A stretch of DNA of 63,632 nt, counting the filler, from Choristocarpus tenellus KU-1152 (taxonomy: Eukaryota > Protista > Phaeophyceae), in NCBI GenBank assembly GCA_964200185.2. It is 10 parts of 10 records of this genome, joined end to end, with 100 filler letters (N's around TTAATTAATTAA, not from the genome) between each part and the next. Parts side by side here need not be neighbours in the genome. Positions count along the whole stretch, not along the records: positions 44,262 to 47,439 come from CAXNAD020021747.1; 9 more parts are not named here. One strand, 5' to 3'. Numbering within the stretch: position 1 is the first letter of the stretch; the number at the start of each line of letters is the position of its first letter. The translations under genes and the position numbers were made by a program. The notes below the pieces were generated by a model, which made no database searches, was not told the DNA's origin, and saw only the letters and a list, made by a program, of their open reading frames with translations. Of the stretch, positions 1 through 63,632 are shown one piece after another.

Positions 1-1925
1 TAACATTACCTATATGCACTCAATGTTAGCTTCTTCTTCTACCTGGCGACGATAGCAATAATTGATAAACAATTTAATAATATGGGAAAATAACACTTCT
101 TCTCTTCTTCTTCTTCTCAGTCAAACTTCCATAATGACGATGAAACGCCACCCCTAAAAAAACTACTTCGAAGTACTATTTTTTTTACCACCTCCACCAT
201 CGACAGTCAAATGACCCCACCGACCGCACTAATTATTCAAGCAAGCAAGATAACGCAGGGCATACATGTGCACGACGATCAAACGAAATCTTTGCCGCCC
301 CCCACACTCTGTACTACTACCACATCCGGCACGGATTCCCATTCAAAAAGGGGCCCATAAAAAGTGCCGCAACATTTACAAAAAAAAAATATATCGACAC
401 TTTTTCCAGGACAATTTTGGGTCAAACCCATCCTCCATAGTATGCTCCATCCTCAATTTCGGAAAGACGCTGTTATACGCAAAGCTTCCTCGTCTTGACA
501 CACAAAACGACAGCACAGTTCAGCAAAAACACTTTCTGCAGTTGTACAAAATGACACATTTTTCCCCTTTCTCGGCATCCTTAAACTGCTACCCTGCCTA
601 CCTCTCGGTTTGACTCATTATTAGTTGGGTCAGACTGCTAGCACCTGGCATCCTCTCGTCCTTGACAGTTTATGCTGAAGAGGAGCATCTGTGAACTCTT
701 TCAAAAATAACACTACTACTGTTGTTACATAAGGAACTAGTAAGTATTCATATCACTGTAACTCTTGCAACCTCTTGCGGGAATCGAATAAAATATGTAT
801 GGGGTAAGGGTAAAGGGCATGTGGTGGTATTTGGGAAAATTGAATTTCGAGACGGAGTACATGTTGTGCAACTGTTTCGGGTGTTTCGGGTGTTTTGATA
901 TTGTTGGGATGGAGTGGAGATTATACATCGCTGGGGAAAAGAAGTTACCTTTCGAGGTACATCTGCGAGCTTTTACGGGCAGAGAGAGAGAGTATAGGTT
1001 GAGACAATTTTATGAGTGTAGGTGGTGCTGTCTGGAGTAGTACAGGACCAGAGAAATGCAACATTCGATGTTAGTGTAGCAGTGAAGTATTTACCTTTTT
1101 TGGGATATGAGGCATGAAAAGCAAAGAGAGCAGAGATATCTCAGGCGTTCTGGTAATGGCAGACACAAATGATATTTTATCCCTTCATGTTACTGCGGGG
1201 GACTGGGCTTCCAGGGCTCGTTCGTACATGTTTAGGTCACGGAAGAATTGACACGCTGTCAACAAAAGTAACGTGTTTCCACATTCCTCTTGCCACTTTT
1301 TTGGGGGCACTTAACTGTATGTAAGACAGCAACCAGTTATTTCAGAAGGTAGGTTTAGACCTTCCAAATATCACAGGTATAGACAGGCCGTCAAAAAACA
1401 CTACGAACAGTAGAGCCCTTGATAATGGTGAAGCAGTTCCAGCAAGATATAGTAAGTGCAAAGAAAAGTGAACTTCAGGCTCAAAATTTTGAACAAATTT
1501 GAATTTTCCAATCTCCTAATTCTTCAAAAGAGTATGTATATTATTGTACATATTTTTCACTGCATGAGGTGGAACAATTTCAACACTTTCTGTGACTAGA
1601 AGTATTCGTTTTGATGTGGTTGTTGCTGGTGGGAGTCCAGCCAAACACGATAGACGCAAGATAGCATCATTGCTGTGTGTGCGCATATCATACATTATGC
1701 ACTCCGAGAATTATTGTGTGTGTGTTGTGCAAGTAGCAATACTAGTGGTAACATAACACTCTACCCCTGCACATTGCCTGCGTTAGCTCTCTCTACGTCA
1801 CTCATTCATAGCACACTGGTCGTAGTAGTTCTGACCGGTGGGGCATTAATGACAGTGTATGGTTTTTTAAAACATGAGCAATAGGAAAAACATATCCCAT
1901 TGGTCTTGACGTCTTGGTGTATATT

Positions 1926-2182
1926 GAGTGAAAGTATCTTAGAGGGCACGAGTTTTGCCTTGTTTGTTCATTTAGGGCTTGGCTTCCCTCGGGTTTTTTT
2001 ATGACACTTGCCTAGTCCAGAATATTTCGGAGTAGATAAAATGTATACGTTATGAAAGGTGTCTCCGGAACAAGGATATTGATACTTCCCTAACAAACAC
2101 GATAGCCAAAATCACCTCAAAATCGCAACATTAGATATTACCGCCAAATGGAGCGGCTCTATCCTCTGAGATAATTTGGCTC
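1926..2182 (+). mobile_element. MITE family A, full copy, TSD ATT
   Basis: TIRs GAGTGAAAGTATCTTAGAGGG / ATCCTCTGAGATAATTTGGCTC, flanked by ATT on both sides. Confidence 0.9.
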
Positions 2183-2849
2183 ATTCTAACTGAATACAGC
2201 AGCCCAGGAATGCCTGAACAGCTACCTGGACCAAGTACATATCGTAATAAATTAACATTTGTATGCATGTACGTATTACGGAATATTTCGAATCAACCTA
2301 CCTGTCAGTACACAACACTTAATAATTATATATCTTTACTATAGCTTGGGGCTTGTCCCGGCCTGATATATGAGGCACTACACACACCACTAACACTACA
2401 CCATTCCCCAACTAACTGGTTTTCTGCATCTACTGTAACTAACTGTTGCACTACAGATGACTATACTGCCTCTGCTCGTGCCTTGCTATTTGTGTATTGT
2501 ATTCACCCATCCTCCACCTTGCCGCTCTGCCTCCTTCGTCAAATCTTGTGCTGAAAACACCTTAACGTTGTTTGGCAAAGAGCACTTGCGAACCTGCCCT
2601 TGGTCACCTGTTAATTGTGAAACAGCAACAGATACAATGGCAGTATTCATTGGTGTACAATCCGTAGTGCTTATTTTCGCATGGACTTTTAATCATTGAG
2701 ACCCACCATTGCCTTAAAAAGAAGAGTGGGTTGATGAGGTTCAAACGAAATTTATAAAGAGAACAGCCTCCATTAACCATTGATCCACAACGAGGATGCT
2801 CCACTGTGTGTGGTGGTACATGTGGTAGAAGCAACAGTTTTAACAAGTA

Positions 2850-3550
2850 TTATGTACGTCATGTTCCACTGACATTTTGCACATGTATGTGTCAGAAGAG
2901 GGAAAAGACGAAGATCAAGGCTACAAAAACAAACGTAAGAATGGTCACTTCCAAAATACTTAGGATCGTACTTTCTAAGAAACCGAGAAATATACTTTCA
3001 ATATATCGGGACCTACCACAGCCAAGTTCTAGTATCTTACCGATATTAATGTAGTGTAGCGTCCTCATGAGTCCTTGGTTAATGGAGACTGTTTCCAGCG
3101 TGGGTTTCAAAGGTTTGAACCACATTAACCTTTCTTGGGAACACTCTGGTTTTCAATTATCCAAAGTCCATGCGGCAAGCGCTATGGATTGCGCACCTGT
3201 AATATCCTATCTGTCACTATGCCGCAAAAAACGCCAGACCAAGAATAAGGTGAAAAGGCTTCATTGCCAAGTGATGTGGGGGCGAGTGCAGCACAGGATT
3301 TAAAGGGAGGAGGCGAACCTGTAAGGAAGGGGTGGTGTGGCTGATGAAAACGCACAAGACGGAAGACACGAAAGAAGTAGTACAATCACTGATACTACAA
3401 CAACATTTTGTTAAGGGTTTGGTAGATAGTATGAGGTGCGTAGTGCCTCGTATCATTTGTTGGAGAAGTCCTACCCCACACATTAAATTAACCAAAAAAA
3501 AGGATAATCTCGAAAGCACAACATGACAAACACTACGGTCTACGATGTTA
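2850..3550 (-). pseudogene. Degenerate LTR-retrotransposon protease/RT relic related to the 26.2-28.3 kb relic
   Basis: PFHLILGLAFF (protease end). LKPTLETVSINQGLMRTLHYI aligns with LCPLLDTAKINQGLMSNVGYI with mostly third-position changes. DILKVYF resembles RT motif A. Confidence 0.45.
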
Positions 3551-4189
3551 AATTACGTAGGAACGAATGTATGTATGATGTAAGCAAGCTCGTCTAAGTT
3601 AAGACAAGTTTTGACATGCCATACATTTAAACGTCTTCCGAGCGAGGGGAGGATACCTGATTTTTGGAGGGGTTCGGAGTCTATTGGCATTCGGACTATG
3701 AGTGAGGGGTTGTCCAATTAATTCATGGTGTGGTTGAGAGGAAAATCATACCCCACAACTCTTCACTCCACATTGCCACAGCGAGCAGGGGAATGCGAGC
3801 GAAATCAACTCTGACAACACACACACACAGATAGATGTATATTATTTACTGATAAGACGTCACAACCTCATATCTTGCTTGCTCTTCTTGCTCATGCATG
3901 TTGGCCCACCACCTGGTCGTGCATGCTTTGACACGCATGCTATCGACACTTTTGAATGCCACGCTGATTCACCAGGATACCCTACAACCATCAACATGGT
4001 GTTTACACATATTCATAGTATTACTTGGTGCAAATACAATGGCTATCCTTTGTTGTGAGGTGCAGCATCATTTTGGAGGATCAGAATACACTTTTTTGAG
4101 GTACGAAGTCAAAGGAACTAGTGAAAAAGAAGGGTGGTGACCATTAGTATTTACTGCTGCTGAACTCGGGGACGGACATTGAAAGGGAG

Positions 4190-4900
4190 CTTGCGAAAGG
4201 TTATTTCATACTACCTAAGCACCTCTTTTGCAAGGTGAAGTGAGGACAGTCTGGCCGCTATCTCTGCTCTTTAGTTGCAAGGAATATTTCTCTCGTTTTA
4301 TCACCACGCATTATTCAATCACTGACTGGATGGCATCATCCAACACAACGAGAACTTCTCTTTGTCTACAAGACAACGAGTAAATGTTGAAATGTATGTA
4401 ATGCTGAGTGAAAGATGAGATGCCCCAGCATTTCGGCCTTCCTGCTAGTGACCCCCCCCACCACACAAAAAGAGACATTCAGACTCGCAAAGAGGCAGTA
4501 CCAATAGTAACTAGGAACCTAGTTGGAGCCAGCACCATGAAGGACAAAACTTGCATTTTGCAGGGCAGAATCATGTGGTTCATCAAAGCTGACTGCCCAA
4601 AGACAGAAGCCTTGGTGTTGGGGTGATAGTAAACCTTCCTAAAGAAGGCAGCGGTTAAGAGAGAATTGGACTTGAGACGTTGAACAAGCGTGGAAGACTG
4701 GTCAATGCATGGGTTCAGTCCATCAACCAGGAGCAATATGGAACGACTCCTATAGTTTCACGACAAGGAGGAACTGGATGTCAAGTCAAAAGTTGCCAGG
4801 ATCATTCCCATCATCTAGAACCTCTTTCCGTGCATGCTTGGCACCCTCAAGCTTGTCTCGGTTGGCGCCGGTTGTGGGGCCAATGTAACTAATTTAACGT
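4190..4900 (+). pseudogene. Possible eroded Copia-like gag/integrase relic
   Basis: IKADCPK knuckle remnant and a GTGGGGCCAATG (VGPM) integrase-like remnant; no intact ORF. Confidence 0.3.
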
Positions 4901-5165
4901 TGATCAGTCACAACCTAGTCAATTTTTGTTTGAACTAGGATGAGTAACAGAAGGGAAGGACACGATCGATTGTACTATAAGGGTTGTATTGTGGAAGTGT
5001 TGCATTGTAAATGTCATATATTCTTGTCTCGCGCAATTGAGCGATTCTGCGTGCCAATGGTATGGCTTCACAATTAAATAGTAGTAGTTGATACAACTAC
5101 CTCCTAGAGTTCCTAGTCCCAAACATTGTCACGACTAAGAGGGGAGTACCCTTCATATAGTCACT

Positions 5166-7411
5166 ATGTTGTGCAGGTTTTCTGGGAAGCTGGTGGCTGT
5201 ACGCCCGTCACCTGCCACAGCGTTCTGCAAGGGGGCTAGGGGGGTCGTGGCCGTGCAGCCGTGGTTATCTTGTGAACCACCCAACGTTTCAAGTCATGGA
5301 CTCTCAGCGAACTCGAGGAGGGAACTGAGCGATGTAGCTACAACGTGGCCACCTGGACATCCAGCACCAGGGCGTGAGCAAACATTAGGGGAAGTATTTG
5401 CGGCAATGGAGCATCATGCAAGAGGAGCCAGAAAGGTGATCTCATGTCCAAACCAAACTGGACCCGATTTATTTGACAATACCATGTACTAGAGCGCACT
5501 GGACTTAAATATAAGTCTCGTATGTAAGTAGTTGGTGAAGTGGGTCTGTGCTGAAGGAGCACTGCGCTCAGAATGTTAGAATGTTCGAAGCCAAGGACAG
5601 GTACAGCAATCTGTCCAAATCCAAGTAGGTTAACTGCAAGGTTGCCTGTGTTACTCTGTCTCACTTGCTAAATCTTTACGGGAGCCTTGATATGAATCCT
5701 GATACATTTATGTGTGTGTGTGTGTGTGTGTGCATTCCTCTTGTCCAGTGGTTGGCCCGAGGTGAGAAGCTGAGAACACGACGAATGTAGAGTATTTCAT
5801 GAAGTACCTCACGAGTGCCTTATTTTGGTATTAGAAAAAAAAAGAGATCTCGCTCTTCTACCCTAATGCCAAAAGTAGCATTGATTTCACCGCTTTCCCC
5901 TTCTATCTCACCCTTCAGGTGAAGCTGTCCGCCCTTGACAACCTCATTAAGAAGGTGGAGTCACCAGAGGACCTCAAGTATGCTACATTAGCCCTCGAAC
6001 TGTTCGACAGGAAGAAAATGCCTGTCAGTCAAGCGACTGCGAAACTCTTTATCAAGGTGGGCCAATATTCGGTTTAGGAGCTTGGTCGCACACGTGCAGC
6101 CCATTGTGCTGCCCAGCGCGCTTGAGGGTGTCATTGCAGCTTCTGCATGTTGTGGGTTGCATGTGGGTGTCACAAGTATGTTGACCGAGGGTGAGCAAAA
6201 ATGCCAAAAAATTCGTGTTTGAAGGATGAAACGGTTCAGAGCAACAAGTGCTTCACAGACGACTGTAATGTAACATATCCTTTCTCCCACCGCCCCACCC
6301 TTTTCCAAAGTATGGTCTTTGCTGACATGTTACAGTATGATAGTGACCTGTCTGGTTGATGCCGATGTTTGTCATGCTGAAGCCTGCAATGATTATATGG
6401 GGGGAGACCTGAGATTCAAGTTTTGCAAAGGAGTATAAAACACCTGCAAATAAGTGAAACGGTCATTTGTAAACTTGGGGGCAAGTGGATTGGCAGAAAC
6501 TGCAATAGTTTGTGTGATGTACTACGTGAGTATCCTTAAGTGTGTGTTCCCATCCAATACCTTTTTGTTTATGTGTGTTGAACAGACTTGCTGTCAGGTG
6601 GGCAAGCCGCAAATTGCACTTACAGTACTGGGGAATAAAAGAAGTGGCATCCGTGGTTATGTCACTGCAGATAACTTCAACTACCTTCTCACTCAGCTTC
6701 ACAGGGAAGGGGATACTTCATGTGAGCAAAAATATTGAGTTGGGGGATATTTACCAATTGCTTCAAAATACTATTCTCATGGTCAATGATGCATTTTCAA
6801 TCTTGTGTTAATCCTAGTTGCGAGCACACATTTATATGCTTGAAGTATGCAGGTAAAGGTGTTCCTTTTTAGTGTTTAATGTGCCCTATCTGATTGGCTG
6901 AGCTCAGCCTATCACATTTGGCGCCCTTCCTTTCCCTTCAAGTAACGCCCACTGTTGTAGATGGAGGGGATAGGAAGGCTGGAAGGCAAGTTCTTAACGT
7001 GAACGCAGATCCTTCTTTTCATTTCGTTCTCCCCACCTGCATGATTTTTTTTAGAATAATCTTTGATTATACCCATTCCATTCCCATACGTGCGTCCATA
7101 CATATATGCCTACACGTCCTTTTTCGTGAGCAGCATTGGATCTTGCTATATCTCAGGGGAAATCTCGGGGTCAAGCCCTTGACAATCGTTCTTTGGCAAT
7201 ATTTAAGATGGCAGAAGCAGCAGCAGCATCTGTAAATAGTGAGCAGCCTGAGAAGTCACTTACAACAGGGGATAAGCCAACTGAGGAGGTGGAGGAGGAG
7301 GGTGGGGAAGGAAATGTGTTGACAGAGGGAGAACAGGTGTCCGGGAAGGATACGAGGGATAAGGTGGAGGAAACAACTGCTGAGGCAGAGGTGGGAATCA
7401 AAATGCAATAG
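5166..7411 (+). CDS. Mitochondrial PPR-like helical-repeat protein (mS27/MRPS27-like), 4 exons, ~273 aa
   Basis: Phase-consistent GT-AG join 5166..5435, 5919..6056, 6586..6721, 7134..7411. The N-terminus is R/S/A-rich like a transit peptide. The core LDNLIKKVESPEDLKYATLALELF...TAKLFIKTCCQVGKPQIALTVL...TADNFNYLLTQL resembles PPR/mS27 helices, followed by an acidic tail. Family call is by eye. Confidence 0.7.
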
Positions 7412-7699
7412 GGGAACATCACTAGATACACATGACTTGTTTCATTCATGCGATAAGCTATTAGGGTTAGGGCATTATATCTTGTTTTGTTTTAATGTTC
7501 TGTGAGCATGGGCCTATCAAATACTGCTGTATAGTGGTGCGCAATTGATGTCATAATTCACACGTGGAAGAACACAATGGTGGGGGTGTGGTGTTCACTT
7601 AAACTGTCCTGTGCAATAAAATAGCTCTCTCAGTTGTGGAGATTTTAACCTTATGCTTACTGATGCCGGCATGCTAGAATTTAGCTTATAGGCACAGTT

Positions 7700-9050
7700 T
7701 GCGTGCTCTATTTTCATGTGTTGTTCGTTGTACAGCCAAAAAATGCAAGGGTTTCCAATTATCTTCTTTTACTTCTACCTGGTTGAGCGTTGCCATTGAT
7801 CTTCCCTACCACACCAAGATAGGTATCTTGTTGCCCCATCCTCATTGCACCTGGGCAACAGGCACCCCACCACCCCCTGTTGGCTAGATTTTGCTTGAGG
7901 ATCTCAACATCTCAATTGTATGATGCCAGACTGCCAAACACCAGCAAGGACCATGCGAAAAAATATACAGACTGCAGGTGCAAGATGAAAATCAGCAAGG
8001 CAGTTAAACAAAGTGCTCCAGAGCACCATGTAGCAGTATTTGGAACCACATTTGGCAGGTCCATTGGTAGAAGACATGTGGCATGGGAAAAAACCAAGTA
8101 TAGAAGTTGCACTGGTCACCTCTCAATGATGTGTTTTGGTGATTGCAAGCATCAACGCCAGTAATAATGTACAAAACCAGAAGTGAAAATTCAAAACATG
8201 CACATTGTGGCCAACCAAAACACCCAGCAGAACTGTTGGTGCCAAGACCCGCAGTTGTACTCCTGTGCCAACCTAGTTAGATTGTAGTGCCTTTGATGCA
8301 GGGGCCATGGTTGCTCTAATAGAAAATGTGCAATCTGCTTGTGCAGAGAGAGAGCAGTACATTTAGCCTTGGAAATGGATGCCATAAATACTAGTTTTAT
8401 TACCAGCGAAATGCATGGTGGAGTGTCATTGTTTGCAATAAAGAACCCAAAATCTGTAATCAAATAACCATAGCACCACGTTCTTGTTTTCCGGAAGGGC
8501 GTATAGACAAGGTTTCCAATATCTCAGTTGGCTGCACTTTCTGAAAGTGAAAAAAATGGCGGAAGATGTGTTGGATTTGACATACACTTTAGTAGGTTTC
8601 ATTACAACTTACTCGGAAGGCCCCCGCCCTTGTCCTATTAAGATGGTAATTTAAGAAAAACATACTAGTAATTAATTGAGTTCTTCGAAGTTGTACATGT
8701 CAAAGTCAAAAACATACCATTGAAACTTTTGACTAGTGCTGGAAGTGACCGCATCCCCCCATTGCATATGCAGTGTGATTACAAAATAAAACGTGAATGG
8801 AATAGTGCCCAACTGATTTTTCTTAGTCAAAAGCCCTTCTGTTCACTATGCAAGAACCTAAGCGCATCAGACAATCCAGTAAAACCCTCAAATTTATTGT
8901 TCTGGTTCGAAATGAAGCAATACAAGTCAGATCATACTTCATGGCAACGGCAGCATTATCCATTTTTACAAGCAAAACTGTACAAGTCAGAACTGTGAGA
9001 TGTAACATTCAGCTGGGAACACAAACCAAACCTACAGGAGAGACGAACAT
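7700..9050 (+). pseudogene. Possible eroded retroelement gag/pol relic
   Basis: Frameshifted HCGQPKHPAE/NCWCQDPQL zinc-knuckle remnant near 8195-8260. Confidence 0.3.
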
Positions 9051-9139
9051 GCTCCACATGATGTGGGTGCTTATAATATGAATGAGGGAGCACCTAGCAT
9101 CCTAACTAGGGAGGTCATGTTGATGGGGAGTCAACCAAC

Positions 9140-12100
9140 TCAATAGTCGCCTTGCTCTGCATCTTCATCAATGTCCAACCACCTCAGGCTCCCCCATGCT
9201 GAATCTTCCTCCCCCCCCCCTGCCATTTCGGCATCCTCTCCACACAGTTCCTCTCCTTTCCCTTCACCCATGGGATCATTCACTGCGTGTTCCTCGTTTC
9301 TTCTCACCCTCTCTTTTGCCAGTCCCCTCAAGTCGTGACTGCTTTCACCCTGCAGAAGGTAGAATGGACACAACAGTAAACATTACAAAACAGTTAAAAG
9401 AAGTAACTGAAAAGTTAATGTTGGACAATAAGAGTATGGTGCAAAGGAACAGGGGGCTGGGGTGGTGGATAGGCTCATCAAGTACATAATACTCCTATCA
9501 TAAGTACACAAGACACAAAGTACTCTAAGAAACAAGGGTGAGGGGAAGGAGACATCAATTTAAAAAATAAACATGTGTACCTGGAGCATCACCTACTCTC
9601 TACCCCACAAATGTCTCTATATCCCACGACTTCAGTCTCAGCAGGATCAAAGGGTACCTAGGACAGTTGTCATTCAAAAATACATAAAAATACGTAAAGA
9701 CAGTGGGTGATTGAGGTACAATCTAAAGGTTGACAGGGTGTTAAAATACCCTTCAATTTATCAGGTCACAATGTGCAAATTCACACGTCCCTTAGCTAAG
9801 TCCACCAATCATTCCAAGGAGCCTATCATACACTTAAATTTATGTAGTATGTTTCTTGATCTTTTCCTCTGCCACTACTGTGACATTGACCAATTCTCCT
9901 TGTGCCACAACGTGAAAAAAAAGACTTCAGCAGAGTATTAAAAAAAAAAAATCCAAAAAAAACATGTATGCGTTGTGGAACCCACAATAGCAGACAACAA
10001 GACCTGCCCAAGAGGATTAAAGGCTGGCACTAAAGTCTAAATGAGATCGTCAACGAATCCCAAAACCATACCACTCCCTGAACAAAAAAATGCCAACTGT
10101 CACAAACCGCGTCATTCCCAGCCCCAGCATACAAGTGGGCAATACCCACACAAGCACCTGTACCGGTAGAAGTTAGAAAAAGACAGAAACATCGGGGAAC
10201 AGAGTGCTAAGCAACAGTTTTTGATCACTGAGAAGAAAAATGATGTTTTGCTTGTGTATATTCATGAAACTGTCTGTAACTGTAACTGTGATGCACAAGG
10301 AGTGCCACAGGCACAGACCCAACAGGGTCCCCAGTATCTCAAAAGAAGGTACATTAAACATCTTAACTCCCCAGTTACTCGCACACATTTTGAGTTTCAA
10401 TCTCTACTCAGATCCTTGCCTGTGTTGTAGGGGGTGGACGGCGGAGGATAGGCTTGGCCTCCACTAAGAACTTCTCCCCCGAGAACTGCCTCTACTTGAC
10501 ACACACAAATCACGACACAGGGCATTGTGGGCAAAGTACAGCCATTAAACATGGCAGAAGAGGGAGGAGAGGGGAGGAGGGAAGGGGTGGACTGTCAAAC
10601 GGAACAGACAAGACATCAGTTGTCTTCAAGCTCTTGTCATTCATCAGAATCCATTCAATATCTATGTTCTGATGCACATAACATACATATATCCCAGACG
10701 TGGACAAATCAGCCTGCCAACAGCTTTTTGTGCAGCCAAAGTAGGGTGCGTCGCATACCGCCTATATTTTCCACACCTCTTCATACTGCGCCCATGCTGT
10801 GAAGTGGTGAAGGGCTATTGACACAGAAATAGGTGCGTCCAGTCTCATTGGCACGTCCAGCACCTGCATCCACAGAACAATGAATATCCACCAACAGAAG
10901 AACAATTAAAAATTGTGTTGTGGGGGGGGGGTGAGGGGGTAGATGTCAACAGTGGGGAACGATTCACCTTGGAGCAGATGATCCGACCTGGTTGAAATAA
11001 ACATACTTTATGGTGCATATTATGGCGAAGGGGATTCAGGTCTCGGGTCATGCACACAGATTAGTTAGGTATCAGTGATTGTAGAAAGAGTGCAACGGCA
11101 GTGAGATTTAGCTCCAATCATGACCACATTTGCCTCAAACTGTCCTTCATATAGTCATTTCGCTTCATGAAACAATCCTTCAAAAACTGGAAGGGGTTGC
11201 AGAACAGAGTGGCGCGAGGCAGTTCGAGGCAGGACACGGTCGGAGAACAAAGAAAAGGCGAGGAAAGGAATGAGTGCAACCGTACAGAAAGAGGAGGCTC
11301 CTCAGGCCGAAATGTGGCACGTATCTCCCTCGTATTACAACCGAAGTTGAATACAGTATCTCAACAGCACATGTTGTATTGTTGTGGGTTCCACTCCCAA
11401 CCGATGTCGCAAATTGCACCGTATAGATTATCCTGCTAAACCTGATAGGTGACACTCTAGCTCCTCCCCCTTCGCCTTACCTGTGCCACATACACCATGT
11501 AGTCGCAAATCTCGATAACTTCTTTTTCCAGCTCGTTCTTGTGGCCCACAATGAAGGCTGTGCTTCGGTGGAAAGGTCTTGTGTGGACTGGTTTTGGCAC
11601 TTGCGCAGTGCAAACTACGTCATTTTCTCCATCCACACCCATGGCGGCAGGGCGTAACGGTGCTCTCGGTGGTGGGGACACTATGCCGCACAGATCACAA
11701 CCTTTTTGACCTCTCAAGTATGCCCCAGCTGAAGTCCAGTCGTGAAATGTGGTGTATCGTACATGCTGAGATTGGGGATAGGGGTTGAAACGAGAGAGTC
11801 GCGGCTGCGCACTTCTAGCTCATCGCTAGTTCATATCCACATGTCACCCAATCTCATCATAATCGCGTTAATCCTTTCGCCTTCCGTAGCAATGCACAGG
11901 TGATGGATGTGCCTGCTTGAGTGGTAGACAGAAATTTGTGTGATGCCCACCTAACCTTTACTCTTTCCCCACAGGCAGTTCCTTGGCTAAACAGCAAGAT
12001 TAGACGATTCATTTGTATCTTAGGCAACGCTGGAGCAACATTATGCTGGAGCGAAGTTCCCTTAACACTTGGAACATGGTATATCTGACCTTATGTGCCC

Positions 12101-12257
12101 CATGCGCCCCATGAGTGCTCCACTTGTTCGCCCCAACCACACAAATTTCCTCCACTGCGAAAGCTGCTGCGCAACGTATCAAGTTTCCCAGATTATTTCT
12201 AGTAGAGGGATTTGATAGCGCCAGGTATAACGAGGGACGGGGGCTTCCAGCCTCCAT
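9140..12257 (-). CDS. SpoU/TrmH-family (SPOUT) tRNA/rRNA methyltransferase, 5 exons, ~273 aa
   Basis: complement(join 12257..12090, 11765..11481, 10863..10777, 10491..10420, 9349..9140), all phase 0. Motif 1 NNLGNLIRCAAAF, then STHGAHGAHKHV, RPFHRSTAFIVG, ICDYMVYV, SIALHHFTAWAQYEERQFSGEKF. Intron 4 uses a GC donor. Confidence 0.85.
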
Positions 12258-13407
12258 GTGTAGCAGACAATGGGACGAAATACCTTCAATTTCCAATTTG
12301 AAAATCTGCATACCCTAACTCTAGAGTACCTAGACGTCCAATACAACACATACTTCATGGATGTTAAGGGTTTGAAGGTTCAACACCACAACACAAACTC
12401 TCCGCATGTTGAGGTGGGTTCGAACACTTAGCCAAAAATTGCGAATCTGTAATGGGTAACTGGAGAAGGTTAGGTTGTTGTTTGTTGAACGATCTACCTC
12501 TACTTTTTATGAACCAGGATATCTCGTGCCCTTGCCCTTAATTCAACATGCAACCTTAATAACCTATCGTTTACATTGCTGCCTTGCTCTAGGATAATCG
12601 CTACAGCGACACTCTCTCAGGCGGCAAAGACAATATTTGAGGTAGTGCCTGCTCCATCCAGAGCAAATCTAGCCTTTGCATTCTCACCTACTTCAAGAAA
12701 CATTTGTAACCAAGCACGGACAACTTTTCCAGGATCTTCCCTCGGAAGGAAGCATTCATCATCCTTATTTACTGACCTGTCTCCGACGTCTTCGCCCCAC
12801 TCAGCGTGAGTACACCCCATGGAGCAAGTAAAGTGGTGACCATGACAAAATTCATTCAAGCAGCACCTTGTGGAATGGATCACAACACCCAATTTCGAAC
12901 ATTTTGGATGCGATTCTGTATTGTATTTAATCAAGCGGTTGCAAGTGCTGTTAGGGAACTAACGGGGGTAACGAACGACTGATCAAAGAGAGCGCTGGTG
13001 CGGGAAGTCTCCTTAATTATGGAGGTTTTCTCCGTTGGTGCTCTTATTGTGGGAGGATGCCCAATTGTAACTATTTTCTATGATTTTTGGGCGCTCATCA
13101 GCGAGAGATACAGCCAGGAGACTGCCACAGCTTTTGACTGTAAGCCCGTCTGTGCGAGTGCCTATTCGAAACAAGGCAAGAGTTGTTTGAGGTGTGCTAT
13201 ATTTTTGTTTTAGTTTGGCATGGGTGCAGGTAGTATCGATGAAACACCTTGAACGCGTTTTTGTTTTACCCACCCATACGCGTTTTTAGACGAGATGGAG
13301 CCGATGAGTCTTTCCCTTGCACTGTCACCTTCATTCAAGACCCACGATGCAGTTGATTCTTGTCTACCTGATTTCACTGCAGGCGTATCATACATCTCCT
13401 ACGCCAC

Positions 13408-15772
13408 ATGTCAGCTTCAGGGAGTCCACCATTTGATGAGCAGGCCAACGCCAACGGAGCAGCTGCGGGTCGCAGCCTTAACGGTGCAGCTGCAGCCGAC
13501 GGTGAAGAGGATTCAGTAGTGACCATATTCGATAAGATCGTGGCTGGAGATATTCCTGCCAACATTATCTACAACGATGAACTGTGCCTAGCGTTCCATG
13601 ACATCAACCCCCAGGTACGGGGTAGGGCATATTGCTATATCCGTTTTTTTTATGTAAATGAAGTATAGTACAGTGTGAAGTCCACAGTAGCTTGACCAAG
13701 TTTGACTGCAACTTTATTGTTGGTTGGGGGAATGCTTCCACTTGACTCTTCACTGCTTGTACTCTCCTGCAGTTTAGTTTGACTGGAAATTGGGTGTACC
13801 TTACATCAGATTGATTCTATATGTACGCTACTTTAACTATCAAGGAAGGCATGGGGTCTTACTCTCTTGGCCACACCACCTACTTGTAGATAGTCTTTTC
13901 CATAAACAAGAAGTCGACCAAGCCCATGGTGCTCAGGGCCTTGTACAACACCGGCCCAGGATATACTGCCATATACCCCAAAACGAACTCATCCCTTCCA
14001 TGTGCCCCCCACTACCCTACCTTGGGTGCCAAATGTATGCGCCCCATGCTGCCCTTGGAGGCAAGGCAAGACCCTACAATACTGCAAATGATGACTGTTG
14101 CTCACCTCAACAAGAGGGTAGGATCAGAGTTGAGAGTCCAATTGGTAGCGGCGGAGTGTACTGAATGTGTTCCCAGGGTGCTTGAATGATAAGGAATTGA
14201 AAGAGGGTGTCAAAATACGTGTATACGACACCATCACCGAGAAATTGGAAAAGCAAAAATCAATACTAAAACAAAGAAAAATATGTACAGTGCGGTGCAC
14301 AGTTTTAAAAATTGATTTGAGGTAGGTGGACATGAACAAGACCAGCACCCTTGCAACTCATCCCCTTCAACTCAGAGGATGAGGATATCCTCTGTGATCC
14401 ATCTCGTATAGTGTGGTATCGTACCCCAACAGGGAACAATTGAGGCCCATGACAAGCGCATTTTCTTGGCAAATGGTTTCCTCGCACCTTGTCTCAACCT
14501 TTAGGGTGTGTCTCGTGAGTTTATGCAGGGAGCTCGTCCCTTGATCAAGGACTGCAAGGTTAGGTAGTACATGTACTAGGCAGGATTCAGTGCATGCACC
14601 ACTCCTTAAATCTATTCACAAGGATCTCCTATGCTGTCTTGGTCAATCACTAAGTTGTTGTGCTGTTTCCTGCTCTGTGCTTTCATGATTGACACACAGA
14701 AGCTCATGGGTTGTCATGTTTTTCAACTTGAAGCCAAATGTCCCTCGGCTTTTGCCCTCCCCACTCGTGTCCAGATCCTTGCCACCTTGAAAGACCTCAA
14801 CGATTTCCTCTCCCTCAGACATCCCCCCATGATCCTCCAGCCTCTCTGCCTTTCGTGGCGGGGCTCTCTGGCTCAGTCACTTGAAGAGCTGAAGGCGTCC
14901 CTGGGGGACCACCGCTTTATCTGTTAGTTTAAAGTTGGCCTCTGTACACTTCTAGGGGCTACTTTCTCGCCATCCCCAGCGTTGGTGTTGACGATTGGTT
15001 GGTTGCAGTCCATTCCATTAGCGCTATTACTTTGCCCGTAGCCCTTTGAATTTTGCTCTAAAAAAGGTCTCTCAGTGCTGACATACGACCTCATCGTCCA
15101 CCCGTGGAGGTCACACTTGGACAATATTCCGTTAGAACCTGTATGCACTGGATGGTGCACTCGTTGCCGTCCGTGTTGATTGGTTCTGTCCATCTTTCCC
15201 GTATTGCAACTTCCACAGCCTGTCCTTTCAATGGGCTAAACTGGGTGTATTTTTTATTTTGGAGGCGTAGGTCGTGGGAACTGTTCCAGACCCTCTATTG
15301 TATTTGCCCTGCTGAAGCCGTTGGAGATGCGCAATAGGTGTGTGTTAGTCTTGTTGTAGTGCATCAAACCCGAATGTCCTGAACATCTCCCAGAAGGATT
15401 CATTCCCAATATGTCATCCAAGTTCGCAATTTCTTTTTTTTTCTTCTTATATCTACCCAAAGAGAGTATACCAAGTCTGTCGCTTCTAGGTCTCTCTCAA
15501 TAGCATACTCCAGTGAAGTCTTCATCTGACCCTTGAAAATGTTTCTCAGCGTAATTCCACTACAGTAGGGTGTTACAGTGTCCCTCTCCCCTCCCTCCGT
15601 CCCTACCCCAACTCTAAATTTGTGCCACTACCTCACCTGGCAGGCTCCAGTACACTTTTTGGTTATCCCCAAGGATCGGGACGGTCTGTCTCAATTGAGC
15701 AAGGCCACAGAGGGCAACAAGGCACTCCTGGGTCACCTCATGTTTGTTGCAGCCAAGGTGGCGGCGCTGCAG
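13408..15772 (+). CDS. HINT: Histidine triad nucleotide-binding protein (HINT/PKCI family), partial
   Basis: Exons 13408..13614 ([31 protein letters not shown]) and 15644..15772 ([33 protein letters not shown]), with GT-AG borders. The HxHxH exon is not found before the contig end. The true start may lie in an upstream exon (acceptor-like CTGCAG ending 13382). Confidence 0.92.
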
Positions 15773-16657
15773 GTACAGTCGTCGGGTGCACAACATTTGT
15801 TAACATTTGTTGAAGTCTACTCCATCTCGCACAGAGAGGTCTCTTCCCTCTCTCAGGTGCCGCCGTGTTGTCACCAGGCTTTATGCCCATGATTGTTCTT
15901 GGAGTGGCCTTTTTTGTCCCTTATCTACCCGTGGTGCATGTGGTACTGACCCCAGGAGTCGTGTGCCTCGACAGATCTGTTCCACTGCAGAGATATCCAT
16001 TACCCTTTTCTTGTCGGAACAATGTATGGTTGGGCCGACGTTACTCTCCCTAACATCGACGTTGTCTACCATCTATTTAAAATAAAAATAATAATATTAT
16101 GATGATATGATAGTGTGCCTCGGCTTTGAGAAGTGGTGATGAATTTATCTTTAAGAGTAAGAGCGACTTGGTGGCGATGTGTTAATCGAATCGTTGAACT
16201 CCGCTGTGTTTGTGTTGTTAGCAGATAACTATATTCCCCTTTCGATTCTTCACCCAGCGGCGGCAGCGGCGGCAGCAGCAGCAGGGTTTTGTCTCTGTTG
16301 ACCTGCTCACTTTACATGCGGTAGGCTAGGAACTGTTGCTTGTGTGTAGATAGATCCCACAAACAGTTGTGCTTCGCTGACGTTTTTTGACGTTTTTCAT
16401 GTAAGCAAGTAAGTCGGCTATATATGCGCTGCTGCTGCATGGAAGGAAATAGAGGGATTGATTGAATTTTTTTTTTTTATTGCTGAGGAATCGAAACACA
16501 GAGAAGTGGATTGGACGACTCATTGACTGTTTGCAATCATCGGGACGGTTGGTAAATCTGTTGGGAGTTGGTAGTGATAAGGCTGACGGTCTTCCATCGT
16601 AGAAAATCCCTCTCTGGAAAATATTTTTTTAATCCCTGCACGATAGGCCTCTTCCCC

Positions 16658-16757
16658 NNNNNNNNNNNNNNNNNNNNNNNNNNNNNNNNNNNNNNNNNNN
16701 NTTAATTAATTAANNNNNNNNNNNNNNNNNNNNNNNNNNNNNNNNNNNNNNNNNNNN
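16658..16757. other. Artificial contig-joining linker N44-TTAATTAATTAA-N44
   Basis: Identical 100-bp block repeated 9 times; the 12-mer gives stop codons in all six frames. Confidence 0.98.
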
Positions 16758-16913
16758 GGAAGTGTCAATATCTATGTTGCGGACACACCTTTCAATAACG
16801 TAAACATTTTACCTACTCCGAAACATTTTGGAGTAGAAAAAAGCCATAAAAAAGCCCATGGGAAGCCAAGCTCCAAATGGACAAAACTCATACCCTCTAA
16901 GATACTTTCACTC
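16758..16913 (-). mobile_element. MITE family A, truncated by contig edge
   Basis: Ends TACCCTCTAAGATACTTTCACTC; internal sequence matches family A. Confidence 0.9.
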
Positions 16914-17192
16914 ATATGAGATTATTGTGTTGAATTGAATCCATGTGATGTAGCAAATTAGATAGTACATCCGGATTATATATGGAATTTTTTTATTCAT
17001 TCTATTTCGCTACTTTGAAATAGATAGCGAAAACACAATAATAATAATAATAATAATAAACAATGAGAAGACATCCCACAAACGTCACTCTTCTAATTTC
17101 AACCATCCATTCTTTTCACGTTCAGCGAAAGGGGTCATGTGTGAGGCTTCACACCTTCTTATCTTCACTATACTGACAAATAGCATTACCTC
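16914..17192 (+). repeat. Dispersed repeat module X (inverted copy at ~23995..24265)
   Basis: GAGATTAT..GTACATCCGGATTAT and AGAAGACATCCCACAA match the reverse complement of 23995..24265. Confidence 0.65.
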
Positions 17193-17206
17193 CCAAGGTA
17201 AGTTGC

Positions 17207-18350
17207 ACACATTATGTCACATCCGCACCTTCCCTCACGTCAATTATTAATCAACCGCACACCGCCCGTGCACACTTGCAACCATCGCCCTTGATTTAGA
17301 ATGAGTCTGCCAATCGGTAAACTAACCCAAAAACCCAAGCTTTTGTTTCCTTTCACGTAACAATGTTGGCCGCATATCCATCGCTTGCTGCAGGAATAGA
17401 TATCACATGAACCATTTTCTCCACTCACAATAATTAGTCCCTGTTTGCAACTCGCAACACTCTGCACCCCCCCGCCCCTTGCTAACCCATATATTCCACC
17501 AAAGCAATAGATAATTTTCATAAAGCATGGCAATCCCTTTGATTTAATGTATAAAATAATTATTTTTTTTAGGTGATAAAGAAAAATTCTTCGTGTTTTT
17601 TTAGTCGTGTTTAGTGTTTTAGTGTTTTCTCGTTTTCTATTTAATGTATTTTGATAAATATTAAAATTCATAGATCTGTGGAAGTGTTAAGGGTGCCAAG
17701 TTCTCTGCTCAAGGGGGCAATCACAATCACCGGAATGAAACTCCTTCACCTCAGAGGGTGGACCGAGTTTCAAGGTCTTGGCTCTCATCTCATAACAGAT
17801 CAGTAAATCCAGAACAGAACAACCCTTTCAGAACACGACAGATGTTCCCGAATGACAGAGCAACGTCACAGCAAAGAAATGGGTTTGTCAGAATCGGAAT
17901 GGTTCTTCGTTCTGAGGATCCATTTTGGCTGTTTGGTCAAATCCGGATCTCATGGGTGTTAATGTTTCTTTGGACTGGTCGGTAAGGATGAGCTCAAATG
18001 ACGTGTTTGGCGCGCGCAATTGTATCTGACCGCGCGTCTTATACATAACGTGTGTGTCGGAGATCCCAAAAAAGGAACGTGTCCCTGACAGATCTACTTT
18101 TTTCTTTAAAGAACGTTCTATTAGTTTTTTAGTATCCCCTATCATAGATTTCGTCGACCCATTATGTCACATCCATGCCTTCCCTTCATGCCGACAACAC
18201 GAATCACAGTATGATCGCTCATACGCACACAGCTCTTAATCGACCGCACAAAGTCCGTGCGGTCTTGCAACCAGGACCCTCTATTTTTCAGAAGTCTGCC
18301 AATCGGCAAACTAACCAAAAATTCCAAGTTTTGGGTTTCATCACACATTG
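17207..18350 (+). repeat. Diverged direct repeats (17207..17375 and 18158..18350) flanking module Y
   Basis: Both contain CATTATGTCACATCC, TTAATC.ACCGCACA and AGTCTGCCAATCGG.AAACTAACC.AAAA. Confidence 0.75.
17677..18089 (+). repeat. Dispersed repeat module Y, copy 1
   Basis: Colinear with 24327..24741 (e.g. AAGGGGGCAATCA, TTTTGGCTGTTTGGTCAAATCCGGATCT, GTGTCGGAGATCCCAAAAAAGGAAC). Confidence 0.88.
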
Positions 18351-18549
18351 CCATCCGTCGTTAACCAAACACTCCTTACAGCGATAGGTATCACTTATCA
18401 CTACAAAGAAAATGCAATCACATCGAATCGGTCACAGCACAATGCCTCGGTGCCAACACTAACTCCACCATGTACCGCCCCTCCCCTTATAACGCACAAT
18501 CACCACAACACTTAGGATTGGACTGACAGGGACGGCAGACAGCACAGTA

Positions 18550-20450
18550 ACACGTATACAAAATTTCTATACATCGACACGTTCCGCACACAGGAGATAT
18601 ACCACCTTCCGGCTTACAAGATCGGCCGTGCGAGATGACACGACCCACATGTCCCAAACCTCAGTGGAATCAAGTCCATGCACAGGTTCTTCACTGGTCG
18701 GCTCACATCCGAAGGCTCCCATACATTGATATACACCGAACTGTCATGCTACTGCACCAACTGTTCCATCAACAACCTGGCCCAATGCAGGTGGCAACTC
18801 ACCCACGTGCCCCCGCTCAAGGAGATAGACCTCGGATTTTCCACGGAAGCAGGAACGGGTGATATGCGTCTGAGAAGCCAGCTGTCGAGTAAGAAGAGAC
18901 AGCTCGCCGAGGGGAACATATGCATTGTGCGGACGCAGCCATCGGAGTACAATGGTATAGAGTTCTTGCTGTTCACTGTCCACCGCAAGGACACGATTCA
19001 ATAGAATACCAGACACCACTCCAGCTACGGAGGGATGTTCAGTGCTGGAGATGAGGTCGTCTTTGTCACTGAAGACTTCGAGGTGCTGAGTGCTAGCTTC
19101 GTTGATGGAGTGTCAACTACTCACATGTCACGGACGGACAAGGTGAGTAACGCTTCTCTTATTGCTTCTAAGGGAACAATGTCCCACACGAATGATTCCA
19201 CCCTGTCCATATACAGATACAGATGTCACATATCCTCTTACATCCCCTATAACCAACATGGATTCCTCCCATAACGTCCAATCTTGACATCCAAATCAAT
19301 GGCATTTTCTTCTCCCAGTCTGCAACAGCCACTGACACCTTTTAACATAATATTTCACAACTTACGTAGGGCATATAAGCGCATCCCATTCGTTCATTCC
19401 GCTGCCTAAGTGTATCCTCTATCATACCAAAATTATCCGTTTCTTAAAATATCAACAGACACAACACCCCTGTAGAACCAAACCAGGCCATAACGCGCAA
19501 ACACATTCCGGTGTGGTCCGACACACCAACTCAACCCCCACAGTGAACATGTTTGTGGTGATGCAGGACGCACAACTGGGTCCCCGTGTCGTGCCCCTTC
19601 AGGCTGTCATCATCCCAGGATTCACAGACATCGAATACAACCACCTGGATAACACGTTCACGACCCTGCCCAGTCAATACCAGAGAGTTTCACCTCGGAA
19701 TCCAACCGTCAATCTCTCGGTGGGATAACTGCTCGCTTCTCTAAGCAACTCAGACTTGGGGACACATCCGACGCCAGGTTCGGTCGAGGAAACAGCTTCA
19801 TCCTACGCGCGCGTGGGGGGGGCACCATACAGGGGAAGGTCGGCGATGTTCACATAGATGGTTCAGGGGTGTACATTTACTCAGTGTCCTACCTCCCGGA
19901 CGATGGGGTCGTACATGACAGGGGACGAGATCGAGGAGGGTGTCAACCAACTTCGAGAGAAGAACAAGAGGGACAGTGACGAGGCTGCAGCCCTGTGTGT
20001 CAGACAACGCAGTCGATCGATTGCTGACCGCCGGTAGAAGCGTAGGGACATGGACAAGGATATATATAAGTATGTGTACTCCTTGAACGGACAATGAGTT
20101 ATGTGCCGGATATAGATGAGGGAGAAACACGCAATGCCAGAGCCAAGGGCAGGGGACTTTACTTCAGATGAGACGATCAGCAGATGCAAGGGACCTTGAC
20201 CAAGTACCAGCCCCACTACACGGTGAAAGTTGGAGAGGAGCGAGTCAGCTACCCCTACGAGGTCAAATGGGAGAATGGCAGCTTGCGAAATATGCAACTT
20301 CTCGTCCACGCCCCTACACGAGCCTGGTTCTGGACAAGTCCTGCACTGCCACCATACTGACGATAGACACGGCTTTGAGGAGCAACATAGGCCAATTTCT
20401 GATCGTGAGTCACCCTCTACTTCACCAGTCCGACACATGCCTTGACAGAT
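18550..20450 (+). pseudogene. Decayed DNA-transposon-like coding region (transposase C-terminus plus Tudor/PHD-like remnants)
   Basis: LSGIKSMHRF...IYTELSCYCTNC resembles the GxxxxH...LSCxCxxC tail of Sola-type transposases. Downstream: GKVGDVH..GVYIYSVSY...MTGDEIEE (Tudor-like) and ACEICN...VLHC (PHD-like). Stops and frameshifts present. Confidence 0.4.
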
Positions 20451-20688
20451 ATGTTATGATGGAGAGATCGGACGTTCTCTAAATCAACGGACTTGAGCAT
20501 ATTTGGTACATTGAACTTATTATCCTCCCGAAGAGTTTGTGTTCATGTGTCCTCACACGTATGTTTTTATTGGCCCGGTGGCAACCCAGGTTTCATCTCC
20601 ATTGCGGCATTCTGCCACTGTTGAAACCTGAATCGAATGCATCGTACATGTAGGTAAAATGCGTAGACTACTAGCGATGAGGAATCAT

Positions 20689-20788
20689 NNNNNNNNNNNN
20701 NNNNNNNNNNNNNNNNNNNNNNNNNNNNNNNNTTAATTAATTAANNNNNNNNNNNNNNNNNNNNNNNNNNNNNNNNNNNNNNNNNNNN
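20689..20788. other. Artificial contig linker
   Basis: Same 100-bp N/TTAATTAATTAA block. Confidence 0.98.
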
Positions 20789-20826
20789 CCAAATGAACAG
20801 CCGCCCCCTCCCAGATACTTTGAGCC
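20789..20826 (+). mobile_element. MITE family B right end at contig start
   Basis: AAATGAACAGCCGCCCCCTCCCAGATACTTTGAGCC. Confidence 0.8.
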
Positions 20827-21049
20827 TCGACTGAGCAGTCACTAAAGTGCGGTTGGCTGTGTATCCTGGCGGCATGTTAGTCTTTTGACAGAAGTGTAAC
20901 CTTACAGGGATCGAACCGACGAGATTATTAGCAGTATTGTTTGCTGAATCTTTACCAAAACCTGTAGCTACCAGAAAGTATTATGTGGGTGCGTTAGCCT
21001 TTTGGCACTACTGTACTTTGTTTAGTAACTGCCCCGCTGAGAAAACTAG

Positions 21050-22480
21050 TACCCGACTAGAGGGATAGCAACCTTGTCAAAACCTCACCAAGTCTATCAG
21101 CTTGCAAACTCCTGGATTATTAATAGCTTAGTGTTCAAATTCTTCCGTAGTTGACTGTTTTTTGGTAGGTCAGGACTTTACAAATAAAGATTCAACATAC
21201 TAAAATCTTGAATTGGGTGAAGTTATGCCCTGAAGCACAAGTTGACAGCGATGGTTTGTTGATTCAAATAAATAAAGTGCTCTGTGTAGAGGTTGGAGGC
21301 TTGTAGTAGCGAAGAGGTGATCTAATGCACTGAATGAAGCACTGATGAAATCCAGTTGTAAATTAGTTTTAGTTTGTGTACTCTCGAAGAGGCTTTGTTG
21401 ATCCTGTATGTACAGTGCACAACTAGTCGCTGCTGTAGTTAGGGTAACGATGCATACTTTGAATAGTCTTCTTGCTTTGGCATGAAGGTTGCAAATATAT
21501 TGACCCTGGACGTATATCATCTAGGTAGTGTACATCCATGTACACTTAAATGCAGAGTGAGGTCGAGGTCTCACAAAGAGACGACACCTTCAGACTATCA
21601 AACAAGATACCGAGTACTTATGTCCAGTAAAAAGTGAAAAATAATCGAGTTCAAGTCTGAGTCAACACGTATTGTGTGTCTCATGGGTGGTGACGTACTG
21701 AGTTTGTGTGGTGGATACAGACATCCAATCCATAGAACAAGAGAAACTATACCACACACACAGTTAAACAGTGAGGTACGATCATATATGTACAGTGCAC
21801 GTCCGTATACAGTAGGGGTGAACACTCACAGTACTCCAGAACGGAACAGTAATCGTCACAGGTAGATGATACTGAACTGTATTTATGTATTGCAGGGTTA
21901 GTAGCCTACGTCTCAACAGCATCAATAGTGAAACCCTCACAATCTACCTTCACGGTGTGGTGCATTGGAAAGATCAGGATCCTGTCCTTCCATAGGTGTA
22001 CTTCTCGTCCGTACAGTGTAGTCCTAGAGGTTGCACACTTACGGTGGAAGTTTGTGGCATTAACTAGTATGATGCTTACGTGGTGTGTGCCCATACAAGC
22101 ATATAATACAGTGTGGCAGTTTCATGTATGTTCATTATGTAATGTTTTTGTACAATACACAGTATGAATCGTATGATTCTGCCCGTGGCGTGGTTCACTC
22201 AGGCAAGGGTGGTGAAGAGAATCACCAGGCAAGGCGGACGAGAATGACCCAAGGCGAACCGCAACTGAGAGGACGAGGTTAAAGTTGGACAAGTGCAAGA
22301 CACCAAGGACTTGCAGAAAGTTGTGGAGACCTGAGAGAGTCTCATGAGAAGAGAATCATCACAAACGTCAAGAAGACGTGACAACAAAGAGAATATTTGA
22401 TATTTGACATCTCTGGTTGAAGAGATGTCCATTACTTGTGGGATTGGTCTCTTGAAAAGATTCCACGCCTCAATTAGTTA
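21050..22480 (-). pseudogene. Degenerate Gypsy-like RNase H-integrase relic
   Basis: LYGREVHLWKDR (cf. LYGR.F...TDH), TIDAVET (cf. ADALSR) and FLLDISTRYLV (integrase core), in the expected order; many stops. Confidence 0.5.
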
Positions 22481-22590
22481 AAAGATCCTCCACCGGAATC
22501 AAGGATTCCGGACAAGGAATTTCAATCGGTATAACGATATATGACGCATGTCAATAACGGTATAATAACAAACCTGCTTTCTACAATATA

Positions 22591-22971
22591 CTTAGCTAGG
22601 TTGGAGGCATAGGAGGGGAGTGGTGTGTAGCACAGCTGGTAGTAAAATAGTAAATTGAAAAATATCACGTTTACGACAACTGTTACTTTTTCAGGGGTTG
22701 TGGTATTGAACTGGCTTCTCATCGGTTTTTCCCCTAACACATCTGGAAAATGTCAGAGGGCATAATAGGAAATATTCTTTACATATTATTATGATCTGTG
22801 ATATTTTACAGATATGTCAGGGGAAAAGCCCATTCAATACCATAACAATAAGAACCCCTGTAAAAGTAACAGTTGCCGTAAATGTGAAATGTATCTCTCT
22901 ACAATCTATTTACTATTTGACTTACCAGCTATCCAACACTACTCCCCTGCTATGCCTCCAACCTAGCTCAG
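22591..22971. repeat. ~380-bp imperfect foldback palindrome (family D)
   Basis: CTTAGCTAGGTTGGAGGCATAG at the left end pairs with CTATGCCTCCAACCTAGCTCAG at the right; arms ~175 bp around an AT-rich ~20-bp centre. Confidence 0.85.
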
Positions 22972-22989
22972 CCCTACACCACAGGGTGA

Positions 22990-23930
22990 GGAGCTAGGGA
23001 ATCATCCCAAGAATCTGTCATGTCCCTCCTTCCCAATCTCCCTGGTGTCTCCACCTTAAAACGCATGACACGCCTTGATAGAGTCACTTGTAATGTGACA
23101 GACACTATCTGTCGTAAACGGGATTTGACAGCTCCTCTCCTGCTGTATCCTCACGTCCCTCTTCCCTTTACTGCGTGTGTAGCCAACTCGTCCAGAAACA
23201 TTTCTGCTTGCTTACCGAGGTGCCCAAAACATTCCACCGTGAAGGTGTTGAGGTTAAGACTATGAGGGTCAAAAGAACCGAGGGTTCGTAGTGGGTGCAC
23301 TTTCACGCCTCAGCTGCAGCAGCTACACCATTGCGGGTGGATGGGTGGGGCAGATAGGAGGCCAATTCCACTTCTGGAAACGTAACATCCAGGAGGAGGT
23401 TTTTGTTTTGGTAGAGAGCTGATCCGGCGTCCGCAAGTGTCCCAACATGGAAGCCCGCATCCATGTGGAAATTAATCGCGTCTGGAAAGAGTCGAATCGG
23501 ATCCTGTTCAGGAGGTGGGTAATCTCATGTTGTGCCCTGCTTGTGATCCTGGCACCAGTAAGGGTTGTTGGTCCCCCCCAGGCTACCCAGCCTTGGCCAA
23601 TAATTCCCGCCAATTCTTCTGAAGAGTCTCCTGTCGAGAGGAGGGTGTGGATAGATGATCCCAGGGCCCTAACTGTGGGGCTCATACAAATGGCTTGAGA
23701 GAAAGACTCTCCATGAGGCCCTTTTTGCTTTGCTAAAAGGGTGGGTAGAGTGGCCACCAGTGATCCCTACAAAGGGTGCATGCTGGCGATGCTTCATAGA
23801 GGATAGCCCCAACCCCCTCGAACTTGTGGGCATTGGTGCCTGTACTTGTTGGTATATTTCCAGGCGAAGAGACCCATTTTCACACACCCCTTCAAAGAAG
23901 TCAGTGACTCCCTCTGAGTCCTTACGATAT
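22990..23930 (-). pseudogene. 3' fragment of an RLE-type (restriction-like endonuclease) non-LTR retrotransposon
   Basis: Across frameshifts the minus strand reads YQNKNLLLDVTFP...GVAAAAEA.K..HY...FTVECFGHLGKQAEMFLDELATH...GAVKSRLRQIVSVTLQVTLSRRVMRFK, the PD-(D/E)xK C-terminus of R2/CRE-like elements. Confidence 0.7.
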
Positions 23931-24326
23931 TGATTTGACTTTCCCCCTGACAATCAATGCGAAATGTGTCAGAGGGCAAAATTGTGGAGATTTAGACTGC
24001 TGGGTGTGTCAGTATGGAAGAAGAGAAGAAAGAGATGTGGGCCTGACACGATTCCCCATTCCTGAAATGATTACATAGTTGAAAAGAAGGTGATGTTGTG
24101 GGGTGTCTTCTTAGCATGTTTTTGCTTATTTTATTTTTTGTGCCTCAGACGTAATCAACGGTTATGCGAGAGAATTTTAACTGTAATACCAAAACCCATA
24201 CATAATCTGGATGTACTGTCATTAGTTACACCACGTGGACTTAATCCAATAACATAATCTCACATACACAAACCAGGGTACACCTTACGATTTCCCATAT
24301 TTTCACTATAACAATATATATGTTAT

Positions 24327-24741
24327 TGTGAAAGTGTCAAGGCGCCAAAGCTCTCTGCACAAGGGGGCAATCATAATCACTGGACTGAACTCTTCCACCT
24401 CAGAGGGCGAGACCGAGTTTCACAGGTCTTGGCCCGACATCTCAGATCAGTTGAGGAAATCCAGAACAGAACAAAAATCTGAAAACACAACAGATGTCCC
24501 AGAATGACAGAGCAACGTCACAGCAGAGAAATTGATCGGGCAGAATCGGAATGGATCTTCTTTCTGATAGTCCTTTTTGGCTGTTTGGTCAAATCCGGAT
24601 CTTATGGGTGTGGTTGGTTTTATGAACTGGTCGGCATGGGCGAGTTCCAATGAAGTGGTTGGCGCGCCCAAAGGTATATGGCCGCGCGCTTATCCACAAA
24701 TGTGTGTGTCGGAGATCCCAAAAAAGGAACCTATCCCTGAC
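24327..24741 (+). repeat. Dispersed repeat module Y, copy 2
   Basis: Colinear with 17677..18089. Confidence 0.88.
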
Positions 24742-24874
24742 TTACCCCCCCGCCAGTGTGGATTCTATCCGACACGAACAAAAAAGTGGTTGGCCAGTAC
24801 TTCATGTCGGACAGGTCCATCTTTGGGAGGAAAAAAATAAATATCCTGATTGAATCAACTCAGGGAAAAGAAAA

Positions 24875-24952
24875 GATTCAAAGTATCTGGGGGGGGGGGG
24901 GGGCGGCTGTTCATTTGGGATCAATATTTTCATGTCGTGGTTTTTTAGTGAT
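24875..24952 (-). mobile_element. MITE family B end at contig edge
   Basis: GATTCAAAGTATCT(G)nCGGCTGTTCATTTGGG. Confidence 0.8.
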
Positions 24953-25052
24953 NNNNNNNNNNNNNNNNNNNNNNNNNNNNNNNNNNNNNNNNNNNNTTAA
25001 TTAATTAANNNNNNNNNNNNNNNNNNNNNNNNNNNNNNNNNNNNNNNNNNNN
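24953..25052. other. Artificial contig linker
   Basis: Same 100-bp block. Confidence 0.98.
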
Positions 25053-25079
25053 GCAATACGGACACAAACACAAGCTCAC

Positions 25080-25597
25080 TTGACTACAGATGGTGTGTTG
25101 GCACTTTCAATCACTGCACCACTGCAACACCAACCATCACAACCACCACAGCCCACCTCTGGGTTGTTGGCGGTTACTGCGCACTTTCTCTTGCTTTGAG
25201 GCGAATGATGCTTCTTCCTTTTTGTAGGCAAGAGGGACAGTGGTACCAAGTCATCACAAATCCTTCTGCTGTCACTCTTGTCCTCAGCTCCGGCCTTTCC
25301 CGGCATTGACAGAGAGTTTGTTGTCTGGTTGAGAGCAAGAGCTGGCGAGCCAGAGGTGTGTATCAGGGGCTGGCCAGCAGAGTGTGCCTGGGCAGTTGGT
25401 ACCTGGTCCATTGTGCTGAAAGGAACAGCTCCGATCTTGTCGATCACACCAATGCCAGTTTCCAGCTTTGTCTTAGCTTTGGGACCAGAGGTTCTGGTGG
25501 CTGTCCCAGGAAGTATTTCTTCAGCATGGTTATCCATGAAAATGGCCCAGTTGTGACACCCTCGCCGAGCACACGGTTCTGTGCTGTTGCTGTGTGA
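25080..25597 (-). CDS. Isolated low-complexity internal exon, unknown protein (basic NLS-like TKRKKH..KRK)
   Basis: Open frame bounded by a TAG acceptor and a GTGAGC donor; GC-richer than its flanks. Confidence 0.45.
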
Positions 25598-26199
25598 CTA
25601 CATATAAAGGGAGTGCAGAGGGGAGGAAAATATGGTTCTTATTGATCCTCAGGTGATGAATTCATCCCTATGTATTATTCTTGGGGTTCTCTCTCATGAG
25701 GGATTATCTTGTAGACCTACTCGAAAGGCCCATTACTAAAGAAAATACAAGCCTTACCCTTGCTACTTGTCTTACTGTTCATAAGTAGATTTCAGATTGG
25801 AAGGGCAAACCTGTTATAATATACTGACCCCCTGCAATTTCTCAGGCAAATATCCTATTAAGTGAAGGGGATGTAGCAGAAGGATTTCCTTCATGCTAAA
25901 TGTGTTAGTGATCTACTGTGCATGTGTGTGTGAGTGTGTGTCCAAAGTAGGGTGATGGTGACAGTGGGTGATAGGTGAGCTGATGAATCCTGGGGGCATG
26001 GATTATAGCAGTGGATGGCAAAATCAAGTCATCCTTGATTGTGAACCCATTGCCAGTTCACACTCCTTCAGATGGTCCTCACACACAGTCATCCTTGTTC
26101 AATTTTGTTGTTGTTTCTCAAGTTGGTCAGATTTTAACAGGTCGGATGGTCAGATTTTAAAAGGATGTACTTATGTCACTTATATACAATAAACGCTCA

Positions 26200-28300
26200 G
26201 GGAATGTATTCGGAAGATTTAAGGGCGTAAAAGATACGCTAAAACCTGATTTTCTGTATATAGCAGGTTTGTACAATTTCTCGGAGGCGTGTGCAGAAAC
26301 AGTTTCGCCTGTATATATGTGTTGATCGTGTAGCGAACTTGGCGCACGTGGGAGGATGCCCATCGACTATGGCATTCAAGTCCATAGTCATCATAAGGTC
26401 CTTGGTGAAGCCGTTTCCATATGCACTACGTTCCTATGCGCTTACATCCTTAATAATGCGCGAGAATTATTGTATCACTTCGCCAACACCCCCCCACCCA
26501 TATTCGATACTCTGTCCTCTTCTGGATACTGCGAAAATAAACCAAGGCCTTATGTCCAACGTGGGATACATTGCTACATCGGGGAGATATTTATCGCCGC
26601 CATCAAACATCACTATGGGGTGCTCCACTTTAGAGATACTCACACAAACGAATAACCTAACCGACGCAAACGAAACCGAAAGTTCAAAGAGAAAGTTCGA
26701 TTCGATTTGGACAGAAGAAAGGAGAGCCAGTGGATCGTGTGGCGAAGGTGAAGATCTTCTCCAAATATTTTGTTGAGATGACTGATATTCACGGGGTTGC
26801 GTCTATCGTTGAGATATAAGTTTGCGATGGAGTCACGTACGATGGGGCAGACGCGTAAGACTGAGTCAATCGCGCGATCGCATCCCTCGTAACGCGCGAC
26901 ACACGAGTTCTTAACTTCAAGCAACACCAACGGAACGAATGACAAAAACAACGACGCGTCCAAGGTGTGTGTTGATATTCGTGGTAACAAACCCTGGGTT
27001 ATGTGAGAGTGTGAAAGGAGGGTCAGGCTATGACAGGGTTGGCTACTGCCTTCAATTCCATTTTTCCGATTCACGACTTTGCCGGCCTAGCTTGAACAGT
27101 CCAAGTCCAGAGCTTGCTTCTCCTCGAAGTTCTGGTGGTAGAGTCACCCATCTTGAAAAATGTTGCCTCAGCACTGGACGTTATGAACGGTTTATTCCTC
27201 GGTTGCTCTCCAAGCTCAGAGCTATTCGCACAATCATCTCCTGACTCTTGATAAAATGTCCTACTGAAAACTGTACCTAGTACTCCTGTGTTTTCGTGTC
27301 TAAGTTTTCTTGGATCGCGATAGAGAAAGATCTCCGTCGATGAGTCACTATTGTCCTTCGGTTGGGTTCAGGGACATGCAAGCAACTCTCAACATGTCGA
27401 TGTCTTCTATTCTCTGTTGGTAATTATGGTCCACATTATTTCGGTATGAGTGAGGAGTCGGAATTGGTCTCACCATCAGTCAAGGCACAACCAAGAATTG
27501 ACCTCATTGCCATCCATTGGTGCACTTGTGATTACCCACATCGAGTCTATACGCGGGGTTGCAGGTCCTCCACACTTGCAGCATATATTTGCCACTTTAG
27601 GGTGATTAGGCGATACAATCGAGTCCAGTCGTCATTTTTGCACCAAGCCGACTCAGCGAGTGAAGATTCGATTTGGGACGTTTCACGATTTGTTCGAAGA
27701 AATGCAACTAACAGTGGTAGGTATCTAGGACCTAAGGTAACGGAAGCGGTCAGAAATTGCTCCTGATCGACCTTCTCCTAATTAGTCTACTTACTGTGCT
27801 GGCTGAAAGATGGGAAATCAGTCGCGGGCTTATGGAGGTTCCATCGCACTCAAGTTAATTCTTAGAATCAGTTTGTTTGTCTCCAATTTTCTTGCACCAT
27901 TTCCGCCACTCCAAGAAGATGGAGAGTGCCCCAGCAACCCTACAATTACTCAACCCAATAACACGATGTTGCACAACTACGATGTAGAATTCGCGACTCA
28001 TCTTCACATATCCTAGCAGTTATCTATTTGGGGGTGATTCGAGGAATAACACTAGTCCAATAATCTGATTTGTTCCAGGTTCTCATGATGAGGATGACTC
28101 ATGGCTCATGGATAGAGCGAACATCGAACTATACATACAGATGTCAGCTCTCTCACTACGGAAGATCAGGCCCACTATCATAACCTAACCTAAACCCCTA
28201 TATTCGTACTGCTCCAGAGTACATAAAATACTCCGTACAAGTTCTTGGTAGTACATCGCATCTCTTATGGAGGTCTACATCAGAGTCATGTCGAATTATG
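26200..28300 (+). pseudogene. Degenerate LTR-retrotransposon pol (RT-RNase H-integrase)
   Basis: Fragmented motifs in order: LCPLLDTAKINQGL, SIVEI*VCDG (eroded YxDD), TLGY, TGRYERFIPRL, PRIDLIAIHW, IERT. Confidence 0.5.
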
Positions 28301-28899
28301 CATATTATTGTAAGTTTTCTTGATCAAAATTGTATACCATCTGTTGGTGTTTTACGACGAGGAGAGTTGGATGAGGAAGAGACTACAATGCAAGACTGCT
28401 GGTTTTAAGAATGAGCGTTCGTAGTAAGTAAGAAAACATATATATGGAGTCTAGACAGGTCGAAGAACCAACATGTTTGATCTGCACACACGGAGCACAC
28501 CACCACGAAGACTCATCTCCTTTTATTTGCTGCTCCTTCATTCTTACTAGGGAGTATTTGAGACACACACCACTTCACGGATTGTTGTTGAATTCTATCG
28601 GACAAGAAGGGAGATTCTTGGTGGGTGTCATGAACCGTGGGAACACCTATACACCTATCGGTTCCCCTGCAGCACAAGTAGCAACAAGCCAGGAGCCCAT
28701 CCGTCACTTATCATCAGCAACCATTCGGTATCATCGACCCTACCATCAAGAGAGCCTAGCTTACATACTCATACATGTATATTTTCACCTCCTCCTTGTT
28801 CGTTAGTGTGTTCTAGTCTGATTATTGTACTCTGCAGGGCTAGTGACACCTGGGCACTTCAAAATTTTCTTGAAACAAAATTGTATTTCGCAATCGTTT

Positions 28900-29600
28900 T
28901 CATTTCCGCCACTGTGAGTAAACCTTGCTCGTGGTTATTGTGTTTATTATCACCTGGAGGACTGGAAATAGTGGTTGGTATTCCAGTCAACAACAAAAAG
29001 TATGGCACAAATAACGCAGACGATCTACACACTCGCAATAGAGTATTCAGTCAGTATGCTCCGGAGTACACAGTTCCAAAGCTACACACACCATTATCCA
29101 TTTTGTCCATCCTTATTTATTCAATCAACAGCTCAAGGTCTAGGTAGAGCTTTCTTCATGCATGCACCAACTAGACAATTTCCATACCTTCTGCTTCTAA
29201 GTACGACATTGCACTCCTGAGTACAAAGGATGCGTTGGGTGGCACTGGCAGGTGTATTGGGGCTAAAGGATAAGATTGGCCCACCTGCCAAGAACAGGCA
29301 AGCCCCAGCACGAACAAACGCAACAAATGGCTGTCTGCCTCATTGTATCTATAGTCTGTAGGTGCCATCTTTGTATAGGTATTTCTTGTTGGGTTAGGGT
29401 TCAAATCTCTAAAATCAACATGACCAGCATTTGAACTCTTTGATACAGTCAGTATGTCTCTACAATATACAATGATGACATATTGACCACTAGTAGAAGT
29501 AGTGCCCCAGAGGAAAGCATAGTTGTCATTCATATTACATACTGCTCACGAGGAAACTAATCCATGCAGCAAAAAACTTGCAATTCACAGTACACACTTT
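28900..29600 (-). pseudogene. Possible eroded RT fragment
   Basis: IIVYCRDILTVS (cf. YxDDIL) followed by LRLFVLGL. Confidence 0.3.
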
Positions 29601-30164
29601 ATGTCTATGAACAATTGCTCATATATGGCCAGATGGTATTTTTAGACTATTTGTTTGTAACTCTGCACCGCTTAGGTGGATGGAACAAGATCTAGAATCA
29701 GGTTCATTTTCTTAAACCTAGTTCTCATTGGCAAAACTCTACGTATCAGAGCACTATATGCTGCACCTACCAAAACTGTGTGCCTCATTGCAGTAATACA
29801 GAGAGAGAAATACCTCCCTTACAAAAATGTTCAAACAAGACCACTTTTATATGAGGGAGACAGAGGGCACACATACACACAAACACACATATGGTTCAAA
29901 GGCTGACATGCACACTACAACAGTGCACACACTTCTAAAACCCCAAGCAGATGCTTATGCTTCAACTCCTCCAGCAGAGCCCAGAAAAGACAAAAATGAC
30001 ACCACTCTAAAAGAGAACCACCTCCAAATCTGTGGCGACTGACCTTCTCAATCAGTCCTCAACCAATCCCCCCTCGACCCATCTCTGCTTACGCCATGAC
30101 AGACTGTCTCGTGCTCTTCTCAACCAGCAATCCAGAACCAGTTCCTCCCCCCCCACCTCCTCCC

Positions 30165-30264
30165 NNNNNNNNNNNNNNNNNNNNNNNNNNNNNNNNNNNN
30201 NNNNNNNNTTAATTAATTAANNNNNNNNNNNNNNNNNNNNNNNNNNNNNNNNNNNNNNNNNNNN
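30165..30264. other. Artificial contig linker
   Basis: Same 100-bp block. Confidence 0.98.
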
Positions 30265-30285
30265 GTGGTGGTGAGCGGTGTAAGT

Positions 30286-30460
30286 GACTCAAAGTTAGGG
30301 GGGGGGGGGGGTTTACACCAGGGTGTCCATTTGGACCAAAATCAAGAAAGTGCATTTACATTATCCATTCGACGTCTGCAACCAAATAACCCAAAAATCG
30401 AGACATGAAAAAATTGACCCCAAATGGACAGCCGCCACCCACCCCCAGATGCTTTGAACC
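30286..30460 (+). mobile_element. MITE family B (~175 bp, poly-G/poly-C subterminal), TSD AGT
   Basis: GACTCAAAGTTAGGGG...CCCCAGATGCTTTGAACC; AGT on both flanks. Confidence 0.85.
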
Positions 30461-30499
30461 AGTGGCCTTAGTAGCATTGGCTTGTATTATTTACAGTTA

Positions 30500-31300
30500 T
30501 TTAGGTGGGAGGATATCTCATGTAGGACTAGTCAGATAGATATATAAGCTACTGTCTTACTGGGTGAAAGATCGTATTGCACGTCCATCATTGATATCCT
30601 GTCTCGCAAGCTGTCTGTGAGGTATCAGCTGAACCTTGTTGGCTAGACATAGATTGCTTAACAACCTTACTTGTGTTGGGGGAGGCAGATATGGAGTGAC
30701 TACAGACAGATACAGGTTGGAATTTTTAGTTTTACCTCGTAATAGCGCATCTGCCATCATATATATACACTGTATACCATACATCGTTCTGCATTCTGAA
30801 CTTAGTGGAACAATATATATTGTTTGTTGCCATTTGCGGTGGTTCTTAATCTCTCTCCTCTGTTGGTTGTTGCCTCTAGGAAAATTTAATACAACAATTG
30901 TAGGTACCAATAACAATACTACGCAATACAGATTCTATAGACGTAGTAAACCAGCCACCGAGAATAAGAAACAGTGCCCATACTGTTATCTTCTCATATT
31001 TGATTAGCACAACTACGTACTGGCCAAATGTTCATGCCAGTAGCTAAATACGCCTCAAAGTACAGAATGTTTGACGTTCCCATGACACACTATTACTTGG
31101 GAGAACGTTTGTCGACTTACTTTGGAGCTAGTTTTACGCACACAACAATCTATCTTGAGATCAATGTACCCCTCCTATCACATCATCGTTGTGATTAAGT
31201 AGAATTTCATGTACTTGATTAAGAGTTCAAACCCTCCGCTATAAGCTCTCTATATTTTTGTCTTGGTAGTCGCGAATGTATGGGAGATACCCTGTGAGAC
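30500..31300 (-). pseudogene. Possible eroded Gypsy RNase H fragment
   Basis: MMADALLR resembles the N.ADALSR RNase H end motif. Confidence 0.3.
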
Positions 31301-31602
31301 TCTTAATCTGCTCGTATTTTTATGTGACCTTTCACCCCTGAAGGCTAATCTGTGATAGCGTGCTAGGCTTGCGCAAAGTCTCCTCGCAAAAAATGTGGCC
31401 CACCCCCTCCAGTGATGCTCGGACTCCACAAAGTACCCTCACATCCTTTCCGGCCCCTTTGGCAGACTCTTCTGGCCCCTTACAGTCACTGCAACCAGCA
31501 TGCAATATTGTATCTGTTTACAGAATTGTTCTTGTGTTCTTTTTGACTCAACATGGCATAAGAGGCAGGTATGAGCGTGTTACGCAAAAGCCATACTCTT
31601 CA

Positions 31603-31863
31603 GAGTGAAAGTATCTTAGAGGGTACAAGTTTTGCCCTGTTTGCCCATTTGGGACTTGGCTTCCCTCGGGTTTTTTTTATGACATTTTCCTACTCCAAAA
31701 TATTTCGGAGAAGGTAAAATGTGTATGTCATGAAAAGGTGTGTCTGGAACAAGGATATTGACACTTCCTAACAAACATGATAGCAAAAATTACGTCAAAA
31801 ATCGCAACATTGGATTTTGGCCCCCAAATGGACGCGGCTCTACCCTCTAAGATACTTTGGCTC
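31603..31863 (+). mobile_element. MITE family A, full copy, TSD TTCA
   Basis: Both ~23-bp TIRs intact; TTCA on both flanks. Confidence 0.93.
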
Positions 31864-32826
31864 TTCAGTACTCTGACAAGGTAAGATTCACTTTAACCAA
31901 GGGATGAGTTATGTTTACATAAATGTTCCGTACAGGATTCATTCAACCGGCCAACAGGTTAACACTTTCATAGGAGCTCTCGCATGTACACTATATTTAT
32001 GTTGAAAGGTAATTCATCACACATGAACTTCTCCATACCTGCCTTGAATGGTTACACCTAATTTCTAAGCATGAACCTACTGAGCTCATTCAGAGGTGTG
32101 TGCAAGACCGTGTGGCTTAGAATAGATATTGACCTCTACTTATACCATGTGTAGCGAAGGACTAAATTAAGAAATGTGAAGTTCATGCAGGATCAAATGA
32201 TATATATATCTCGGACATAAGTATTCATCCATCAAACGTGTATTGGAGCACTCCTATTCCAGCATTCATAGCACTAGTTCACCGGAGGAGAAAGTTGGCA
32301 TATATCAGGTGTTAAACCTAGTGTTGGGCAGATATTCAAATTCTCCGTGTGGATCTTCCTTAGCTGGGGTTGGATACTGTCCTGACTATGCAGTAAGTAG
32401 TGTGTTGATTATGTCAAGCTCCCATACACAATATTCCAATTCCATTCCTCCCCAAAGAGAGGTAGATAGACAAACAAACAGGAGAGATATAGGGAGAGAG
32501 GCTTTCGATCCATTATCTCTTCCGCCATAAGAGCTGGCAAATGAACCATGTGGAGCTCCTTAGAACTCACTTTAGAAGTGCCAACAGCATGTCACCCTTA
32601 TTGTGCATATTAAACTATAGCAGTAGGTGGATTTTTTTTGTAGTGCGAACAACTCCACCATCCCTGTTGAAGTTGCAGTGGAGAGCATGATTGGGGAGTG
32701 AGGGTTGCATGTGAAATTCTTGTCTCTGTCATAGTATTTCCTCATTATACTACTGTACTTAACTAGTAAGCTTGTACCCTCTAAATCTTTCTATGAATTA
32801 ATACTATACTTTCAATAGTTACCTAG

Positions 32827-33182
32827 GGCTCATAGTATCCAGGGGGGGGTGGCGGCTGTCCATTTGGGGCCAATTTTTTCCTGTCGCGATTGTTGTGTGA
32901 TTTGGTTGCATACATTGGATGGATAAGACCCAACGTATCTGGGGGAGGAGGGGTCTACACCAGGGTGTCCATTTCGATCAAAATCAGGAAAAGTGGATTT
33001 ACATTATCCATCCGACGTATGCATCCAAATCACCAAAAAATCGCGACATGAAAAAATTGACCTCAAATGGACAGCCACCACCCCCTCAGAGATACTTTCA
33101 GTCTAATGTAAGTGCACTTTTCCTGGTTTTGGCCAAATGGAGACCCTGGTGTAGAACCCCCCCCCTTCAGATACTTTGAGTC
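32827..33182 (-). mobile_element. MITE family B outer copy (TSD CTAG), split by a nested family-B copy
   Basis: GGCTCATAGTATCC...CAGATACTTTGAGTC; CTAG on both flanks. Confidence 0.88.
32927..33103 (+). mobile_element. MITE family B nested copy, TSD TAA
   Basis: GACCCAACGTATCTGGGG...GAGATACTTTCAGTC flanked by TAA; removing it restores the outer copy. Confidence 0.88.
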
Positions 33183-33246
33183 CTAGGACATACCATATGA
33201 TCACTACAGTAGCAGCACCTTGTGGCTGAAGTCCTTAACCTTCCCC

Positions 33247-36200
33247 CTAATACACACATTCAACAGAAGTACTAGTGGTTGAAGTCCCGGTTGACATATA
33301 CGGAGTAGATGTAATTGTCGAAGGCCGTTTTGTTGGCACCACACGACACAAACAGTATAGAACTTCTCCCCTCACAGGGATGAGGTAATGTGACCTTGAA
33401 TTGATCCTTGATATGCTTTTTTATATGCTGTACATGTATTAATGGTCTCTTAGTATAAAGCTTTGAATATCTCATGCAAAGTTGCCTCTGAGTTTTGTGC
33501 TGGTTGTGAGAGAGGTCTCGCTTTACCACCACGATAAACGAAATATGTCCAGAAATGTTACAGGGCTTTGTTGCTCACCTTTGTGCTTGCTGCGAATTAT
33601 CCAGCACTTTGTGTTGTCCATCTAATTGAACTCCTCCACTGGAATCATGCCATAGTTCTGCCGTCTGAAGTTTTCCTCTGCTTCGATCACTCCACCCATC
33701 TGGTGGTCGCAATTTCGCCATGGCACACTCTCCTGGATAACATTCCTCTCCACTACCCCCCCCCCCGCATTGATGCAAAATAGTTCTCGTACAGTTTGTC
33801 CTTCTAGTCACTCCTTCTGAACAGTCACTAACCCAGTCCCTTTTGGAAAGACTACTTCCTTGATTTCCACAACCTTCACTAATGCAGCTGCAAATTGTGT
33901 CAGTATTGCCGTCATCACACGCAGGCATTGGAATGTTCAGGCTGGTGACCTCACCCACATTGTCCCTCCTGCTCCGTGTCATGGGGTTCAGTGTTGGCAT
34001 GGATGCCCCATTACGACTTCCATCCCACCCTGTCCCAAGAACAGATGAATCCTCCTTAAGACAGCATGGTGGAGGGCTTGTTCGTAACTGGGTCATACCA
34101 GGTGGTGCATTCAAGGGAACTGAGGTTGAGTCTTGCACATCCGCATGGCTGTAGGTGCCTAAATCCGTGTGTACTGGAGTCACACAGTCAGGCATTGCCC
34201 ACCTGGAAAGGTATGCATCTCCTTGTCGAAGTAACCCTTGCTCCTTGTCCACATCCCAGTTGCCTGGTTGCCGAATGTTCCTTTTTCTCCTCACCCTCAC
34301 CTTCACTCCTCCCCCCTCCTCACCGGCAAGAATTTTAATCCTCTCTTGACCTTCTATCTTCCCCGTTGTACCCAATAACACACAGGTTCCTTTGCCTACT
34401 CTGCTTCTGTTCCCAGCTACGGCTGGCCTTCGGTTCCTCCTTTCCTCTCGTTTTCCTCCTCTTTGAACATTGGAAGCACCACATGTACCGGACTTGTCAT
34501 CACCATGTTCCATAGTTCCCCCCTGGAGAAGTTCGTCAAGTCTAGCTATTGAGGCTACCAACTTCTCCTCTTCAGGGAACGACTTATCATTTTCCGGTTC
34601 TGGGTGGTGCTGTGGAACTCCTCCATCATTCCCAATTCTACCTATGGTTCCTCTAATTCCGTCACTTTCCCCCTCACATTTCCTATATCCATCACGGTGT
34701 TCCCTCGGCACTCTATTGCCCACATACTCTCCTTTACCTCTATCCCCATGCTGACCCTTCCCTGTACCCCAATGTCCTTCAACGGCTAGCTTTCCCCCCA
34801 CAAATCTGCACTGTGACGGCTTTCTTACCTTTTTCTGTTTTCCCTCTTCTCTCTTCACATCAATGCCAGTTTCAGAGTCAACCTTGAACGTACCCTGCAA
34901 TACAGACTCAGTGTCACGTGGAGGAGATGCCGTTTTACTGTCACATGAGTTGAGCATTAAGAACGTTCGTGGCCTTTCACAGGGCAGTGGAGGGATGGGA
35001 GGAAGACTTGTTGTCCGTCCTCTCCCGTGGCTTGCCTTGGCCCCTATCCCCCATCCTCCTCCTTTTGATGGATTTGAATCAGCATCTAATCCTGCTCTGG
35101 TATTTGACCCGCACTCATCAGTCCACTCTATTGGCTCTGCCCTGTCTACTGCAGCATTTTTTCCCGTTGCTTCAGGTATGCCTCCTCCTCTACTCTTGTT
35201 TGTGCCATCATGGAGGATATCGACACCAGTACATGAGCTACTGGCCTGGGGGGCTTGATTGTCCAGACTTGGGCTGTATTGAGCACAGAGCTTTGCTGAG
35301 CATATATTCCCTGCTAATTTTCTCTTTACCTCTAGATATTTGGCCTCCTTCTGTTTGTTTTTTTCAGTAATGGGGCGTTTTAGTTGAGATTGGGTGGAGA
35401 TAAAGTAGGAAACTTGCTTCAGCATGAGATTCAGGGGGGGGGGACTAAGATGGAGAAATAACAATGGTGAACCCGCATGCTTGTGATATCGGAGGAGAAG
35501 ATGAAGAAGGTGACAACTAGAATGGAAGGTATGCATTACATCAGAGTAGTAGGCAATGCCACGCGCATGCAGGTGAGTATAGGAGGTGTGGCAGTGAAAG
35601 AAAGCTTGCTTCAGAGAGCCGTGCATGCAGGTAAAAGGAATGTGATCCACAGTGATTTTAAATGTAGCAATCAGAAAGAGTCTACTTCTTTGTCAGATGA
35701 AGGCCCTTTCTTGTGTAAACGCATTCAATACGCAATTAGAATAGCACTGGAGCATCTTTGAGCACATTTCATGACAGCATGGTAGTAATGTAGTGGGCAA
35801 GGGCAGTTGATTGATTTGGCAGGATAAGGGACAGGAAATTGAAAGGAATCAGACTCTTGTCATCACTGACAGTATATCCAATCTACTTTGAAGTATTTAG
35901 AAAAAAATTACGCCATCAGCAGGTTACTGACATTTTTTTTTTCTATAGTCTTGAAATCTCCCCGCTATATCTGCGTTTTTGAGATCTTTTACAACCTCCG
36001 TCAAGCTTACGTATATTGCGCTTGCAATACCATACGCTGCAACAGTCTCTCTTACAAGCCCTCCCCCTAAAAATCAAGATTACTGCCCGGAGTAAATAGT
36101 AGAATGAAAAGGAGAAAGTACGTTGTGATGAAGCATCCTACTTATCTATTGAGAAAACTTGGGCATATAGTTGATTCCGTTGGTTTGCGTAGGGCATTTT

Positions 36201-39200
36201 GTACTTTGTTTTCTATTCTGTATTTTGAAGATCAAAGTGACTCAAGGCATGTATTATTATCAATAGTATTTAGTACAATTTAGTACAATTTACACAGTTC
36301 CTTGGAGTGGAAGAGATCAAATATCAAAACACAGTCTTCCCTAGGCTGGACCGGTGAACACAGAGTTGTATTATATGCACCTCAACGAAGGCTTCATGGA
36401 AGGTATCCCCTAAAGAATAATTGTATCTTTCTGAATTAGAGAGTCGAGCACCTCACAAAGAATCAGAATCTAGCGGGGTCCTCTTGATGTGAGGGGGAAA
36501 ATTAAAAAAGTTGAGGAAGGGTCCATGCGCGCATTTGCTTCCTTCTGTTTTCCATTTGTCCACCGTCGAGTACATCCTGAACTACCAACCAAAATCGTAC
36601 TACATGGGCAAGATGTGGGGTGTCTAAGGTTGTATTGAGAACAGCTCTCAAAACCCCTCAAGTAGGAATTAGGAAATGCATAATCGGACTATTAGAACTA
36701 AAGAAGTACCTCCCTCCCAACTGCGCCAATTAACTGACTAGACCTAACGTTTATTCGGTGTGACCCTGCATTGTCCAATTCATGCTATGTTCAGCGATGG
36801 AGCTAGCTGTGCACAATCAAATGCATCTGTCCTCCTTTATTTCCAATGGCTCTGGATAGCTACAGACAGAACAACCAACCAAATTGTACTGAGCAAGCAA
36901 GGCTGCACCTTCCTTACCTAGCATAGAGGGCTGGAGTTTGACCGCGGTTGAAAGGCTTCCAGAAAGCAGTATTCGTGTTATGAGGTCCTTCATACCTTCC
37001 TAACCCTTCGTTCCCGGTCAAATCTTCTCTATTCCCTTGAAACATCGTTCCTTACACTGAAGTACCTTGTAGGACATCAATTTTCCTACACACCCCCGAA
37101 AATTAATTTGACTGAGGTCATCCATGAAGTTTTGTTGTGGTGCATAACACACATAAATACCACATAGCAGTTTAGCTTAAAGAAATGACTACCATTCATC
37201 GGTGATTTTCTGGTAAAGTGGCGGCAAATCTTTCCTTACAAAATCTCTCTGCTTTTCATTATTTTAGCAGTTTCCTACCTCCCCTTGGAGGGAAAAGGAT
37301 TTTTCTTGGTTGCTATCGAGAGGTATTTGTTTCGCTCACACCCTCATCTTTGCTCTACTGTGCAGGATGTCACGTTCAAGTACAAAGACTGTCCATTTTC
37401 AGAGACAAAATATTGATTATGCAGAAGTTATTTATCTTCTGTTTCATACATTACTAAAAAAAAATGTAGGGTCCTGATTGCTTCTCGCTATTTTGCTTCC
37501 AAAACAAAACAAGTTAGAAGATTAATGAATAGCCCCTTCTATGTTTCCACCTGGGAGAGGAGGGAAAGGAGACAGGTCATTCATGATCTGGGTCCTCACA
37601 TACACATACCTTGGCTTTCATCTGAACCTCTTTCGCGTACTGAGCTCGCCTAATCCTGAGGCTATGCTTCCGACGATCTTCCTCTGTTTCCCTACCCTTC
37701 CCCCAGCGTGCCCGGTCCTGTATTGGTGTGAGTGGTCTCGAAGCTCCCTCTGCCTGACCCGAGCCTCCCATTGTCCAACCTCTCTGAGCCAAGTACAAGG
37801 CCTTTTGCCAGGCAACAGCCCTAGCACGCCTCCCCATTGCATTGAGGTAGCCTCCACCCCTTCCACGAGAGTCACCCTCAGTTGAGAATGTACCATACTG
37901 TGGTGAATATCCCTCTTTTTTTGCCTCACTAAGCCTTTGCCGAACACGCCGAGATCTTTGCCGGTTCTCCAAATCTAATTTTGACCCCGAGCCTGACCCC
38001 GAGCTACACCTCGGACCTGACGTTGACCCTGAACTGTGTTCTTTAGGCCTGTGTGGGTGGTTGCTAAGCTTCCCCGCTCCTCCCTTTGTACCTGGGCAAC
38101 TGCTGCTCCTTATCGCTGGTCTGCAGCTGTAAGCCTTTGAAGACATGGAGGGTGATAAACCTTGCCTGTGATGGCAGGCTGGCATTACAAGGCGACTGGC
38201 TGTCACCGTACCTGTGACTGCCAGCACTGTTGTGTCCCTTCTCTGGGTTATTCGAACTAGGTCCGTTGCATGGGTGCAGCAGGAACTTGAACACTCATAC
38301 AGCGTTGCAGTTTCAGTTGCAGGAGTCAGAAGGTGGGGCGGATGTTGCACACTACAAGCCATTGACATACCTACCCTCGTGTCCTCCTCATCCAGGCCAT
38401 CCTTGAGCGGAGGAGGGACCTCAGAGATACATTCTACAGCTCCACGTTTTACAGCACCCTTGTTTTCATTCCCTCCTCTCACCTTCCCCCCACCACCATT
38501 ACAATTACCATTATCTGCAGTATTGCTCTGTACAGCATGAACTTTACCACCATCACCTCTTTGCCCGTGCCCACAGCAATCTGTGCCCAATTCTTCAGCT
38601 GATGCACTTTCTGATGCCATTTGCAGGCTTGGTTTTTTCTCCTTCTGTAATGACTCTGACCTCGCTCCTCCCAGACTTGGCTCTAACAAATGCTTAGTCG
38701 ATACTGTCTTCATACCTGGTGCCTCATCTTCCAATTTGCTGCCACAGTCATTCCCACTACTATCACGACACCTTCCACCACCACGGTTGCTGCATAATTG
38801 TCTTTTCAGCTTAGGCACCAGCCCAACAATAACTCTGTTAACATCCCCACCCCTCGTCCTCCTAGGGCCTGCAGCAGTGAACTTCAAAGAGTTGTCCAAG
38901 CTAAGATCGTCATGTGACTCCATATGTGTACCACCAAGAAATTCTTCTCCGACTATGCTCCCTTTTGTTCCCAATGCTAAATCCTTTCCAGCCCCTGTCC
39001 CTGCCCTTGCCGAACCTTCATTCTTCATTAATTTCCTTCCCCCCAAAGTTGTGAGGTGCAGCCCCTGTTCATTGTAAGAGATATTCTGAGACTCCCTGGA
39101 ATGGTTGCAGTTAAGGAGGTGGTCAGTGTGCACACAAAGGAGAGTAAGGGTAGGTATCCTGGTCATAGCGCAGAATGAATCGGGGTGTTACAAACATCCC

Positions 39201-42200
39201 AGACATATGAGTTCTGTATGTACATATGTGAGCCTGAACATTGTGTGAAGCGTACAGCAGCAGACAACCCCCGGGCTATGACAGTACACTAATTGGGTAA
39301 GTAAGGGTAGGGTTCTATTTACAAAAATATACGAAATCTTCTTGAACTTTGGTACTCTTCCACAATAGTGACATATTTCACAGTCTACAGGATAAGAAGG
39401 GTAGATGCATCAAACACTCTCTGTTGTATTGGCTTTGTCAATATGACTCCCATCAGCGTGAAAGTATCTCAGAGGGTACGAGTTTTGCCCTGTAAGTCCG
39501 TTTAGGGCTTGGCTTCCCACGGGTTTTTCATGGCTTTTTCCTACTCCAAAATGTTTTGGAGTAGATAATATGTAAACATTAGGAAAAGGTTTGTCAGGAA
39601 CAAGGATATCGACACTTCCTAACAAACGCGATAGTCAAAATTACATTAAAATCGCAATATTGGAGTTTGGTCCCCAAACGGACACGGCTCTACCCTCTAA
39701 GATATTTTGACTCTCAACACCAACTATGTCATCAAGGAGCTCAATATCCCATTATACTTCCCTGTCGTATGTGGAAAACAGTCACTAACTCTTATGAAGC
39801 AGCCCTGCAACTGCGTCATAGTCGGAAATTATGAACATACAGGTCATAATCCGGAGAAGAAAGGATTCATTATGCAAGCTATTTACTGAATGTTTTATTG
39901 ACTGATACAGGTTTTATTTTCCTCTGCTGGTCAGCATAAGCTTCCTGTCTCTACTTATTATTCGGAGGCACAGTATCAAAAAAGGATACTATGCAAGCCA
40001 CAGTAGACATGATACGAAATAGAGGTGAAACTATCTCAAAAGGAATAGGTAATCCCCGACTAAATGGGCTCTTCTCGCTTCATCCAGGATGTTTTAAGAC
40101 CACTCACGAGATAGAGAGGTCTAGACTGTGGATCAGTGCCGAGGAATGGTGTTTTAAGCTCATTTCCCTTGAGCCCTGGCTTTCTCGGCTCACTTCTGCG
40201 CCATCTCCTTGACCTCCATTGCCTGTGCCCCTTCCAGTTCCAGGCTGAGTGTCAATGTTATACAAAGGCTGTAGGCTGCAAGTATATAGACCAATAACTT
40301 CGCACTTTCCATCTCTATGTGCCATTGCTTCTGTCACCTTGTCAACAGCACCACCCACCTCTTGCACGACCTCCTTAATGACTTCCTCAACACCTTTTGT
40401 TCCTTTGGTATCCTCCACTTGTTTCTCCTTGGGGTTCTCCTTACGCATTTCTTCAGTCTGTACGTGTGGTAGACCCTTCAGGTGAGTTGTGCCAGAGGAG
40501 AAACGTTCGATCCCCCCCTGGCACCCGTTTACCCCCTTATGAGCCCTACACTCTTCCTGCTCCTCTCTTTCTAATCCTAGGTCTTCACTGACCTCAGTTG
40601 CAACACTGAGTTTGCTACCTCCTCCACTGACTCCAAGCTTTCCGGAACTGGAAGGGGAATTGATCGTTCTCCCTTTCCCTCCATTTCCCCGTGGCTCTGC
40701 AATGCCCTCCTTGGGCGACTCTTGCTGCTTTAAACTCAGAACCCAAGATGAACCCAGTGGACCAAGTGGACCCAGTGGACCCAGTGGACCCATCCCTTTT
40801 CTAGACTCTGGCCCCATCCCAGAACTTGATTGGTTTCTGCACAATACGGCTGCTTGCATGGAATCTCGGGTATTGGGGGTGGACATTACTGATACCCCAT
40901 TCCCATACCCATCGCATTGTTCTGCTTCAGAACCTTGCATGCAAGTGTCTGTGAACTGGGGTTGATTGCCATCGCTGAACAATGGCAATTGCGGCTTCAT
41001 CCTTTGACCTATGGATTCGCTCCTAAGAAGTAGGAAAAGGGAAATGGAGAGATGATTGTGCAAGCAAAAACTTATGAAGAGATAAACAACTTAGTGGTGT
41101 GAAAGCATTACTTCAAAATAGAGTTCAGGGGGAGGCTGGGCATGGGTACAATTGAGTTTGTTTTGGTATAGAGCTCACTGGGATGGGTATGATACACGGT
41201 CATGTTGTGTTGGGAATTCAAAAACTTTTTATTGCAAAGCTAGAAAAAAAATGCTGGCATTATTCTTTGTTTTCCATTAGTAGCAAGAAGGGGACGGTTT
41301 ATTACTTTATCCTCCTTTCACTTCCTGAAGAAATAATGCTTACCAAGATTATCACTGCTGTTCCTGTTGTTGACCCTAAGTGACCAAGAGGGGAATGTCA
41401 CTGAGTTTTATCGTCTTTTCTCACATTCTACTGAAATAAATTTCTTGGGCAAACAGTCCACAGCTGTTGAGTATATTTTGACTATTTCGTTAATTAAATC
41501 CAACTTTACGGAAGCTAGTTATCAATATTGAGATCCTTCTTCAAACATCTTTATGTTCTTTAAGAATGAAAAAAATGAAAAAAATGAAACAGTCATAGCA
41601 CTCACCCGTATTAGTTACTCAAATTCAATGTCTTAATGACCATTTCTAGAGTATAACATATATACCATCCCCTTGGTTTTTGTATTGGTTTTCTTCCATG
41701 TTTCCTTGGCTGTATCCCCTCAATCATAACGTGATTGCAGCAAGGCGTAAGGACAATTCAAGGTCATGTTAAGTTACTTTTCACTCTCAAAAATAGAAAC
41801 TGGACAATACATGTATGTGGTGGGAAACCGAGCAATTGGATGTACCTGCATGTAGTTAAATATATGTATGCGATGCAAAAGGTCTCAGCTTTGCCTGATG
41901 TCCTTACAAATTCTAAGGCTCTGTAAATTTTGTTTGAAATCGAGCGGATATGCCAACTACCAAGTGCCTCGTTTGTCTATTGTTCCCCTTAAAAAGATTG
42001 AAATTAGCAATCTAAGCCAATGACATTTAACCTTACACTCTTCGGTCACATATTTCTATCCTTATCCAACTTGCCAGTGGCAAATGCGGGGTATGGAGAC
42101 AGTCAATGGACCAAACGGACCAGGCCAGCATTAAGAGGTTAAACGAGGTGCCAAGACAAAGGTATAGTAGGAGCAAAAGCGGCATACAGTTCCTTCCATT

Positions 42201-43235
42201 TATGTACATGTCTCAAGCTTGTGATGCATACTTATCCTCTCAACCTTAGCACTACCCAAGAGTGATAGATAAAAGCAGTGCTTAGTTCCCAATAAATGCG
42301 AAGCTTGACTCAGTACAACAGAGAAGGGACAGATTGATAATGGAGATTTGGAAGAAAATATTGGGCTACTGAAGTACACATTATTATTGAATGCTTCTCT
42401 CACCCAACCTCCTTCAGCTTGAACCCCTCCCTTCCATGCACTTGCTCTCCCACATCATCCGCTCTGTCACCTTTCGTATTGCTGGTGACACCAATGTCAC
42501 TGACCGTGAGAGCATCACCAAAGGCCGGAGCTGGATGGCCAGTGCCACCAGCAGAACCTACAAAGCCAAGCCAGTGTTCCCCCCTCGCCCTAAGCCCTGC
42601 CCCACTACCTCCACTGACAACCTCCCCCAACTTCTGAGGTAAGGATATTCTAACATGTGAGATCTTGATTCCATCCCTGGCCTCGCTTTGGATCTTGGTC
42701 TGGTGATGGTACTGACCCTGGTCCACATGGTGATCCTGATCTTCTCTCTCAACAGAAAAAGGCTCAGTTCTAGTTGCAAGGCTGCTGTCAAGGCTATCTG
42801 TTGACATGTCCCTGCATGGTTGGTTATGTTTTCCCCATACACAGACAGGCAGGTACACAAGGAGGGAGGGGCAAGGAGGGAGGATATGTCAACACTCTTA
42901 AAATTCTTTTGTGCCGTCTATTTTTTTGTGTTTGAATGTAATGGCAGAAAAAATCCACAAACTCACACAGAATTTGTGCAGTCATTCCGACCAGGCTTGC
43001 AAAGTTGAAGGAAAGCAGTCAGGAATCAGTGAAGAAATGTATAGCAGGATTGTAAGCCTGTCCAAGTACGAGCCTGAGTGGAGGACGAACCAAGAAGGAA
43101 TAGTGCACAACATCTCACCTGCAGCTAAGGTTGCCGACTCCTCTTCCCTCTAACTCTACAACTGTGATCTCTCCAGCGCAAATGGTTTTCGGCATTCTTA
43201 GTGCTGGCGTTGGATGGTCGGTAATGTAGTGGCAG
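33247..43235 (-). CDS. Very large multi-exon, G/S/E/K-rich, predicted disordered protein of unknown function (5' end not seen)
   Basis: Phase-compatible exons ~43235..43119, 42811..42404, 41022..40108, 39095..37610, ~35400..33579 (acceptor uncertain) and terminal 33370..33247. They correspond to the 152-, 319-, 529- and 691-aa ORFs. No recognisable domain. Confidence 0.6.
39456..39713 (+). mobile_element. MITE family A, intronic full copy, TSD TCA
   Basis: GCGTGAAAGTATCTCAGAGGGTA...TACCCTCTAAGATATTTTGACTC; TCA on both flanks. Confidence 0.92.
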
Positions 43236-44041
43236 CTGTTGTCTGGAACCTTATCGAAGGGGGATGTGACCAGCCAAGGGTGTGCAGAGCAGGTAATTGT
43301 GAAGAAGTGGATTGCCTTGGGAAGGATATCTAAGACTGAGGTGTATGGGACAGGGTACAAAAATGCACATGAGAGTACACAAGACTGCAATAGTTCATAC
43401 ATCGCTTTTCTTGCAGTCAATAGGACAGGCAGATTTTAGTTTTACTTTTCCTACCTGTGGTGATTCTTCTTTCAATTAATCACATTTATCTATGCACCGG
43501 TCCGGCAGGTGCCTATTTCTCATCAAAGTTCGCCACCAGTATCTACATTTGCTGTACCTCATCCACCTGACAGAATTTTGAAACCGTCCTATGCTTAATG
43601 GATGCAGAAGAACAAGAGCAGTAGGATCTGGTCTCACCTGCCCCCCCCCAAGCCCAGACACTATGCTTGTTGTATTTTCTGATGCACCCAGCCACCTATC
43701 TCTGATTGCCATCAGCTCTGGCGAAAGGTGTGGCCACCTTTTTGTGAATGGAGAGAGATCACAATATACAGTATCAGGTTGTGCGTTGTCTACACTATTT
43801 CAATACACCAAAAAGGAGCAGGTGTCAGAATCCAGGGCCCTCATGCACAAGCTGAAGTCAGCAGTCAGCTGAAGAGAAGAATATTGTCATCGAGGGTACA
43901 TGGGTTGTCAAAAAATGCAAGGCGGCAAGTGTGAACTCATGTCTTGAACAAATGTACCATGTACCTCAGACTCTCTTATCTGCTGGTGTCAACCTTGAGT
44001 TAAAGGTTAGGATTAGGTTCTAAGGATCTTTGCCATGTATT

Positions 44042-44161
44042 CGCTCAAAGTATCTGGGGGGGGGGGAGGGGGGGGGGGTCTACACCAGGGGGTCCATTTG
44101 GGCCCTGACCAGGGGAATTGCACATACATTATCCATCTGCCTCATGCACCCAACTCACACA
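44042..44161 (+). mobile_element. MITE family B left part at contig edge
   Basis: CGCTCAAAGTATCT(G)n..TCTACACCAGGGGGTCCATTTG. Confidence 0.82.
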
Positions 44162-44261
44162 NNNNNNNNNNNNNNNNNNNNNNNNNNNNNNNNNNNNNNN
44201 NNNNNTTAATTAATTAANNNNNNNNNNNNNNNNNNNNNNNNNNNNNNNNNNNNNNNNNNNN
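44162..44261. other. Artificial contig linker
   Basis: Same 100-bp block. Confidence 0.98.
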
Positions 44262-46490
44262 GGGTGATCGGAGTGGAGGCCATTCAGGGGAATACCCCAG
44301 GGGACAAGGGGGGGGTGGGGATGGAGATGTGGAGGGGGAGGGTGGGGAAGGTGGGGAGGACAGTGGTAGGGAGTGTGCAGAGCAGGGTGGAAGGCTGGTG
44401 GCTGAGACCTGGGGTGGAGCAGGAACTATACCAAAAAAGTGGGTGCTGGGGTGGGGGAAAGGTAAACTATGGGGGGGGGGCAGAGACCAGGAGAAAGTCA
44501 AATCCGCCACATTCCCTGCCACGGGGGCCTGGCGGGGTATTGTGAGGTCTGGATCAAAGAGTGAGGGTCGAAGCATTGACACCATCACTGCAGGCACCTC
44601 CATTGGTACCCATGGTTACGGTTCCCTTGGTGATGCTGAGCTTGAAGCACGTAGAAGGATAATGGACCGAGAATTGAATGCCATGCGTCTGGCTATTACT
44701 CACGACTTTGATGCCCGTTTCCCTCCACCACTCAAGTGCTGTGCCCCAGGGTGTGATCGAACTTTCACCGAGGACAGCCACTATCGTGAACATTGGGCAG
44801 GACTGCAGAAGGTAGACACAGTAGCAGCACCCCTGAGCTCTAGGCAACCTCTTGTGGAAGGAGCAAGGGGAGATGGTAAGATGCTTGTGAAACCGAAGTC
44901 GCAGATCGGGACTGGGCTGGTACAACTACCAGTATCATCCTTAGAGTCAGGATCAAGGTCTGAGTTCTGTTTGTCTAAAGCAAAACCATGTGCACACAAA
45001 GATGTTCCTGCAGTCACAGAAGAAGGTCACCCTGAACTTGGGTTTGTGGAGGTTGCAGCTTTCCACTTGGCAGTAACAGATACACAGACAGGAGGTGCAG
45101 AGGCGGTTACCACTTACATCTTGAGAGAGTGGGGGGCAGGGAGTGCGCTGCACACTCTGTTATTCTGGGAGGCTGTTGACCTCTGGAGGTGTCACTTGCA
45201 AGGTGGTTTGGGGTCTAACTTTGTGTTGGATGCTCTTCAAATGTACAAGACGTACCTCTGCTTGCATGCTCCACGAGCAGCAACTCTATCACAACTGACA
45301 CGCCAAGGACTGTGCAGGGACTTGGGAGAGGCTCAGTCTATTGTAGACCAAAGTGGAATAGTAGACGGAAAATCACTTCAGGTACAAGGCCAGGAGATTG
45401 CAGGGCACAGTCCGGGGATGGTGGGTGAGGGGATGAGACACAAGCATACTGGTGCTGGTGTTGGAGTGGTGGCAGGTCAAAGATCTGTCACGACAGGAAA
45501 GACTCAAGTGAGGAGAAGGCGAAGTGACGTAGTCACTGGTGAACTGACATGGGAGTCATTGTATGTCACATCAGGGGGGGGGGGCAATAAAGGAGATGAG
45601 GTTTCCACCAGAGAACCAAAATGGAGGAGGGACAAGGCAGATGGGAAGATGAAATCAATTATTCGTCCAGGGATGTTTGATCAGGCCCAGTGGGAGGCCC
45701 TTCAGCACCTTTCCGTGGCTGTTGGGTCAGGTTTCTGGGCGTCTGATCTGGGACAACAGTATGCCTTGATCTACATGAGAGAGGTTGAGAGGAAGAGGTT
45801 GGCAGCCACCATGAGCTACAAGATGGAGGTTGGGAAAGAAGGAAGATGACATGCACACATACAAGTGTTGTTGCCAAGAAAAGCCATCATCATCTCTTTG
45901 CCCTTTGTTCTCTTCCTTCTCTCTCCCTCCTCCCTCCTCCCTCCCCTCCTTGCACATTCCTACTCATCTATCTCTCTCCTCCACCTCCACTTACTTTTCA
46001 CTGTTCTATTGCGTGCCAGTTAATAACAATATGGTCTATAGGCAATGCTACTACTACTACTGCTACCACTGCTGCTACATTATTACCAACATAGAAATAA
46101 AATACCTTTGTGTGTAATAATTTCATTAAGGCTGAGGGGGTGGGAGGCATGGCCCAGGTAGGAGCACTTTCAACAACAAAATTGTACATTGGTTACCAAG
46201 AGTAAATATGATGCATTGCGGCCCTTGTACCATTACCTTATCTTGTCAATCTCAGCATGACTCCTTGGGTTGTGCCATCTATGTGTCGGTGGGGTGTGTA
46301 TACCTTTTCTTTGCAGCGGAGAGACAGGCTCCTCAATGAGGCAAGAGAGGTGAAACAAACCCTGTTTCGTGCGAAGGAGATGAGGGTGATGGCTGTCACA
46401 ACTCAGATCCTGGACATTGTACTGGAGACAGTGTCTGAGACCCTGCTCAAAAGTATGGTGGCCAGGGCAGAGGCTATTGTCATCACCGAG
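44262..46490 (+). CDS. Zinc-finger (C2H2-like) plus RGS-domain protein, partial
   Basis: Exon open from contig start to 45828 (GAG|GTTGGG), then exon 46317..46490. CCAPGCDRTFTEDSHYREH finger. RGS hallmarks LLFWEAVDLWR, ALQMYKTYL...AP, MFDQAQWEALQHL, FWASDLGQQY. Confidence 0.75.
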
Positions 46491-46492
46491 GT

Positions 46493-46751
46493 GAGTGAAA
46501 GTATCTTAGGGGGTACGATTTTTGCCCTGTTTGTCCATTTGGGGCTTGGCTTCCCACAGTTTTTGTTTTTGACATTTTACCTACTCCGAAATGTTTCGGA
46601 GTTTAAAATGCCTATGTTATGAAAAGGTGTGCCAGGAACAAGGATATTGACACTTCTTAACAAACACGATAGCCAAAATTACATGAAAATTGCAACATTG
46701 GATTTTGGCCCCCAAACGGACACGACTCTACCCTATAACATACTTCGACTC
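46493..46751 (+). mobile_element. MITE family A inserted at an exon end, TSD AGGT
   Basis: ...CACCGAGGT[GAGTGAAAG...TTCGACTC]AGGTGAAG. Confidence 0.93.
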
Positions 46752-47194
46752 AGGTGAAGAAGCTGCACTGGAATGTACATTTTACATTCCAGCTCATTCT
46801 TCTGTGGATATATCAGTATCAATATATATTCATATTTAAATAGGATAAATTGCTTTGTCCTCCTCCAAGGAGTCGGAACACAATACTCACACATTGCTAT
46901 TTGCAACATGGCTCAGAGCTCAGAATGTATCAACCCCTGAAAGATTCAAGAGAGCTCAGTAATATAGCTTATCTGTTGCTGCTGCTGCTGCTACTACTAC
47001 TGTATATTTTATTATTTTGGAGCATTTTACTTGTGATGGTGGTTTCACTAAGTTAAAGAAATATATATATATATATTCAAGTTGTTAAAAAAATGTTACC
47101 AATATATATCAACAGCAAATAAATGTAAGCCAAGAAAGTCGAAACTGATTGGTTCTCACTTTTATTGAGCACTTTGAACCAGCAATATTCACTG

Positions 47195-47439
47195 GAGTGA
47201 AAGTATCTTAGAGGGTACGAGTTTTGCCCTGTTTGTCCATTTGGGGCTTGGCTTCCCATTTTTTTTTTAATGACATTTTCCTACTCCAAAATATTTAGGA
47301 GTAGGTAAAATTTATGTTATGAAAAGGTGTGTCCGGAATAGGGATATAAAGACATCCTAACAAACACGATAGCCAAAACTATATCAAAATTGCAACATTG
47401 GATTGTGGCCCCCCAAAATGGACACGTATCTACCCTCTA
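47195..47439 (+). mobile_element. MITE family A, right end cut by linker
   Basis: Left TIR intact; runs to TACCCTCTA at the gap. Confidence 0.9.
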
Positions 47440-47539
47440 NNNNNNNNNNNNNNNNNNNNNNNNNNNNNNNNNNNNNNNNNNNNTTAATTAATTAANNNNN
47501 NNNNNNNNNNNNNNNNNNNNNNNNNNNNNNNNNNNNNNN
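47440..47539. other. Artificial contig linker
   Basis: Same 100-bp block. Confidence 0.98.
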
Positions 47540-47645
47540 GGGGGGGAGGTTTGGTTTGGGTTAGGGTTAGGGTTAGTGGAACAGGACGCAGAAATGGGAT
47601 TGGATAAGAAGAGATCATGGTCAAAACAAAGCCTGGATGCTGACA

Positions 47646-47648
<3 letters not shown>

Positions 47649-47682
<34 letters not shown>
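47649..47682. repeat. (AG)n microsatellite
   Basis: Direct reading. Confidence 0.95.
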
Positions 47683-47690
<8 letters not shown>

Positions 47691-48204
47691 CAGAGCATGC
47701 CGCATGCACCCCCACAAAAAATAATAACCAATTGAAAATTACCCCCCTTCTATTCTTGGTTCTATTATCTATCACAATCTCACTCATCACTATGTTTCAC
47801 AACACTACATGTGGCGCAGCATCATGATAGTACAAAATGTTGGGATTGACTCTAACGGGACGAAGAAGGACAAGACACACAAAACCAACCCACACATCAA
47901 CCTGTCTAAGCACGATCTGGGACCGAGGTGATTTATGCAATCCAACAATAACAATGGCTTGACACCGATAAAAGGTGGCAAGTGGAATCGAATACCCTCT
48001 GTCACAAAACATCAAAAAAATCTACAGCATCACTTTCACAGCAACAAGTGGGAACAAGACGGCCTACTTGACAAACCTCAAAGCAATTGCTCATCCAGAA
48101 AACAAAGCAATTGCAACACCTCCCTCTGTCCATTCCCAAACGCGACACCAACAAATTGCCCAGCTCTCCTCCTCCAACCCTCCCAAGCACCTCCCTCAAA
48201 TCAC

Positions 48205-49562
48205 CTTGCAGCGGTATCCCTCATGACAGACCATGCACGTGAGCCCCGTCTCTTCTTCCAACCCCATCATCTCAGACATCCATGTAGGTGCGCTAGAAGT
48301 AACAGTGACTTGACCTCTTCCACCGCCACCATCACCACTATTGCTACTTTTGGTACTCCTCCCCCCTGCCCTGCCCGAATTAACAGGACTGCTACTGTCC
48401 ACCTGCAGCAAAGAAAATTCAGGGTTAGCCCTGGAGCACTCACTCATTTAACCATACATATATTCAACACACACAAACATGTGCTAACAAACAAAACATT
48501 CACATGAACAAGATGCCCTCAACTACATGAAATATACTGTACAACTGCATGAAATACCTCCATTGCCCCCACCTGATCCCCCTTGGAGTTCCCCAATGCT
48601 GGACCAGCTATTCCCACCCCAGTTATAGAGGTCCCGATCCTCATAGACTTGAGAGCACGGTCCCTCCGGGCCTGCGCCAGCTTGCGTTTCGCAGAACGGG
48701 TTTCATTCCTAAGGCGTTTCACTTCTGCACCTGTGACACTGTTGTCGTGTGTAACTGCCTCCAAGAGCATCTCTGCAAGCAAGCCCACCTGGTTGGGGAA
48801 GGGCGATTTGGTTGTACAGCATCATGATCTTTTGGTGAGAGATTTTTTTTTGAAGAGGTTAGCGCCTCTAGGTGATCTGTGTACATGAATGTGTGTGTGT
48901 GTGTGTGTGTGTGTGTGTCATCTATGTCACAGGAGGAGGCAAGGAATGCGTATTGACGTATCAGTCCCCTAACAACAAACACCATCAATGATGATCTGCT
49001 AGAAAAACATACTCATCCACCAACTGCAACTATGTACCGACCAACCAAAAGATTTCATTCTTTACTCTCCCATATTTCCCTTTTCCCCTCTACAAAACAC
49101 CACCCCAACTTGATCAGACAAATATACAAGCATAGCACTAACAATCCCAAGCAACCCCATGACCCCCCCCCCCCACTCACCTCTCCAGATGTCGATGTCC
49201 CTTCCATCCAGTGCAGCTTCTCCAAAAGTCCCCTCTCTGCAAGCAAGCCCTGGACTCCAGCATGACCCCGGCAGAGACCAGCTAGAACTCTCAAAGCTCT
49301 GGGCAGCCCAGGGCGCTCAAAGTATGCAGCCCAAGAGAGCCCACTTGTGGAAGTTGCGGCTTGGGCGGTAGCAGCAGAGGAGGGTGGGGGAGGAGCAGAG
49401 GCAGGTACTCCCTGGACAACAAAATCCACTGCCTGGGCAACAAAACCTTGAGCGACATGCAAGTGGTACCGTCATTTTTGGAGAGAGGTGTAAGGATGAG
49501 GGACAGAATGACAGAAGTGGTTGCGGTTTCAATAAAATGTGTGTGTGTGTATGTGTGTATGT

Positions 49563-49623
<61 letters not shown>

Positions 49624-51522
49624 TTATTCTGCTTGGAAGAATACTACTATTCAGAGTAGGTATATACTACCAAAGATTCTATTTCTCAAGTTCAACTATT
49701 ACCCTGTGACACATTGCTCCCAAGCGTTAGTACAGGGGTTAAGAGTCCTTTCCCCTTTGAGGGAGACCTTCCACCACAGAGATAAATCTCGGCTCGTGTA
49801 CACCACACTTCAAGATCATCTGCACATACGAGGCATACATACAAACACAGAAAACACCACATGCCTCAAGTCGTCCATCCCCCTACTGCACCCATCGAAG
49901 TCCTCCCCTTCCTCACACAAATCAGAGACGTCTCAATCACATTCCCAAGCCCCCTACCATTCTGTAGCAGGCTGTCTCGAACCACTCGCACTGCTCTCCC
50001 TGTTCCCATGCTCTCTGCCGCATCCATGAAGCACTGTCGGCGCAAACGAGTAATAGCAGGTGAGGGCAACGTGCTGGATGGGTCCGGATTTCCCAGCAGG
50101 GTCTGCTGCACCTCCCCTGATACACCTTCCATCATGGCATCTGAGACCACATCTTCCCATAGGACAGCCTGCATGCCAGCAAGGGGTTTGATGAGGAGGT
50201 ATAGGAGAGTAAAGTAAGCAAGGCAGGGTCATACTTTGGTTGATCTTGTATCTCATTTTGTAGACTAAAGTTCTGCAGCTTCTTAGTTGTACCGAGACAA
50301 GACTGTTGCCTCTTAAAATATTTTTTTTTTTAAAGCAACAGAGGATACAGCCACTGTAGAGACTATTGCAGAACAGAACACTAACCGCAAACCGCGCATC
50401 TATGTTTCTACTATTATACCATGTTGACTGCCCAAACATTGTCAGTTATTGGAGCATGATAGGCTAGAATACTCACCTATATAGCATGGTACTAAATCAC
50501 ACTCTCTTCCCCCCCAAAACATCATCCCGACAATCCTCACTCTCTTACACACACACACACACACAAACTCGGTGCCCCTACCACTCCCTGAAAGACTAGA
50601 AATAGTCTCTACTACAGAAACACACCCTGTACTTCAAAATACAGACACAAAGACACACACACCAACCCCAGCCCTCACCCTAAAAAAGATGCTAAAGTTC
50701 GTTTGTCGTAATAACTCCTTCGACAGAGGGAGTACCTCTGCAGTACAATACAAACCTTCCAAACAACATCAATCATCCTCTCACCCACCTGTGCAAACTT
50801 TTCCGCAAGATGCTGAGCGGTATGAACCCTGCCATAAGTGAGGAAAGGAAGGAGGCGAGACACCGCCTGCGCAAGGGAGGGAGTCTTCTGCAACACCTCC
50901 GTCAGCGCCGGTTCCTGTGCACACCAAAACCACCGTAGTGTTCCACCAACATCAGCGCAATCAGCAAAGTGCCAAGACTACTCTCCTCAGTAAGGCTAAC
51001 CAATAGATATACTCAGAACTAACTTGATCGGAAACCATGGGGGAGGAGTTAACATTGTCCAGGCCAACATCTACCTTACACTTAACACACAATTGCTGCC
51101 ATTCAGAGAAGATCATCGCCCGGTTCATCCCACGGCGGAATATAAAGCCTACCCGTAATACAACCTCCCCTCCACCCCCCACCCCCCCTCACCTCAAGGG
51201 CCTCAAACAGGAATGAAAGGTGCCTCTTACTGTCCTCTTCAGTACCATCCCCCTCCCCCTGCCCAACCCCGCCTTGGTTCACAATCTGCTCCTCTCCATC
51301 CGGCACCTCATTTCCCACCACAGCCCCCACACCAGAAGGCGTGACTGCCCTTGCCCCTGCCCCTGACCCCACGCAAGCAGACCCAGGCTGTACCTGCTTG
51401 CTTATCAACTCATCTGCTGCACTCTCTCTAGCTGAAACAGCATTGGAAGGACATGCTGGAGTAGCGCTCCCTGCCACATCTTCACCGAGGATTTCTACAT
51501 TGGAGGCGTTGCTGGCAACATC
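48205..51522 (-). CDS. UBR4: E3 ubiquitin ligase UBR4/BIG, C-terminal region (partial)
   Basis: Phase-consistent exons 51522..51193, 50914..50789, 50168..49958, 49446..49181, 48788..48573, 48402..48205. Motifs SRLLPFLTYG, W..YFERPGLPRALRVLAGLCRGH, LHWMEGTSTSGEVGLLAEMLLEA, RLRNETRSAKRKLAQARR and GLEEETGLTCMVCHEGY match the UBR4 C-terminal E3 domain. Confidence 0.9.
49538..49622. repeat. (GT)n microsatellite in a UBR4 intron
   Basis: Direct reading; further (GT)n tracts at ~5711-5732 and ~48889-48918. Confidence 0.95.
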
Positions 51523-51943
51523 CTGCAATGGTGAAGGTGATTGAGTCGGAGTAGGTAGGTGCTAGGTTCCAGGATCACAAATGTTAGGGGCAAAGCAGAA
51601 ACATACTTAGAGTGGAGTGGGTCCAATCTACAATCTGCTCGCACTTTCTGCACTCACAAAGCTACTGCATGGAGTTTAGGACCACTGTAGGACTACTCAC
51701 AGGACTTCGAAGCAAAACATGCCACACAACCCATCCCACTTGACAAGGCAGCAGCATCAATCCACTCCAAACCCCTACCACATAGCGATGACCAATACTG
51801 AGATGTCTCAATAGATGCGTCTAAACACATATATGGAGCAGAAAACATCTCCCCAAAGATCAATCCAGACTATCACCACCCCACAAATGAAAACTCTACT
51901 GAGCATGAATCCCAATCTAAAGTAAGCTCACTCACAGAACCTA

Positions 51944-51944
<1 letters not shown>

Positions 51945-51987
<43 letters not shown>
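51945..51987. repeat. Poly-C run at contig end
   Basis: Direct reading; its length may be a sequencing artefact. Confidence 0.85.
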
Positions 51988-52087
51988 NNNNNNNNNNNNN
52001 NNNNNNNNNNNNNNNNNNNNNNNNNNNNNNNTTAATTAATTAANNNNNNNNNNNNNNNNNNNNNNNNNNNNNNNNNNNNNNNNNNNN
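51988..52087. other. Artificial contig linker
   Basis: Same 100-bp block. Confidence 0.98.
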
Positions 52088-52141
52088 CCGTCTTCCCCTG
52101 AATGAACAGCCCCCCCCCCCCCCCCCTAGATACGTTGAGCC
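52088..52141 (+). mobile_element. MITE family B right end at contig start
   Basis: AATGAACAG(C)nTAGATACGTTGAGCC. Confidence 0.7.
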
Positions 52142-53049
52142 TGGATTAGCATATGATTGATGCGCTGACATATTGTGTTTAATTGGTTACACACACAATA
52201 TAGATCTGTATAATGTAAGGAGAAATCCGAGCTGCTCATTATGTAAGTATGACCCAATACTTGGAAACTTCAACAGATAGCTCTTTCTTGGCAAAAAAAT
52301 GAGTTTCTGCTCAGTCAGGAGTTCGATCTATTCCAAAAACTGAGACCATGTGTTTTGGGTCAACAAGGGCTCTGCGATCCCAGCAAAAGGTGTCAATATC
52401 CTTGTGCTTCTGTTGTCCTACACACGATCATATTTCATAAGAGAAGTATTGGAGACATTGGGAAGGGGTTCAACTCTTGTGAGTACTCAGATTAGTCACA
52501 AAGTGGTCCTGACAGTGACCTAAGACTTACTACGTTGTACTGAATACATGGCGTGGAAATGCTATTCAAGTCATGAAACGTTCACTCATGTTTGTAGCCA
52601 AGGAGAAAGGAGGTTTTGAATAGATGGGGGTAGAAGGTTTGAGGTCATACGAATGATACACACATGTCACACACAGGAGCGAGAAACAGCAGAAACAATT
52701 GTAACATAACTAATGCTTTGAATTGTTGCTTTGAAATAATAGATATGTATCTGATTGATGGCAGTGTTGATCATGAAGATATGTTATTCTGCTAGAGGCT
52801 TCATTGCCCTCCCACAGCTACCGCATGGCAGGTATATGCCTTGGGGTAGGCAACTATGTAATGTGCTTTTGCTTCCACCTGTCCCCTCTCACCGAGAGGA
52901 ATAAACGGCTGCAGGGGCCTTGGAGTGAATGGGGATCCCAGACGGTTGTTTCAAGAGGCTGGTAGAAGCAGTATTGTTAGCAACAGAGGTCTGCAGGAAA
53001 TTGTGGTTGTCCCTTCTCAACCCCATTCAAAAGTTGACAATCAAGCTTT

Positions 53050-53308
53050 GAGTGGAAGTATCTTAGAGGGTACACATTTTGCCCTGTTTGTCCAGTTGGG
53101 GTTTGACTTCCCACGGGTTTATAATGACATTTTACCCACTCCAAAAAAATTTGGAGTAGGTAAAATGTGTACGTTATGGAAAGGTGTGTCTGGAACAAGT
53201 TTATCGACACTTCCTACCAAACACGATAGCCAAAATTTCATTAAAATCACAGCATTGGATTTTGGTCCCGAAACGGACACGACTCTACCCTCTAAGATAC
53301 TTTAACTC
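53050..53308 (+). mobile_element. MITE family A, full copy, TSD TTT
   Basis: GAGTGGAAGTATCTTAGAGGGTA...TACCCTCTAAGATACTTTAACTC. Confidence 0.92.
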
Positions 53309-54177
53309 TTTTGTGCGGCATGCTTTCACAATGCCAACCCATGGGTGGGATGCGTGTCAGTCCATCTCCATGTCAGGAAATCATTAACCTGGAGGTGAAC
53401 TTTGGTGCAGTTTTTCACCGCGGAACAGGATCGCTGTCACTAAGGTCACCTCACGTTTGACAGCACTCCTGACCTCATTTGTGTTAGCATCCTTAAAATG
53501 CAGCTCTTGGTGTCTTTCGTTCACTTTGACTCCGATATGTAACGTATTCTTGCCTGCATACGGTCACACTCGCACTAGTTGTACACGGACTAGGACTTCC
53601 CAGGAGCCAGCCGTGGGCTTCAATAGCTCGAGCTGAGCGTCCGAATATCATCAGCTTCCTGCCAGTGCAGCAGCTCATCTAACCCTAAAGCTAAACCTGC
53701 CTTGCTTTCCCCGCAATCTCATCTAACTAACCCTCCCGCCCCATGATGTAGTAAAACAAGCAGAACTCGGCAAATGGATCAATCCGGCAGTTACAAACAC
53801 AGTTACAAACACCGGTGCTTCCTCCGTTTATAGGGTCGCTATAATCCCAACGCACATTCATCTTTTTAGCGCCACAGACATCTCCCACACAAAGGGTTAG
53901 AGTTAGGGTTAGAGTTAGGGTTAGAAAAAAACACCTCTGCGCCCATTCCATGTGCCGCCCATGCGAAAAAGAAAAAGGAAAAAATATCTATTCTCAGCTG
54001 TGCGGGGGGTGGGTGGGTGGGACATGATCAATGCACGGGGCGAATGTTCCTAGAGTCAAGAATGGGGAGAGCAAACCCACAGGGAACAAGAAACGAAAAT
54101 TGGTCTGGTCCACAAGAAAATGCGCTCAAGGCAGGTGCCGTAGCCCAGATGCAGGTTCTGTCCCGTGTCAGCCTCAC

Positions 54178-54438
54178 CTGCCAAGCAGCACCCCCATTCA
54201 CAAGGAGGGCCAGGTCATCGGGAACATAATCCAGCCCGGCCGTGAAGGCCTCCGCTGCTTCTTCTGCAAGGTGCCTGTTCTCTCGCAAGGCCAGACCAAG
54301 TCGGTTACACAGCGCTGCTATGTCAATCACGTCGCCCGCCACTTCCCCCCCCTTAAGCACCCACCTACCTCCCTCTTTAACTGCTGTGGCGAGGGTGAGA
54401 GTGGTCTCCAAGGCATCTCGAAAATAGTTGACAGCTTC
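54178..54438 (-). CDS. TPR-repeat-containing exon (partial gene)
   Basis: CAG|GAA acceptor, CAG|GTGAGG donor, 87 codons. ALCNRLGLALRE...EEAAEAFTAGLDYVPDDLALLVNGG fits the TPR consensus. Confidence 0.7.
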
Positions 54439-54721
54439 CTGCACGGTCAAAGAACGCCACCATATCAATTAACGTTCATGGCGTATTAATTGTTGTCGGA
54501 GTGCCTTTTTGAATGATGCCTAAGAATGGAGGCCATTAAGTCCGGCGCAGGAGGGCATTCTTTCCAAACCGAACCCTGCCCACACTGCAGGCGATGGATT
54601 TTTTGATATGGAGGTGACGCATGTCTTGATCCCTTTTGTTGCTTGAAAGTCGAGGCAACTTACGGGGTGGGGGCATTTTAAGACTTGGGAGGGGGGTGGG
54701 GGGGGGCTGCAATAAACTCCC

Positions 54722-54821
54722 NNNNNNNNNNNNNNNNNNNNNNNNNNNNNNNNNNNNNNNNNNNNTTAATTAATTAANNNNNNNNNNNNNNNNNNNNNNN
54801 NNNNNNNNNNNNNNNNNNNNN
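54722..54821. other. Artificial contig linker
   Basis: Same 100-bp block. Confidence 0.98.
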
Positions 54822-55795
54822 TACCCTTCACCAATGAGCCACCCCTTCCTCCCCCCACCTATTCTGTCCTCCTTAGCCCTGTGTGTACAGGAGATGAGCC
54901 AGAGGTGTGCAATGCTGTGTGTTTGGGATAGTGATTATTATTATTATTTATTGTTGTCATTGTTATTTATAATTTTTAGAATTATTGTTATTGTTGTCAT
55001 TGTTTATTGTTTTTATTATTATAATTGTTACTGTTGTTACTATTCTAATTATTTATATTATTAATTATTCTTATTTTTGTTGTTTTTAAGAATATTGTTA
55101 ATAATAATGTTGTCATTATTATGATTTTATTATATTTTCCACTTTTTTGTGATAGGGGTGATCGAGGTCCTGAATGATACTGATGCTGTTTGCAATATAG
55201 GAGTTTGGTGTTTGGGATGATGCAATCTCTTGAAACACCTTGCAGGCTCTTGAGCAGACATCATCGGTCCTGATTTGCACACATGGACATGTAGAATTTT
55301 TTTATGAGTTATATATACAGGTATTTCTATTTTTCTTGAAGTGTGTATTTAAGAAAAAATGAACTTGTGTGTGCAGTAAAGTATTATGACCTTTTTTGTA
55401 CATGACAGTTACGATTCGATTTAATTGAAACCAAAATTTGTAAGGGTTGATTTTTGATTGGTTAGTTTTCTTGTGAACCGCCCGTGGAGCTTGGTGATTG
55501 GTCCACCTCCGTTTGTGTGTTCTGTGTAGGTTTCGATTGTGATTCGATTGTGTGAAAATACTTCTAGCTAATTTAAGTTTACTTGTGCTGATCTAGTAAA
55601 GATGCCAGCTTGGTTATGCGACCTAGAAGGTGCTATCATTCCCCATCTTGAGCATCTTCTGTAAGTTGGCTTTAGTAAAAAAAGTACTAGTAAATGGAGC
55701 AGGTTGATGAATAGGTTCGCTTGTATCACTTCCTAATCCTGCCATGATTAACTTTTGATTGTCAACACTAGTCAACAGCGTATACGTACATGATT

Positions 55796-56128
55796 GAGTG
55801 GTATGATGTATACTGTTTTATGGTATATATAGAGTGGTATGATGTATACCGTTTTATGGTATATAGAGTGGTATGATGTATGCCATTGTATGATATATAG
55901 AGTGATATGATGTAATATATATATTCATATACATATGTATCTCATTGTATGGTATGTAGAGTGGTATGTTGTATACCGTTTATGGTATATAGTGTGGTAT
56001 GATGTATCCCATTGTATGGTATGTAGAGTGGTATGATGTATACCATTATAAGGTATATAGAGTGGTATGATGTACCCCATTGTATTGTACATAGAGTGAT
56101 GATGTATACCGTGATCTGATGTATAGAG
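55796..56128 (+). repeat. Minisatellite, ~31-33-bp unit (AGAGTGGTATGATGTATACCATTGTATGGTATAT), ~10 copies
   Basis: Head-to-tail units without unique spacers. Confidence 0.9.
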
Positions 56129-56600
56129 CTGGGGTTGTTGTGATATTGAATTGGCTTTTCTTTGTTTCTTCCACCGACACATCTGCAAAATAACAAAAGT
56201 AATATGTACAGAAAAATATTTATATACCAAAATGTCAGGTGACATGATAAAAAATATATATAGTGGTACGATGTATATAGTGTCATACAGGCTCGGCAGC
56301 CCCTCAATATGTACTGGATTGTAAAAACATGTACTTGATAATTTCCAACTTTATGTTTTGTAAATATCAATGATGGTCTACTGAATATAAATAAATACTT
56401 GAATGTTCCTAATAGGATGGTACTAATACAGTAGATGAAATATGTAACCTCTGTTTGGGATGAGTTCAATCGGGTACTTCCCTAACCCTAACCCTAAGTT
56501 TGTACTAACTCATGCCGAATATACTTTTATTATTATTTATTTTATTGGTGTGGTTATCGGAAGGCACTGGGAAGGGGTTTCAAGTTTACACCTGAGGTCT

Positions 56601-56766
56601 GACATGATAGGACATGACATGAGTATTATATACATAGTAGGACATGACATGAGTATTTATGTACATAATAGGACATGACATGAGTATTTTTGTACATAAT
56701 AGGAAATGACATGACATGAGTATTATATACATAATAGGAAATGACATGACATGAGTATTTTTGTAC
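56601..56766 (+). repeat. Minisatellite, 31-36-bp unit (GGACATGACATGAGTATTTTTGTACATAATA), ~5 copies
   Basis: Tandem units visible. Confidence 0.9.
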
Positions 56767-56856
56767 GTAAGACCGAAAACACGCCTTTTTGGTCATGACA
56801 TGATCTCGATTGAGTTGTGGATGGTGCACTCACATCTTTTATTTTTATTTTTTCAG

Positions 56857-59404
56857 TCCATGGTGGAGGGTTTGCACAAGGCCGCGGAGATATCGGCTGT
56901 AAGGCAGCATGCTGGGGTGTACGGGATGGGTGCTGGGGCTGGGGAGGAGGCTGGGGGAAGCGCTGGCAAGCTGAGGTGTGTGTGTGTGTGTTTTTTTTTT
57001 CTTGGATAGTATGGTATTTCTATTATTTTTTATTTTATTATTATTATTTTTTTTGTTGTTTGTGTGTATGTGTTGTGTACTCTGGTGTTGACAATTTGAG
57101 ATTTAATTGTTTCGTTTTATTTTGTTACTATTTATTTACTTTATTTTATTATTTTATCGAGGTATTGTGAACCAGGGTTTTGGACGCACGGAACCTTTTG
57201 TTGTGAGGGAGTACTGTGTGTGAACTGCCTGACAAAAAAACCTACCTTATTCCTGCCAACGACAGAGGTTGGTGAATTGGTATGTATGTATGTATGTATA
57301 TATGTATATGTATATCTAAACGACATACATATATATAGTATTGATTGGTTTCCCCTCTGACACATCTGCAAAATGTCAGAGGGCATAATAATACAATATA
57401 TTTATATCGGTATGTATAGATGTATATATGTATCCATATCGGTATGATGTCATTCTTTATACCGTTTTTTAACGGTCCTGTGGACTGTATGTTGTGAGCA
57501 AGATGTACCTCTCTGTTGACCCTATTTTTTATTTTTATTTGTAGAGGTAGACATGGCACGAGTGTAACACATAAAACATACATTTTATTTTTATATATAT
57601 ATTTGTGAATGCTCTACTGTGTATCTGTACACATACAAGTTAATTTGTTTAATTGAATTGATTATTTATTTAATTAATTAATTAATTAATTATTTTGTTT
57701 AATTGATTGTTTATTTCATTATTTGTTTAAATTGATTATTTATGATTTAATCAATGAATGAGTGAATTAACCGATTAATTTTTGGAATGTGTAGTACCAC
57801 CATTCTGTTTTGTATTTAAGAAATAACTTGTGTAGTGGTAGCTGCTGTAGTTGACGGGCATGGACATGGTCGAAGTGTCTTCCCTGTTTGTTTGGTATCA
57901 TCTTTACCTTTCTTTTTATTAGTTTGTGTGGATGAATATAAAAAAAATACTGCACCGGGAAGGCGTTTGTTGTGGATTTTTCTTTGTAATGGGAGGGGTG
58001 CAGAATATGTGGATTTTGGGGTTAACTGAGAGTGGGTTTTGTGAGACCCCTAGTGAAAATCTGATGATGTGTTGTGTGTATGTATTAGTAGCCTCACCTG
58101 TATTGTAGACTGTTAGGGGAAGTGTACAATTGTGTGTATATTTGTATTGTAATAGTGTGTAGGGTTAGGGTCACGTATGTACTGTACCTGGTGAGTGCTT
58201 GAGTTGATGGAATAGGTGAAGGCACTTGTGGAGAAAAAATGTGTTCTACAGATTATGTTGTTGAGGCTTGAAATAGTTGTCCTAGAATCTGAAAGTATAT
58301 TTTTTGTAAATGAATTTATGTATGTATTTATGTATTTATGTATGTACTATTACATATTATGTATCATGAATTAATGTATGTTTTGTACAGTCAGACACTA
58401 ACAGCCTCTCGCTCCCTTACCACCAATTCGATTAACCTCCCCCCCCTCCCCCCTCCCCCTTCTGGTGCCACTCCTGCCACTGCCGCTGCTGGGACTTGGT
58501 ACCTGTGATGTATGGTCCCTCCCAGCCCTCGTGTATATGCTGTCTTGGAGGCGTTCTTTGTGGTTCTTGGTCGTGTCCTGGCAGTGGATGAAATTAGACC
58601 TCTATTATCTCGCCATAATGACTCTACCTTCTACCCTTTGACTCTCATGATGCAGGTTGGTGGTAGATTGCTCAGGAGTAACCCACCCCACCCCCACTCC
58701 CACCACCACTCCCACCCCCACCCACCCCCTGCCTCTGCTTTTTGAGGTGTTGTGAAGAGGTGATGTAGGTACACTTTGTGGCTTGTGGGTGGTATGATGT
58801 GTTGTGCGTAAGCATCCTTGCATTTTTTTTTGTGTATATTTGTTGTTTCCTTCTTTTTGTTTGTTATTATGGATATTTTTATAATGATTGATGTTTTTTT
58901 ATTTTGGAGAGGAATGTTTTTGATTATTATCACGTTTTTTTGATCTGTAATTTTTTTTCTTTTGAACCCTCTAATAATATATATATATATATTTATGTAT
59001 ATACACATATCTTCTCGTGTAGTGCTGTAGTGCTTTTGAGTAGAGGAAGCAGTTGCCTGATAAAGAACGGCTATAATTCGTAGTGTGTCTGTTTATTTTT
59101 TTGTATTTAATTTTTGTTTGTGATTATTTTGTTGTATGAATATGGTCGCTTAAAAAATCTTGAGTCGTTGTGTTTCTGATTATTTTATTGTATGGATATG
59201 TTCACTTTAAAAAAAACCCTGGATATGTTTGATATGTTTGGTATGTTTGATATGTTTGATATGTTTGGTATGTTTGGTATGTTTCAGATGGTGCAGTGTC
59301 AGGTGGCCCCTTCTCTCAAGGGCACACTGTTCAAGGCCATGGCAGGGTGTTCAAGGGATCCAGAGATGGCGGGGATGATTTGGACATTCCTTGAAGGGTC
59401 TCAG
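56857..59404 (+). CDS. NUP205: Nuclear pore complex protein Nup205/Nup192 (internal exons)
   Basis: Phase-consistent exons 56857..56975, 58526..58655, 59288..59404. VLEAFFVVLGRV...YPLTLMMQMVQCQVAPSLKGTLFKAMAGCSRDPEMAGMIWTFLEGSQ matches the conserved Nup205 pattern L.C.+P..LK..L...+A...P..A..+W..LE..Q. Confidence 0.8.
59222..59284 (+). repeat. 9-bp tandem repeat G(A/G)TATGTTT x7
   Basis: Runs directly into the CAG acceptor ending at 59287. Confidence 0.9.
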
Positions 59405-59419
59405 GTAACTGCCAAGAGA

Positions 59420-59632
59420 GTGTTTTGAATGTAGTGTTTTGAATATATATATATAGTATTTTGAATGGAATGTTTTGAATGTAGTATTTTGAATGTAGTG
59501 TTTTGAATATAGTATTTTGAATGGAATGTTTTGAATGTAGTATTTTGAATGTAGTGTTTTGAATATAGTATTTTGAATGGAATGTTTTGAATGTAGTATT
59601 TTGAATGTAGTGTTTTGAATGCAGTATTTTTA
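59420..59632 (+). repeat. 14-bp tandem repeat TTTTGAATGTAGT(A/G) with higher-order 56-bp periodicity
   Basis: Tandem units visible. Confidence 0.88.
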
Positions 59633-60879
59633 CTATTGGAACACTTCTTATTTTGATCTCTCAGGTAGTGCAGGAGGGAGCGAGATGCAATCCTGGCAGT
59701 ACAGTTTGTTCAAAATATTATTATTTTTATTGTTGTATTATTTTATTTTCATCATTGGAGTATTTTTTTTTGTATCGGTTGATGTGTGTGGACATGTCTG
59801 AATGAGTTCAAGTTTAAGTTTTGAAATGTGTTCTGAAGAAATATATTCTTCGGAACCTTTCCTGTCGCTGTATTGTTCTTGCAATGTGTTGAAGTTGTAA
59901 TATGATTCCGAAATGTGCACTGAAGTCTTTGTTGTCATTTTATTAATTGTTTTACTATTATTTTAAGGATTGCTTTTATGTTATTATTTTATTATTTGTT
60001 TCACTATTATTGTGTGAATGATCTCGTGTAGGTGTTGAGATTGGCGTTTGTGTGGAAGTTCACTTACCCGATGTACTGAACTTTTTATTAAACTTAAATT
60101 TGAATTTGAATTAACGGCTCTTACGTAATTTGTTGTTTGTTTTCACTGTGGTGGTGTTGATGAGTCCAATCAGAGCCCCCCCTAACGACCCTAACCCTAT
60201 CATTCTCAAAGCACTAACAGTGGTGAAATATTTTCAATAGTAGTATTTTAATATACCATCTACATTACTACTAGTATAGTGTGTGGTGCCTCTTACCACT
60301 GGTTGGGATCATCTCCGACAATTGTGAAGTCAACAGGAACATAATGCACATACATATACACACATAATGTAGGATAAATGTATATTCTATCATTAATAAT
60401 AAATATGCATTGATAATGAATGCACTTTGGTGTTCTTTTTTGTTCCACCACTGTGGGTGACTGTCAAGTGTCTTTTATTTTAAATTTCCAGATCATCCAT
60501 CTGATATGAATAAATATATATATATATATATATATGATGTATGTATGTTTAAATTTCCAGATCACGCATATGTTAGTGGGGTCCCTTCTGCACCTTTGCA
60601 CTATTTTATTGTTTTTTTGAATTGACAGGCGTTGACCTCTCGGTGACGAGTATGTCATTGTCTTTTCTGTGATCTCTTCACCACCTCCCTTATTTTTTAC
60701 AATGTTAAAATAAGATCTGTCCATGTCCATCATGGCCTATTTGTTTTTGTTCATACCTCTCTCTCGCTCCTTTTTATTTTTTAGATGACACTTTTATCTT
60801 TTGGAACGGGCTGTATATCTTACAGATGATTGTCACAGGTGCTGGGAGTGGTTCTCAACAACTGGGGGTGGGGGGAGGA

Positions 60880-60979
60880 NNNNNNNNNNNNNNNNNNNNN
60901 NNNNNNNNNNNNNNNNNNNNNNNTTAATTAATTAANNNNNNNNNNNNNNNNNNNNNNNNNNNNNNNNNNNNNNNNNNNN
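60880..60979. other. Artificial contig linker
   Basis: Same 100-bp block. Confidence 0.98.
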
Positions 60980-61174
60980 TTTGATGTAATTTTGGCTATT
61001 GTGTCTGTTAGGAAGTGTCAATATCCTTCTTCTGGACACACCTTCTCATAACGTATACATTTTACCTACTCCGAAACATTTTGGAATAGGAAAATGTAAT
61101 AAAAAACTCATGAGAATCCAAGCCCCAAATGGACAAACAGGGAAAAACTCATACCCTCTAAGATACTTTCACTC
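60980..61174 (-). mobile_element. MITE family A inserted in the Gypsy element, truncated by contig edge
   Basis: Ends TACCCTCTAAGATACTTTCACTC, directly abutting retroelement pol sequence. Confidence 0.9.
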
Positions 61175-63632
61175 TAGAGCACTAACAGTAATTGGTACCT
61201 GATCTGAAATAGGGGTTAAGTGACCTATCACAAGATGCTTCCTGATACGTACTTTCCGTGTTGTTGGATTTGCCATTTGGACCAATACTGATTTATTATT
61301 GGCTGACCAAATACTGAGAGTGCGAGTAGCCACGATACGATTCAGTGGATGTGTAGGTTCAGAGGTTTGATCTACAGCAGGCATTGAGTGTATGACTGGC
61401 TCCACTACTACGGCAGTATCCAATGACGAACTAGTATCAGTGTTGCAACGTACGATGATTTCATGACCAGCTGGTATGTTATACTGTTTATGTACACGAA
61501 CAGGTGCAGGGTTAAAACCATGTTGCACACTCACCACAGAACACGAAGGAGTTGTACTTGTATGACGTACTTGAGTGGGGGCTCCTTGTCATGTGATGTC
61601 TTGCTGAAATGGTACACGAACTGTTGTGAAATGAAAGACGTTGTTCTTGCCAATCAAGGATTGCACCGAATGCCTGCATAATACTATTATCAAGCAGAAT
61701 TTTATCGGGATCAAGTTGGGGAATCACTAAAGCTTCAACTGGCAATGTGGTGTCACCAAGTGTAAGTGCAAAACGGATAAATCCACGAATCTGCAAAGGC
61801 GAACCATTTGCTGCACGTAGATTTATTGCACCAGGTGGGACAGGATGCACATCAAAACGTTTAAGTTGAGGGTGATTGCAAACAAATATTTCAGAAATAC
61901 ATGGTACATCACTGGCTGTGTCAATTGTCAAGTCATTTTCCTCTTGTTCTTCAACGGTGCCAGATACACTAACTCTTTGTGATGAAAACGACAAAGGTTT
62001 GGGCATGGATGGGTATCTGCATAAAGAACTGTTGAACCAAGTTTCATTATTATCACACGAGTTTGGTTGAACTAATGGCAAAGAAAAATGCTTAGTGACA
62101 CGCGTGCAGGCAATGAACGATGCCTGTGGGGCAAGAGGTACGACTGGTGTCAACCTCTGACGCTTGCCACTCCCTACGATGGTGTCAACAACGACACCAT
62201 GGCTGTTCCCAAGTGGACAGGAGTCAAATCCACCTGGGCACCCCTAGGGATGCGGACCATAATGGCCAGGTGTTGACTCACTGTCCTCACGAACACGAAC
62301 ACGACTGCCACGACCCCTGCCTCTACGACGCAAGTATGGCAAACGAGCACCACGCGGATTGTCCAGGCACGACTGGGTTGTGTGACCCTCACGAGTCGCT
62401 GCCTGACAACCCGGGTACTTGCACACACTATTTTGCTGATCCATAGTGTACGTCGAGCTGGACGGTGAGGCTGAGTAAGGCGACGTGTCTTGGGGTCGTG
62501 TTGACCTGTCAAAGTGCACGGCTGAGGGAGGTGGACCCGCCGACGACCGAGCTGGGGCCCTGTTGAGGGTTGCTTCCCCTGCTCGGTGACGTTCCACCTT
62601 CATACGTAGCCGTTGGCCTTCACGTTGTGACTGCTCAAGTTCGCTACGAGGAACCTGTCCGCGACGAGAATTGTGAGTCACAGCACTCGTGTAAGTCATG
62701 GGGTTGGGGTTATGGCCAGACAAATGATTAGCTTCATGCCGTTTGGCACGGTCACGAGCTTATGCAAACGAGGTGGCAGGTTTTTCTCGAATCTATTCAA
62801 GACGAATCGCAGGGAGTAAGCCATCTTCCATGAGCGTAATCTTCAGTTGCTCGACAAGCAAAGCTTTCGTGTCAACTGCATCTGAGGACGACGTGCGATG
62901 AATATCATCCAGAAAACGATTCATTGCAGTGGTGCAACGTAAAGTATACTGATCAACAGATTCATTCTCCCCCTGTTTCAGAGATGTTAGTCGACGTGCC
63001 GATACACTTACGGCATGGGCAGGAGTAAACGCAGTGATAAGGGCTTTCTGGACATCATCCCATGACTTTGTTGTTGGTGTAATGGGGATGGGAATGTCAA
63101 GAGACGACTGCAACCGAGCCACATCACTAGTTGAACGCCACTTCACTGTGCCTGCCAACGCCTGAAAGTAAAAGGTTTCAGCTGGTCATTGAAGAATTTT
63201 CGGTAAAAATTCTACACATCGAGCATTGATTGTCTCAGGGGATGCGGTACTATACTGCCTAGAGTACAAGGAAATCGCCACATGCCATTTGGAAAACAAG
63301 AGTGGTAAATTTTCCTCTCCCGAACCTGTAATGACAAGACCAGATGGTATTTCCGAAGCGGAAAACCCGAAATGACTCGCTTCTGGTATTGATGATAGGC
63401 GTGCGCCGCTGCTACTTTGTTCAACAGCTCTTATGTGGTCGGAGTCCATTCCCCGAGCATGAAGTTTCATCAGGTCCTGAAGCCATCCAGGAGGCACAGT
63501 GCTTGTCCTGACGCACTCGTTAACGTGGTGCGTGATGTACGATGGCACAGAGTCCCCGAACTGTGCCTGTGATGTAGCCACCTCACAAGTAGTTGAACTT
63601 GGGGGTGGGACTGGTTCTCCCTGGAAAAGGAC
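61175..63632 (-). mobile_element. Ty3/Gypsy LTR retrotransposon gag-protease region, degenerate
   Basis: Retrotransposon gag WDDVQKALITAF...LKQGENESVDQY; Cys/His knuckle CKYPGC...GHTTQSC; aspartic protease LTIDTASDVPCISE...ILLDNSIMQAFGAILDW. In-frame stops and frameshifts present. Confidence 0.85.

Follow-up and report, generated by a model that had tools for sequence, protein, structure and literature searches.

The locus described here lies in Choristocarpus tenellus, on a piece of 3178 bp (positions 44262 to 47439), itself a complete contig, within a window of 63,632 nucleotides, the whole stretch of DNA that was analysed. The plus strand of this piece carries the visible part of a protein-coding gene, and two copies of a MITE lie downstream of its second exon, the first of them inserted exactly at the exon/intron boundary. 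The features are as follows.

44509 to 45828, plus strand: visible part of a large coding exon, an open reading frame ending ...MSYKME in phase 0 at 45828 (GAG/GTTGGG)
45829 to 46316, plus strand: intron 1, 488 nt, GT..AG, phase 0, 44% GC, partly retained in run X3
46317 to 46490, plus strand: exon 2, 58 codons (RRDRLLNEAREV...AIVITE), in phase 0 at its start and end; the protein model P0001 joins it to 45828
46489 to 46492, plus strand: left TSD AGGT, straddling the exon/intron boundary AG/GT
46491 to 46496, plus strand: present 5' splice site GTGAGT, made up of GT from the TSD and GAGT from the end of the element; apparently in use
46493 to 46751, plus strand: MITE copy 1, 259 bp, with TIRs at 46493 to 46515 and 46729 to 46751 and an internal palindrome at 46574 to 46602
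46752 to 46755, plus strand: right TSD AGGT, in which AG (46752 to 46753) is a candidate acceptor and GT begins the ancestral donor GTGAAG
46756 to 47194, plus strand: original intron-2 sequence, AT-rich (34% GC), including the non-coding VKKLHW stretch
47195 to 47439, plus strand: MITE copy 2, in the same orientation as copy 1, ending with the contig; its left flank is CACTG, not AGGT

Read-derived data came from four runs of one study (X1 to X4), used as Logan contigs; their library type is unrecorded, and none is recorded as RNA. X1, X2, and X3 derive from organism A and X4 from organism B, and the sample behind X3 (S3) differs from that behind X1 and X2. Homology searches were run exon by exon. 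Six orthologues (P0002 to P0007) were found and genomic contigs were fetched for four of them, with L002 to L004 reaching far enough downstream to be compared. At 44296 and 44301 the piece has C and G where all three organism A runs have T and C, a discrepancy due either to an error in the assembly or to a fixed difference from the samples that were sequenced.

The large exon is 100% identical to the partial NCBI protein P0001 of C. tenellus and 30 to 35% identical to the orthologues P0002 to P0007, and it carries a C2H2-like motif and a helical region that is possibly RGS-like. X3 contig 17 spans it from 44508 and breaks at its end, 45828. The P0001 model joins 45828 to 46317 (...YKME to RRDRLL), and X3 contigs break at both edges of the intervening intron (45828 and 46315); the orthologue gene calls read through the intron-1 position at ...E/V. 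Exon 2 is matched by X3 contig 19 over 46315 to 46490 with zero mismatches. P0001 (414 aa, partial) ends 11 codons into this exon, covering 46317 to 46349 of the window. In X3, the depth over intron 1 is 20.8 versus 36.9 to 38.9 over the flanking exons, or about half, and intron 2 is uncovered. This half-depth may reflect regulated or inefficient splicing, and translation of a transcript that kept intron 1 would terminate at the stop at 45847 to 45849.

The host family was found only among brown-alga-like contigs, and its main part has no Pfam family: neither the host protein (at E ≤ 1) nor the six orthologues (at E ≤ 0.1) matched one. Searched against the PDB, a seven-sequence profile returned a C2H2 zinc finger (E 0.003), with RGS8/RGS16 reaching only a non-significant E of 0.14 to 0.3, and an AlphaFold model of the host protein (pLDDT 44) was too poor for a fold search. 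The RGS identity that the original prediction gave to the gene was not confirmed. Invariant in the family are a C2H2-like motif, LKCxAPxCxRTFTxDxHYxxHW, and the helices FW.AV..WR and FD.AQW.AL.HL...G.GFW.SD.G, which are weakly RGS-like; the family also has a coiled-coil exon and a last exon with an IQ-like motif and a WW domain, the Pfam WW match of the last orthologue exon (E 5e-5 to 3e-4) falling below Pfam's cut-off. The piece, which ends at 47439, contains neither the conserved exon 3 nor the WW-like last exon. The gene is split across contigs, probably through an assembly break within MITE copy 2. The last exon of the orthologues, used in a profile search, retrieved 24 relatives, including Ectocarpus, none of them identifiable as Choristocarpus.

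The element at the end of exon 2 is a MITE: it is short and non-coding, has TIRs and a TSD, occurs in high copy number, and has sharp termini. The original prediction had placed a family-A MITE exactly at the end of the exon 46317 to 46490, with the 4-mer AGGT duplicated, and this is what was found; at fixed boundaries, a 4/4 match between the two TSDs has a chance of 1/256. The TIRs of copy 1 are 23 nt long and complementary at 18 of 23 positions. Its longest open stretch is 43 aa, leaving it without coding capacity, and a word search with the element-encoded open frame gave no match. Copies 1 and 2 are about 85% identical, rising to 93% over the first 72 nt, and copy 2 is cut at ...TACCCTCTA, before the position of the right-TIR AG. 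Both copies hold an internal palindrome (CTCCGAAATGTTTCGGAG in copy 1; at 47283 to 47311 in copy 2) and differ most just 3' of it. The left terminus was fixed independently by contigs of other copies that diverge exactly before the base corresponding to 47195 of copy 2 (762 in X1, 523 in X2, 207 in X3, and 34 in X4). The family is very abundant, with a summed depth over the element of 1e5 to 1.5e6 versus about 14 on single-copy flanks. Across the four runs, the bases immediately preceding the element have an A/T-rich consensus (AAAT, AACA, TTAT, and ATAT), and in some contigs (TA)n adjoins the element. Because of this flank consensus and the CACTG beside copy 2, AGGT is apparently not the usual target of the family. 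Copy 1 also departs from the family majority at several internal positions. The MITE was absent from eight fetched loci of other brown algae, including the three most divergent (L005 to L007), and exact 24-mer scans of viral and metagenome contigs returned no copy of it.

Insertion at this point created a set of splice-like signals, and the original description of them proved accurate. A donor, GAG/GTGAGT, is present at 46490/46491 and a candidate acceptor, CTCAG/GTGAAG, at 46753/46754; removing the 263-nt unit between them yields exactly the empty-site sequence ...CACCGAG/GTGAAGAAG, which at the sequence level regenerates a 5' splice site, ...CACCGAG/GTGAAG. No AG occurs from 46673 to 46751, and a TAAC motif has its A at 46738, 15 nt before 46753; the stretch before the candidate CAG acceptor is 65% pyrimidine, with no competing AG for 79 nt. 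Downstream, a frame stays open for 29 codons, to a stop ending at 46843. Relative to the sequence that the left TIR predicts, the right TIR has 4 differences in 23 nt, a G-to-C change among them. Ordinary neutral decay, as expected of an old copy, would explain the loss of the right-TIR AG. When folded in isolation, the element RNA forms a long hairpin (-85.7 kcal/mol, z -2.7) in which donor positions +2 to +6 pair with the right end of the element. Such predicted pairing could weaken the donor rather than strengthen it, and the suggestion that the insertion supplied a stronger donor is purely an argument from the consensus.

Comparison with orthologues establishes the age of the intron. In L002 (6856 to 7029), L003 (8417 to 8590), and L004 (5007 to 5180), the exon-2 homologue follows ...ag/, has a length of exactly 58 codons, and ends in GAG/gtaggc, GAG/gtagag, and GAG/gtaagg, respectively. 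The introns that follow (325, 277, and 725 nt, in the same order) end in ...ag/ and lead into a conserved exon 3 (LE..E.EM.AEAAT.E..W..EP) and then a last exon with the WW match. In Ectocarpus sp. 12 (L008), where only the 3' boundary of the intron is visible, exon 3 starts right after ...cttgctgcag/. Because the same boundaries are found in L002 to L004, together with the Ectocarpus acceptor, the intron at 46490/46491 is ancient and common to brown algae, in agreement with the published picture of brown-algal intron positions as old and stable. The proposal of a newly gained intron (an introner) therefore fails, since the orthologues already have an intron at the exact codon boundary. The empty site, CACCGAG/GTGAAG, resembles the orthologous donors and is of the normal GAG/GTRRR type.

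The sequence following the element is non-coding. The open VKKLHW frame had been put forward as possible coding sequence. It has no tblastn match in the orthologues, its GC content is 31% versus 52 to 53% in the exons, and the orthologous exon 3 is unrelated to it; for annotation, this frame should not be called an exon. Peptides of the orthologous exons 3 and 4 found no match in 46754 to 47439, so the next exon lies beyond the contig end. Intron 1 (46046 to 46071) and intron 2 (46986 to 47002) contain similar (CTA/CTG)n microsatellites. The depth at 46046 to 46071 in X1 is 50 to 60 times single copy, indicating that the motif is repeated in the genome.

The read-derived contigs bear on how exon 2 is joined to the rest of the transcript. 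X1 and X2 look like genomic DNA, with contigs that cross from the exon 31 to 32 nt into the element, one of them running from 44344 to 46521. In X3 the contig ends fall at 45828, 46315, and 46490, coinciding with all three splice boundaries that the gene model and the orthologues had given independently; judged from these break positions, X3 appears to be RNA. X3 contig 19 (1897 nt) matches the piece up to 46490, beyond which its remaining 1721 nt have no counterpart there; we infer that it represents a spliced mRNA in which exon 2 is joined at 46490 to an exon farther away. X3 depth is 0 in the unique part of the intron at 46806 to 47017, downstream of copy 1. A 46490^46754 joint was not among the joints listed for any run, and contigs of this kind drop rare forms and short-lived intermediates. 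The prediction that the element might be spliced out alone, through a 46490^46754 junction, is not borne out by X3, in which contig 19 passes from 46490 into sequence that the piece lacks and depth downstream of the element is 0. Because exon 2 leaves the piece at 46490 in X3, replacement of the donor is supported, not splicing of the element. This favours the fallback that the prediction had offered, namely, insertion into an old donor that now supplies GTGAGT, and the orthologous intron does pre-exist at this position.

We consider it highly probable that the MITE struck the AG/GT of an existing 5' splice site and lengthened an ancient intron rather than creating one. According to this model, a high-copy, non-autonomous TIR MITE would have inserted in the AG/GT at the 5' splice junction of a phase-0 intron of ancient origin, with the 4-bp duplication leaving AGGT at each end. 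The left copy would preserve the exon end and the GT, and the first bases of the element, GAGT, would complete the donor, turning GTGAAG into GTGAGT, which would appear to be at least as good as the old one. The old donor, GTGAAG, would have been displaced 263 nt downstream, behind a CAG. Splicing would then proceed from 46490 to the conserved next exon beyond the contig end, with the element, the old intron, and the second MITE copy removed together as one intron of at least 949 nt. As intronic MITE insertions go, the case is ordinary except for the unusual exactness of its position, and it is a clean natural example of a transposon striking the most sensitive bases of a gene without harm. 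Of interest for intron evolution, the TSD copies an AG/GT junction and the element end resembles donor positions +3 to +6, which is the sequence logic of introners; the locus shows how near an ordinary MITE comes to making an intron, with no intron gain shown.

Several other readings of the locus deserve consideration. The same mature mRNA could arise in two steps, in a recursive or stwintron-like manner, if 46491 to 46753 were removed first and the regenerated GAG/GTGAAG then served to remove the rest. The sequence would permit such a route, with a consensus donor, a CAG acceptor, a TAAC, and an AG/GT exactly regenerated; the predicted TIR hairpin would bring both sites together, and nested introns within donors (stwintrons) occur in fungi (PMC12403724). 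However, the joint that this route would produce is missing from those listed, X3 depth is 0 at 46806 to 47017, where the intermediate would appear, and the 3' splice site, which lies 263 nt from the donor and has a putative branch point, competes with the ancestral acceptor. Since no feature requires such a step, we regard two-step removal as unlikely. Insertion of an introner into a continuous exon, with the TSD-derived GT and AG spliced and VKKLHWN... coding, has in its favour only the logic of the sequence: excision would restore the pre-insertion state exactly, and 29 codons stay open. This reading is almost certainly wrong, given an intron that three orthologues already have at this codon boundary (with its acceptor side also seen in Ectocarpus), a tail of 31% GC that has no homologue and reaches a stop after 29 codons where orthologues have two further conserved exons, and a transcript-like contig that departs from the piece at 46490.

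Alternatively, the insertion may have damaged the exon-2 donor, leaving a decaying or mis-spliced allele, with the X3 contig derived from an element-free allele or a paralogue. Folding predicts that the donor lies within the TIR stem, the NCBI model ends inside exon 2, and X3 comes from a sample (S3) other than that of X1 and X2, all of which would be compatible with damage. Nevertheless, X3 contig 19 shows 100% identity to exon 2 over 176 nt, and contigs 17 and 18 match the piece perfectly over 1.8 kb; an empty-site allele would run into the sequence from 46754 onward, which is uncovered in X3. The exons are also intact and in frame, and GTGAGT is canonical. We therefore find a damaged donor very unlikely and retain donor replacement within an ancient intron as the preferred reading.

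The insertion at 46490 shares the following features with known intronic MITEs: the element is 259 bp long, has TIRs and a TSD, encodes no protein, and is present at very high copy number, and the intron that contains it holds another copy 702 bp downstream. It differs from them in that the C. tenellus insertion lies at the splice junction, between intron positions +2 and +3, making the donor a chimera of TSD and element. The TSD of the C. tenellus MITE is 4 bp and not TTAA, and no autonomous partner was seen. Introners are intron-generating transposons of Micromonas, Aureococcus, dinoflagellates, and others (PMC9860276, 10.1101/2020.10.14.339549). The C. tenellus insertion resembles them in having TIRs and a TSD that could in principle provide the two splice sites, and in that excision of the unit would restore the original sequence. 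Unlike introners, however, it occupies an ancient intron position and gives no sign of being spliced as a unit, AGGT is apparently not its usual target, and no set of element-defined introns is known in the C. tenellus genome. Recursive AG/GT ratchet sites and the fungal [D1,2] stwintrons (PMC12403724) offer a further parallel, in that an internal GT..AG unit abuts the donor and its excision would yield a functional donor again. In contrast to these systems, the C. tenellus arrangement is a possibility at the sequence level made by the TSD, with no intermediate in the contigs and no conservation, and unlike introns with recursive sites, this one is short enough not to need removal in two steps.

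A broader possibility is that the family constitutes a latent introner in brown algae and that, at the 46490 locus, the element might leave first as a nested intron. The termini, 5'-GAGT... and ...CTC-3', would complete the two splice sites at any 4-bp target reading AGGT. TIR symmetry further predicts an internal GT (bases 3 and 4) and an AG 12 nt from the 3' end in typical copies, and use of these internal sites would leave an in-frame footprint of 18 nt (2 + 12 + 4). Read from sequence in this way, a latent introner is quite improbable; if it were true, with exonic C. tenellus copies spliced by one or the other route, the family would be the first introner-like one in the Phaeophyceae, where introns are otherwise reported to be ancient and stable.

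Two further observations concern the distribution of the family. It is also present in X4, from organism B of the same study, in contigs matching 46616 to 46724 and 47198 to 47315. One X3 contig aligned at 47195 carries TAGGGTTAGGGT, a telomere-like repeat, a few bases before a MITE start, and a copy of the MITE may thus adjoin telomeric or interstitial telomere repeats.
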